Shown here piece after piece: positions 1 to 43,144 of a DNA stretch of 43,144 bases. Every line of letters starts with the position of its first letter. Positions within the stretch are counted from its first letter, which is position 1. The position numbers and the translations under genes were made by a program. Origin of the DNA: Candidatus Ratteibacteria bacterium (GTDB taxonomy: Bacteria; Ratteibacteria; UBA8468; B48-G9; JAFGKM01); contig JBKBIN010000009.1 of NCBI GenBank assembly GCA_046296715.1, forward strand, positions 1 through 43,144, read 5' to 3'. The notes under the pieces were generated by a model. It saw only the letters and a program-made list of their open reading frames with translations, did not search any database and was not told where the DNA came from.

Positions 1-77
1 TTATCTAAGAAAACTTGGTGAAAAATTCAAAGAAAAATTAAATCCTGTTAATGTCACCAGTGATTGGCAAATATACA
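1..77 (+). mobile_element. Right end of an IS481-family element (partial, runs off window)
   Basis: Translates as ..EKFKEKLNPVNVTSDWQIY, homologous to the transposase tail at 321-378 (EKLKEKLTSINVTTDWQTY). Ends in ...GATTGGCAAATATACA; IS481-family elements end in ACA. Confidence 0.7.
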
Positions 78-416
78 GGGATACAATTTCACTGGCACCT
101 TGTAGATAAAGGGATAAGACATATCTATATAAAACCAAAAAGGCCAAGACTAAATGGGAAAGTTGAACGTTCTCATAGAATAGATGAAGAAGAATTTTAC
201 AGGATGCTTGAAGGTGTTATAATAAATGATATGGAGATATTAAATGAGAGATTAGAAGAATGGGAGAGATTTTATAATTATCATAGACCACATGCTTCTT
301 TATACGGAAAAACTCCTTATGAAAAATTGAAAGAAAAATTAACTTCTATTAATGTTACTACTGATTGGCAAACATACAATTTTTTCTTCTACTTTCATAC
401 TTCTAAAAAAATTTGA
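78..416 (+). mobile_element. IS481-family transposase C-terminal fragment (integrase core) with right end near 378
   Basis: QFHWHL..KGIRHIYIKPKRPRLNGKVERSHR...YNYHRPHASLYGKTP, typical IS481/rve C-terminus. N-terminal half absent; element end ...GATTGGCAAACATACA at 378. Confidence 0.85.
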
Positions 417-449
417 CTTTTATTTAATTTTTATGTTTTAATTTTTTTA

Positions 450-1262
450 ATGGAAAAAATAAGAGATCCAGTTGTTAGTGGTTATTTCTATCCTTCGGGA
501 AAGGCACATCTTTTAAGAATGCTTGAAACATTTATTAATAAAAATACTCCAAAAGAAAAAGTAATCTCTATAATCTGTCCCCATGCTGGATATATCTATT
601 CAGGGAAAACAGCAGGACTTACTTATTCAAAAATAGAAATACCTCAAACAGTTATAATTTTAGGTCCAAATCATACTGGTTATGGTGAACCATATTCAGT
701 GTCAGAACATGATAAATGGTTAACTCCACTTGGTGAAGTAGAAGTTGATAAAGAATTTGTTGAAAAACTTGTAAAAACCAGTAGATACTTACAGAAAGAT
801 GATATTGCCCATATAAGAGAACATTCAATTGAAGTTCAGATCCCATTTTTACAATTTTTAAAAACTGACTTTAAAATAGTTCCAATAACTTTAATGGGCT
901 ATGTTGATAATCCTGCATGGTATGAGATAGGAGAATCAATTGCGCAGGTTATAAAAGAGAGTAAAAAGGATTGTTTAATAATTGCAAGTTCTGATATGAC
1001 ACATTATGAACCAAAAAAAATAGCAGAAGAGAAAGATAATTATGTTATTGAAGCAATATGTAATTTAGACGAAGATGAGGTGATTAGAAGGATTGAAGAG
1101 AAAGATGTAACTATGTGTGGTTATTCTGGTGTAATTGTTAGCATTGTTGCTTCAAAAATTCTTGGTGCTAAAAAAGGAGAACTTGTTTATTATACAACAA
1201 GTGCAGAAACTTCAAAGGATTATTCACAAGTTGTTGGATATGCAGGGATAATAATAAAATAA
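450..1262 (+). CDS. amrB: AmmeMemoRadiSam system protein B (MEMO1 family)
   Basis: Motifs R.PVVSGYFYP, PHAGYIYSG, ILGPNH, EHSIEVQIPF, ASSDMTHY, TMCG, VVGYA. Confidence 0.92.
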   Translation: MEKIRDPVVSGYFYPSGKAHLLRMLETFINKNTPKEKVISIICPHAGYIYSGKTAGLTYSKIEIPQTVIILGPNHTGYGEPYSVSEHDKWLTPLGEVEVDKEFVEKLVKTSRYLQKDDIAHIREHSIEVQIPFLQFLKTDFKIVPITLMGYVDNPAWYEIGESIAQVIKESKKDCLIIASSDMTHYEPKKIAEEKDNYVIEAICNLDEDEVIRRIEEKDVTMCGYSGVIVSIVASKILGAKKGELVYYTTSAETSKDYSQVVGYAGIIIK

Positions 1263-1263
1263 A

Positions 1264-3162
1264 GTGTTCATCTTAAATTTACTCTTTTTGTCTTTAAACA
1301 GTTTTTTAATCGCAGGAATTTCTAATAGCCAAAGTTTAATTGAGTTTCTTACTGTATTTTTAATCTTTTTCTATTCTCAAATCCTTGGTATTTCTATAAC
1401 TCTTGGGCTTCTTAAAATTTTATATCCTGAATATATTTTGATTTTTTTATTTGTAATCTTTCTTTATTTAATCCCAAAAATTAAAAAATTAAAAATTCCA
1501 AAATTAAGGACACTTCCTTTATCTATTTCTTTCCTTTTATCTCTAACTATTTCTCTTCATCTTCTTTATATTTTAAATCTTTTAATTCTACCTCCTTTAG
1601 TAACAGATGGACTTTTATACCATTTACCATTTGCTGTCCATTATTATAAAACAGGCTCAATCTCTTTGCCAAACCTTTATTTTACTGATATTTCAATGAC
1701 ATATTATCCTATTGGTGGAGAGATCTTTTATTTCTTTACACTTTTGTCAAAAAAAGAATTTCTTTTAAAGTTTACTCAATATCCTTTCCTTCTTCTTGGG
1801 TGTTTTTCAATCTTTCTTATCTGTAAATCATTTGGATTTTCTGATTTTCTTTCAACTTTATCTGCTATATGTTTTTCTTTAATAAAACCAGTTTTAAAAG
1901 AATCAAGTATGTGTTTTGTTGACTTAATTATGGCATCTACATTTATTTCAACTCTTTACTTTTTTAAAAAATCTGAAAAGAGATTTCTAACAATTGGCTT
2001 ATTTTCTTCTTCAATACTTATTTCAACAAAAACACTCTCTTTAATCTTCTGGATTTTAACATTGCCATTTTTATTTTCAAAAAAATCTGGAAAATATTCA
2101 AAATTTTTTTATTTTTCTATATTTTATCTTTTATTTTTTGGATTTTTTTCTTACTGGAGAAATCTTTTCCTAACAGGAAATCCTTTCTATCCAGCAGAAA
2201 TATCTTTTGGAGATTTTACAATATTTTCTGGTTCATATATATATTCAAAAATCCCTTTTTTAGAAAGATCAAAACTATTATTAAAAATCCTTGCTTTTTC
2301 TCGCCTTCATATAGATCCATCCACAAACTTAAAAGTGCTACTTTTTTCTCTCTTTTTAGTATCTTTATTTATTTCTTTTAAAAACAAAGAAAGATTAATC
2401 TTTTACTTGACTTTCCCATTTTCCATTCTTTTTTACCTTACTTTTATACCAAGTCATTATTACCAGATAAGACATTTTTTACCTGTCTATACAGTTTTAT
2501 CAATTTCTTTGGTCAATCCTTTTTTAAAATTTGAATTTTTCTGTATTTCTGTATTTCTGTATTTATTCCTTTCTGTTTTTCCATATTTATCATTTTTAAA
2601 TTTTCTTTTAATCTTTTTCTTCTTAACAATACCTTTTATATTAATCTCTTACTTTAAAAGACCAGTTTTTTACTTTCTTATTATTTTTTTAATCTTTCTT
2701 TTTGTCCTTTTTCAAATAGATACAACAGGACTGATATATCAAAAAACAAAATTTGAATTCTGGAAGAAATTTTATGGCAAAGAGGCAGAAATATGGGAAT
2801 ATGTTCAAAAAAATTCAAAAAAGGGTAAAAATATTGCCTATATTGGAAGTTTATTTATATATCCACTTTATGGAGAAAATTTAGAAAACAATCTTTTTTA
2901 TCAATCTGTAAATTCAGTGGAAACATTGCCTGTTTATAGATATAGAAAAAAAATTAATTTCCCCCAACAGCCAGTTGAAGATTTATATAGACAAAACCCG
3001 AATTTTGAAAAGTGGATTTCGGGAATTAAAAATAAAAATATTAACTGGATAATAATAAAAAAACAAGAAGTGATTGAAAAAAAATGGATAGAAGAAAACC
3101 CTCAAATATTCAAACTACTTTTTTCCAATAACTACATTGAAATTTTTGAAGTTAAAAAGTAA
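1264..3162 (+). CDS. Polytopic membrane protein, probable GT-C/GT39-like glycosyltransferase
   Basis: Many hydrophobic segments; D.L.YHLP first-loop motif, YPIGGE, YWRNLFLTGNPFYP; soluble C-terminal domain. Confidence 0.6.
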   Translation: MFILNLLFLSLNSFLIAGISNSQSLIEFLTVFLIFFYSQILGISITLGLLKILYPEYILIFLFVIFLYLIPKIKKLKIPKLRTLPLSISFLLSLTISLHLLYILNLLILPPLVTDGLLYHLPFAVHYYKTGSISLPNLYFTDISMTYYPIGGEIFYFFTLLSKKEFLLKFTQYPFLLLGCFSIFLICKSFGFSDFLSTLSAICFSLIKPVLKESSMCFVDLIMASTFISTLYFFKKSEKRFLTIGLFSSSILISTKTLSLIFWILTLPFLFSKKSGKYSKFFYFSIFYLLFFGFFSYWRNLFLTGNPFYPAEISFGDFTIFSGSYIYSKIPFLERSKLLLKILAFSRLHIDPSTNLKVLLFSLFLVSLFISFKNKERLIFYLTFPFSILFYLTFIPSHYYQIRHFLPVYTVLSISLVNPFLKFEFFCISVFLYLFLSVFPYLSFLNFLLIFFFLTIPFILISYFKRPVFYFLIIFLIFLFVLFQIDTTGLIYQKTKFEFWKKFYGKEAEIWEYVQKNSKKGKNIAYIGSLFIYPLYGENLENNLFYQSVNSVETLPVYRYRKKINFPQQPVEDLYRQNPNFEKWISGIKNKNINWIIIKKQEVIEKKWIEENPQIFKLLFSNNYIEIFEVKK

Positions 3163-3168
3163 TAAAAA

Positions 3169-4047
3169 TTATTTAGTGAAGTAGAATTCTATTATGTCAC
3201 CATCAGAAATTATAGAATTTGGACCAAGAAATTTTAAAATTCCCATATTTTTCGCTTTATTCCAATCGCCTATCTCAATAAACTCTTTAAAATTCAATGC
3301 AACTGCTTTAACAAAACCTTTTTCAATATCTTTATGAATTTTACCTGCTGCAGATTTTGCAGTTAAATTCTTAGGAATAATCCATGCCTGTGTAATATCT
3401 CCTTTTATAGTGTAAAAGGTAATCATTCCAAGGATTTCTAAAATACTTTTATAGATCTCATTTAAATCATATACAATTGGGAAATTTGTTTTTATCTCCT
3501 TTTTATTACCATTTGAGAAAATTAAAAATTCCTTTAATGTTATCAATCCTGCTCCAAATAATTGCTTTTTTTCTATCTCCACATCCTTCAATAATCTTTC
3601 TTTTTTTAAAAAATCAAGACACTTTTCCCATATTTCTGTATCTTTTTTTTCTTTTTTTCTTTCTTCAATTATGTTTTCAACTCTTTCTATATCATGATAA
3701 ATCAATTCCATAATCAATGATTCCATTTCTTCCTGAGGATTTGCTTCATTTGTGAAATTTTTCACAACTAAAAGGACGATATCTAAATCAAAAAAGTTTT
3801 TAAAATAATTATTTGGAAAGCCCTCTCCTTCTGGAAAACCTTTAAAATCATATATTTCAAATTCAGGATATACAACTTTCTTTGGCTTTACAATCTCTTT
3901 TATTTTTTCAATTCTTTCATCTTTATATACCGCAATTCCAATATTTGGTTTAAAAGGGTCAAATATTTCATCAGTCTTCCCTGTAATCTGTCTGAAAATA
4001 TATGTTTTACCACTTTCAGAATATCCGAAAAGAGCTACTTTTATCAT
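3169..4047 (-). CDS. Divergent YchF-like P-loop NTPase with C-terminal TGS/DUF933 domain
   Basis: GYSESGKT P-loop, PNIG, DFKG, GEG; C-terminal TFYT..QAW..AAGKIHKDIEKGFVKA..DGDIIEF. Confidence 0.8.
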   Translation of the reverse strand: MIKVALFGYSESGKTYIFRQITGKTDEIFDPFKPNIGIAVYKDERIEKIKEIVKPKKVVYPEFEIYDFKGFPEGEGFPNNYFKNFFDLDIVLLVVKNFTNEANPQEEMESLIMELIYHDIERVENIIEERKKEKKDTEIWEKCLDFLKKERLLKDVEIEKKQLFGAGLITLKEFLIFSNGNKKEIKTNFPIVYDLNEIYKSILEILGMITFYTIKGDITQAWIIPKNLTAKSAAGKIHKDIEKGFVKAVALNFKEFIEIGDWNKAKNMGILKFLGPNSIISDGDIIEFYFTK

Positions 4048-5141
4048 TCTATAGTCCCAAATTGTTTATAAATATATTCAGAAATTTTTTCAACTTTTTT
4101 AATTTCTCCATAAGGAGGCATTTCATCAGAAATACCAAGTATTAATCTTGGAAAAAACATATCTATAACTCTTTTTGTAAAATCTAAAACAAAATCAACA
4201 GAATAATTGGGTAAAAAGAAAATAGCAGGTATTAAATCAAGAACAACAATTTCTTCTCCTACTGCTTGTTTTATTTCTTCAAGTTGCATATCACATTGTG
4301 GATATGGAGTTAATGCTTCTATGCCTGAAAGACCAGAAACTTTTATGTATTTTAATATCAACTTTGAATTCCCATCCCAATGACTGTGAACAAATCTATT
4401 TTTCTCTCTCATAATATTTCCTATTTTCTGCCACCTTGGCAAAAGATATTTTTCAAGTATTGGGGGTGGTGTAAATTCATTTGTAGCATGATCTCCAAGG
4501 TTAAAGATTCTACAGGTAGATTTCAAAACTTCATCTATCATTCTTTGATCTCTTTCATTACAAGCATCAAGATATTCCTCAATTTCTTTTGGATAGTCAT
4601 AAAATAAGTAGAAGGTATTTAAAAGTCCAGCATAAAATTTTATCAGATCTGTAAATCCTGAACTTGAAAGAAAAATTGTTGGTGCTCCACGATTTCCCAA
4701 TCTTTTATCACTTTCTTTAAAAATTTCTTCTACAAAAACATATCTTTTATTCCTTATTAAATTTGTCAGAATTTTTAGTTGCTCAACATTTTCAATAGGG
4801 AACTTCACAATCCTTTTATTTTCATTTTCTTTAACAATCTGATAAACAGTCCTTAAAATCCCCCATTTTGTTCTTAAAACTGCTTCTATATGGTTTTCAT
4901 CTATAACTTTTTCAAAATATTCACTAACTTCTTCATTATATTCAAACAAACCACTATTAACACCATATCTTATTGAACAACCAAGTTGATCATAAATTTG
5001 AAAATTGGAAAGGTCTTTAAAACTATCAGGTAGAGAATTATTTTTTCTATGATAATATATCCATGTTTCAAGGCGTGGTTGCCATAAAACTTTGTTTGCT
5101 TTCCCTTCAAAAATTTTTATATTTAATTCTCTTCTTGTCAT
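4044..5141 (-). CDS. Uroporphyrinogen decarboxylase/MtaA-like TIM-barrel family protein
   Basis: TRRE start, TKWGIL, YDYPKEIE, HSHWDG, GIEALTP, LILGISDE pattern of URO-D-family proteins. Confidence 0.7.
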   Translation of the reverse strand: MTRRELNIKIFEGKANKVLWQPRLETWIYYHRKNNSLPDSFKDLSNFQIYDQLGCSIRYGVNSGLFEYNEEVSEYFEKVIDENHIEAVLRTKWGILRTVYQIVKENENKRIVKFPIENVEQLKILTNLIRNKRYVFVEEIFKESDKRLGNRGAPTIFLSSSGFTDLIKFYAGLLNTFYLFYDYPKEIEEYLDACNERDQRMIDEVLKSTCRIFNLGDHATNEFTPPPILEKYLLPRWQKIGNIMREKNRFVHSHWDGNSKLILKYIKVSGLSGIEALTPYPQCDMQLEEIKQAVGEEIVVLDLIPAIFFLPNYSVDFVLDFTKRVIDMFFPRLILGISDEMPPYGEIKKVEKISEYIYKQFGTIE

Positions 5142-5172
5142 ATTGATTAAATTTTAAAGCAAAATTTTAAAC

Positions 5173-5201
5173 TTGACAAAAAATTGTTAAACTGGTAATT
5201 T
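5173..5201 (+). promoter_or_regulatory. Sigma70-type promoter for tRNA-Phe/secA
   Basis: TTGACA (5173-5178), 17 nt, TG-n-TAATTT (-10 at 5196-5201). Its -35 overlaps a divergent TTGTCA-17-TAAAAT promoter for the 5141 gene. Confidence 0.7.
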
Positions 5202-5213
5202 ATTTCTATCAAA

Positions 5214-5285
5214 GCCGGGGTAGCTCAGTGGTAGAGCGCAGCCCTGAAAAGGCTGGCGTGGGCAGTTCGATTCTGCCCCCCGGCA
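5214..5285 (+). tRNA. tRNA-Phe (GAA), CCA not encoded
   Basis: Cloverleaf: acceptor GCCGGGG/CCCCGGC, D arm GCTC/GAGC, anticodon arm CAGCC-CTGAAAA-GGCTG, T arm GGCAG-TTCGATT-CTGCC. Confidence 0.96.
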
Positions 5286-5329
5286 TTGGAAAATTAAATT
5301 TAAAAACTCTTCCTTTAAAAGAGGGAAAA

Positions 5330-8300
5330 ATGGACTATTACGAAGATTTATTATCAAGATTAAAACTTCTTAATCCTGGAACAAGAAATATTTTAAGCAG
5401 ATTTCTCAATAGACAAAAAGTTTTATTTCTTGAAAATTTAATTGAACTTTTGAAAAAAATTAATGAAAAAGAAGAGGAAGTCAAAAATTTAACAAGAGAA
5501 GAGATGCTTAAAAAAACAGAAGAGATGAAAAAACTTATCTCCCAAGGAGAACCAATTGACAATTTTATAGTAGATGCTTTTGCTCTTGTTAGAGAAGCTG
5601 CAAGAAGAACTTTGAATATGAGGCATTTTGATGTTCAGATAATAGGTGGAATTGTTTTACATTCAGGAAAGATTGCAGAAATGGCAACAGGAGAGGGAAA
5701 AACTTTAGTTGCAACTTTACCTTTATTTTTAAATGCACTTTGTGGAAAAGGTTGTCACCTTGTAACTGTAAATGATTATCTTGCAAAAAGAGATACTCAA
5801 TGGATGGGACCAATTTATGATTATTTAGGACTTTCTGTTGGATGTATTGTTTCTTATAGAGAGACGAAAGATAAATATTCTTCAGTCGCTTATAAATTTG
5901 ACCCTACGCATCTTCCTCCTGATTCAAGATTTTTATATTTAAGACCTGTAAGTAGAAAAGAAGCATATCTATGTGATATAACTTATGGAACAGGGAGTGA
6001 ATTTGGCTTTGACTATTTAAGAGATAATATGGCAGTAAGATTAGAAGATCAAGTGCAAAGAAAATTACATTATGCAATTATAGATGAAGTTGATTCAATC
6101 CTAATTGATGAAGCAAGAACTCCTTTAATAATATCAGGACCAAGCGAAGAAAGTCCTTCTTTATATTATGAAATTGACCGACTTGTAAGAAAACTTTCAA
6201 AAGATAAAGATTTTATAGTAGATGAAGAAAATCAAACAGTAACATTAACAGAAGAAGGGATTAAAAAATGTGAAAAACTTTTAAATATTGGGAATCTATA
6301 TGATGGAACGCACACAGAACTTGTTCACCATATAAATCAGGCACTTAGAGCACATAATTTCTTTAAAAGGGATAAAGAGTATGTTGTTAAAGATGGTCAA
6401 GTTATTATTGTGGATGAGTTTACAGGAAGATTGATGCCAGGAAGAAGGTGGTCAGATGGACTTCATCAAGCAATTGAAGCGAAAGAAGGAGTAAGAATAG
6501 AAAGCGAAAACCAAACACTTGCTACAATCTCTTTCCAGAACTATTTTAAACTTTATAATAAAATTGCTGGAATGACTGGAACTGCGATAACAGAAGCGCT
6601 TGAATTTAAAGAAATTTATAATCTTGATGTTATAGTAATACCAACGAATAAACCATTAAAAAGAACAGAATATGATGATGAGATTTATGCAACCGAAAAA
6701 GAAAAATTTAATGCGATAATAAAGGAAATTGAAGAATTATATAAAATAGGAAGACCTGTTCTTGTCGGAACAATTTCTATAGAAAAAGCAGAAAAATTAA
6801 GTAAAATGCTTGAAAGAAAAAATATTCCTCACAAAGTTTTACATGGTAAAAATCATGAAGCAGAAGCAGCTATTATTGCACAGGCAGGAAAACCAAAAGC
6901 AGTTACTATAGCAACTCAGATGGCAGGTAGAGGAGTTGATATTATACTTGGGGGGAATCCTGAAATTATTGCAAGAGAAGAGACAGTGAAAATTTTATGG
7001 CAAAAGAAAAGAACAAAAAAAGATTTAAAGATAGACTTTATAGATATAGTAAACGAAATTGATGAAAAATATAAGAAGAGGCAAGAAGAAATTGAAAAAA
7101 CCATAGGAACAGAAATTAAAAAATTTAAAGAAAAACTTTCAGAAATAGAAAAAAATTTATATCAAAAAGAAAAAACGGTTAAGGAGATAGTTGAAAAAGA
7201 GATTTTTGAAAAGAAATCAAATGGACTTTTTAGAAGATATGAAAGCAAACTCTTAAAGTTAAAAAATATATATGAGGCAAATAATAGTAAATTGCAGGAA
7301 TTAAATATTCAATTTAAGGATAAACCAGAAAAGACCAAAGAAATAAGAGAAATAACAGGAAAAAGTTTTAGGGAATACATAAATTACAAAAATCACTTGA
7401 AGAAACTTTTCAATATTAGAAATAAGGAAGACATAGAAGAAAAAAGGAACTTTCTATTTGAAAATTTAGAAAATCAGAAAGAAGGAAAAGAGATTGCAAA
7501 ATTATGTATCCCGATTATAGAAGATCTAAAGGAAAGTTGTTTTTCTTACTTAAAGACCTTAGAAGAGGTATACCCAGAGATACTTTTTACAGAACAAGCA
7601 GAAAAGAGTAAGAAAAAAATAGATAAATATATTGAATTTCTTGAAAGTTTTAAAAAATCAATGGAAAAGGAAGAGGTTTTCTCTAATTTTAAAGATAGAG
7701 AATATCATTTTTATAAAAATTTAGAAGAAGGTTTTGCTGAAATTGAAAGAGAAATTTATAAAAAGTATTGCCCTGAATATATAGAAATTGAAAAAGAATA
7801 TGAAAAAATATTAAGGGAATATGAAAAACAACAGAAAAAATATACAGAGCAATTAAATCTTGTAAGAGAAGAATATGAGAAAGAAAGAAGTCAGTATGAA
7901 GAAGAATGGAAGAAAATAAGGGAAGATATGGAAAAAAGTCCTGAAGAATTTAAAGAAATTTACCAGGAATTACTTGAAAAATATAAAAAGCCATGGGAAG
8001 AAGACCATAAAAAAGTAGTAGAACTTGGAGGACTTCATATTATAGGAAGTGAAAGATATGAAGCAAGAAGAATTGACAATCAGTTAAAGGGTAGAGCAGG
8101 AAGACAAGGAGACCCTGGTTCTTCAAAGTTTTATCTCTCTCTTGAAGATGACCTTTTAAGAATTTTTGGTGGAGAAAGGTTGAAAGGACTTATGGGAAAA
8201 TTACCAGAAGGAGAAAAGATTACCCATCCTCTTATAACAAAAATGATAAACAATGCACAGAAAAAAGTTGAGGGAAGGAATTTCGAAATAAGAAAAAATC

Positions 8301-9112
8301 TTCTTGAATTTGACAATGTTTTGAATGAACAGAGAAATATAATATATACTTTAAGACAGGATATCCTTGAAAACAAAAACTTGGATGAATATTTAAAGGA
8401 ATATATAGAAGAAACAGTAGAAACTGCTTTCAACGAGTATTGTGATGAGAAAATAAAACCATATATGTGGAAGATAGAGAGTATGATTAAGTATTTTAAG
8501 ACAACCTTTGGAATAAATATAGAAATTGAAAATCCAGAAAATATTAAGGATTATTTTTTATGGAGGGAAAACTTTAAAGAAAAAATAAAAGAATTTTTCT
8601 TTTCAATTTTACAGGAAAAAAAGAATCAGATTGGAGATTTTTTTGAAGAGTTAAAAAAATTTGTATTTTTACAGGTTATAGACAATAGATGGAAAGCACA
8701 TTTAAGAGCAATGGATGAATTAAGAGAAGGAATAAGTTTAAGAGCATATGCACAAAAAGACCCTTTAATTGCATATAAACATGAATCTTTTCAATATTTT
8801 CAGGAAATGTTAAAATCTATTAAAGAAGAAGTTATAAGTAATTTAATAAAAATTCAGATTACAGAAAAAGTTGCTCTTAAAGTAAGACAGACAGAAAAGA
8901 AAGAGTTTGTCCATAAGACATATGATCAGTTTGCATTTTCAAAAGAAAAAGAAGTTGTTCCAGTTGCTCAAAGACAAGTAGATAATTTATATGAGAAAAA
9001 AGAAAACAATATTTCTTCTTTTCCTATAAAAAAACAGAAAATAGGAAGGAATCAACCATGTCCTTGCGGAAGTGGTAAAAAATATAAACATTGTTGCGGA
9101 AAAAACGAATAA
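5330..9112 (+). CDS. secA: Preprotein translocase ATPase SecA with very large insertion
   Basis: MATGEGKT, IIDEVDSILIDEARTPLIISG, GRAGRQGDPG, C-terminal GRNQPCPCGSGKKYKHCC. Start moved to ATG 5330 (GAGGG RBS) because the ORF-track start lies inside the tRNA. Confidence 0.97.
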   Translation: MDYYEDLLSRLKLLNPGTRNILSRFLNRQKVLFLENLIELLKKINEKEEEVKNLTREEMLKKTEEMKKLISQGEPIDNFIVDAFALVREAARRTLNMRHFDVQIIGGIVLHSGKIAEMATGEGKTLVATLPLFLNALCGKGCHLVTVNDYLAKRDTQWMGPIYDYLGLSVGCIVSYRETKDKYSSVAYKFDPTHLPPDSRFLYLRPVSRKEAYLCDITYGTGSEFGFDYLRDNMAVRLEDQVQRKLHYAIIDEVDSILIDEARTPLIISGPSEESPSLYYEIDRLVRKLSKDKDFIVDEENQTVTLTEEGIKKCEKLLNIGNLYDGTHTELVHHINQALRAHNFFKRDKEYVVKDGQVIIVDEFTGRLMPGRRWSDGLHQAIEAKEGVRIESENQTLATISFQNYFKLYNKIAGMTGTAITEALEFKEIYNLDVIVIPTNKPLKRTEYDDEIYATEKEKFNAIIKEIEELYKIGRPVLVGTISIEKAEKLSKMLERKNIPHKVLHGKNHEAEAAIIAQAGKPKAVTIATQMAGRGVDIILGGNPEIIAREETVKILWQKKRTKKDLKIDFIDIVNEIDEKYKKRQEEIEKTIGTEIKKFKEKLSEIEKNLYQKEKTVKEIVEKEIFEKKSNGLFRRYESKLLKLKNIYEANNSKLQELNIQFKDKPEKTKEIREITGKSFREYINYKNHLKKLFNIRNKEDIEEKRNFLFENLENQKEGKEIAKLCIPIIEDLKESCFSYLKTLEEVYPEILFTEQAEKSKKKIDKYIEFLESFKKSMEKEEVFSNFKDREYHFYKNLEEGFAEIEREIYKKYCPEYIEIEKEYEKILREYEKQQKKYTEQLNLVREEYEKERSQYEEEWKKIREDMEKSPEEFKEIYQELLEKYKKPWEEDHKKVVELGGLHIIGSERYEARRIDNQLKGRAGRQGDPGSSKFYLSLEDDLLRIFGGERLKGLMGKLPEGEKITHPLITKMINNAQKKVEGRNFEIRKNLLEFDNVLNEQRNIIYTLRQDILENKNLDEYLKEYIEETVETAFNEYCDEKIKPYMWKIESMIKYFKTTFGINIEIENPENIKDYFLWRENFKEKIKEFFFSILQEKKNQIGDFFEELKKFVFLQVIDNRWKAHLRAMDELREGISLRAYAQKDPLIAYKHESFQYFQEMLKSIKEEVISNLIKIQITEKVALKVRQTEKKEFVHKTYDQFAFSKEKEVVPVAQRQVDNLYEKKENNISSFPIKKQKIGRNQPCPCGSGKKYKHCCGKNE

Positions 9113-9127
9113 AAATTGTTAAAAATT

Positions 9128-9136
9128 TGTGGAAAA
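9128..9136 (-). promoter_or_regulatory. DnaA box at the dnaA translation start
   Basis: TGTGGAAAA = TTTTCCACA on the minus strand, matching TTWTNCACA, just before ATG 9138. Confidence 0.55.
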
Positions 9137-9137
9137 A

Positions 9138-10448
9138 ATGGAAAAAGAAGTTTATAAGTTGTGGGATATAGTCCTTAAAAATATTGAAGAAAAGATAAAT
9201 AATTCAAGAACTTATGATTTATGGATAAAGCCAGTTAAACTTTTAGATATATATGAAAACAGAATGAAAATAGAAATCCCAAATTCAAGTTTTGAAAAGA
9301 ACTTTTTGCCATATGTAGAAATTTTAAAAGAAGAAGTTAAAAAAATTTTTGGTTTTAATCCTGATTTTGAAATTGTTTATTCTATAGATTTACCTTCAGA
9401 AATAAAAGAAGATTTTTTTGAAATACCCTTAAATCCTGAATATACTTTTGAAAATTTTATAGTTGGACCATGTAATCGTCTCGCCCATGCTGCAAGTGTT
9501 GCAGTTGCTCAATCCCCAGGAGTTGCCTATAATCCTCTTTTTTTATATGGAGGAGTTGGTCTTGGAAAGACACATTTAATGCAGGCAATTGGTCATTTCG
9601 TAAAAGAAAAAAGTAATGCAAAGATTGCATATATACCATCAGAATATTTTGTTAATGAATTTGTTACAAGTATAAAAAATAAAACAACTCACTTATTTAG
9701 AAATAAATTTAGAAATCTTGATTATCTTTTAATAGATGATATTCATTTTATTGCAGGAAAAGAAGGAACCCAAGAAGAATTTTTCCACACCTTTAATTTC
9801 TTATATGATAAAAGAAAACAAATTATTCTTTCAAGCGATAAACCACCAAAAGAAATCAAATTTCTTGAAAAACGACTTGTTTCAAGATTTGAATGGGGGC
9901 TTATTGTGGACTTACAAGTCCCTGACTTTGAAACAAGAGTTGCAATAATAAAGAAAAAGAGTGAATTAAGGAAGTTAATCCTTTCTGACGAACTTGTTTT
10001 TTATATTGCAGAAAAAATAAAAGAAAATATAAGGCTGATAGAGGGAGTTTTAAATGGGATTATAGCAAATATGAATTTACTTAATAGAGAACTTAATAAA
10101 AATTTAATAGATGAGATTATTGAAGGAGTATATAGTTCAGAAAAAAAGGAAAAAAGGTATACAAATATAAAGCAAATAATGAATGCAGTTTGTGAATATT
10201 TTGGTTTAAATCCAGAAGAAATAAAAAGTAAAAAAAGAATTAAAAATATTATTCTTCCAAGACAAATAGCAATGTATCTTGGAAGAGAATTAACAAATAC
10301 TTCTTTAAATTCAATTGCTTCTGAATTTGGAGGAAAAGATCACACAACTGTTTTACACGCTTATAAGAAAGTTAAAGAGTTAATGGAGAAAGATAAAAGT
10401 TTAAAAGATACAGTTGAGAAAATAAAGGAGAAGATAAATGAACAATAA
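9138..10448 (+). CDS. dnaA: Chromosomal replication initiator DnaA
   Basis: LNPEYTFENF, YNPLFLYGGVGLGKTHL, LLIDDI, QEEFFHTFN, RLVSRFEWGL, PRQIAMYL, FGGKDHTTV. GTG 9129 is an alternative start. Confidence 0.98.
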   Translation: MEKEVYKLWDIVLKNIEEKINNSRTYDLWIKPVKLLDIYENRMKIEIPNSSFEKNFLPYVEILKEEVKKIFGFNPDFEIVYSIDLPSEIKEDFFEIPLNPEYTFENFIVGPCNRLAHAASVAVAQSPGVAYNPLFLYGGVGLGKTHLMQAIGHFVKEKSNAKIAYIPSEYFVNEFVTSIKNKTTHLFRNKFRNLDYLLIDDIHFIAGKEGTQEEFFHTFNFLYDKRKQIILSSDKPPKEIKFLEKRLVSRFEWGLIVDLQVPDFETRVAIIKKKSELRKLILSDELVFYIAEKIKENIRLIEGVLNGIIANMNLLNRELNKNLIDEIIEGVYSSEKKEKRYTNIKQIMNAVCEYFGLNPEEIKSKKRIKNIILPRQIAMYLGRELTNTSLNSIASEFGGKDHTTVLHAYKKVKELMEKDKSLKDTVEKIKEKINEQ

Positions 10449-10560
10449 ATTCACAAGTTTTACATATTTTGATTTTTTTATTAACAAGATTTTCAATAAT
10501 TTTTGTTATTTTTCACAAAAAACCGCTTTTACTACTATTATTTTTATAAAAAATAAAAAG
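10449..10560. other. Probable replication origin (oriC) unwinding region
   Basis: Between dnaA and dnaN: DnaA box TTTTTCACA (10509-10517), degenerate boxes (AAATTCACA, TTATTAACA), short GC patch CCGC, then ACTACTATTATT trio-like repeats and an AT tract. Confidence 0.75.
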
Positions 10561-10571
10561 GAGGAATAAAA

Positions 10572-11711
10572 ATGAAAGTTAGTGTTAATAGTGAAATTCT
10601 TAATACTGGTCTTGAATATATTTCAGATGTTTTACCTACAAAACCAACAATGGCAATCTGTGGAGGTATTTTTTTTGAAGGGAAGGATGATAATTTAACT
10701 TTAATAGCAACAGACCTTGAAAATACAATAAAAGTAAACTTAGAATGTGATATAAAAGAAAAAGGTCAATTTGTTATACCTGGAAAACAATTTATTTCTT
10801 TAATGAAACAATTTAAAAATAAAGAATTAAAAATAGAAAAAAAAGAAAAACTCATTAATATAACAGAAGAATCTTCGCAATTTTCTTTTATAGAAATGGA
10901 AACAGAAGATTTTCCTAAACTACCAAAGTTTTCTTCAGATATAACTTTTAAAATAAAAAGTGATACATTAAAAGAAGGTCTTAAAAAAATAATCTTTTGT
11001 ATTGACCCAGAAGAACCAAGACATCAATTTAGAGGAGGTCTTTTGGATATAAAAGGAAATGTTATTAATATGGTAGGAACAGATACAAGAAGATTATCTT
11101 TATTTTCTATTTTATTTGAAACTCCATTCAAAAATAATCAAAAAGTTTTATTATCTTACAATTTTATGAAAAAAATGATAAATTTACTAAACGAGCAAGA
11201 AGTTGAAATTTCAATTGGAAAAAATAATATATCTTTTCAAACTAATTTAACAGTAAAATTAGAAGAAAATAAAGAAAGTTTTGTAAGTATTTTATTTGTT
11301 TCTCAACTTCTTACTGGAGCAGAAGAATTTCCTGACTATGAAAAAGTAATTCCAGATATTAAAAAAACAAAAATTTGTCAAATTAATACTGAAGAATTTT
11401 TATCTGCATTAAAAAGAATATCTCTTTTTACAACAGAAAGGAATAATAAAGTTAAATTAAGTTTTAAAAAAGACTCTTTAATTTTATCTGCTACAGGGGA
11501 AATTGGAGATGCTCAAGAAAAAATTGATATTTCATACAACAACGAAGAAACAGACATTTCTTTTCCGCCAGATTTTTTAATTGATTTTTTAGAAGTTGTA
11601 GAGAAAGATAATTTTATTTTCTCCTTTACTTCTTCATCAAAACCAGTTTTAATGAAACCACAAGAAGATTCAAATTTCTTATATGTTTGTATGCCATTGA
11701 AAACAGAATAA
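10572..11711 (+). CDS. dnaN: DNA polymerase III beta sliding clamp
   Basis: ATDLE, DFPKLP, VGTDTRRL, FPDYEKVIP, C-terminal YVCMP; directly after dnaA with AGGAGG RBS. Confidence 0.96.
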   Translation: MKVSVNSEILNTGLEYISDVLPTKPTMAICGGIFFEGKDDNLTLIATDLENTIKVNLECDIKEKGQFVIPGKQFISLMKQFKNKELKIEKKEKLINITEESSQFSFIEMETEDFPKLPKFSSDITFKIKSDTLKEGLKKIIFCIDPEEPRHQFRGGLLDIKGNVINMVGTDTRRLSLFSILFETPFKNNQKVLLSYNFMKKMINLLNEQEVEISIGKNNISFQTNLTVKLEENKESFVSILFVSQLLTGAEEFPDYEKVIPDIKKTKICQINTEEFLSALKRISLFTTERNNKVKLSFKKDSLILSATGEIGDAQEKIDISYNNEETDISFPPDFLIDFLEVVEKDNFIFSFTSSSKPVLMKPQEDSNFLYVCMPLKTE

Positions 11712-11714
11712 AAT

Positions 11715-11996
11715 ATGGAAATAGAGAGAATTGATAGTGTTTTAAAAAGAGTTTTAAGTAAAGTTGAAACAACTACTGAAAAAGATAGAAATATTGATAT
11801 AACAGTTTTATGGCCAAAAATAATAGATGAAAAAATAAGAGGGAAAAGTTATGTTTTATATGAAAAAAATAGGAAACTTTATGTAAAAGTTGAAGATGGT
11901 TGTTTTTTATCAATTTTAAGAATGAATAAAGGGAAAATACTCAAAAAATTACAAAATTTAGGTTTTAATTATTATGATATAATATTTTTAATTTGA
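11715..11996 (+). CDS. dciA: DciA/DUF721-family protein
   Basis: 93 aa after dnaN; pattern I..VL...WPKII.....S......KLYVKV......L....KIL.KL...I.F. Confidence 0.7.
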   Translation: MEIERIDSVLKRVLSKVETTTEKDRNIDITVLWPKIIDEKIRGKSYVLYEKNRKLYVKVEDGCFLSILRMNKGKILKKLQNLGFNYYDIIFLI

Positions 11997-12031
11997 GAAT
12001 TATTATGATATAATATTTTTAATTTGAGAAT
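11967..12031 (+). repeat. Exact 31-bp tandem duplication containing an extended -10 (TGATATAAT)
   Basis: AATTATTATGATATAATATTTTTAATTTGAG at 11967-11997 and 11998-12028, plus AAT. Confidence 0.95.
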
Positions 12032-12041
12032 GGAGGTTTTT

Positions 12042-12917
12042 ATGTTTAAAGGAGCAATCGTTGCTATTGTAACACCAATTAAAGAAAATAAGATTGATTA
12101 TGAGAGTTATAAAAAACTTATTGATTTTCAAATAAAGAATAAAACAAATGGTATTTTAGTAACTGGATGTACTGGAGAACCTGCAACATTAAGTTATGAA
12201 GAACATAAGGAAATAATTAAATTCACTGTTGAATACGTAAATAAAAAAGTTCCTGTTATTGCTGGGACAGGGTCAAATAATACAATTGAAGCAATAGAGT
12301 TGACTGAATATGCTGAAAAAGTAAATGCAGATGCAGCACTTTTAATAACTCCTTATTATAACAAGCCCACACAAAAAGGACTCTTTTTACATTATAAAGA
12401 AGTCTCAAAATCTGTTTCTATTCCTTTAATTCTTTACAATGTTCCTTCAAGAACTGGTATTTCAATTTCACCTGAGGTAGTTGCAGAACTTTCTGAAATA
12501 AAAAATATTGTTGGTATAAAAGAAGCAAGTGGTTCTCTTGACCAGGTTAGCAAAATTATTACTCTTGTAAAAAAAGATGATTTTGTTGTTCTTTCAGGAG
12601 ACGATTCTTTAACATTGCCAATTATGGCTGTTGGGGGGAAAGGAGTTGTTTCAGTTGCTTCAAATATAGTTCCACTTGAAGTTTCACAAATGGTTGAATA
12701 TGCTTTAAAAAATGATTATGAAAATGCAAGAAAAATACATCTTAAACTATTCCCTATTTTTAAAATCCTTTTTATAGAAACAAATCCAATACCAGTAAAG
12801 ACCTGTCTTTCTTTAATGGGTATGATTAATCCTGAATGGCGACTTCCTTTATGTGGACCAACCGATGATAGCATAGAGAAAATAAAGAAGACATTAAAGG
12901 AGTTTGGACTAATATGA
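12042..12917 (+). CDS. dapA: 4-hydroxy-tetrahydrodipicolinate synthase
   Basis: AIVTP, GCTGE, IAGTGSN, PYYNKP, LYNVPSRTG, GIKEASG, LSGDD, ETNPIPVK; ATG 12042 after GGAGG. Confidence 0.97.
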   Translation: MFKGAIVAIVTPIKENKIDYESYKKLIDFQIKNKTNGILVTGCTGEPATLSYEEHKEIIKFTVEYVNKKVPVIAGTGSNNTIEAIELTEYAEKVNADAALLITPYYNKPTQKGLFLHYKEVSKSVSIPLILYNVPSRTGISISPEVVAELSEIKNIVGIKEASGSLDQVSKIITLVKKDDFVVLSGDDSLTLPIMAVGGKGVVSVASNIVPLEVSQMVEYALKNDYENARKIHLKLFPIFKILFIETNPIPVKTCLSLMGMINPEWRLPLCGPTDDSIEKIKKTLKEFGLI

Positions 12918-13756
12918 TATTCAAAAGAAAAAAATATATTGAAATATCGCCAAAAGAAAAAATTGAAGTAAAAAAGGAATTGTGGATAAAATGTGAAAAG
13001 TGTGGGAAGTTGATTTATAGAAAAAAACTTGAAGAAAATTTAAAGGTATGTCCTGAATGTAATTTCCATTTTAGAATGACAGCAAAAGAAAGAATAGATT
13101 CAATTATAGACCAAGGAACTTTTTCAGAAAAGTGGGAAAATCTATTATCAAACGACCCATTAAATTTTGTAGGAGTTAAGTCATATAAGGAAAAACTTGA
13201 GGAAGAGATAAGGAATACAGGGATGAAAGAGGCAATAGTAACAGGCACTGGCGAAATTGGGAAAATTCCTGTTGCTATAAGTGTTCTTGACTCTCATTTT
13301 ATTATGGGAAGTATGGGTTCTGTTGTTGGAGAAAAATTTACAAGATTATGTGAATTTGCTATTGAAAAAGGATTGCCAGTTATTTCTTTTTCAGGAGGTG
13401 GTGGAGGAGCAAGAATGTATGAAGGAGTTGTTTCTTTGATGCAGATGGCAAAAACTGCAGCTGCTGTTGGTAAGTTAAAAAAGCATGGAATTCTTTATAT
13501 TTCTGTTTTGACAGATCCTACAATGGGTGGAGTTGCTGCAAGTTTTGCTTTTCTTGGAGATATTATAATTGCTGAACCTAAAGCATTAATTGGATTTGCA
13601 GGACCCAGAGTTATAGAACAGACAATTAAACAGAAACTTCCACCTGGTTTTCAAACATCTGAATTTTTATACGAACATGGATTGATTGATATGGTAGTTG
13701 ATAGGAAAAATTTAAAAGATACATTAATCAAAATTTTAAGAATTTTCCATCTATGA
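12914..13756 (+). CDS. accD: Acetyl-CoA carboxylase carboxyltransferase beta subunit
   Basis: LWIKCEKC..VCPEC zinc finger, GSMGSVVGEK, GARMYEG..SLMQMAKT, PTMGGVAASFA, GFAGPRVIEQT. Confidence 0.97.
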   Translation: MIFKRKKYIEISPKEKIEVKKELWIKCEKCGKLIYRKKLEENLKVCPECNFHFRMTAKERIDSIIDQGTFSEKWENLLSNDPLNFVGVKSYKEKLEEEIRNTGMKEAIVTGTGEIGKIPVAISVLDSHFIMGSMGSVVGEKFTRLCEFAIEKGLPVISFSGGGGGARMYEGVVSLMQMAKTAAAVGKLKKHGILYISVLTDPTMGGVAASFAFLGDIIIAEPKALIGFAGPRVIEQTIKQKLPPGFQTSEFLYEHGLIDMVVDRKNLKDTLIKILRIFHL

Positions 13757-15009
13757 ATAAACTCTCTCCTTTGGCATTCCTTGATTCTTTAAGTGATTTT
13801 GGGATTAAACTTGGGCTTGATAAAACAATTTACTATCTTGAAAAACTTAGCAATCCACATAAAAAATTCCCTTCTATCCTTGTTGCAGGAACAAATGGTA
13901 AAGGGTCTGTTTGTAAAAGTTTAAGTAAAATCCTACAATTATCTGGATATAAAGTTGGTCTATATACAAGTCCTCATTTAATTGATGTAAGAGAAAGAAT
14001 AAGAATAAATGAAAAAGAAATAGATCAAGAAGAATTTGTAAAAAAAATTGAGCAATTGCAAAAGATTATAGAAAAACAACCATATCACCTTTATCCAACA
14101 TATTTTGAGGCACTTACAATAATTGCATTTTCCTATTTTTATGATAATAAAATTGATATTCTTGTCTGTGAAGTTGGTATGGGTGGTAGGTTTGATGCAA
14201 CGAATGTTTTGCCTTCTTTTTTAAATATAATAACAAAGATTGGCCTTGACCATACTGAGTTTCTTGGTAAAACATATAAAGAAATAGCAAGTGAAAAAGC
14301 AGGAATAATTAAAGAAAAAACAGTTGTAATAACTGCAAAACAAAAAGAAGATGCGTACGAGATTATAAAGAAAAAAGCAAAGAGACAAAAATGTAAACTT
14401 TTAACTTATGGAATTGATTTTAAAGGCAAAAAAGTGTTATTTTTACCTGAAAAGATGGTTTTTAATTTTTATGGAAAAGAAACATTTAAAAATTTAGAAA
14501 CAGACCTTATTGGAATGCATCAGATTGAAAATTTATCAATTGCAATTCAGGCAGCAATTACTCTAAAAGAAAAAGGATACAGAATCAAGGAGGAAAATAT
14601 AAGAGAAGGACTTAAAAATATAAACTGGCCTGCAAGGTTTCAAATTCTTCAAAAAGATCCATATATTATTTTTGATGGAGCACATAATCCAGATGGAGTT
14701 AAAAACTTAATGAAAAATTTAAAAAAGATATTTCCAAATAAAAAATTTTCATTTCTTGTAGGGATTTTGAAAGATAAGGATTATGAGAAAATGGTAAGAA
14801 TTTTTGAGAAATATACAGATAGAATAATTTTTACAAAACCAAATTCAGAAAGGGCAATTGATCCAAAAATTTTAAAGGGACTTTTAAAAGATAGGAAAAA
14901 AGTAGAGATAATTGAAAACCCATCAGATGCTTATAACTACATAAAAAGAACAAGAGAAAATTGGTTAATTTTTGGTTCTCTTTACCTTGCCTCAGATATA
15001 CTTAATTAA
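13753..15009 (+). CDS. folC: Folylpolyglutamate synthase/dihydrofolate synthase
   Basis: VAGTNGKGS, YTSPHL, EVGMGGRFDATN, IGLDH, EKAGII, DGAHN, FGSLYL. Confidence 0.96.
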   Translation: MNKLSPLAFLDSLSDFGIKLGLDKTIYYLEKLSNPHKKFPSILVAGTNGKGSVCKSLSKILQLSGYKVGLYTSPHLIDVRERIRINEKEIDQEEFVKKIEQLQKIIEKQPYHLYPTYFEALTIIAFSYFYDNKIDILVCEVGMGGRFDATNVLPSFLNIITKIGLDHTEFLGKTYKEIASEKAGIIKEKTVVITAKQKEDAYEIIKKKAKRQKCKLLTYGIDFKGKKVLFLPEKMVFNFYGKETFKNLETDLIGMHQIENLSIAIQAAITLKEKGYRIKEENIREGLKNINWPARFQILQKDPYIIFDGAHNPDGVKNLMKNLKKIFPNKKFSFLVGILKDKDYEKMVRIFEKYTDRIIFTKPNSERAIDPKILKGLLKDRKKVEIIENPSDAYNYIKRTRENWLIFGSLYLASDILN

Positions 15010-18000
15010 TAATAAGAAAGATTACGCAATCTTATTGTTAAATTTTTAACAGGGACTAACTCTGTAAGGTCGAGGGTTTTCTTTGCCATTTCTATTGCAA
15101 TCCCCTTTATTTTTACAGGATAAACTAAATTCTTGCCCTGTCCTCCGGTGACAACCCATTGTCCTGAAACTCCACCAGGTACCATTTTATCGTAATCAAG
15201 AGGCGAATCTTTTGTAATCGGAAATTGTATAAAACACCATCCATCAAAGTTTATTGATGCTATACTTGGCCAATCATGTATGTCACAACCCCATCCTCCT
15301 GTGCCGCAAGAGAGAAAAGTTTTCCCTTCCGCATCTTCTATTTCAAACATAACTCTTCCCCAACTTGAATTCCCTTTTACCCAAACACCAATAGTTGTTG
15401 GTTTTCCTTCAATAATAACAGGATTTTTTAATCTTAAAATTGTGTATTCATTTACAATATCTGCAAGTTTATTATTTGGGATCAACTCTAATTCTAAACA
15501 TTTTCCCATCTCTGAATCCACAACTTCTCTTAAAACATAATTGCCACATGTTCGCAAAGGAAGATGTCCTCTTTCTGGGACTTCTAAACGATTATCTTTT
15601 TCTTTTAGTATTTCCCATTCTGCAAGATTATTCATTCTATTTGCTATTTTTGCTTTTTCAAATGCTTTATTTTCAGAAAATTTTCTTTCTCCTGCTTGAA
15701 TTTCAATAATTGAAAAGTTACTAATAATGTATTGAACATCTGTTCTTGCGTCCAATTTTAATTCATAGTTTTTAAGTTGAAATAATTTTTTTCTACCATA
15801 CAGGTCTTCAACAGCGACTTCTCCATCTTTTTCAAATCTTATTTTTGTTTCACAAATACCTCTTGGTACCCAAATGGCATATATAAATTGAGAATTTCTT
15901 TTAAATTCTAAAGCATAAAGAGTAAAAGATCCTGTTGGAACTCTACGGATAAACAACGCTCCATCTAGGATTCTTGTTAAATTTGATATTGCGACATAGA
16001 CCGGTTTAGGGTACAAAAGTGGATATCTTTTTAAAAAACCTCCTCCACCCCATAAAGTTTGATAATAACAGTTACCAACATCATAAAGAAGCCCAAGTGA
16101 AATAGTCGGGAATTTGTATGCAAGTGCAATTAAGCCATCCCTGACAAACCATTCAGCGTGTATTTTTTCGCCTAAAATTCTTGCCTGTCTTGTAATCCAT
16201 TCATAACATGAGGTTACAGGTATTTCATAACCAAACTTTCTTCCTGTTTCTCTTACAAACCATGCTGCCTGAGTTCCTCCTTCAATAAGTTTTTCTGGCA
16301 TCCATGTTTGACCCGCTGCTTCTATTCCAAAGTAATCAATGTTTTCTCGTGGGTATCCTCTTTTGAAGAACTCTGCAACTAAATCTGAAACTGAATTACA
16401 GTTCCCAAAAACAATTTTTATTTCCGGAAATTTCTCTCTTAAAACTTTTGTTGCCATAGATGCTATTTTAATAAGTCCCTCTATCTCTTTATTCTTTTTT
16501 TCATCTATTGGTTGTGGCTTTGTGCAATATAATTCAGATGGTATAAAATTACCTCCATAACTTTCATGAAAGACGATTGCATATTTACAATTAGGCCACT
16601 TCTCAAGATAGGATTTAACCCAATCTTCATAGTTTTTATACTGAATTTCCAAGTTGCTTTCAATTTTCCACCCGTTCCACCATGGAATCTGAAACAGGGT
16701 TACTTTCCATTTACTCATAGATTGTTCTGAGAGATTACCATGCCATGCAGGAGAAAAAATAGAATGTCTTAAGCCGGCTTTTAGAAAAATAGGGCCTATA
16801 ATTTCAGGGTCAGCTGTTCCTAAATGTGCTCCTCCAAACCACCATGTTCCAAAAGGCGATTCATAACCAGATTTCCTTGTATCATCAGGGAGTATTGCGA
16901 AAGAGGCAGGATGTTCAATCAAAATTCTTTTTTTTGTATCTAAAAGGCGGATTTTTATACTATACCAGCCATTCTCTTTAGAGTGAAGAGGAATAATCAA
17001 TGTTTCTGTTTTTATATCTTCAAAAAATATTTCCCTTTGCCCATATGATACAAGATTTTTGTCTATGTCATTTATTTCCCATATCAAAAAATATTTCTCA
17101 TTCCTTTTCTTTGGGAAAAGATTTACAAACATTTCTGGCTTTTCTTTTTTTTCATAAATGTTCCCTATCTGTGCTGGTAAGACCTTCATCATAATAGGTG
17201 TCTTTTCCAGTGTTATGGCAAAAATATGAACTCCACTTATAATATCATTCGCTGGCTTCCGAGTAAAGTCCCATTGAGTGGTAATTTCTCCTGTCTTACC
17301 TAATATTTCAAAATCAAGATAATTTGGTTGAGGCAACATTCCATTAAAGTAGTCCCCTCCCATATTATAAATTAAATCCTGTATTTCTCCAATTTTAAGA
17401 AAGACCTCTATAAAATATAATGGGGCTTTTTTTTCATTCCCTTTATTATCAATGTATGTTATAGTTCCAATTTTTTTAATATTTTCTTTAAGTTTTTCAC
17501 CTTCCTTTGGGATATAAACAGTTGTATCTGCTATTGCATCTCCACGACCTTGAATATGATAACGGGTTAATCTTGTCGTGAAAACAGGTTCTTTATTAAA
17601 AGTTTCTTCAACAGAACATAAAACATATACTCTTATGTACTGATCAAGGGGCACTGAATAATGGAGAAATTCGGGTAATCCATCAAAAGGAGTTCTGCTT
17701 AAATATAAATCAATCTCATAATGTGTTTTTGAATAGTTTTTTACATTACCTAAATCAAAATTCTCACCATTGCCAATTATAAAAGGGACTCCATTAACAT
17801 AAGTAATCCCAGATTTGAATGGTATTTTGACACTTTTCATTATACCAGGGTTAGAATGAGTAGTTATGTCCAATAATAAAAAATTTGAATCAACAATCTC
17901 AGTTTCACATTTACACTCCTTTATTTCTGCATCCTCATTTGCTTTAAAAATTACTTTTTTTAATCTTGCCTTTATCTCATTAAAACCTACATAATTTCCA

Positions 18001-18422
18001 TTTATCCAGAATTCTATTCTTGAATTATTAATCTTTTTTATAACAAATGGGAAAAATACTTCACTTGCAGAAGATAGATTTTTCCAGTTTCTTAATATTT
18101 CATTTTTCCTATCTCCTAATTCATAAAATTTAAGATTTGGTCTTACAAAGTATTTAATTTTAAATTCTGGGAATTCTATAAAAGCATCTATTTGTTCTCC
18201 AATTCCCCCTGAATAAGCGTTAATAATTGTTTTTATCCCATCCTCATATAATAAAGTTATTGTTATTCCGGGTTTTTGTGTTCCTACTTTTAATAATGCC
18301 TTTATTTCACAATTTCCTTCAGGGACAGATAATTCCATTTCTTTGTTGCCCTCACCAGCATTTAAAAAAAAGACAAACAATTGAAATTGAAGTATCAGAA
18401 AAAATATATAAATTTTTTTCAT
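15006..18422 (-). CDS. Large secreted multidomain protein, putative clan-A-like glycoside hydrolase with carbohydrate-binding-like domains
   Basis: Signal peptide; Ig-like segment then SPFG..TIM-barrel-like region ending YPKPVYVA (GH39/GH5-like layout); C-terminal WVKGNSSW..EIEDAEG..INFDGW beta-sandwich motif. Family not assignable by eye. Confidence 0.55.
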   Translation of the reverse strand: MKKIYIFFLILQFQLFVFFLNAGEGNKEMELSVPEGNCEIKALLKVGTQKPGITITLLYEDGIKTIINAYSGGIGEQIDAFIEFPEFKIKYFVRPNLKFYELGDRKNEILRNWKNLSSASEVFFPFVIKKINNSRIEFWINGNYVGFNEIKARLKKVIFKANEDAEIKECKCETEIVDSNFLLLDITTHSNPGIMKSVKIPFKSGITYVNGVPFIIGNGENFDLGNVKNYSKTHYEIDLYLSRTPFDGLPEFLHYSVPLDQYIRVYVLCSVEETFNKEPVFTTRLTRYHIQGRGDAIADTTVYIPKEGEKLKENIKKIGTITYIDNKGNEKKAPLYFIEVFLKIGEIQDLIYNMGGDYFNGMLPQPNYLDFEILGKTGEITTQWDFTRKPANDIISGVHIFAITLEKTPIMMKVLPAQIGNIYEKKEKPEMFVNLFPKKRNEKYFLIWEINDIDKNLVSYGQREIFFEDIKTETLIIPLHSKENGWYSIKIRLLDTKKRILIEHPASFAILPDDTRKSGYESPFGTWWFGGAHLGTADPEIIGPIFLKAGLRHSIFSPAWHGNLSEQSMSKWKVTLFQIPWWNGWKIESNLEIQYKNYEDWVKSYLEKWPNCKYAIVFHESYGGNFIPSELYCTKPQPIDEKKNKEIEGLIKIASMATKVLREKFPEIKIVFGNCNSVSDLVAEFFKRGYPRENIDYFGIEAAGQTWMPEKLIEGGTQAAWFVRETGRKFGYEIPVTSCYEWITRQARILGEKIHAEWFVRDGLIALAYKFPTISLGLLYDVGNCYYQTLWGGGGFLKRYPLLYPKPVYVAISNLTRILDGALFIRRVPTGSFTLYALEFKRNSQFIYAIWVPRGICETKIRFEKDGEVAVEDLYGRKKLFQLKNYELKLDARTDVQYIISNFSIIEIQAGERKFSENKAFEKAKIANRMNNLAEWEILKEKDNRLEVPERGHLPLRTCGNYVLREVVDSEMGKCLELELIPNNKLADIVNEYTILRLKNPVIIEGKPTTIGVWVKGNSSWGRVMFEIEDAEGKTFLSCGTGGWGCDIHDWPSIASINFDGWCFIQFPITKDSPLDYDKMVPGGVSGQWVVTGGQGKNLVYPVKIKGIAIEMAKKTLDLTELVPVKNLTIRLRNLSYY

Positions 18423-18474
18423 GTAAATCCTCCTTGTATATATATTAAAAAAATAACATTCAATGGATAACTAA

Positions 18475-19125
18475 CTAATCCTGTTCTGGTGTCCAGAAAC
18501 ATATATTTTCATAAGGATTGTTAGAAAAAGATGGTTTGTCTATCTCATTTCGTTTATAAGAGTTCACATGTCCATCTACCCATAATACATTCAAAAAAGG
18601 ACCATGACGACTTTCAGGGATAGAGTAGCCCGCGTTAAAAGCCCAAGGGAAGGCCCATGGATTTATCGATTCAATTACACAGATAGTTCGTGTTGGGTCC
18701 TGTACTATGCTTATTTGTTTGAATGCTCTTTGTGCAACAGGACCATCAATAACAGCATATCCAAGATAAGCGTTGTATCCATAAGTACATTCATAGCCAA
18801 ACCAGAAAGGTGGTTTTCTAACAGAGGGACAAAGATAAACCTTTTTATTCTTATGATAGGGATAAAGAACATCTAACCAGGAAGGTCCACTTGGAGCAGA
18901 TGCTGAATACACTGTAGCAGGCATATATTCGTCATTATCTTGAACATACATAAGGAAAGCCTGACCAATTTGTTTTAAATTATTCATACAAGTTGCCTGT
19001 CTTGCTTTTTCTCTTGCCTTACTTAATGCTGGTAAAAGCAATGCTGCAAGAATCGCAATTATCGCAACTACAACAAGCAACTCTATTAATGTGAAGCCAT
19101 ATGGTTTTGAAAATTTTTGTTTCAT
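18475..19125 (-). CDS. Prepilin-type N-terminal / H-X9-DG (DUF1559-like) protein
   Basis: [60 protein letters not shown]. Confidence 0.92.
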
Positions 19126-19183
19126 GCTGCACCTCCTTTGAAATTTAATCTATATAAAATCATATTTTTCTTCTTTTTAACTT

Positions 19184-19912
19184 TTAAAAAGCTGGTACGT
19201 AATTTCCTCCACCATCAGGGTTAATTGAATTTGTCTTGCTATATGCTTGGTCAGGAACAAGTCCAAAATTTCCACTTCTTAAAGAACCTAATTTTTTAAA
19301 TTCTACATGACCATCCAAAAATAAATAATTACCTCCTGTATAATTATTATGTACTACGCCATACCATTCAATACCAGAAGCATAGTAGTGCCAATAAGAT
19401 AATGTAGTTCCAGCAGGAGGTGGTAAATTATAAACTGGCCTACAGAAGAGGTATCTGGATCTATATCTCCACTCATGAATAATAACAGTAGTTGAAGGGG
19501 ATTTACATACTGAAATTTTTCTCCCTGAAAGCACATGGTTAATTTGATAATTGGTATCATCTGTTTTTGTTGGTGCAAGAGATGAATATGGGAGCGCTGT
19601 TGGACAAGTCAATAATTTTGTATTTTTAATATATGGTAAAATAGATTTGAAAAAATTAGGCGTTGTTGAAGTGGTAAAATATTCTACCTGACCAATATGA
19701 GGATCGGCAGGAAGTAATTCATTATAATCGCTAACATACATTGAAATAGCTATCCCGATTTGTTTTAAATTATTCATACAAACTGCTTGTTTTGCTTTTT
19801 CTCTTGCCGTGAATAATGCAGGTAAAAGCATAGCTGCAAGGATTGCAATTATTGCCACTACAACAAGAAGCTCTATTAGAGTGAACCCTGTCTTTTTTTG
19901 CCACTTTAACAT
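19184..19912 (-). CDS. Prepilin-type N-terminal / H-X9-DG-like (DUF1559-like) protein
   Basis: [56 protein letters not shown] (slightly longer spacing). Confidence 0.92.
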
Positions 19913-19929
19913 TTTGGCTCCTTTTTTAT

Positions 19930-21009
19930 CTATTCTAAACAGGCCCGAGGGACTCCCCTCTTATTTTTCCTTTCCGGCCTGATACCTGTTGAGTCCCTTT
20001 CTATTAGTTCTGGTTTTATAAATTCTTCAATTTTTTTGTTGTCCCCTTCAATTTTTTTAATTATGTTTTCAGCTACTCTTTTGGCAATTACTTCTTTTTT
20101 TTGTCTGATAGTTGTTATTGGAATAGGTGATATAATTGAAGATAAAGAATTGTCAAAACCAATAATTCCAAGTTGTTCAGGTATTTTTATACCAAGTTTT
20201 AATGCACTTTTTACAAGCCCAACAGCAATCTCATCATTAGAGGTAAAAATAGCAGAAGGCCTATTTTTATCTTTTAATATTTTTATCCCTATTTCCTCTG
20301 TCTTTTTTATTAAAGTTTCTATATTACTGAAATACTCCTTTTTGATATAATATTCTTTGATATCCAAATTTTTTTCTTGTGCAAATTTTAAAAATCCATT
20401 TTTTCTCTCTTCTATAGGCAAATCCTCTGTTTTCTCCCCAAATAAAATACCAAATTTTTCATATCCCTTTTCATATAAATGTTTTCCCGCAATATATCCT
20501 CCTTTAAAATAATCTGTTGAAATAAAATCCGTTTTTGAATCTCTAAATCTTCCAATTGTTATAAAAGGAAAGTTTTTATTTATAATTTTTTCAATTTCTT
20601 TATTTATCCCTTTTTCTTTTCCAACTACAAAAATTATTCCATCAACTCTCCTGCTTAAAAAATCCCTTATTAATGCCTCTTCTTTTTCAATATAATTTTT
20701 TGTATAGCCGATAAATAGATGATAACTTTTTTTCCATAAAATAGATTCTAAAATTTCTATATCAACTGTTATTTCTGAATAATAAAGATGTGGAATTATA
20801 ACTCCTATTGTATTTGTTTTTTTATTTCTTAAACTTCTATATAAAAGATTTGGATAATAACCAAGTTGTTCAGCAATTTCTATCACTTTTTTTCTTGTTT
20901 TTTCTCCAGCAAAACAGGTTGGATTATTATTTAAAATTGCAGAAACAGTTGATACAGAAACATTTGCTCTTTTACTAATTTCCTTTAATGTAATCTCCTT
21001 TAAATTCAT
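19930..21009 (-). CDS. LacI-family transcriptional regulator
   Basis: [61 protein letters not shown]. Confidence 0.95.
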
Positions 21010-21018
21010 ATTCCACCT

Positions 21019-21068
21019 TATATGTTTTGTTCCATATATAATTATACATAATTTTTATTTTTTGTCAA
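21019..21068 (-). promoter_or_regulatory. Promoter of the LacI-DUF1559 module with candidate operator
   Basis: Minus-strand TTGACA (21068-21063), 16 nt, TATAAT (21046-21041); inverted repeat TATATG-N8-CATATA at 21019-21038 just downstream. Confidence 0.6.
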
Positions 21069-21171
21069 GTTTTTAATTCGGTTTAAAAATTTTTATACAG
21101 ATTTTAGAATTACAAAAAATTGACATAAATAAAAAGAGAAGTTTAATTAAAAGAAAGGAATTTTTATTAGA

Positions 21172-22000
21172 TTGAAAATTTATAGTAAGAAAATTTTTTC
21201 TATAATCGTTATTTATATGTTTTACATTTTCACTGGAGGCAAAGGTGCTATTTACTGGTGGGAAAAAAACTTGAAAAATGGGGAAAGGTAAAAGAAAGAG
21301 ATATTCTTATAGATTGGACGAAAAAATAAGAGATAAAATAGTGAAAACAAACTTAAATAGATATGGTATTTCTGATTTTGGTGATTTTTTTCAGCCATCA
21401 TGGGCAGAAAGCGTAAGGAACCCAGATATAGATTTATTTCAATGGCACCGATACAGATTGTAAGATGGTCTAATATAGTATTTGCTAATACAGGAGATGT
21501 TTTAGGTAAAGGTAGATTCATTTGTGATGCAGAAAAAGAAAGAATTGAAAAGGGAGTAGTAGTTTCTGTAAATAAACAATCATTTATAGAAATAAAGGAT
21601 AATTCAAACATAAAAATAGAAGGAATTACTTTTGACAACTCAAGAAAAGAGACAATAGTTGTTTATAATAGTTCTGATATAATTATTGATAACAGTATTT
21701 TTAGAAATCTTGGTGCATGGGCAATAAAGGTGAAAAATCTTAAAAACTCAAAAATCCAGAACTGTGAAGTTTATAATATCAGAGAAAGAGGAATATATCT
21801 TGAAGATAGAAACAGGAAAACACTTGGGTTAGGAGATAATCAGGTCATAAATAACCACATACATAATTTTTCACTCTGGATAGGGGTTTATAGACCAGCA
21901 ATACAAATCAATGGTGTTGGGATTATGTTGCAAATAATTTAATTCACGATGCTCCACATATGGCAATTGGTTGGTCTGGTAATAAAAATATTATTGAGTG
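21172..22000 (+). pseudogene. Degraded right-handed parallel beta-helix (pectate-lyase-like fold) secreted protein
   Basis: Fragments in different frames: FTGGKK, RLDEKIRDKIVKTNL..YGISDFG, PIQIVRWSN, IENCEVYN-like repeats, INNHIHNFS..YRPAIQINGVG, then frameshift to VANNLIHDAPHMAIGWSGNKNIIE; truncated afterwards. Confidence 0.8.
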
Positions 22001-22210
22001 TGAAAGGTATACAATGAAACTCCTTGAAAACAGAAAAAATAGGAAGAATTCTGGACAAATTCACTTTATAATCAGAGATTTTTCGTTAAGGTTATCTTGA
22101 AAAATTAGTTTGTGAATGGTAATTTATAATAACAAAAAGATGCCAAAAAAGGTGAAAAATTCATAATCTTTTAGTTAATTAAAATTTTTTAAAATTGAAA
22201 AGGAAGAAGG

Positions 22211-23275
22211 ATGGAAGTAAAAAATGGGGATTTAGAAAATTTGGATGAGATGATTGAACTTGCAGATTTAGTTTTTAGACCAAAAGAAAAAAGTATGAGA
22301 ATTGAGACGCCTTTAATGTATAGTAAAGAAAATATTGAAAAAGGGAATACTTTTATTATAGTTGAAGATAAAAAAATTGTATCTTTTGTTGGAATGGTTG
22401 AAGAAGAGATAGTTGTCTATGGTTATAAAATGAAAATTGGCGAAATTGGGAATGTTTGTACACATCCTGATTATAGAGGTAAAGGTTATGCTTCAATCCT
22501 TTTACAGAAAGCAATAGAAAAAGCAAAAAAAGATAATCTTTCATATTTAATGATTTCAGGAAGTAGGTCTTTATATAAAAGGATAGGTGCTGTAAGTATG
22601 CTTTATTATTTCTATCAGATTAAAGGGAAAGAAAAGAAATTAGATTTTAAAATAAGAAGATATAAAGACAAAATGTATAGAGATTGTATTAAGATTTATC
22701 AGAAAGAACCAGTTAGATTTTTAAGAGAAAGGGATTTTTCCACCCTTTTTTCATTATATAATGGTTCATTTAAAAGAAAAGTTATGCATTGTTTAAGTAA
22801 AATATGGGTAATTGAGAAAGAAAAAGAAATCCTATCTTACTGAGCAGAAGGAGAGAGAAATGGAGTTATAACGATAGGATATAATAGAGAGTTTGCTGGT
22901 TTGAGAAACCTTCTTGTTCAAGCATGGAAAAGTAAAAAGGGAATAAGAAATATATTTGTTCCATTATGGGATAGAGAATTACATGCACTCCTTGGCAAAG
23001 AAAAAGAAATTAGAGAGATGGGAACAGTTTTATTAATAGAACCAAAAAATCTTTTTGATTCCTTAAGGGGATTTTTTAAAGAAAGGGGAATAAATTTTTC
23101 ATATAAAATAGACAAACAAAATTTGATTTTAAAAGCAAATCAACAAGAAAGAAAATTTGAAAACCTATCAAACCTTGCAGAATTTTTATTTTGTTCTAAC
23201 GGAAAATCTCCAGAAGGGATATGGAAAGAATTTTTACCTATTCCAATCCCTCCTTATGGGTTAAATTATGCATAA
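22211..23275 (+). pseudogene. Eis-like GNAT acetyltransferase interrupted by one in-frame TGA (22841-22843)
   Basis: IGNVCTHPDYRGKGYAS GNAT motif; ORFs 22211-22843 and 22901-23275 are in the same frame and read EILSY*AEGERNG..EFAGLRNLL..PIPPYGLNY. Confidence 0.8.
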
Positions 23276-23314
23276 TTTCAAAATTTAGAGTATAATTTTT
23301 AAAAAAGGAAAGAT

Positions 23315-24772
23315 ATGGTAAGAGTTAGATTTGCACCAAGTCCAACTGGTTATTTACATATAGGTAATGCAAGAACAGCGCTTTTTAATTATTTATTTGC
23401 AAAAAAGAATAAAGGAAAGTTTATATTAAGAATTGAAGATACAGATAAAGAAAGAAGTAAAAAAGAATATGAAATTGCAATTATGGAAGATTTAAAATGG
23501 ATTGGTATTGAATGGGATGAAGGACCTGATATTGGTGGAGAATATGGACCATATAGGCAGAGTGAAAGAATAGACATTTATAGGGAATTTGCTCAAAAAC
23601 TTTTAAAAGAAGGAGTTGTTTATAAATGTTATTGCACAAAAGAAGAACTTGAAAAAATGAGAAAAGATGCGCAGGAAAAAGGACTTCCCCCTGGATATGA
23701 TGGAAGATGTAGAAATTTAACAAGAGAAAAGATAAGTCATTATGAAAAAGAAGGAAGAGATTTTGTCTTAAGATTGAAAGTCCCTGAAGAAAGGATTGAG
23801 ATAAATGATTTAATAAGAGGGAAAGTTATATTTGAAGGAGAGCATTTAACTGACTTTGTTATAATGAAATCAGATGGAACTCCAACATTTAATTTTGCTG
23901 TAGTTATTGATGATTATTTAATGAAGATAACACATGTGATAAGAGGGGAAGACCATCTTTCAAACACTCCAAAACATATTTTAATTTTTAAAGCAATTGG
24001 TGCTGAAATCCCTCAATTTGCACATATGTCAATGACACTTGGTCCTGATAGAACAAGATTAAGTAAGCGCCACGGAGCAACATCTGTAAGAGCATATAGA
24101 GAAGAAGGTTTTTTACCAGAAGCATTTTTTAATTATATTTCTCTTCTTGGATGGGGAACAACAGAAAGCAGAGAGATTTTTACAAAAGAAGAATTAATAA
24201 ATGAATTTTCTCTTGAAAGATGTCATAAGGCAAGTGCTATTTTTGACCGTGAAAAATTGTTATGGATGAATAGTTTTTATATAAGGAAGACAGAAATTGA
24301 TAGAATTTATCAATTATCTATACCTTTTCTGAAACAGGCAGGTTTGGTAGAAGACCAGATAAGTAAAGAAAAAGAAGAATATATAAAAAAAGCAATATCT
24401 CTTGAACAGGAGAAGATTAAGACATTGAAAGAAATCCCATACTTAATTGAATTTTTCTTTAAAGAACCTGAATATGAGAAAGAAAATTATGAAAAACTTA
24501 TAAATCAGGAAACAAAAAAGGAACTTGAAGAACTTTTAAACATTTTTGAGCAAATGGATAGTTTTAAAAAAGAAGAAATTGAGAGTAAAGTAAGAGATTA
24601 TTGTAAAGAAAAAAATATTAAAACATCAATGGTTTTTCATCCATTAAGATTTGCAGTTAGTGGAAGAACAAAAGGTCCTGATTTATTCGGAATGATAGAA
24701 CTACTTGGAAAGGAAAAAACAATAGAAAGAATAAAAAGATTGATTTTTAAAAAAGGAGGATATAGTGATTAA
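23315..24772 (+). CDS. gltX: Glutamate--tRNA ligase
   Basis: RVRFAPSPTGYLHIGN, LRIEDTD, YRQSER, THVIRGEDH, LSKRHGA, PLRFAVSG. Confidence 0.97.
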   Translation: MVRVRFAPSPTGYLHIGNARTALFNYLFAKKNKGKFILRIEDTDKERSKKEYEIAIMEDLKWIGIEWDEGPDIGGEYGPYRQSERIDIYREFAQKLLKEGVVYKCYCTKEELEKMRKDAQEKGLPPGYDGRCRNLTREKISHYEKEGRDFVLRLKVPEERIEINDLIRGKVIFEGEHLTDFVIMKSDGTPTFNFAVVIDDYLMKITHVIRGEDHLSNTPKHILIFKAIGAEIPQFAHMSMTLGPDRTRLSKRHGATSVRAYREEGFLPEAFFNYISLLGWGTTESREIFTKEELINEFSLERCHKASAIFDREKLLWMNSFYIRKTEIDRIYQLSIPFLKQAGLVEDQISKEKEEYIKKAISLEQEKIKTLKEIPYLIEFFFKEPEYEKENYEKLINQETKKELEELLNIFEQMDSFKKEEIESKVRDYCKEKNIKTSMVFHPLRFAVSGRTKGPDLFGMIELLGKEKTIERIKRLIFKKGGYSD

Positions 24773-25313
24773 AAGAAGTAAAGTTGAGGAATTAAAGAAA
24801 AAAGCATATGAGTTATTGAAAAAAGCAAATATAGTGATTACAGAAGATGAATATAAAAATATGGAAGTTGTAGATTGTGGTCTTGGAATACCAGAAGAGA
24901 TTGGATTAGAGATAATTGTTTATGTGAATAATGAAAGATATTGTGCAAAAGAATTGATTTTGTTACCAAGGCAGACCTGCCCAGAACATAGACATCCTCC
25001 AATTTCATCAACAAATCCAGGGAAACAAGAGACATTTAGATGTAGATATGGAGAAGTTTATTTATATGTTCCAGGAAAAGCGGTTGAAAATCCAAAAGCA
25101 GTTTTAAAATCAAGGAAAGAATATTTTACATGCTGGAATGAAATAGTTTTAAAACCAGGGCAGCAATATACAATACCACCTAATACATTACATTGGTTTC
25201 AGGCAGGAGACGATGGAGCGATTGTAAGTGAGTTTTCTTCTCAAAGTATAGATGAAACAGATATTTTTACTGACCCTGATATAAAAAGAATAACAGAGAT
25301 ACAAGAAGATTAA
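24765..25313 (+). CDS. D-lyxose/D-mannose-family sugar isomerase (cupin)
   Basis: YCAKELIL..QTCPEHRHP..GKQETFRCR..HWFQAG..VSEFS..DETDIFTDP. Confidence 0.9.
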   Translation: MIKRSKVEELKKKAYELLKKANIVITEDEYKNMEVVDCGLGIPEEIGLEIIVYVNNERYCAKELILLPRQTCPEHRHPPISSTNPGKQETFRCRYGEVYLYVPGKAVENPKAVLKSRKEYFTCWNEIVLKPGQQYTIPPNTLHWFQAGDDGAIVSEFSSQSIDETDIFTDPDIKRITEIQED

Positions 25314-25334
25314 TTTCAGAATTTATTCTTTCTA

Positions 25335-25363
25335 TTTACATAAATCTTTATAAGAGGTACAAT
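25335..25363 (+). promoter_or_regulatory. Sigma70-type promoter of candidate small RNA
   Basis: TTTACA (25335-25340), 17 nt, TACAAT (25358-25363); predicted start ~25370-25371. Confidence 0.65.
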
Positions 25364-25370
25364 TAAAAGT

Positions 25371-25452
25371 GGAGAGGGCGCTACTACGAATAAAAAGTGG
25401 GCATAAAGCCCATATTTAAGGGTATTAAATCCCTTTGTAGAGCGTCCTCTCC
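25371..25452 (+). ncRNA. Candidate structured small RNA (three-way junction), family not recognised
   Basis: 12-bp plus 5-bp closing stem with one bulged A, two internal hairpins, G-U wobbles only on the + strand, upstream promoter and downstream TTATTTTTT. Confidence 0.6.
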
Positions 25453-25536
25453 TTATTTTTTATATCTTTAATCACCAATTCTACCTAAAAGATTTTTGTA
25501 TGATATAATAATTATTTAAAATCTGAAAGATATAAT

Positions 25537-27321
25537 ATGGAAAAGGGACAAAAAGGGTCAAGTGATAAGATCAAAGATTTTAGAAGTATAAAATTAATAA
25601 AGAGGGGAAAAAAGAATTATGAAATATATTACTGGACAGGTATATTTATTTTTTTCCTTGGAATACTTATAATTTTTAAACCAGCATATGATTATACATT
25701 AATAAAAAACTTAAGCGGATTTTTATTCTGTTTGTTTCTTTCTTTTTATTTTCTTCTTAAAGAGAAAAAATTTGAGTTTTCTTTTTTTGTTTATTTACCA
25801 ATTATTTTTTTTTCCTATATTTTGATTTCCTCTTTCTATGCACCTTTTAAATTTGAAGCAGCAAAGAATCTTGAAAACTATTTACTCTATTTCCTTATTT
25901 TCTTAATCTCTTTAAATCTTGAACTTGATAAAAAAATTTTTTATATATGGATTGGAATTGGGATTATTTCAGCAATTGTTGGAATAGCAAATTTTTATGG
26001 AGAAAAACATTATGCAATTTCAACTTTTGGTAACCCAAATTTCTTTGCAGGTCATATTATAATGGTTTTATGTCTTTCTTTTTCCAATATTTTAAATTGG
26101 AAGAACTATGAGAAAGTAAAATATATTAATTTTTTAAAACTTCTTGATATTTCTTGTCTTCTTTTAGGCACTTGGGCACTAATTGTTGCACAATCAAGAG
26201 CAGCGATAATGGCTTTTATTATAGGGATTACTTTTGTATGGTATATTGATAAAATTGAAGAAAAATCTTTTATTAAATATATTCCACTTCTTATTTTGCT
26301 TATTTGTTTATTTGTTCTTTTCCCTAAAATCATAGTTTGGTATAAAACAAATATAAGATATTTTATTTGGACAGGAACATTTAGAATGATTTTAAAAAAA
26401 CCATTATTTGGCTATGGATTTGGTAATTTTATATTTTTCTATCCATATTTCAGAGTAAGAAAGTATTTTCTTCAACCAGAATCAACTCCTGTTACTAACC
26501 ATTCTCATAATGAATATCTTGAAATATGGGCAGAAACAGGAATTATAGGGCTTTTACTCTTTTTAATTTTTATATTTTCTTTTATTATTACTTCTATCAG
26601 AAACAAAAAATCATCAAAAATTTTACTTGATGGTATTATTGGAGGAATAATAAGTGTTTTATTAGATAATATTTTTTCAACTAATTTAAGAAATCCTTCA
26701 ACAAGTATGTATTTTTGGTTTTTACTTGGCATGACTGGTAAATATATAAAACTTGATAAACTTGAATTTAAATTTTCAAAGATTTTATGGTATACAATAT
26801 TTATTGTTTCTTTTATCCTTTCAATTTTTCATTCCTATTACAGAGTTTTCCCGCAGATTTATTATAAAAACGGTATAAATGCAAAGGATAATGGATTTTA
26901 TAATGAGGCAATTGAAAATTATATTATTGTATGTAAATATAATCCATATAATTATGAAAACTGGTATAAACTTGCTTACGCTTATGGGATGATTGGTGAT
27001 TACAAAAAGGCAGAACAAATATATCTTTACTTGAATAAATATCTTTTTCCTCATTTTGCAAAAACAGATGCAAATCTTGGAACTGTTTATTTAAAAATTG
27101 GAGACCCAGAGAAAGCAATAAAATATTATAAGAATGCTGAATATTTTAACCCATACGATGAGGATGTTTTATGCAGTATTGCATCAATTTATCTTGTATA
27201 TTATAATAATATAGAAAAAGCAGTTGATTATTTAAATAGAGTTCTTAAAATAAATCCAGAAAATATGTATGCAAATAAAACAATGGATATTTTAGAAAAG
27301 AAAGGAAAGATAAGGAGGTAA
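25537..27321 (+). CDS. O-antigen ligase-family membrane protein with C-terminal TPR repeats
   Basis: STFGNPNFFAG, QSRAA, R.FIW....M..KPLFGYGFGNF, HSHNEYLEIWAETGIIG; TPR-like helices at the C-terminus. Confidence 0.88.
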   Translation: MEKGQKGSSDKIKDFRSIKLIKRGKKNYEIYYWTGIFIFFLGILIIFKPAYDYTLIKNLSGFLFCLFLSFYFLLKEKKFEFSFFVYLPIIFFSYILISSFYAPFKFEAAKNLENYLLYFLIFLISLNLELDKKIFYIWIGIGIISAIVGIANFYGEKHYAISTFGNPNFFAGHIIMVLCLSFSNILNWKNYEKVKYINFLKLLDISCLLLGTWALIVAQSRAAIMAFIIGITFVWYIDKIEEKSFIKYIPLLILLICLFVLFPKIIVWYKTNIRYFIWTGTFRMILKKPLFGYGFGNFIFFYPYFRVRKYFLQPESTPVTNHSHNEYLEIWAETGIIGLLLFLIFIFSFIITSIRNKKSSKILLDGIIGGIISVLLDNIFSTNLRNPSTSMYFWFLLGMTGKYIKLDKLEFKFSKILWYTIFIVSFILSIFHSYYRVFPQIYYKNGINAKDNGFYNEAIENYIIVCKYNPYNYENWYKLAYAYGMIGDYKKAEQIYLYLNKYLFPHFAKTDANLGTVYLKIGDPEKAIKYYKNAEYFNPYDEDVLCSIASIYLVYYNNIEKAVDYLNRVLKINPENMYANKTMDILEKKGKIRR

Positions 27322-27325
27322 AAAT

Positions 27326-27532
27326 ATGGCTATGAGATGTGAAATATGTGGGAAAGAAAGTAGAAGCGGCAATAAAGTAAGTCATTCAAATAGAAAAACA
27401 AGAAGAACATGGAAGCCTAATATACAAAAAGTTCTTGTTGAATATCAAGGAGTTATCAAGAGGATGAAGATCTGCACAAAATGTTTAAAGACAAAAGTAA
27501 AAAGACCTTTAAAAGAAGTTGAAATTACCTAA
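27326..27532 (+). CDS. rpmB: 50S ribosomal protein L28 (CxxC..CxxC zinc type)
   Basis: CEICGK...GNKVSHSNRKTRRTWKPNIQ...ICTKCLK. Confidence 0.97.
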   Translation: MAMRCEICGKESRSGNKVSHSNRKTRRTWKPNIQKVLVEYQGVIKRMKICTKCLKTKVKRPLKEVEIT

Positions 27533-29075
27533 AGTTTCTTATTTTTAGCGTGATTTTATAATATCCATCAATTTCTTCAATCTCTGGGGTGTAAAAAATA
27601 TCCTTTTTACCTTCTTCTGGTTTTTTTGAATTTAAAAACTCACACTCAAAAATTACATTCTTTTTAACCCAATATTTTTCTTGGTCACCCTTTTTAATCT
27701 TTTTTAAAAAAACATCCTTACTTAAAAAAACAGGAGGATTATTTCCTTTTCCATATGGCTTTAAAAGATTAAGGTATTCAAAGATTTCTGGTTTTATATC
27801 TTCTATATTAAAAACTATATCAAAGTATTCATCATCCTTACTTTTTTCTATTTTTATACTCTTCCAGTATTCTTTTATTTCATCTTCTAATTCAGTAGAG
27901 AATTTAAAACCAATAGCAGTTTTATGACCTCCAAAGGATAAAAATTTATCTTTTATTTTTTTCATTTTTGTATATAAATCATAATCTTCTGGTGCCCTTG
28001 CTGAACCTTTCAAGATTTTACCCTTTTTACTTGCGACAAAAAAAGGTAAATCAAATTTTTCTGTAAGACGACTTGCAATTATACCGCATAACGATTCTGG
28101 CAAATTTTCAAGAACTAAAAACCTATCTTCAAATCCGCATTGCCCTTCTATTTTTTTTATTATTTTCTGTGTTAACTGGTATCTTTTTTTGTCAAGTTGT
28201 TCAATTTCTTTTAATAATATTTCAATTTCTCTTTCCTCTTCTTCTAAAAAAAGATTTAAGGTAATTTCAGGTTTACCAAATCTTCCTGGTGAATTTAATT
28301 TTGGATTTATCTTTCTTTTTACATCTTCTATTTCTATGAATTCTTTATTTAAGTGTTTAGAAACAAGAAAATTTAAACCTTTTATATTTGAATATTTTAA
28401 GTCCTTTAACATCTCTTTTACAAAAATTCTATTTTCTCCTATTAAATTTAAACTTTCACTTAAAGTTGAAAGCCCAACAATAGATATGAAATCTTTAAAG
28501 GATAAAGAAGGATAGTTAGATATTAAATTTTGAAATAGTTTAAAAGAGAGGGTCGTTGCAGAAAAATCGTTTTTAATTGAACTAAAAGAAGGATGAATGT
28601 AGATATGAGATGTAGGCAAATTTTCAATCTCTGTTTGATGGTGGTCAATAACTATTGCCTTTATACCACTTTCAGCACATTTTTTAAGAAATTTATAAGA
28701 AGAGATACCACAGTCAATAAGAATTATAATTTTATAATTTTCCTTTAAAAGATAATCAACAAAATTTTCCTCAATTTCATAATCCTCAAGTCTGTGTGTT
28801 AAATAATAGTTAAAATTAGCATTTCTTTCACTTAAAAACTTTAATATAAAAAAGACCCCCCCAATTCCATCAATGTCTCCATCTCCATAAATAAATATTT
28901 TTTCTTTATTTTTTATTGAGTTCTGAATTTCGTTTGAGGCTACTTCAATATTAGAAATTTTACTTGGTTCTATAATATCATTCAAACTTGGAAAAAGAAA
29001 TTTCTCAATCTCTTTTTCTTTTTTAATCCCTCTTTTATATAAAATCTGTCTTAAAAAATCTGGTATATCTATCAT
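27525..29075 (-). CDS. recJ: ssDNA-specific exonuclease RecJ (DHH family, divergent)
   Basis: YGDGDIDG, IDCGIS, IDHH, ENR, PKLNSPGR, GIIASRL, KGSAR, GGHKTAIG, LKPYGKGNNPP. Confidence 0.88.
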   Translation of the reverse strand: MIDIPDFLRQILYKRGIKKEKEIEKFLFPSLNDIIEPSKISNIEVASNEIQNSIKNKEKIFIYGDGDIDGIGGVFFILKFLSERNANFNYYLTHRLEDYEIEENFVDYLLKENYKIIILIDCGISSYKFLKKCAESGIKAIVIDHHQTEIENLPTSHIYIHPSFSSIKNDFSATTLSFKLFQNLISNYPSLSFKDFISIVGLSTLSESLNLIGENRIFVKEMLKDLKYSNIKGLNFLVSKHLNKEFIEIEDVKRKINPKLNSPGRFGKPEITLNLFLEEEEREIEILLKEIEQLDKKRYQLTQKIIKKIEGQCGFEDRFLVLENLPESLCGIIASRLTEKFDLPFFVASKKGKILKGSARAPEDYDLYTKMKKIKDKFLSFGGHKTAIGFKFSTELEDEIKEYWKSIKIEKSKDDEYFDIVFNIEDIKPEIFEYLNLLKPYGKGNNPPVFLSKDVFLKKIKKGDQEKYWVKKNVIFECEFLNSKKPEEGKKDIFYTPEIEEIDGYYKITLKIRNFR

Positions 29076-30355
29076 TTCAAAAATATTTCTATTACAGGCA
29101 CAGGGGTTTTCGGTTTAAAAGGAGGTAAAACTAATACTATTCCTTCTTTTTCCACTATCTGTTTTTTATACCATTCATCCATTCCTATTTTTATTTCACT
29201 TCTATCATTTAAAAGTTGAGCATATTCAACTTTCTCTTTATAAGATTTCCCCTCAAGTATTAAAAACTTATAAGGCCATGAGAAAATATGAATATAAAGT
29301 CGTTTTTTTTCTGGATTATAGGTTAGTTTACAATTTTCTGGTGTTTTAAATTCTTCAGGTGCTTGTGTACAATTATATATACTATCTGAGTGGTAATACA
29401 TCCATTCTCCAATTTTTTCAAGTTTTTCTCTAACTCTATAATCAAATTCTCCTCTTGCAGTTGGCCCTACATTTAAAAGCAAATTACCTCCTTTACTTAC
29501 ACAATCAATAAGTGTTTTTATTATCTCTTCCGAATCACGCCATGTTGCTTCATCTCTATGATATCCCCAAGAACCTGAAAAAGTCTGACACGATTCCCAT
29601 ATAAGTTTTTTTCCATCTTTTGTAGGCCATTCGTATGGAACTACTTGTTCTGGAGTTATAAAGTCAAATTCGTCTTCAAGATCAAGGCGATTATTCAATA
29701 AAATATGTGGTTGTAACTGCCTTATCATTTTAACAAGATTTTCTGAATCCCAATCATCTTTACCTTTTCCATCAGGTCCTGGATAACTAAAATCAGCCCA
29801 GAGTATATCAATTTTACCAAATTCTGTAAGAAGTTCCTTAATCTGTCCATGTAAATATTCTCTGTATTTTGACATATCTCTTTCTTTGTTGAGTTTTTCT
29901 TTTTCTGGATGATTTCTTAAAGGATGCAATCTATCAATTGTAAAGTGGGGATGATGCCAGTCAATTAAAGAATAATAGAAACCAATTCTAAATCCATGTT
30001 TTCTAAAAGCTTCAACAAATTCTCTCAATAAATCTCTTTTACAAGGAGTATTTGTTGCTTTATAATCAGTTAATTTTGAATCCCAAAGGCAGAAACCTTC
30101 ATGATGTTTTGTTGTAATTACTACATATTTCATACCTGCTTTTTTTGCAATAAGGGCCCATTCTTCTGGATTGTAAAGGTCTGGATTAAATCTTTTAAAA
30201 TATTTCTCATCATATATTTCATTTGGAATTTCTTCTCTATGTCTTACCCATTCATGTCTTGCAGGAAGTGCATATAATCCCCAGTGAATAAAAAGTCCAA
30301 ATCTTGCATTAATAAACCACTCATAATCACCTTTCCCTTTTCTAATTTCATACAT
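29072..30355 (-). CDS. Alpha-L-fucosidase (GH29), no signal peptide
   Basis: ARFGLFIHWG, TTKHHEGFCLW, YYSLIDWHHP, LWAD, WESCQT..SWGY, GGNLLLNVGP. Confidence 0.95.
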   Translation of the reverse strand: MYEIRKGKGDYEWFINARFGLFIHWGLYALPARHEWVRHREEIPNEIYDEKYFKRFNPDLYNPEEWALIAKKAGMKYVVITTKHHEGFCLWDSKLTDYKATNTPCKRDLLREFVEAFRKHGFRIGFYYSLIDWHHPHFTIDRLHPLRNHPEKEKLNKERDMSKYREYLHGQIKELLTEFGKIDILWADFSYPGPDGKGKDDWDSENLVKMIRQLQPHILLNNRLDLEDEFDFITPEQVVPYEWPTKDGKKLIWESCQTFSGSWGYHRDEATWRDSEEIIKTLIDCVSKGGNLLLNVGPTARGEFDYRVREKLEKIGEWMYYHSDSIYNCTQAPEEFKTPENCKLTYNPEKKRLYIHIFSWPYKFLILEGKSYKEKVEYAQLLNDRSEIKIGMDEWYKKQIVEKEGIVLVLPPFKPKTPVPVIEIFLK

Positions 30356-30419
30356 TTTGCCTCCTTTTTTATTTGTTCATTTTATCATATTTTCTGCTTT
30401 TTGGTATAATTTATTTTCT

Positions 30420-31313
30420 ATGAAAAAAATCTTTTTTTTCTTTCTTTTGGTTGATTTATTATACTCAGAAATTAAGGTCTTTTTTACTCCATCAAAGAAA
30501 ACCTATTTTGAATTTATAAATTTATTAATGAAAGCAGAAAAATCAATTTATATTTCCTCCTATTCAATAAGTGATGGTTTTTTAGATTTTCTTAATAATA
30601 AAAAAATAGACCTTAAAATTGTTTGTGAATTTGGAGATTTAAAATTTGGGAAGGTAAAAAGGATTAAAAATAAAGGACTTTTCCATTCAAAATTTTTAAT
30701 AATAGATCAAAAAATTGTTATAATCACATCTGCAAACTTAACTTTCAGCAATTTTTATAAAAATCATAATAACTTTGTTGTAATCAATGATAGAAAACTT
30801 GCAAGTTATTTATTAAAAAAATTTGATTCATTCTGGAATGACTATAGTTATACAGAAAAATTTGAAGATGGGAAATTTAAAATATGGTTCTCGCCAGAAA
30901 ACGACTGTGAGCAACTGATAGAAGGAGAAATTGAAAATGCTAAAAAATCAATAGATTTTGCAACATTTTCTTTTAGTGATAAAAAGATTGCAGAAAAAAT
31001 TATAGAAAAAAGAAAAAAAGGTGTTGAAGTTGCTGGTATTATTGAAAGTTATAATATTTTTCCACATTCTGTTTTTTATCTTCTTTTGAGTTATAATTGC
31101 AAGGTAAGGAAAAGTTGTATATCTGGATTTTTACATGACAAATTCTTTATAATTGATAGAGAAAAAGTTATAACTGGCTCATTTAATCCAACAAAAAGTG
31201 CAAGAGAAAATATAGAAATTGTCTGTTTAATAAATGATAGAAATATAGCAGAAATTTTTTTTAGAGAATGGAAAAAACTATATCTTTTCAAATCTATAGA
31301 AGAGGATATTTAA
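30420..31313 (+). CDS. Secreted phospholipase D-family protein with two HKD motifs
   Basis: Signal peptide MKKIFFFFLL; HSKFLIID..SANLT and HDKFFIID..GSFN. Start moved to ATG 30420. Confidence 0.88.
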   Translation: MKKIFFFFLLVDLLYSEIKVFFTPSKKTYFEFINLLMKAEKSIYISSYSISDGFLDFLNNKKIDLKIVCEFGDLKFGKVKRIKNKGLFHSKFLIIDQKIVIITSANLTFSNFYKNHNNFVVINDRKLASYLLKKFDSFWNDYSYTEKFEDGKFKIWFSPENDCEQLIEGEIENAKKSIDFATFSFSDKKIAEKIIEKRKKGVEVAGIIESYNIFPHSVFYLLLSYNCKVRKSCISGFLHDKFFIIDREKVITGSFNPTKSARENIEIVCLINDRNIAEIFFREWKKLYLFKSIEEDI

Positions 31314-31873
31314 AATTTTATTTGGGGTGGTTTTTGACTTTCTTCAGTCGCCTGAAAATAATTTTTTTCCCTATCAAAACCAAAAATTCTTACAAATATA
31401 AAATTAGGAAATGCCTTTGCATTTTTGTTATACTCTTCTACTGCAAGGTTATATCTTCTTCTTTCAACAGCAATTCTATTTTCTGTCCCAGCAAGTTCGT
31501 CCTGCAAAGATAAAAAATTTGTAGATGCTTTTATTTGTGGATAATTTTCTACAACAAATAGAAGTTTACCAATAACTCTATCTATTTCTCCTGCAGCAAT
31601 TTCTTTTTCTGAAATAGATTTTGCATTTTGCCATTTTGTCCGTGCTTCTGTTACCTGAATAAATAATTCTTTTTCATGCTTTGCATAACCTTTAACAATC
31701 TCAACAAGGTTTGGAATTAAATCATTTCTTCTTTGATATACATTTTCAACCTGAGCCCATGATAATTTAACTTTTTGATCAAGTGAGACAAGTCGATTAT
31801 ACTGAAAAATTGAGTAGACAAGAATAATTATAAGTAGAACCAACACGATAAGAAATTTTCTTTCTTTTCTCAT
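31310..31873 (-). CDS. lemA: LemA-family protein
   Basis: YNRLV, WAQVENVYQRRNDLIPNLVE.VKGYA.HE, ENYPQIKA, LQDELAGTENRIAVERRRYN; ATG 31873 after AGGAGG. Confidence 0.95.
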   Translation of the reverse strand: MRKERKFLIVLVLLIIILVYSIFQYNRLVSLDQKVKLSWAQVENVYQRRNDLIPNLVEIVKGYAKHEKELFIQVTEARTKWQNAKSISEKEIAAGEIDRVIGKLLFVVENYPQIKASTNFLSLQDELAGTENRIAVERRRYNLAVEEYNKNAKAFPNFIFVRIFGFDREKNYFQATEESQKPPQIKF

Positions 31874-31883
31874 TTTCCTCCTT

Positions 31884-32504
31884 TCAAAGTTTTTTTTCAA
31901 TAAGAATAATTATATCAGAAAAAAATCTTAATAATTCATCTATTTTATCTTCAATGTTTTCTTTTCTTGAAAATTCAGGAATATTAATTTTTTCGCCAAT
32001 CTGATTTTCAATTAATGGGATTAGAAATTTAAGTTTTTTGATTGTTTCTTCTAAAATTAAAATTTTGTTTTTTTCAAAAATGAGTTCTTGTTGAAAATCA
32101 AGATATAATTGTTTAATTTCCCTTTCAAGTGCAATTCTTAAATCTTTATTTTCAATTTTTATTTTTTCTGTTAAGTCATTTCCATAAACTATTAAGTGGT
32201 TATCTTTAATATCTTTCCATTCAATAGGGAAAACATCTGTAGAACTTAAAAAGAACAATTCTGAAAAGAAAAAGGGTTTTATTAGATTTTTTGCAGCATA
32301 TTTTGAAACTTTTTTTCTTATTGTATCAATGTCATTTGCTTCCAGTTTATCAACAATAATAATTAAATTGATATCTGAAGTTTTTGGCTTGTAATTTCCT
32401 TTTACAACACTTCCATACAATATACAACTTAAAATTCTTTCTTGAAAAATGTCCTTTACTCTCTTTAAAAACCCATCAATTTTATTTTTTACTTTTTCTT
32501 CCAT
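31884..32504 (-). CDS. Pol-beta-like nucleotidyltransferase domain protein
   Basis: ILYGSVVKG....SDINLIIIV; S.DVFPIE..DI...H..VYG.D; R..LERE. Confidence 0.8.
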   Translation of the reverse strand: MEEKVKNKIDGFLKRVKDIFQERILSCILYGSVVKGNYKPKTSDINLIIIVDKLEANDIDTIRKKVSKYAAKNLIKPFFFSELFFLSSTDVFPIEWKDIKDNHLIVYGNDLTEKIKIENKDLRIALEREIKQLYLDFQQELIFEKNKILILEETIKKLKFLIPLIENQIGEKINIPEFSRKENIEDKIDELLRFFSDIIILIEKKL

Positions 32505-32515
32505 TTTTCTCTATT

Positions 32516-33415
32516 TTACCATCTTCCAGTTGCTCCTCCACCACCACTTGCTCCTCCTCCAAATCCACCAAATCCTCCTGAAAAACCTCCTTTATAACCA
32601 CTTATTGAGGATGTAAATTTTGAAGGACTTCTTAAATAAAAAGGTATATGTTTTGTCCAGTTTTTTCCATAGTATTTTTTCAGTTTTCTTCTCAATCTTT
32701 CTGAAATAAAATAGGAGATAGGTATAAGTATAAATAAAAAGAGAAATGGGATGAAAAGAGTAAAAAGAATATAGGATTCATAAAGATATGTGTTTCTGTT
32801 TATAAAGGTAAATATTTGTAAAAATAAGATAATGGATAATTCTAAAAAAAGTCCCAAAAGTCCAGCAAAAACAAAGCCAAATAAAATACACATAAAATAC
32901 CAGTATATAAAAAATCCAATAGGTGGTAAATTTTTTTCTCCCTTAATTTCTAAATCTTTTCCTTTTGTTATTTCATAAATTACTTCTATTGCTTTATTTA
33001 TACCATTATAAAAATCGTTTTCTTTGAAACTTGGTGCCATTACATCTCTTATAATCTTTCCACATTTAGAATCTGTGAGAAGTTCTTCAAGTCCATAGCC
33101 AACCTCAATCCTTATTTGTCTTTCATTTAAAACAATTAAAATTAAAACACCATTATCTTTCCCTTTTTTCCCGATCTTCCAGTTATTAAAGATTTCATTT
33201 GCATATTCTTCAATAGTTTTTTCCTTTTCAAGAGATTTAATAGTTAATACTACTATTTCATTACCAGTTTTTTCTTCAATCTCTCTTAATTTTTTTTCAA
33301 TTTCTTCCTTTTGCCTTTGAGTAAGAAGATCTGCAAAATCATTGAGATAGCCGATCGGTTTTAAAGCAATAAAAAGGAGAAAGAAAACAATTAAAAATAA
33401 CTTTATTTTTTTCAT
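32516..33415 (-). CDS. TPM domain membrane protein with Gly-rich tail
   Basis: YLNDFADLL, WKIGKKGKDNGVLILI, RIEVGYGLE; TM helices; GGFGGGASGGGGATGRW terminus. Confidence 0.93.
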   Translation of the reverse strand: MKKIKLFLIVFFLLFIALKPIGYLNDFADLLTQRQKEEIEKKLREIEEKTGNEIVVLTIKSLEKEKTIEEYANEIFNNWKIGKKGKDNGVLILIVLNERQIRIEVGYGLEELLTDSKCGKIIRDVMAPSFKENDFYNGINKAIEVIYEITKGKDLEIKGEKNLPPIGFFIYWYFMCILFGFVFAGLLGLFLELSIILFLQIFTFINRNTYLYESYILFTLFIPFLFLFILIPISYFISERLRRKLKKYYGKNWTKHIPFYLRSPSKFTSSISGYKGGFSGGFGGFGGGASGGGGATGRW

Positions 33416-33490
33416 TTACAAACATTTTATAATTTTTCTTCCTATTTAACAAATCTTGAAGTAAAATAAAAATAAAAAGAGGAGAAGAAA

Positions 33491-33841
33491 ATGATAAAAA
33501 AAGAAAAAGATATGGAGATAGAAGAAAGAGAAAAAATGAGAGGAGGGGAAGGAACAGTAAAAATTGTTCATTTTTTCAAAAAAGAGGAATTTAAGGCAAA
33601 TGTGAGATTATGTGCAAAACTTATCCTTCCAGTTAATTGCTCAATTGGTCTACATCAACATTTAGATGAAGATGAAGTTTTTATTATAATTAAAGGTAAA
33701 GGAATTTTGTTTGATGGAAAACAAGAGAAAATTGTTGAACAAGGAGATGCAATTTTAACAGGAAATGGAGAGTCGCATTCAATAAAAAATATAGGAAATA
33801 CAGACCTTGAAATTATCGCTTTTATATCAAAATATTTTTAG
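33491..33841 (+). CDS. Cupin domain protein
   Basis: MRGGEG, SIGLHQH..EDEVFII..G.G, GESHSIKN.G. Confidence 0.88.
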   Translation: MIKKEKDMEIEEREKMRGGEGTVKIVHFFKKEEFKANVRLCAKLILPVNCSIGLHQHLDEDEVFIIIKGKGILFDGKQEKIVEQGDAILTGNGESHSIKNIGNTDLEIIAFISKYF

Positions 33842-33872
33842 GGTATAATTTAAAAATTGGAGGAACAATAAA

Positions 33873-34970
33873 GTGAAGAAAAGTTTTGTATTTGTTTCTT
33901 TTGTTTTGTTTTTTCTTACTGGCTGTCTTCCAAAAAAAACAGATAAGGAAAAGTTAGAACAATTGCCTGAAGTTTATTTACCAAAAGAAGAAAAAAAAGA
34001 AATTCCTGAAATTGTTAAGGAAGAGATAAAAGAAGAGGCAAAAGAGGAGAAAAAAGAAATTGTTGAAGAAATTATTGGGGAGAAAAAAGAAGAAGAGAAA
34101 AAAGAACTGATAGAAAAGAAAGTAGAAGTAAAGGAAGAGAAGAAAGAAAAGGAACAACAAGAAATTGTTCTACTGCCAAAAGAAAAAATACCAAAGAAAG
34201 AAGAAAAGATTCCAGTTATATCAAAGATATTTCTTACAAATTATCTTGGAGAATGTTTGATTTACGAACTTAAATGGGATTTTGTAAATTTAGGGAAAGC
34301 AATTTTGGTTTGTTTAGAAGAAAAAGATAGATATCGTCTTGTTGGAATTACACTACCATCTGGACTGCCTGAAAAAATAGGTTATGGTTATAATAGGTTT
34401 GATTCTTTTATAGATAAGAAAACCGGAAAACCTTTTTATTTTTATCAATTTTCAAAATCAGGGAATAAAAAAAATATAACTGAGATATTTTTTAATTGGT
34501 CAGCAAAACAATATACTTATATATCAAGAGATTATAAGGCAGAAAAATTATTATCTACAAAAAAAGATATAATTAAGTTTGACGAAGATATATTTGATTG
34601 TTTAACACTTTTTTATTTTGTAAGAGATGGAGATTTTAAAATTTTTGAAAATAAACAAATTCCAGTAGCATTAAAAGAAAAATGGTATATCAAAATAGAT
34701 TTTAAAGAGAAAAGTATAAAAAAACTACCAAATGGTGAGAATAAAATGGTTTACATTATCCAACCATTTGCAAGAAAGGAAAATGAAAGTTTTAAAAAAG
34801 GGATGTTTGATATTTGGATAACAGATGATAATGAAAGGAAACCAGTATATTTTGAAGGGAAACTTCCTATTGGTAGAGTAAGTATGCTTTTAACAAGAGT
34901 GAGAAAAATTGAACAAAGTTCGGTTTTAGATGTAAACAAAATACTTGAACAAATTGTTTCAACACTTTAA
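33873..34970 (+). CDS. Lipoprotein with K/E-rich linker and DUF3108-like C-terminal domain
   Basis: Lipobox FLTG-C; low-complexity EEKKE repeats; GE.L.Y...W....G.A, D.LT.FY..R, IWITDD..R.PV...L..G. Confidence 0.7.
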   Translation: MKKSFVFVSFVLFFLTGCLPKKTDKEKLEQLPEVYLPKEEKKEIPEIVKEEIKEEAKEEKKEIVEEIIGEKKEEEKKELIEKKVEVKEEKKEKEQQEIVLLPKEKIPKKEEKIPVISKIFLTNYLGECLIYELKWDFVNLGKAILVCLEEKDRYRLVGITLPSGLPEKIGYGYNRFDSFIDKKTGKPFYFYQFSKSGNKKNITEIFFNWSAKQYTYISRDYKAEKLLSTKKDIIKFDEDIFDCLTLFYFVRDGDFKIFENKQIPVALKEKWYIKIDFKEKSIKKLPNGENKMVYIIQPFARKENESFKKGMFDIWITDDNERKPVYFEGKLPIGRVSMLLTRVRKIEQSSVLDVNKILEQIVSTL

Positions 34971-34973
34971 AAA

Positions 34974-35183
34974 ATGTGTCTTGCAATACCAATGAAGGTT
35001 GAAAAGGTTAAAGGTGATTTTGCAATTGTATCTATTGGGAATGTGAAGAGAGAAGTTAATATATCTCTTTTAGAAAATGTTAAAAAAGGTGACTATGTTA
35101 TTGTTCATGCAGGTTTTGCAATTGAAAAACTTGATAAAAAAGAAGCAAAAAGGACACTTGAAATATTTAAAGAGATGAAATGA
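34974..35183 (+). CDS. hypC: Hydrogenase maturation chaperone HypC
   Basis: MCLAIP start; GDYVIVHAGFAI. Confidence 0.97.
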   Translation: MCLAIPMKVEKVKGDFAIVSIGNVKREVNISLLENVKKGDYVIVHAGFAIEKLDKKEAKRTLEIFKEMK

Positions 35184-36274
35184 AATATATAGAGGAATAC
35201 AGAAAAACAGAAATACAGAAAGAAATAATAGAAGAAATACAGAAATACGGCAATCTTCTCAATAGAAATATCAATATAATGGAAATCTGTGGGACCCATA
35301 CTATGACAATTGGCAGATATGGAATTAGAAAACTTATGCCTGAAAATATAAATCTTATTTCTGGTCCTGGATGTCCTGTTTGTGTTACTCCTATAAATTA
35401 TATAGATACTGCTATTGAACTTTCAAAAATGCAAGATTTTATTATTACAACTTTTGGTGATATGATGAAAGTTCCTGGTTCTTTTTCTTCTCTTGAAAAA
35501 GAAAAAGCAAATAATGGAAAAATTTATGTAGTTTATTCTCCTCTTGATGCATTAAAAATTGCCAAAGATAATAAAGATAAAAAAATAATTTTCCTTTCAG
35601 TTGGCTTTGAAACAACAACTCCTTTAATTGCTCAAACAATAAAGATTGCAAAGGAAAGCAAAATAAAAAATTTTTATGTACTTGTTGGAAACAAACTTAT
35701 TCCACCTGCGATTGAATTCCTTTTGGAAGAAAAAGATGCAAAAATAGATGGATTTATATGTCCTGGGCATGTAAGTGTTATTATAGGTCTTGAACCATAT
35801 ATATCTATATCAAAAAAATTTAATGTTTCTTGTGTTATAACTGGATTTGAACCCTTGGATGTTTTACTTTCTATATATTTAATTTTAAAAGATATTAAGG
35901 AAGGGAAAAACCAAGTAATAAATGAGTATAAAAGGACAGTGAGAGAAAGTGGGAATATTAAGGCGAAAAAGTTGATGTATGAAATTTTTGATGTTATTGA
36001 TGCTGAATGGAGAGGGATTGGAATTATTAAAAATAGTGGCTTAAAACTTAAAGAAAAATTTTCAGATTTTGATGCTGAGAAAATCTTTGGTATTGAGATT
36101 AAAAATTCAAAAGAAAAAACACCTTGTTTATGTGGAGAGATTTTAAAAGGGAAGAAAAAACCATTTGAATGTCCTTTATTTGAAAAGATTTGTAATCCTG
36201 AAAATCCTTTTGGCCCTTGTATGGTTTCATCTGAAGGGACCTGTAGTGCATATTATAAATATGAAAGAGAATAG
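35180..36274 (+). CDS. hypD: Hydrogenase maturation protein HypD
   Basis: MEICGTHT, GPGCPVCVT, GFETT, PGHVS, GPCMVSSEGTC. Confidence 0.97.
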   Translation: MKYIEEYRKTEIQKEIIEEIQKYGNLLNRNINIMEICGTHTMTIGRYGIRKLMPENINLISGPGCPVCVTPINYIDTAIELSKMQDFIITTFGDMMKVPGSFSSLEKEKANNGKIYVVYSPLDALKIAKDNKDKKIIFLSVGFETTTPLIAQTIKIAKESKIKNFYVLVGNKLIPPAIEFLLEEKDAKIDGFICPGHVSVIIGLEPYISISKKFNVSCVITGFEPLDVLLSIYLILKDIKEGKNQVINEYKRTVRESGNIKAKKLMYEIFDVIDAEWRGIGIIKNSGLKLKEKFSDFDAEKIFGIEIKNSKEKTPCLCGEILKGKKKPFECPLFEKICNPENPFGPCMVSSEGTCSAYYKYERE

Positions 36275-37271
36275 AATTGTTTTATCTCATGGAAGCGGCG
36301 GAAGATTAATGCATAATTTGATAGAAAATGTTTTTTTGAAAAGTTTTAAAAATGAAATTCTTGATAAACTTTATGATTCTGGTATCATTGAGTTTGAAGA
36401 TTTTGATATATGTTTTACAACTGATTCTTATACAGTAGATCCAATTTTTTTTAAAGGAGGAGATATTGGTAAACTTTCTATATGTGGAACTATTAATGAT
36501 TTAGCAGTTACAGGAGCAATCCCGCTTTACCTATCTTCAAGTTTTATAATAGAGGAAGGATTTGAAATTGAAACCCTTAAAAAAATTGTTAATTCAATGG
36601 AAGAGATATCAAAACAGGAGAATGTTAGAATTATTACAGGAGATACGAAGGTAGTTGAAAAGGGAAAGGTTGATAAAATTTTTATAAATACAAGTGGGAT
36701 TGGTATAAAGGATAAAAAAATTAAACTTGGAATAGAAAAAATTAAACAAGGAGATGTAGTGATTATAAATGGAGAGATTGCAGAACATGGGCTTGCTGTT
36801 TTAATTTCAAGGGATACATTTAAAATAGATGCTGATATAAAAAGTGATTGTGCTCCTCTTGCCAGTTTAATTTCTGAAATTTTAAAAGAGACGGATAAAA
36901 TTAAGTTTATGAGAGATCCAACAAGAGGAGGGATTTCTGCTACTTTAAATGAAATTGTAAAAAATAGAGATTTTGGAATAGTTATTTACGAAGATAAAAT
37001 ACCGGTAAAAAAAGAAGTTCTTTCTATCTGTGAAATTCTTGGTTTTGATCCTTTAAATATTGCAAATGAAGGGAAAGTTATAGTTATATGTGATAAAAAA
37101 GAGGCAGATAGAGTAATTAAAAAAATGAGAAAAAATATATATGGAGAAAAAGCAGAAATTATTGGAGAAGTTGTTAAAAAGCCGGAAGGTAAAGTTTTAA
37201 TTGAAACAATAACAGGTTCTTTAAGGGTTGTAGATATGCCAGTTGGAGAACAATTTCCAAGGATATGTTAA
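36261..37271 (+). CDS. hypE: Hydrogenase maturation protein HypE
   Basis: LSHGSGG, TTDS, GGDIGKL, GDTKVV, MRDPTRGG, ANEGK, terminal PRIC. Start moved to ATG 36261. Confidence 0.97.
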   Translation: MKENRIVLSHGSGGRLMHNLIENVFLKSFKNEILDKLYDSGIIEFEDFDICFTTDSYTVDPIFFKGGDIGKLSICGTINDLAVTGAIPLYLSSSFIIEEGFEIETLKKIVNSMEEISKQENVRIITGDTKVVEKGKVDKIFINTSGIGIKDKKIKLGIEKIKQGDVVIINGEIAEHGLAVLISRDTFKIDADIKSDCAPLASLISEILKETDKIKFMRDPTRGGISATLNEIVKNRDFGIVIYEDKIPVKKEVLSICEILGFDPLNIANEGKVIVICDKKEADRVIKKMRKNIYGEKAEIIGEVVKKPEGKVLIETITGSLRVVDMPVGEQFPRIC

Positions 37272-37279
37272 AGAACTTT

Positions 37280-38965
37280 ATGAAAAAATTTATCTTGATT
37301 ATACTTATTTTTCTTATTTTCTTTATTAGAGAAATTATTGTATCTTACGAAAAATCAATAACTTGTGATGAAACGGTTCACATTCCAGCAGGGTATTTTT
37401 ATGTTAAAAAAGGGGATTTTTTTATAAATTATGAACATCCACCGTTTTCCAAAACTCTTTCTGGCATTTTTCTTTTAACCAAAAAGATTTTTTTCCCAGA
37501 AGATTTATATAAACAATTAAGGGATAATGAATGGGATTTTGGTAAAGCATTTTTTTATTTAAATAGAGAAAATGTTGATAATATAGTTTTTTCTGCACGA
37601 TTTCCAATGATCTTACTTAGTATTCTACTTGGATTTTTTATATACTTGTGGTCAAAAGAGTTATATGGTTTTTTTGCTGGTATTTTTAGTTTATTTTTAT
37701 TTTCTTTTTGTCCAAATTTTCTTGGCCATAGTTGTCTTGTAACCACAGATGTTCCATTTACAACTTTCTTTATTATCTTCCTTTATTTTTTGTCAAAATT
37801 TTTCCAAACAGATGATAAAAAGTATCTAATTTTTTCAGGTATTTTTTTTGGTCTTTCTATTGGAACAAAATTTACTGGAATTGTTATTATCCCATTTATA
37901 ATCCTTATTTTTTTGATTTTAGAGACAAAAGCATCTTTTAAGAATAAATTTAAATTTTTACTTCCCTATTTTCTTGTTAGTTTTATTTTAATCCCATTTT
38001 TAATTTTGCTTTTTACATATAGAATTTATGGTTTTGGTAATTTTTTACTTGGATTAAAACAAATAATTTTTGAAACAACTGAAAGAGGGCATAAAAGTTT
38101 TTTAAATGGAAGGTTTTCAAATTATGGATGGAGATATTATTTCATATTTGCTTTCCTTTATAAAACTTCAATACCTGTAATAATTTTTTTCATTATTTCA
38201 ATTCTAATTCAAAGAAAAATTGAGAAAAAAGAGATTTATTTGATTTTTCCAGCAATTATCTATTTTGTCTTCTCTTCATTAAGCAAAAAACAGATTGGCA
38301 TTAGATACATTCTTCCATTTTATGCTTTAATTTATATCTATTGTGGTAGAATAATTTTTTATCAGGAGAAAATAAGGATTAATCAAAATTTTAAAAAGAT
38401 TGTTTTTTATTTATTAATTTTCTGGTATATTTTTTCATCTTTTAGAATTCATCCACATTATCTTGCTTATTTTAATGAAATTATAGGTGGTCCGGATAAT
38501 GGCTGGAGATATTTAATTGACTCAAATATTGATTGGGGACAGGATTTAAAAGAGTTAAAAAAATATTTAAAGAAAGAAGGTGATCCAGAAATTATGTTTA
38601 ATTATTTTGGTTCAATCTTTCCGGAAACATATGGAATAATCTACGAGCCATTTTTTTCTCCTCTCTTATTAATGGCAAATCTTCCTGATCAATATTACCA
38701 TATAAACTCGCCTTTTCCTTCAAAAGAATATTTAGTTATAAGTGTGAATTGTTTGCAAGGATTGATGTATGAAGATATAAATATTTTTAGTTGGCTAAAA
38801 GAGATAAAACCAAAAGCAAAAATTGGATATAGTATGTTTGTTTATGATATTACGAAAGATATATATATAAGAAAAAAACTTTTAGAGATGTTTGAAAAAT
38901 ATGGATTTGAAAGACAAGCAGAAAGACAGAGAAGAATAATTAAGATTCTGGAAAACAAAGATTAA
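37280..38965 (+). CDS. GT39/ArnT-PMT-like membrane glycosyltransferase
   Basis: TCDETVH..AG, EHPP..K, LVTTD, TKFTG, IGIRYILP, YFNE..GG, DSNIDWGQDL. ATG 37265 is an alternative start. Confidence 0.85.
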   Translation: MKKFILIILIFLIFFIREIIVSYEKSITCDETVHIPAGYFYVKKGDFFINYEHPPFSKTLSGIFLLTKKIFFPEDLYKQLRDNEWDFGKAFFYLNRENVDNIVFSARFPMILLSILLGFFIYLWSKELYGFFAGIFSLFLFSFCPNFLGHSCLVTTDVPFTTFFIIFLYFLSKFFQTDDKKYLIFSGIFFGLSIGTKFTGIVIIPFIILIFLILETKASFKNKFKFLLPYFLVSFILIPFLILLFTYRIYGFGNFLLGLKQIIFETTERGHKSFLNGRFSNYGWRYYFIFAFLYKTSIPVIIFFIISILIQRKIEKKEIYLIFPAIIYFVFSSLSKKQIGIRYILPFYALIYIYCGRIIFYQEKIRINQNFKKIVFYLLIFWYIFSSFRIHPHYLAYFNEIIGGPDNGWRYLIDSNIDWGQDLKELKKYLKKEGDPEIMFNYFGSIFPETYGIIYEPFFSPLLLMANLPDQYYHINSPFPSKEYLVISVNCLQGLMYEDINIFSWLKEIKPKAKIGYSMFVYDITKDIYIRKKLLEMFEKYGFERQAERQRRIIKILENKD

Positions 38966-38981
38966 CAAGTGTTCCCATCAA

Positions 38982-38996
38982 ACACCTACGAGGTGT
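38982..38996. repeat. Palindrome ACACCT-ACG-AGGTGT (core shared with the 54-bp repeats)
   Basis: CACCTACGAGGTG also occurs at 39220-39232 and 42959-42971. Confidence 0.85.
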
Positions 38997-38999
38997 AAA

Positions 39000-39028
39000 T
39001 GGAAAAAGATGGAAAAAGATGGTATAAT
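39000..39028 (+). promoter_or_regulatory. tRNA-Ser promoter: extended -10 preceded by a 10-bp tandem repeat
   Basis: TGGAAAAAGA x2 then TG-G-TATAAT (39020-39028), 8 nt before the tRNA. Confidence 0.6.
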
Positions 39029-39036
39029 AGAATAAA

Positions 39037-39127
39037 GGAGGGGTAGCATAGTGGTCTAATGCGGCGGATTGCTAATCCGTTGTGTCGTCGAAAGGCGGCA
39101 CCGTGGGTTCGAATCCCACCCCCTCCG
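39037..39127 (+). tRNA. tRNA-Ser (GCT), CCA not fully encoded
   Basis: Acceptor GGAGGGG/CCCCTCC, anticodon arm GCGGA-TTGCTAA-TCCGT, long variable arm GTGTCGTC-GAAA-GGCGGCAC, T arm GTGGG-TTCGAAT-CCCAC, G73. Confidence 0.97.
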
Positions 39128-39138
39128 CTTGCTATATC

Positions 39139-39168
39139 TCAGGAGGGGGTGCTTCCCCCTTCCTGAAA
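39139..39168. other. GC-rich hairpin downstream of tRNA-Ser (terminator or REP-like element)
   Basis: TCAGGA-GGGGG-TGCTT-CCCCC-T-TCCTGA, followed by a C-run; no clear U-tract. Confidence 0.55.
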
Positions 39169-39186
39169 TAGTTCTCCCCCCACAAC

Positions 39187-39240
39187 GAAAAAGATTGGCA
39201 GACAATCCTTTCCACCTGTCACCTACGAGGTGAAGAAGGT
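39187..39240. repeat. Direct repeat copy A (54 bp)
   Basis: GAAAAAG-ATTGGCAGACAATCCTTTCCACCTGTCACCTACGAGGTGAAG-AAGGT; 2 mismatches to 42926-42979. Confidence 0.95.
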
Positions 39241-39246
39241 ATTAAT

Positions 39247-40887
39247 TCATTTCCAGTTTGATATGAGTTTTTTACATTGTTCTCCGGCTGGGCTAAGTTT
39301 GTTTTCATCCGTGAAGAGATTTTCCATTATTCCAATATAAACACCGTCAAAACCAAATTTTTTGCTTTGTTCAAATGTCCATTTCATCTTTTCAGGAGAA
39401 GGAGCAACATCTACTTCTCCAATTATCTTAACACCTAACTTTTTAATAAGTTCTATATCTTCTGTTGACTGCCAATCTAAAGCAGGTAAATGGGTGTAGT
39501 CAATCAATCCTAATTTTTTTAGATTTTCAATATAAAAGATTGGATATCGCGCTGAATAAAAACGTTGTGGATAAGTAGGAACAGAATGAGCTAACCATAG
39601 CCAATATTCTGGTTCATAAACTATTTTTACTGCTTCAGCAAGTTGAACACACCATTTAAACATACTCCATCTATAGAAATTTAGGAATACCCATCTTTCT
39701 CTGTTATAATTAAAACTTTTCGGAGGATTTATATCTTCAAAAGAAGCATAGTTAGTACACCAGTCTGTATTGAGTAATTTTATATCCTTTTTATAAAAAT
39801 TCATAAGATACTGCCTATATGCTTTTATAGCATAGTCATCAAAAGCCCAAATATGAGACCATTCATAAGAAATTTCTGATTCTTCCCCAGGACAAAGAAA
39901 AATAACTTTTATGTATTTTAACAAATTTTTATTCTTAAGATAATTCAATGAATAAACAATATGGTTTCTCCATATTCTATAACTCTCTGGATGCCATGGG
40001 GAAAGAAAACAAGCCTCTTTGTTATAAATTTGTCCCAATTCATTTTTAGGGAAAAGATCTGGATATTTTTTTATAAATTCCTCTGGAGGTGTATTATAAA
40101 ACGAAATACCTATCATAATTCCTGTATCTTTTACTAAGTTTATAAAGTTGGCAACTTTTTCAAGCATATTATTATATTCATCTTTATTTTCCTTTGGGAA
40201 ACCAATAGGATAAATATGGAGATTAATCCCAATATCATTAATTGCAGAATTAATTCTTATAAGAATATCTTTTTCATTTCCAACGCCACCCCATGTATTA
40301 AAAACTGGGGAAGGGATTTTTTTTGTTTTTATTGGATTTTTAATAAGTTGAGGTTTTGTCATTTCTATTCTTTTGATTAATAGTTCTCCAGAAGAATCTT
40401 TTTTCTTTTCGCTTATTATAAAACGAAGAAATTTTACTTCAGGATAAAAAAAATGAAATGGTTCACTTGCTGGAATTTGAATGTGTTGCCAAGAATCATT
40501 GTCAAGAGAAATCGTAGATAAAAGAATCCATTTATCTTTATAGGAACACCAAACCTGTAGTTTATTTCCAGAAGAGTCTCCTTTAAGATAAAACTTTACT
40601 GTTTCATAAGGTATATCTACAACAGGCATCTTAAAATCAAAATTTACCTCTTCTGAAGATGTTTCTTTGAAGTCATATTTAACTTTTAACGTTTTCTCTC
40701 CTTTTAAATTATCAATAGAAAGTGAAATTCCTAAAGAGTGTTGCCAATTTTTTAAATCTTTTTTAAAATCTTCCAAAATAAAAATCTCTTCTGTGATAAA
40801 TTTTGGAATAGATATTTCAGTAAAGGAAATTTTTGAACTTACAAGAATAAAAAAACATAATCCCAAAATAGATTTTAGATTTTTCAT
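39247..40887 (-). CDS. Secreted GH42/GH14-like glycoside hydrolase with N-terminal carbohydrate-binding-like domain
   Basis: Signal peptide from ATG 40887 (AGGAGG RBS); FYLKGDSSG..W domain; LSPWHP, CPGEESE, FDDYA..AYRQYL..Y..I..LN.DW.TNY.SFEDINPP motif seen in GH42/GH14-type barrels. Confidence 0.65.
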   Translation of the reverse strand: MKNLKSILGLCFFILVSSKISFTEISIPKFITEEIFILEDFKKDLKNWQHSLGISLSIDNLKGEKTLKVKYDFKETSSEEVNFDFKMPVVDIPYETVKFYLKGDSSGNKLQVWCSYKDKWILLSTISLDNDSWQHIQIPASEPFHFFYPEVKFLRFIISEKKKDSSGELLIKRIEMTKPQLIKNPIKTKKIPSPVFNTWGGVGNEKDILIRINSAINDIGINLHIYPIGFPKENKDEYNNMLEKVANFINLVKDTGIMIGISFYNTPPEEFIKKYPDLFPKNELGQIYNKEACFLSPWHPESYRIWRNHIVYSLNYLKNKNLLKYIKVIFLCPGEESEISYEWSHIWAFDDYAIKAYRQYLMNFYKKDIKLLNTDWCTNYASFEDINPPKSFNYNRERWVFLNFYRWSMFKWCVQLAEAVKIVYEPEYWLWLAHSVPTYPQRFYSARYPIFYIENLKKLGLIDYTHLPALDWQSTEDIELIKKLGVKIIGEVDVAPSPEKMKWTFEQSKKFGFDGVYIGIMENLFTDENKLSPAGEQCKKLISNWK

Positions 40888-40903
40888 ATCTGTTCCTCCT
40901 TTT

Positions 40904-41671
40904 TTATTGTTGAATTGGTGACCACCATATTTTATAGTTAGATGAATTCCAAGTAGCCCAATCAAAATTAGTAAGGTTAGGGCTACTTATACCGGCTTTA
41001 TAAGGGTCATACCAGGCTACATGTCCATCTCCAAAAAGGAAATTTGCACCTCCATTATGTAAGGTCATTAAGTTCCCTCCATCTGAATTTTTTTTCAATC
41101 TTTCAAAAAAGCCATAATCCCAAGCAAAACTTTCTACACCAGCCCATCCTAATGATTCTGTAGCAATAATAAATTGAGTAGGATTTTTAATACGAGAAAC
41201 TTTTAATGAAGAAGTTGTTCCTGTAGGCCATTCATATACAGCACGATTTACACAATAACTTCTCATTCTATATCCATGGTCTAATCTTCTATCACTTGGA
41301 CAGTTTAGGATAGGTGGATAGTATTGCCCCCAGTCAGTATTCCAATTTGAGTTGGGAATATATCCTCCTCCATTCCAATCGCGGGATTTTGCAATGAAAA
41401 GTAATGGTTCAACTCTCAGATAAGGTCTTGGGAAGTATTCTCCATAATCTTCTACATACATAAACAATGCTAAACCTACCTGTTTTAAATTGTTCATACA
41501 CACTGCTCTTCGTGCATTTTCTCTTGCTTTTGAAAGTGCTGGCAATAACATTGCTGCAAGAATAGCAATGATTGCCACCACCACTAACAATTCTATTAAG
41601 GTGAAACCCTGTTTTCTTATTTTTATAATTCTATCATACTTCTTTCCCAAATTTTTCTTTTTTCTTTCCAT
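40904..41671 (-). CDS. Prepilin-type N-terminal / H-X9-DG (DUF1559-like) protein
   Basis: [58 protein letters not shown]. Confidence 0.93.
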
Positions 41672-41684
41672 TTTCCCTCCTTTT

Positions 41685-42767
41685 TTATTTTTTTGCTATA
41701 GATTCTCTTATTATTATTTCCCCTTTTATTATTGTTCGTTCTTCGGTTAATTCTCCTTTTAATATTTTTGCAAGTTTCTCCATGGCTTTCTTACCAAGAA
41801 GATATGGAAAGATATCAAACGTTGTAAGTGCTGGATGAATATAAGCTGTAAAAGGAGAATTATTGCATCCTACAACTGCTATATCATCAGGGATCTTTTT
41901 ACCTATTTTCTTCAATGCTTGTAAAATTCCTATTGCTATTAAATCATCTGCTCCTATTAAAGCGTCAACATTATGTTTTATTAATTGATATGTGTTCTTA
42001 TATCCATTTTCTTCAGAAAAATCACCATATTTAACAAGTTTTTCGTCAAAATAAATGTTAAATTTAGTAATAGCTTTTTTATATCCTTCAAGGCGATCTT
42101 TACTAACAGTTAAATGTTGAGGCCCATTTATAAATCCAATCTTTTTATAACCGTATTTAATAAGAAGTTTGGTAAGATGATATCCTATTAAAATATTGTC
42201 ATTATCAACGCTTTTTACCCCCTGTTCAGTGGGATTTCCAATTACTACGAAGGGGAAGTTTTTATTTTTTAACATAGTTATCCTTATATCTTCTATTTTT
42301 GGATTTGTAAGTATCAAACCTACAATCTTTTTTTCTTCTATATCTCTTATATAATTGTTTTCATTTTCTGTGTAAAGAAGTAAAGAAAAATTTTGTTTAG
42401 ATGAGACAGATTTTATCCCTAATAGTAAATCTGTAATAAAATGAGTGAAATAAGAATTTTTTATTTCGGGAATAACTACTCCTATGGTTTCTGTTTTGAC
42501 TGTGGATAACAAATTTATATTATCATTTACATAAGTGCCTTTACCCGGGACTCGGAAAAGGATGCCTTCTTTGGTAAGTTCAATTAGTGCCTGTCTAACT
42601 GTAATATGACTAATATTAAAAATTGCACACAATTTTCTTTCAGAAGGGATTTGTTGTTTGGGTAAAAAAATTCCCTTTGCAATCTGTTGTTTAATATACT
42701 CTTTTACTTGTATATACAGAGGTACTGGACTATTACGAGTTACAAATTTCTGTACATTTCTGTTCAT
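41685..42767 (-). CDS. GntR-HTH plus LacI-type sugar-binding domain regulator (AraR-like architecture)
   Basis: [33 protein letters not shown], then periplasmic-binding fold with [19 protein letters not shown]. Confidence 0.92.
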
Positions 42768-42925
42768 ATCTGTATATATTATATCATAAACTTTTTATTC
42801 AACAAATTTTTCTAATCTAATATTTTTTAAAGAAAATTGATAAATGGAGGTATTTATTCATTTAGATTTAATTAAAATACCTATTGACAAGATTAAAAAA
42901 CATGTTTTATTTTTTAGATTGTTTT

Positions 42926-42979
42926 GAAAAACATTGGCAGACAATCCTTTCCACCTGTCACCTACGAGGTGAAGGAGGT
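42926..42979. repeat. Direct repeat copy B (54 bp)
   Basis: GAAAAAC-ATTGGCAGACAATCCTTTCCACCTGTCACCTACGAGGTGAAG-GAGGT; 42-bp core identical to copy A. Confidence 0.95.
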
Positions 42980-43144
42980 TTAAAAGGAGGGAGAGTTTTT
43001 GAGGCGGACAGTTGTTTCTATTTTTATTGGATTCATATTTTTCATAGCAGGTGAGGTTGATTTTCCATACAAAATTATCTTTACATAAGTTATTGTATCT
43101 GTATATGTCTGGTCATCTGTTTTTAATGAACCATCAGCATAATA
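42980..43144 (-). CDS. C-terminal end of an uncalled gene, possibly a PilW/PulJ-like minor pilin (partial)
   Basis: Open frame YYADGSLK..ITYVKIILYG..PIKIETTVRLKNSPSF* ending at 42980; the terminal T.V.L.N strand resembles minor pilins. The product call is weak. Confidence 0.5.
   Translation of the reverse strand, partial: YYADGSLKTDDQTYTDTITYVKIILYGKSTSPAMKNMNPIKIETTVRLKNSPSF

Follow-up and report, generated by a model that had tools for sequence, protein, structure and literature searches.

A predicted sugar-use gene cassette likely gained at a REP-like hairpin unit linked to an HUH Y1 transposase in Candidatus Ratteibacteria

In a window of 43,144 nucleotides, which is the whole stretch of DNA analyzed here, the genome of a Candidatus Ratteibacteria bacterium carries three genes between two near-identical 54-bp hairpin repeats (Table 1). 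On balance, we consider it likely that this three-gene cassette was gained at a single resident REP-like unit, which was duplicated in the process, probably by transposase nicking and host DNA synthesis; we infer that the transposase catalyzes such captures. The genome under study (G000) was compared with those of its congeners (G001–G010, giving a genus set of 11 genomes) and with contigs of sequencing runs, namely X1, which may be the source sample, and X2, which represents a strain of ~96% identity from another study.

Table 1. Features at the cassette locus (window positions).
Feature	Position	Strand	Remarks
Third 13-bp core copy, arms diverged	38983-38995	+	Upstream of tRNA-Ser; missing there in G004 and G006
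tRNA-Ser(GCT)	39037-39128	+	3′ end without repeat at right border
Element B, second, tRNA-linked hairpin repeat	39135-39223	+	Tail is the long arm of the 54-bp unit
Left REP-like unit	39187-39240	+	33-nt arm, 13-nt core (39220-39232), 8 nt; minus strand terminator-like
GH42-like glycoside hydrolase, predicted secreted	39247-40884	-	545 aa from ATG; longest ORF starts at 40965
Prepilin-type N-methyl, DUF1559, H-X9-DG protein, 255 aa	40904-41671	-	Cargo
GntR HTH fused to LacI-type sugar-binding domain, 360 aa	41685-42767	-	Cargo regulator
Extended -10 consensus, predicted promoter	42778-42786	-	10 nt upstream of regulator start; read by eye from sequence
Right REP-like unit	42926-42979	+	Core 42959-42971; copy matching the empty allele
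Conserved prepilin-like gene, 3′ end	42980-43144	-	87% to G006; follows single site in relatives

Sequence comparison bore out the preliminary description of the repeats, in that 52 of their 54 positions are identical, they are spaced 3,739 bp apart, and minus-strand stop codons lie 6 nt and 0 nt from them. Each repeat is composed of a 33-nt arm (one mismatch between the copies), a 13-nt core, and a further 8 nt (one mismatch); the two mismatches leave the crossover point undefined. The pair is the best match among the 528 pairs formed by the 33 core sites of the genome (mean 29.2, standard deviation 4.0, of 54), and the full 54-mer occurs only twice in G000. The computed fold comprises the core hairpin and a second hairpin in the arm, and the mutually exclusive alternative fold that had been suggested was not populated (-6.7 vs. 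-19.4 and -15.9 kcal/mol as RNA, pair probability ~0). The repeat is not a copy of the tRNA 3′ end, as had been stated: no 10-mer is common to tRNA-Ser and the sequence downstream of 39200. Element B is 88.8% identical over 89 nt to G000:C5:51811-51897, has further copies at loci L048, L062, and L127, and is also present at the tRNA-Ser locus of G010. Since the long arm of the 54-bp unit consists of the tail of element B, this arm is locus-specific; the duplicated 33-nt arm was seen only in its two copies at the cassette locus, and a locus-specific 26-mer had no matches in the JGI metagenomes. An Rfam search of the window returned tRNA and weak overlaps, and nothing else.

All of the enclosed genes are on the minus strand, and their GC content resembles that of the flanking DNA. 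The expected content of a regulator, a DUF1559 pilin-like protein, and a hydrolase was confirmed by matches to GntR/LacI-type, N-methyl/DUF1559, and weak GH42 domains (E value of the last, 7e-6), and a GH14-like identity of the enzyme was not seen. The promoter proposed before the regulator held in part: the extended -10 is readable, but a consensus scan found no minus-strand sigma-70 pair ahead of the regulator. As previously noted, no recombinase is encoded among the enclosed genes. The hydrolase was found in only one of the 10 congeners, and its nearest homologues are 50% identical. The cargo has its best homologue in G005, on a 3.4-kb contig that lacks the core, a finding that counts against capture.

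An empty site had been predicted, and it exists in X2, where position 39186 is joined to 42926 with one unit and no cargo, and in G001, G004, and G006, each with one site at the locus and no cassette; two other congeners have a different gene there. With a single copy in the empty allele and an arm confined to this locus, the earlier view that the repeat is too long for a target duplication was wrong in effect. The arm is duplicated only at the cassette locus, and therefore acquisition of the cassette likely went along with a duplication of the target unit; likewise, since relatives have a single unit and no cassette, the hairpin was likely the point at which the predicted sugar-use genes entered. 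Alternative cargo between the repeats was not found, and a 3,739-bp circle junction was absent from the X1 and X2 contigs, which cannot show circles. The suggested integron-like array beyond 43144 did not materialize: the gene that follows is a conserved prepilin-like gene and not a further cassette, and the G006 contig has no further site.

These alleles also bear on a different order of events, in which the cassette came by another route, the unit was then copied locally across it, and the empty allele of X2 arose by deletion between the repeats. Sites are indeed often gained and rewritten in place, and near-identical units flank an old gene elsewhere in the genus (the G005:C44 pair described below). 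Nevertheless, the cargo directly adjoins each copy and no flank is left over, the one-site state is shared by X2 and three congeners while two others have a different gene, and the hydrolase is both rare and divergent among the congeners, so that we regard this order of events as improbable. An assembly artifact is scarcely credible. The genome was assembled from a metagenome and no single X1 contig spans the window, but there are two differences between the copies, each of which is flanked by unique sequence, the cassette flanks are adjacent in relatives, and X1 contigs run over both junctions with even depth (cargo 22.5–22.8 vs. flanks 23.3 and 19.2), X1 not being independent if it is the source sample.

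We then consider the hairpin itself. The 13-bp core consists of a 5-bp stem and an ACG loop and has 33 exact copies in G000, all intergenic or at gene ends (34 copies at one mismatch; 0.003 expected). The two-copy picture was thus incomplete, as there is a third, diverged copy at 38983-38995 and 30 more exact cores elsewhere. The sites are singlets scattered in both orientations, their 33-site profile has an invariant asymmetric center with degenerate symmetric arms, and they prefer convergent junctions (7/30 vs. 28/413). Gains of ~50 bp were observed at otherwise empty orthologous junctions, most core copies carry no cargo, and three of the 11 genus genomes have no site at all. The core is therefore a common dispersed REP-like element, an outcome that had been named in advance as refuting the cassette-site reading, and the proposal that the repeat is tied to module boundaries did not hold: only two of the nine other DUF1559-like genes were ≤ 2.5 kb from a site, and sites were not enriched at synteny breaks (20/54 vs. 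48/107 in the control, the loci having been selected around sites; rows dropped were 8 and 3 at contig ends, 5 and 14 with neither gene matched, and all gaps < 40 bp). The lack of enrichment counts against capture. In metagenomes, inverted doublets of the core were found at 12 of 44 loci from other organisms, many of the 44 being likely chance matches, and a 16-mer had three viral matches, which were single copies in GC-rich sequence and probably due to chance.

In G001, G004, G005, and G006, the core lies on both sides of a ~205-aa HUH Y1 transposase gene of the RAYT/TIRYT-like type, and thus the Y1 transposase that had been sought beside repeat copies is present. In G000, this gene is cut by the start of contig C20, leaving a 61-aa 5′ fragment with a site on its 5′ side; its neighbor panC is also missing from the assembly. 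Since no more than 61 aa of it remain, the transposase came to light through relatives only, and Pfam Y1_Tnp and resolvase searches of G000 gave no match. The incomplete G000 gene counts against capture, as does G003, which has 10 sites and no matching transposase gene. The same hairpin flanks both sides of 25 of 49 transposase homologues vs. 0 of 157 control windows, four of the 25 being the genes of this genus. Each hairpin type goes with one gene, at a conserved locus, and paralogues are ~60% identical; in G005, two paralogues, one with an ACG and the other with a TAA cognate loop, are each flanked by their own loop type (8 and 28 copies), and in a tree of the loci gathered here only, hairpin type follows enzyme clade within the genus. 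The Y[IV]HLNP motif is present in 43 of the 49 homologues, together with consensus LWE and SSY, and the HuH motif is THxH in 45 and unmatched in four, its T being invariant in 43 alignment rows. The predicted fold is closest to TnpA-REP (4ER8, E 2.5e-7); the model ends in two helices, and no C-terminal HTH was matched in Pfam at E 0.05 in five transposases. Three transposases scored 65–69 bits with NF047646, below its cut-off of 80. Longer relatives (307–325 aa), one with GGGG-type terminal repeats, form a separate clade. A 757-aa tyrosine recombinase beside one site in G009 was rejected as the cognate enzyme, being found in a single genome with only two exact sites.

The repeat had been described as an att-like site of a trans-acting recombinase or HUH enzyme, and only the HUH alternative was supported, with a Y1 gene tied to the repeat. 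Features that could suit a site for an integron-type or Xer-type tyrosine recombinase, with a cassette array, are the asymmetric center between symmetric arms, the empty allele, and the two tyrosine recombinases of G000. Both of these are best classified as XerD/XerC, however, and reach 129 and 120 bits with the integron-integrase model (cut-off 265) through their catalytic domains only; no integron integrase was found in G000, which is 91.8% complete. Moreover, tyrosine recombinases occur in 11 of 11 genus genomes, yet three have no sites, attC R′/R″ motifs are absent, and the sites have no common orientation and border the Y1 transposase gene rather than a recombinase. This explanation is very improbable and is largely refuted.

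Near-identical pairs of units were also found elsewhere. Among direct neighbors, 4 of 25 pairs shared ≥ 28/33 of the arm (3 of 24 without the cassette locus itself), compared with 0 of 17 inverted and 2 of 1,789 background pairs, and all four duplications end 33–37 nt from the core. Within 15 kb of each G000 site, a second arm was found only at the C8 and C9 pairs. The second pair, on G000:C8, brackets an apiosidase-like glycosidase gene that is missing between the same flanks in G007 and is 95% identical to the G006 copy vs. 83–87% for the flanks. The G007 empty allele has no site at all, the pair at G005:C34 has no empty allele among the 11 genomes, and the pair at G005:C44 brackets an old peptidase gene, which has conserved synteny but no sites in G000; all three count against capture.

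We propose a route by which the cassette may have been gained. The transposase would bind the hairpin in single-stranded DNA and nick ~33–37 nt from the core, where an A-tract closes the long arm. Extension of the 3′ end released there would run through arm and core, and its joining to incoming DNA would leave arm and core on both sides of the cargo; recombination between the repeats could later remove the cassette. The four duplications ending 33–37 nt from the core and the ~50-bp single-site gains suggest an end point set by the enzyme. For E. coli TnpA-REP, the part of the literature available to us describes cleavage at a distance and strand transfer and proposes a model of nick-primed duplication (PMC3333891). 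Since most copies are free of cargo, capture would be an occasional outcome and not the main job of the enzyme. It is also conceivable, although rather unlikely, that the transposase only scatters hairpins, and that host recombination or replication template switching, with 13–21 bp of core identity serving at one end and short A-tract microhomology at the opposite end, joined the cassette and duplicated the arm as a by-product. The genome offers 33 perfect 13-mers, sites are not enriched at breaks across the genome, the tRNA-Ser interval is in any case unstable, as its contents differ in G002/G003, G006, and G010, and the portion of PMC3158064 on E. coli REPs places them at recombination points with no enzyme named. 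Against joining by the host alone, the common end point of the four duplications fits the ~50-bp single-site gains.

Among known systems, IS200/IS605 elements (IS608, ISDra2) share the HUH/Y1 fold and terminal hairpins, but here the motif is Y-x3-NP and not Y-x3-Q, each hairpin type has one gene copy at a conserved locus, and there is no tnpB. Target duplication is not known for IS200/IS605 elements. Integron attC cassettes and pdif modules likewise consist of a gene module bounded by a pair of related short sites and have an empty allele, whereas we detected no IntI, attC motifs, or array, and the sites do not track XerC/D. Unlike tRNA-targeted integrative elements, the locus has no duplicated tRNA 3′ end and no integrase in the cargo. 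The hairpin and transposase together are a variant of REP/RAYT and not an integron or integrase site. As in REP/RAYT (TnpA-REP, E. coli YafM, PDB 4ER8; Quentin subclasses 2.2 and 2.5; Bertels Groups 2 and 3), the hairpins are dispersed and extragenic, a single HUH Y1 gene has one and the same hairpin on either side, hairpin types differ from paralogue to paralogue, convergent junctions are favored, and the modeled fold is the same. In contrast to REP/RAYT, the 33-site profile has no GTAG/GTGG foot 0–2 nt 5′ of the stem (the minus strand has a GTAG within the hairpin itself), copies number tens and not hundreds, units are singlets in the genus, with inverted doublets at the 12 metagenome loci of other organisms, and are duplicated around kilobase cargo, and the transposase falls below the NF047646 cut-off (66.5 vs. 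80 bits). TIRYT/TIRtrons (Di Nocera 2013, PMC3733652), which correspond to TnpA-Y1 subclass 2.1 (Quentin 2018, PMC6006769) and RAYT Group 1 (Bertels 2017), share the YIHLNP, WE, and SS motifs and have non-GTAG flanking repeats, of which some are self-complementary and multi-copy. Compared by published descriptions, the protein here differs in its ~205 aa, its THxH in place of NHxH, and its lack of a Pfam HTH tail. The available part of PMC6006769 reports subclass 2.1 without REP-like sequences, whereas here REP-like hairpins are dispersed genome-wide.

In the literature covered, with most subscription journals outside it, neither this hairpin family nor cargo enclosed by duplicated REP units was the subject of any paper that we found; the TIR lists of PMC3733652 and PMC6006769 could hold the palindrome. 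Published work, as far as its available parts go, describes REP copying, leaves the benefit of RAYT/REP unresolved, and states Group 1/subclass 2.1 to be without REPs or REPINs. Our results indicate that a clade related to this group has cognate dispersed hairpins whose loop type tracks the enzyme clade, and that at least two carbohydrate-enzyme cargos are enclosed by duplicated units where relatives have empty alleles. As a tentative and somewhat doubtful generalization, a compact cross-phylum HUH Y1 clade, bearing the motifs of the group described as free of REPs, may run genome-wide, sequence-specific landing pads, rewrite them in place, and capture genes by copying a ~50-bp unit to both sides of the cargo. 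If the enzyme does not make the junctions, what is left is a REP family that appears not to have been described before, together with an indel of the ordinary repeat-bounded kind; if it does, this would be a compact route of gene gain. If landing-pad capture is true, gene acquisition would be a concrete job for REP/RAYT, and a hairpin-loop code would pair each enzyme with its own pads.

The two repeats in the window, contig C9 of the source genome (G000; 1.64 Mb, 91.8% complete), were identical at 52 of 54 positions, as the preliminary description had observed. They enclose three genes, coding for a GntR/LacI-type regulator, a DUF1559 prepilin-like protein, and a hydrolase that resembles GH42 weakly. 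The best homologues of the hydrolase were ≤ 50% identical to it, one being labelled Ca. Omnitrophica and one beta-galactosidase, and it was found in 1 of 10 congeners. The empty allele that had been predicted was found in sequencing run X2, from a separate study, the flanks of which were ∼96–97% identical to the window. One X2 contig (depth 5.1; short side, 90 letters) fused 39186 to 42926, a second fused 39130 to 42928, and there was no real coverage of the cargo. A single site also lay between tRNA-Ser and the next gene in G001, G004, and G006 (the G004 contig stops just past the site), and G002 and G003 had another, membrane-protein-like gene at the cassette position. The simplest reading is that the cassette was gained in the G000 lineage; that the unit was copied locally and a deletion followed seems improbable. 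The long arm (33 nt) proved to be the tail of a tRNA-linked hairpin repeat, element B, joined to a 13-bp hairpin core. Because this arm was confined to the two window copies when the genome and the collected loci were searched, the second copy would have been made from the target, unless the filled locus as a whole was acquired from a relative outside the sample. The two terminator-like sites on the minus strand of 38900–43144 were both repeat copies, each right behind a stop codon; shuffled sequence gave a mean of 2.8, so this number is not above chance. Such a predicted terminator role could help to retain both copies.

In G000, the core occurred in 33 exact copies and in 34 at one mismatch (0.003 expected), intergenic or at gene ends, with a constant loop throughout and symmetric though degenerate flanks. 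The congeners carried 30, 29, 10, 8, 7, 2, 1, 0, 0, and 0 exact cores, and among 30 genomes from other genera, one had a single copy. G005 had 28 additional hairpins with a TAA loop, and G001 had more loop types. At 11 sites common to G006 and G000, the core was invariant and positions −2, −1, +1, and +3 were changed in 11, 10, 11, and 10 cases, respectively, towards the consensus of each species, which suggests that core-adjacent bases were rewritten or converted in place. This sharp pattern was not seen between G004 and G000.

A Y1_Tnp gene of 201–212 aa was flanked on both sides by the core in G001, G004, G005, and G006, and the start of contig C20 in G000 held the first 61 codons of the transposase (85% identical) and an upstream site. 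The gene was not found in G003 (90% complete) despite its 10 sites, and G009 had only a broken remnant. The predicted structure (pLDDT 93.8) was nearest to E. coli TnpA-REP (4ER8), followed by the IS608 and ISDra2 transposases, and the sequence profile concurred; the nearest relatives of the transposase were on records labelled Ca. Omnitrophota. Among 56 homologous loci, 49 had full flanks, and an identical hairpin stood on either side of the gene in 25 of these (4 from this genus), compared with 0 of 157 control windows. The exact core also flanked homologues on records assigned to three other phyla (L228, L234, and L262). In a 34-row tree, hairpin type went with supported clades inside the family; because kin have labels in common, this does not amount to a formal co-evolution test. 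The earlier interpretation was supported in part: the empty site and an associated HUH enzyme were retained. The integron, Xer, and tRNA-att readings of the repeat each failed their tests.

Coordinates and loci of additional features
Feature	Location	Remark
Element B	window 39135-39223	opposite orientation to tRNA; joined to REP core
Element B	G000:C5:51811-51897	flanked by two copies of tRNA-Arg 3' segment
Element B	L048	near tyrosine integrase gene
Element B	L062, L127, L287	
Short tRNA-Ser 3' end copy	L002 3498-3511 (G006:C49)	just ahead of single site; resembles integration scar
Promoter-like site	window 42884-42913 (+)	aimed into right repeat, no gene behind; possibly remnant of divergent gene at donor locus
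Second regulator, two DUF1559 genes, unannotated 1138-aa gene	window 15006-21009	no core near
DUF2204-like nucleotidyltransferase and small gene	G000:C7:49096-50057	near site
Same gene pair	G005, L178 1532-2229	between duplicated units
790-aa gene	G000:C2:109586-112203 (L190)	adjoins single site, no second copy found; gene missing there in G002, G003, G004, G006; G003 keeps site
Transposase paralogues, 2.3 kb apart	L057 1300-5940 (G005:C36)	own loop type around each; inside eight-site cluster
Second hairpin type	G000:C27:1378, C59:3697	two copies; its transposase not found in G000, present in G006, G007, G016
753-aa HTH + tyrosine-recombinase gene	L051 8172-13906 (G009:C155)	adjoins two tRNAs; then site, then PLD-SNF2 helicase gene
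REPIN-like head-to-head inverted core doublets, variable spacers	L295, L300, L304, L310, L312, L313, L316-L318, L320, L328, L330	higher-GC organisms; six doublets within 10 kb in L300

The recurrence of duplicated units was examined by comparing arms between same-loop sites within 6 kb (162 sites in 6 genomes, partial for G001 and G005). In favour of a system, 4 of 25 direct neighbour pairs had at least 28 of the 33 nt of one arm in common. None of the 17 inverted pairs reached this level, and 2 of 1,789 distant pairs did. The four near-identical direct repeats measured 54, 49, 50, and 55 bp, with ends 33–37 nt off the core. The pair on C8 of G000 encloses an apiosidase-like gene that is unusually close to the G006 copy, and G007 has the same flanks without the gene. 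On C34 of G005, a pair encloses a nucleotidyltransferase and a 66-aa gene, and a search for its empty allele in 11 genomes found none; the C44 pair of that genome encloses a gene syntenic in G000. Both results count against a cassette system. Further points against it are that duplication involved 2 pairs only among the 33 sites of G000, that 2 of 9 other DUF1559-like genes were near a site, and that synteny breaks were not more frequent at site-bearing junctions (20 of 54) than at the remaining ones (48 of 107). In its favour, at 17 orthologous junctions with a site in G004 or G006 and none in G000, length differed by −163 to +101, six falling at +41 to +62. REPs have been tied to recombination points around O-antigen clusters (PMC3158064), and host recombination at the core might have produced the window junctions, which we consider unlikely.

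The hairpin and transposase set functions as REP/RAYT systems do, although it does not belong to the canonical kind, because the GTAG foot is absent and the protein does not reach the NF047646 cut-off. The catalytic motifs agree with those of subclass 2.1/Group 1/TIRYT, whereas HuH is THxH here and the HTH tail was not detected. For subclass 2.1, no REP-like sequences were reported (PMC6006769). TIRYT repeats are described as non-GTAG, some being multi-copy and self-complementary (PMC3733652), and on that description the kind of system is already known. REPINs are described as confined to Groups 2 and 3 (10.1101/2021.07.10.451892), whereas inverted core doublets occurred here in 12 of 44 metagenome loci.

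In single-stranded DNA, E. coli TnpA-REP is described as cutting to either side of the hairpin and at some distance from it, with strand transfer, and in a nick-primed synthesis model one unit is added (PMC3333891). By analogy, the transposase would nick at the end of the long arm, DNA would be extended through the arm and then the core, and the extended end would be joined to donor DNA, leaving a unit on either side of the cargo. On balance, we lean towards this route as the explanation of the window junctions. More tentatively, these transposases might perhaps represent a RAYT clade that captures genes and uses a loop code.
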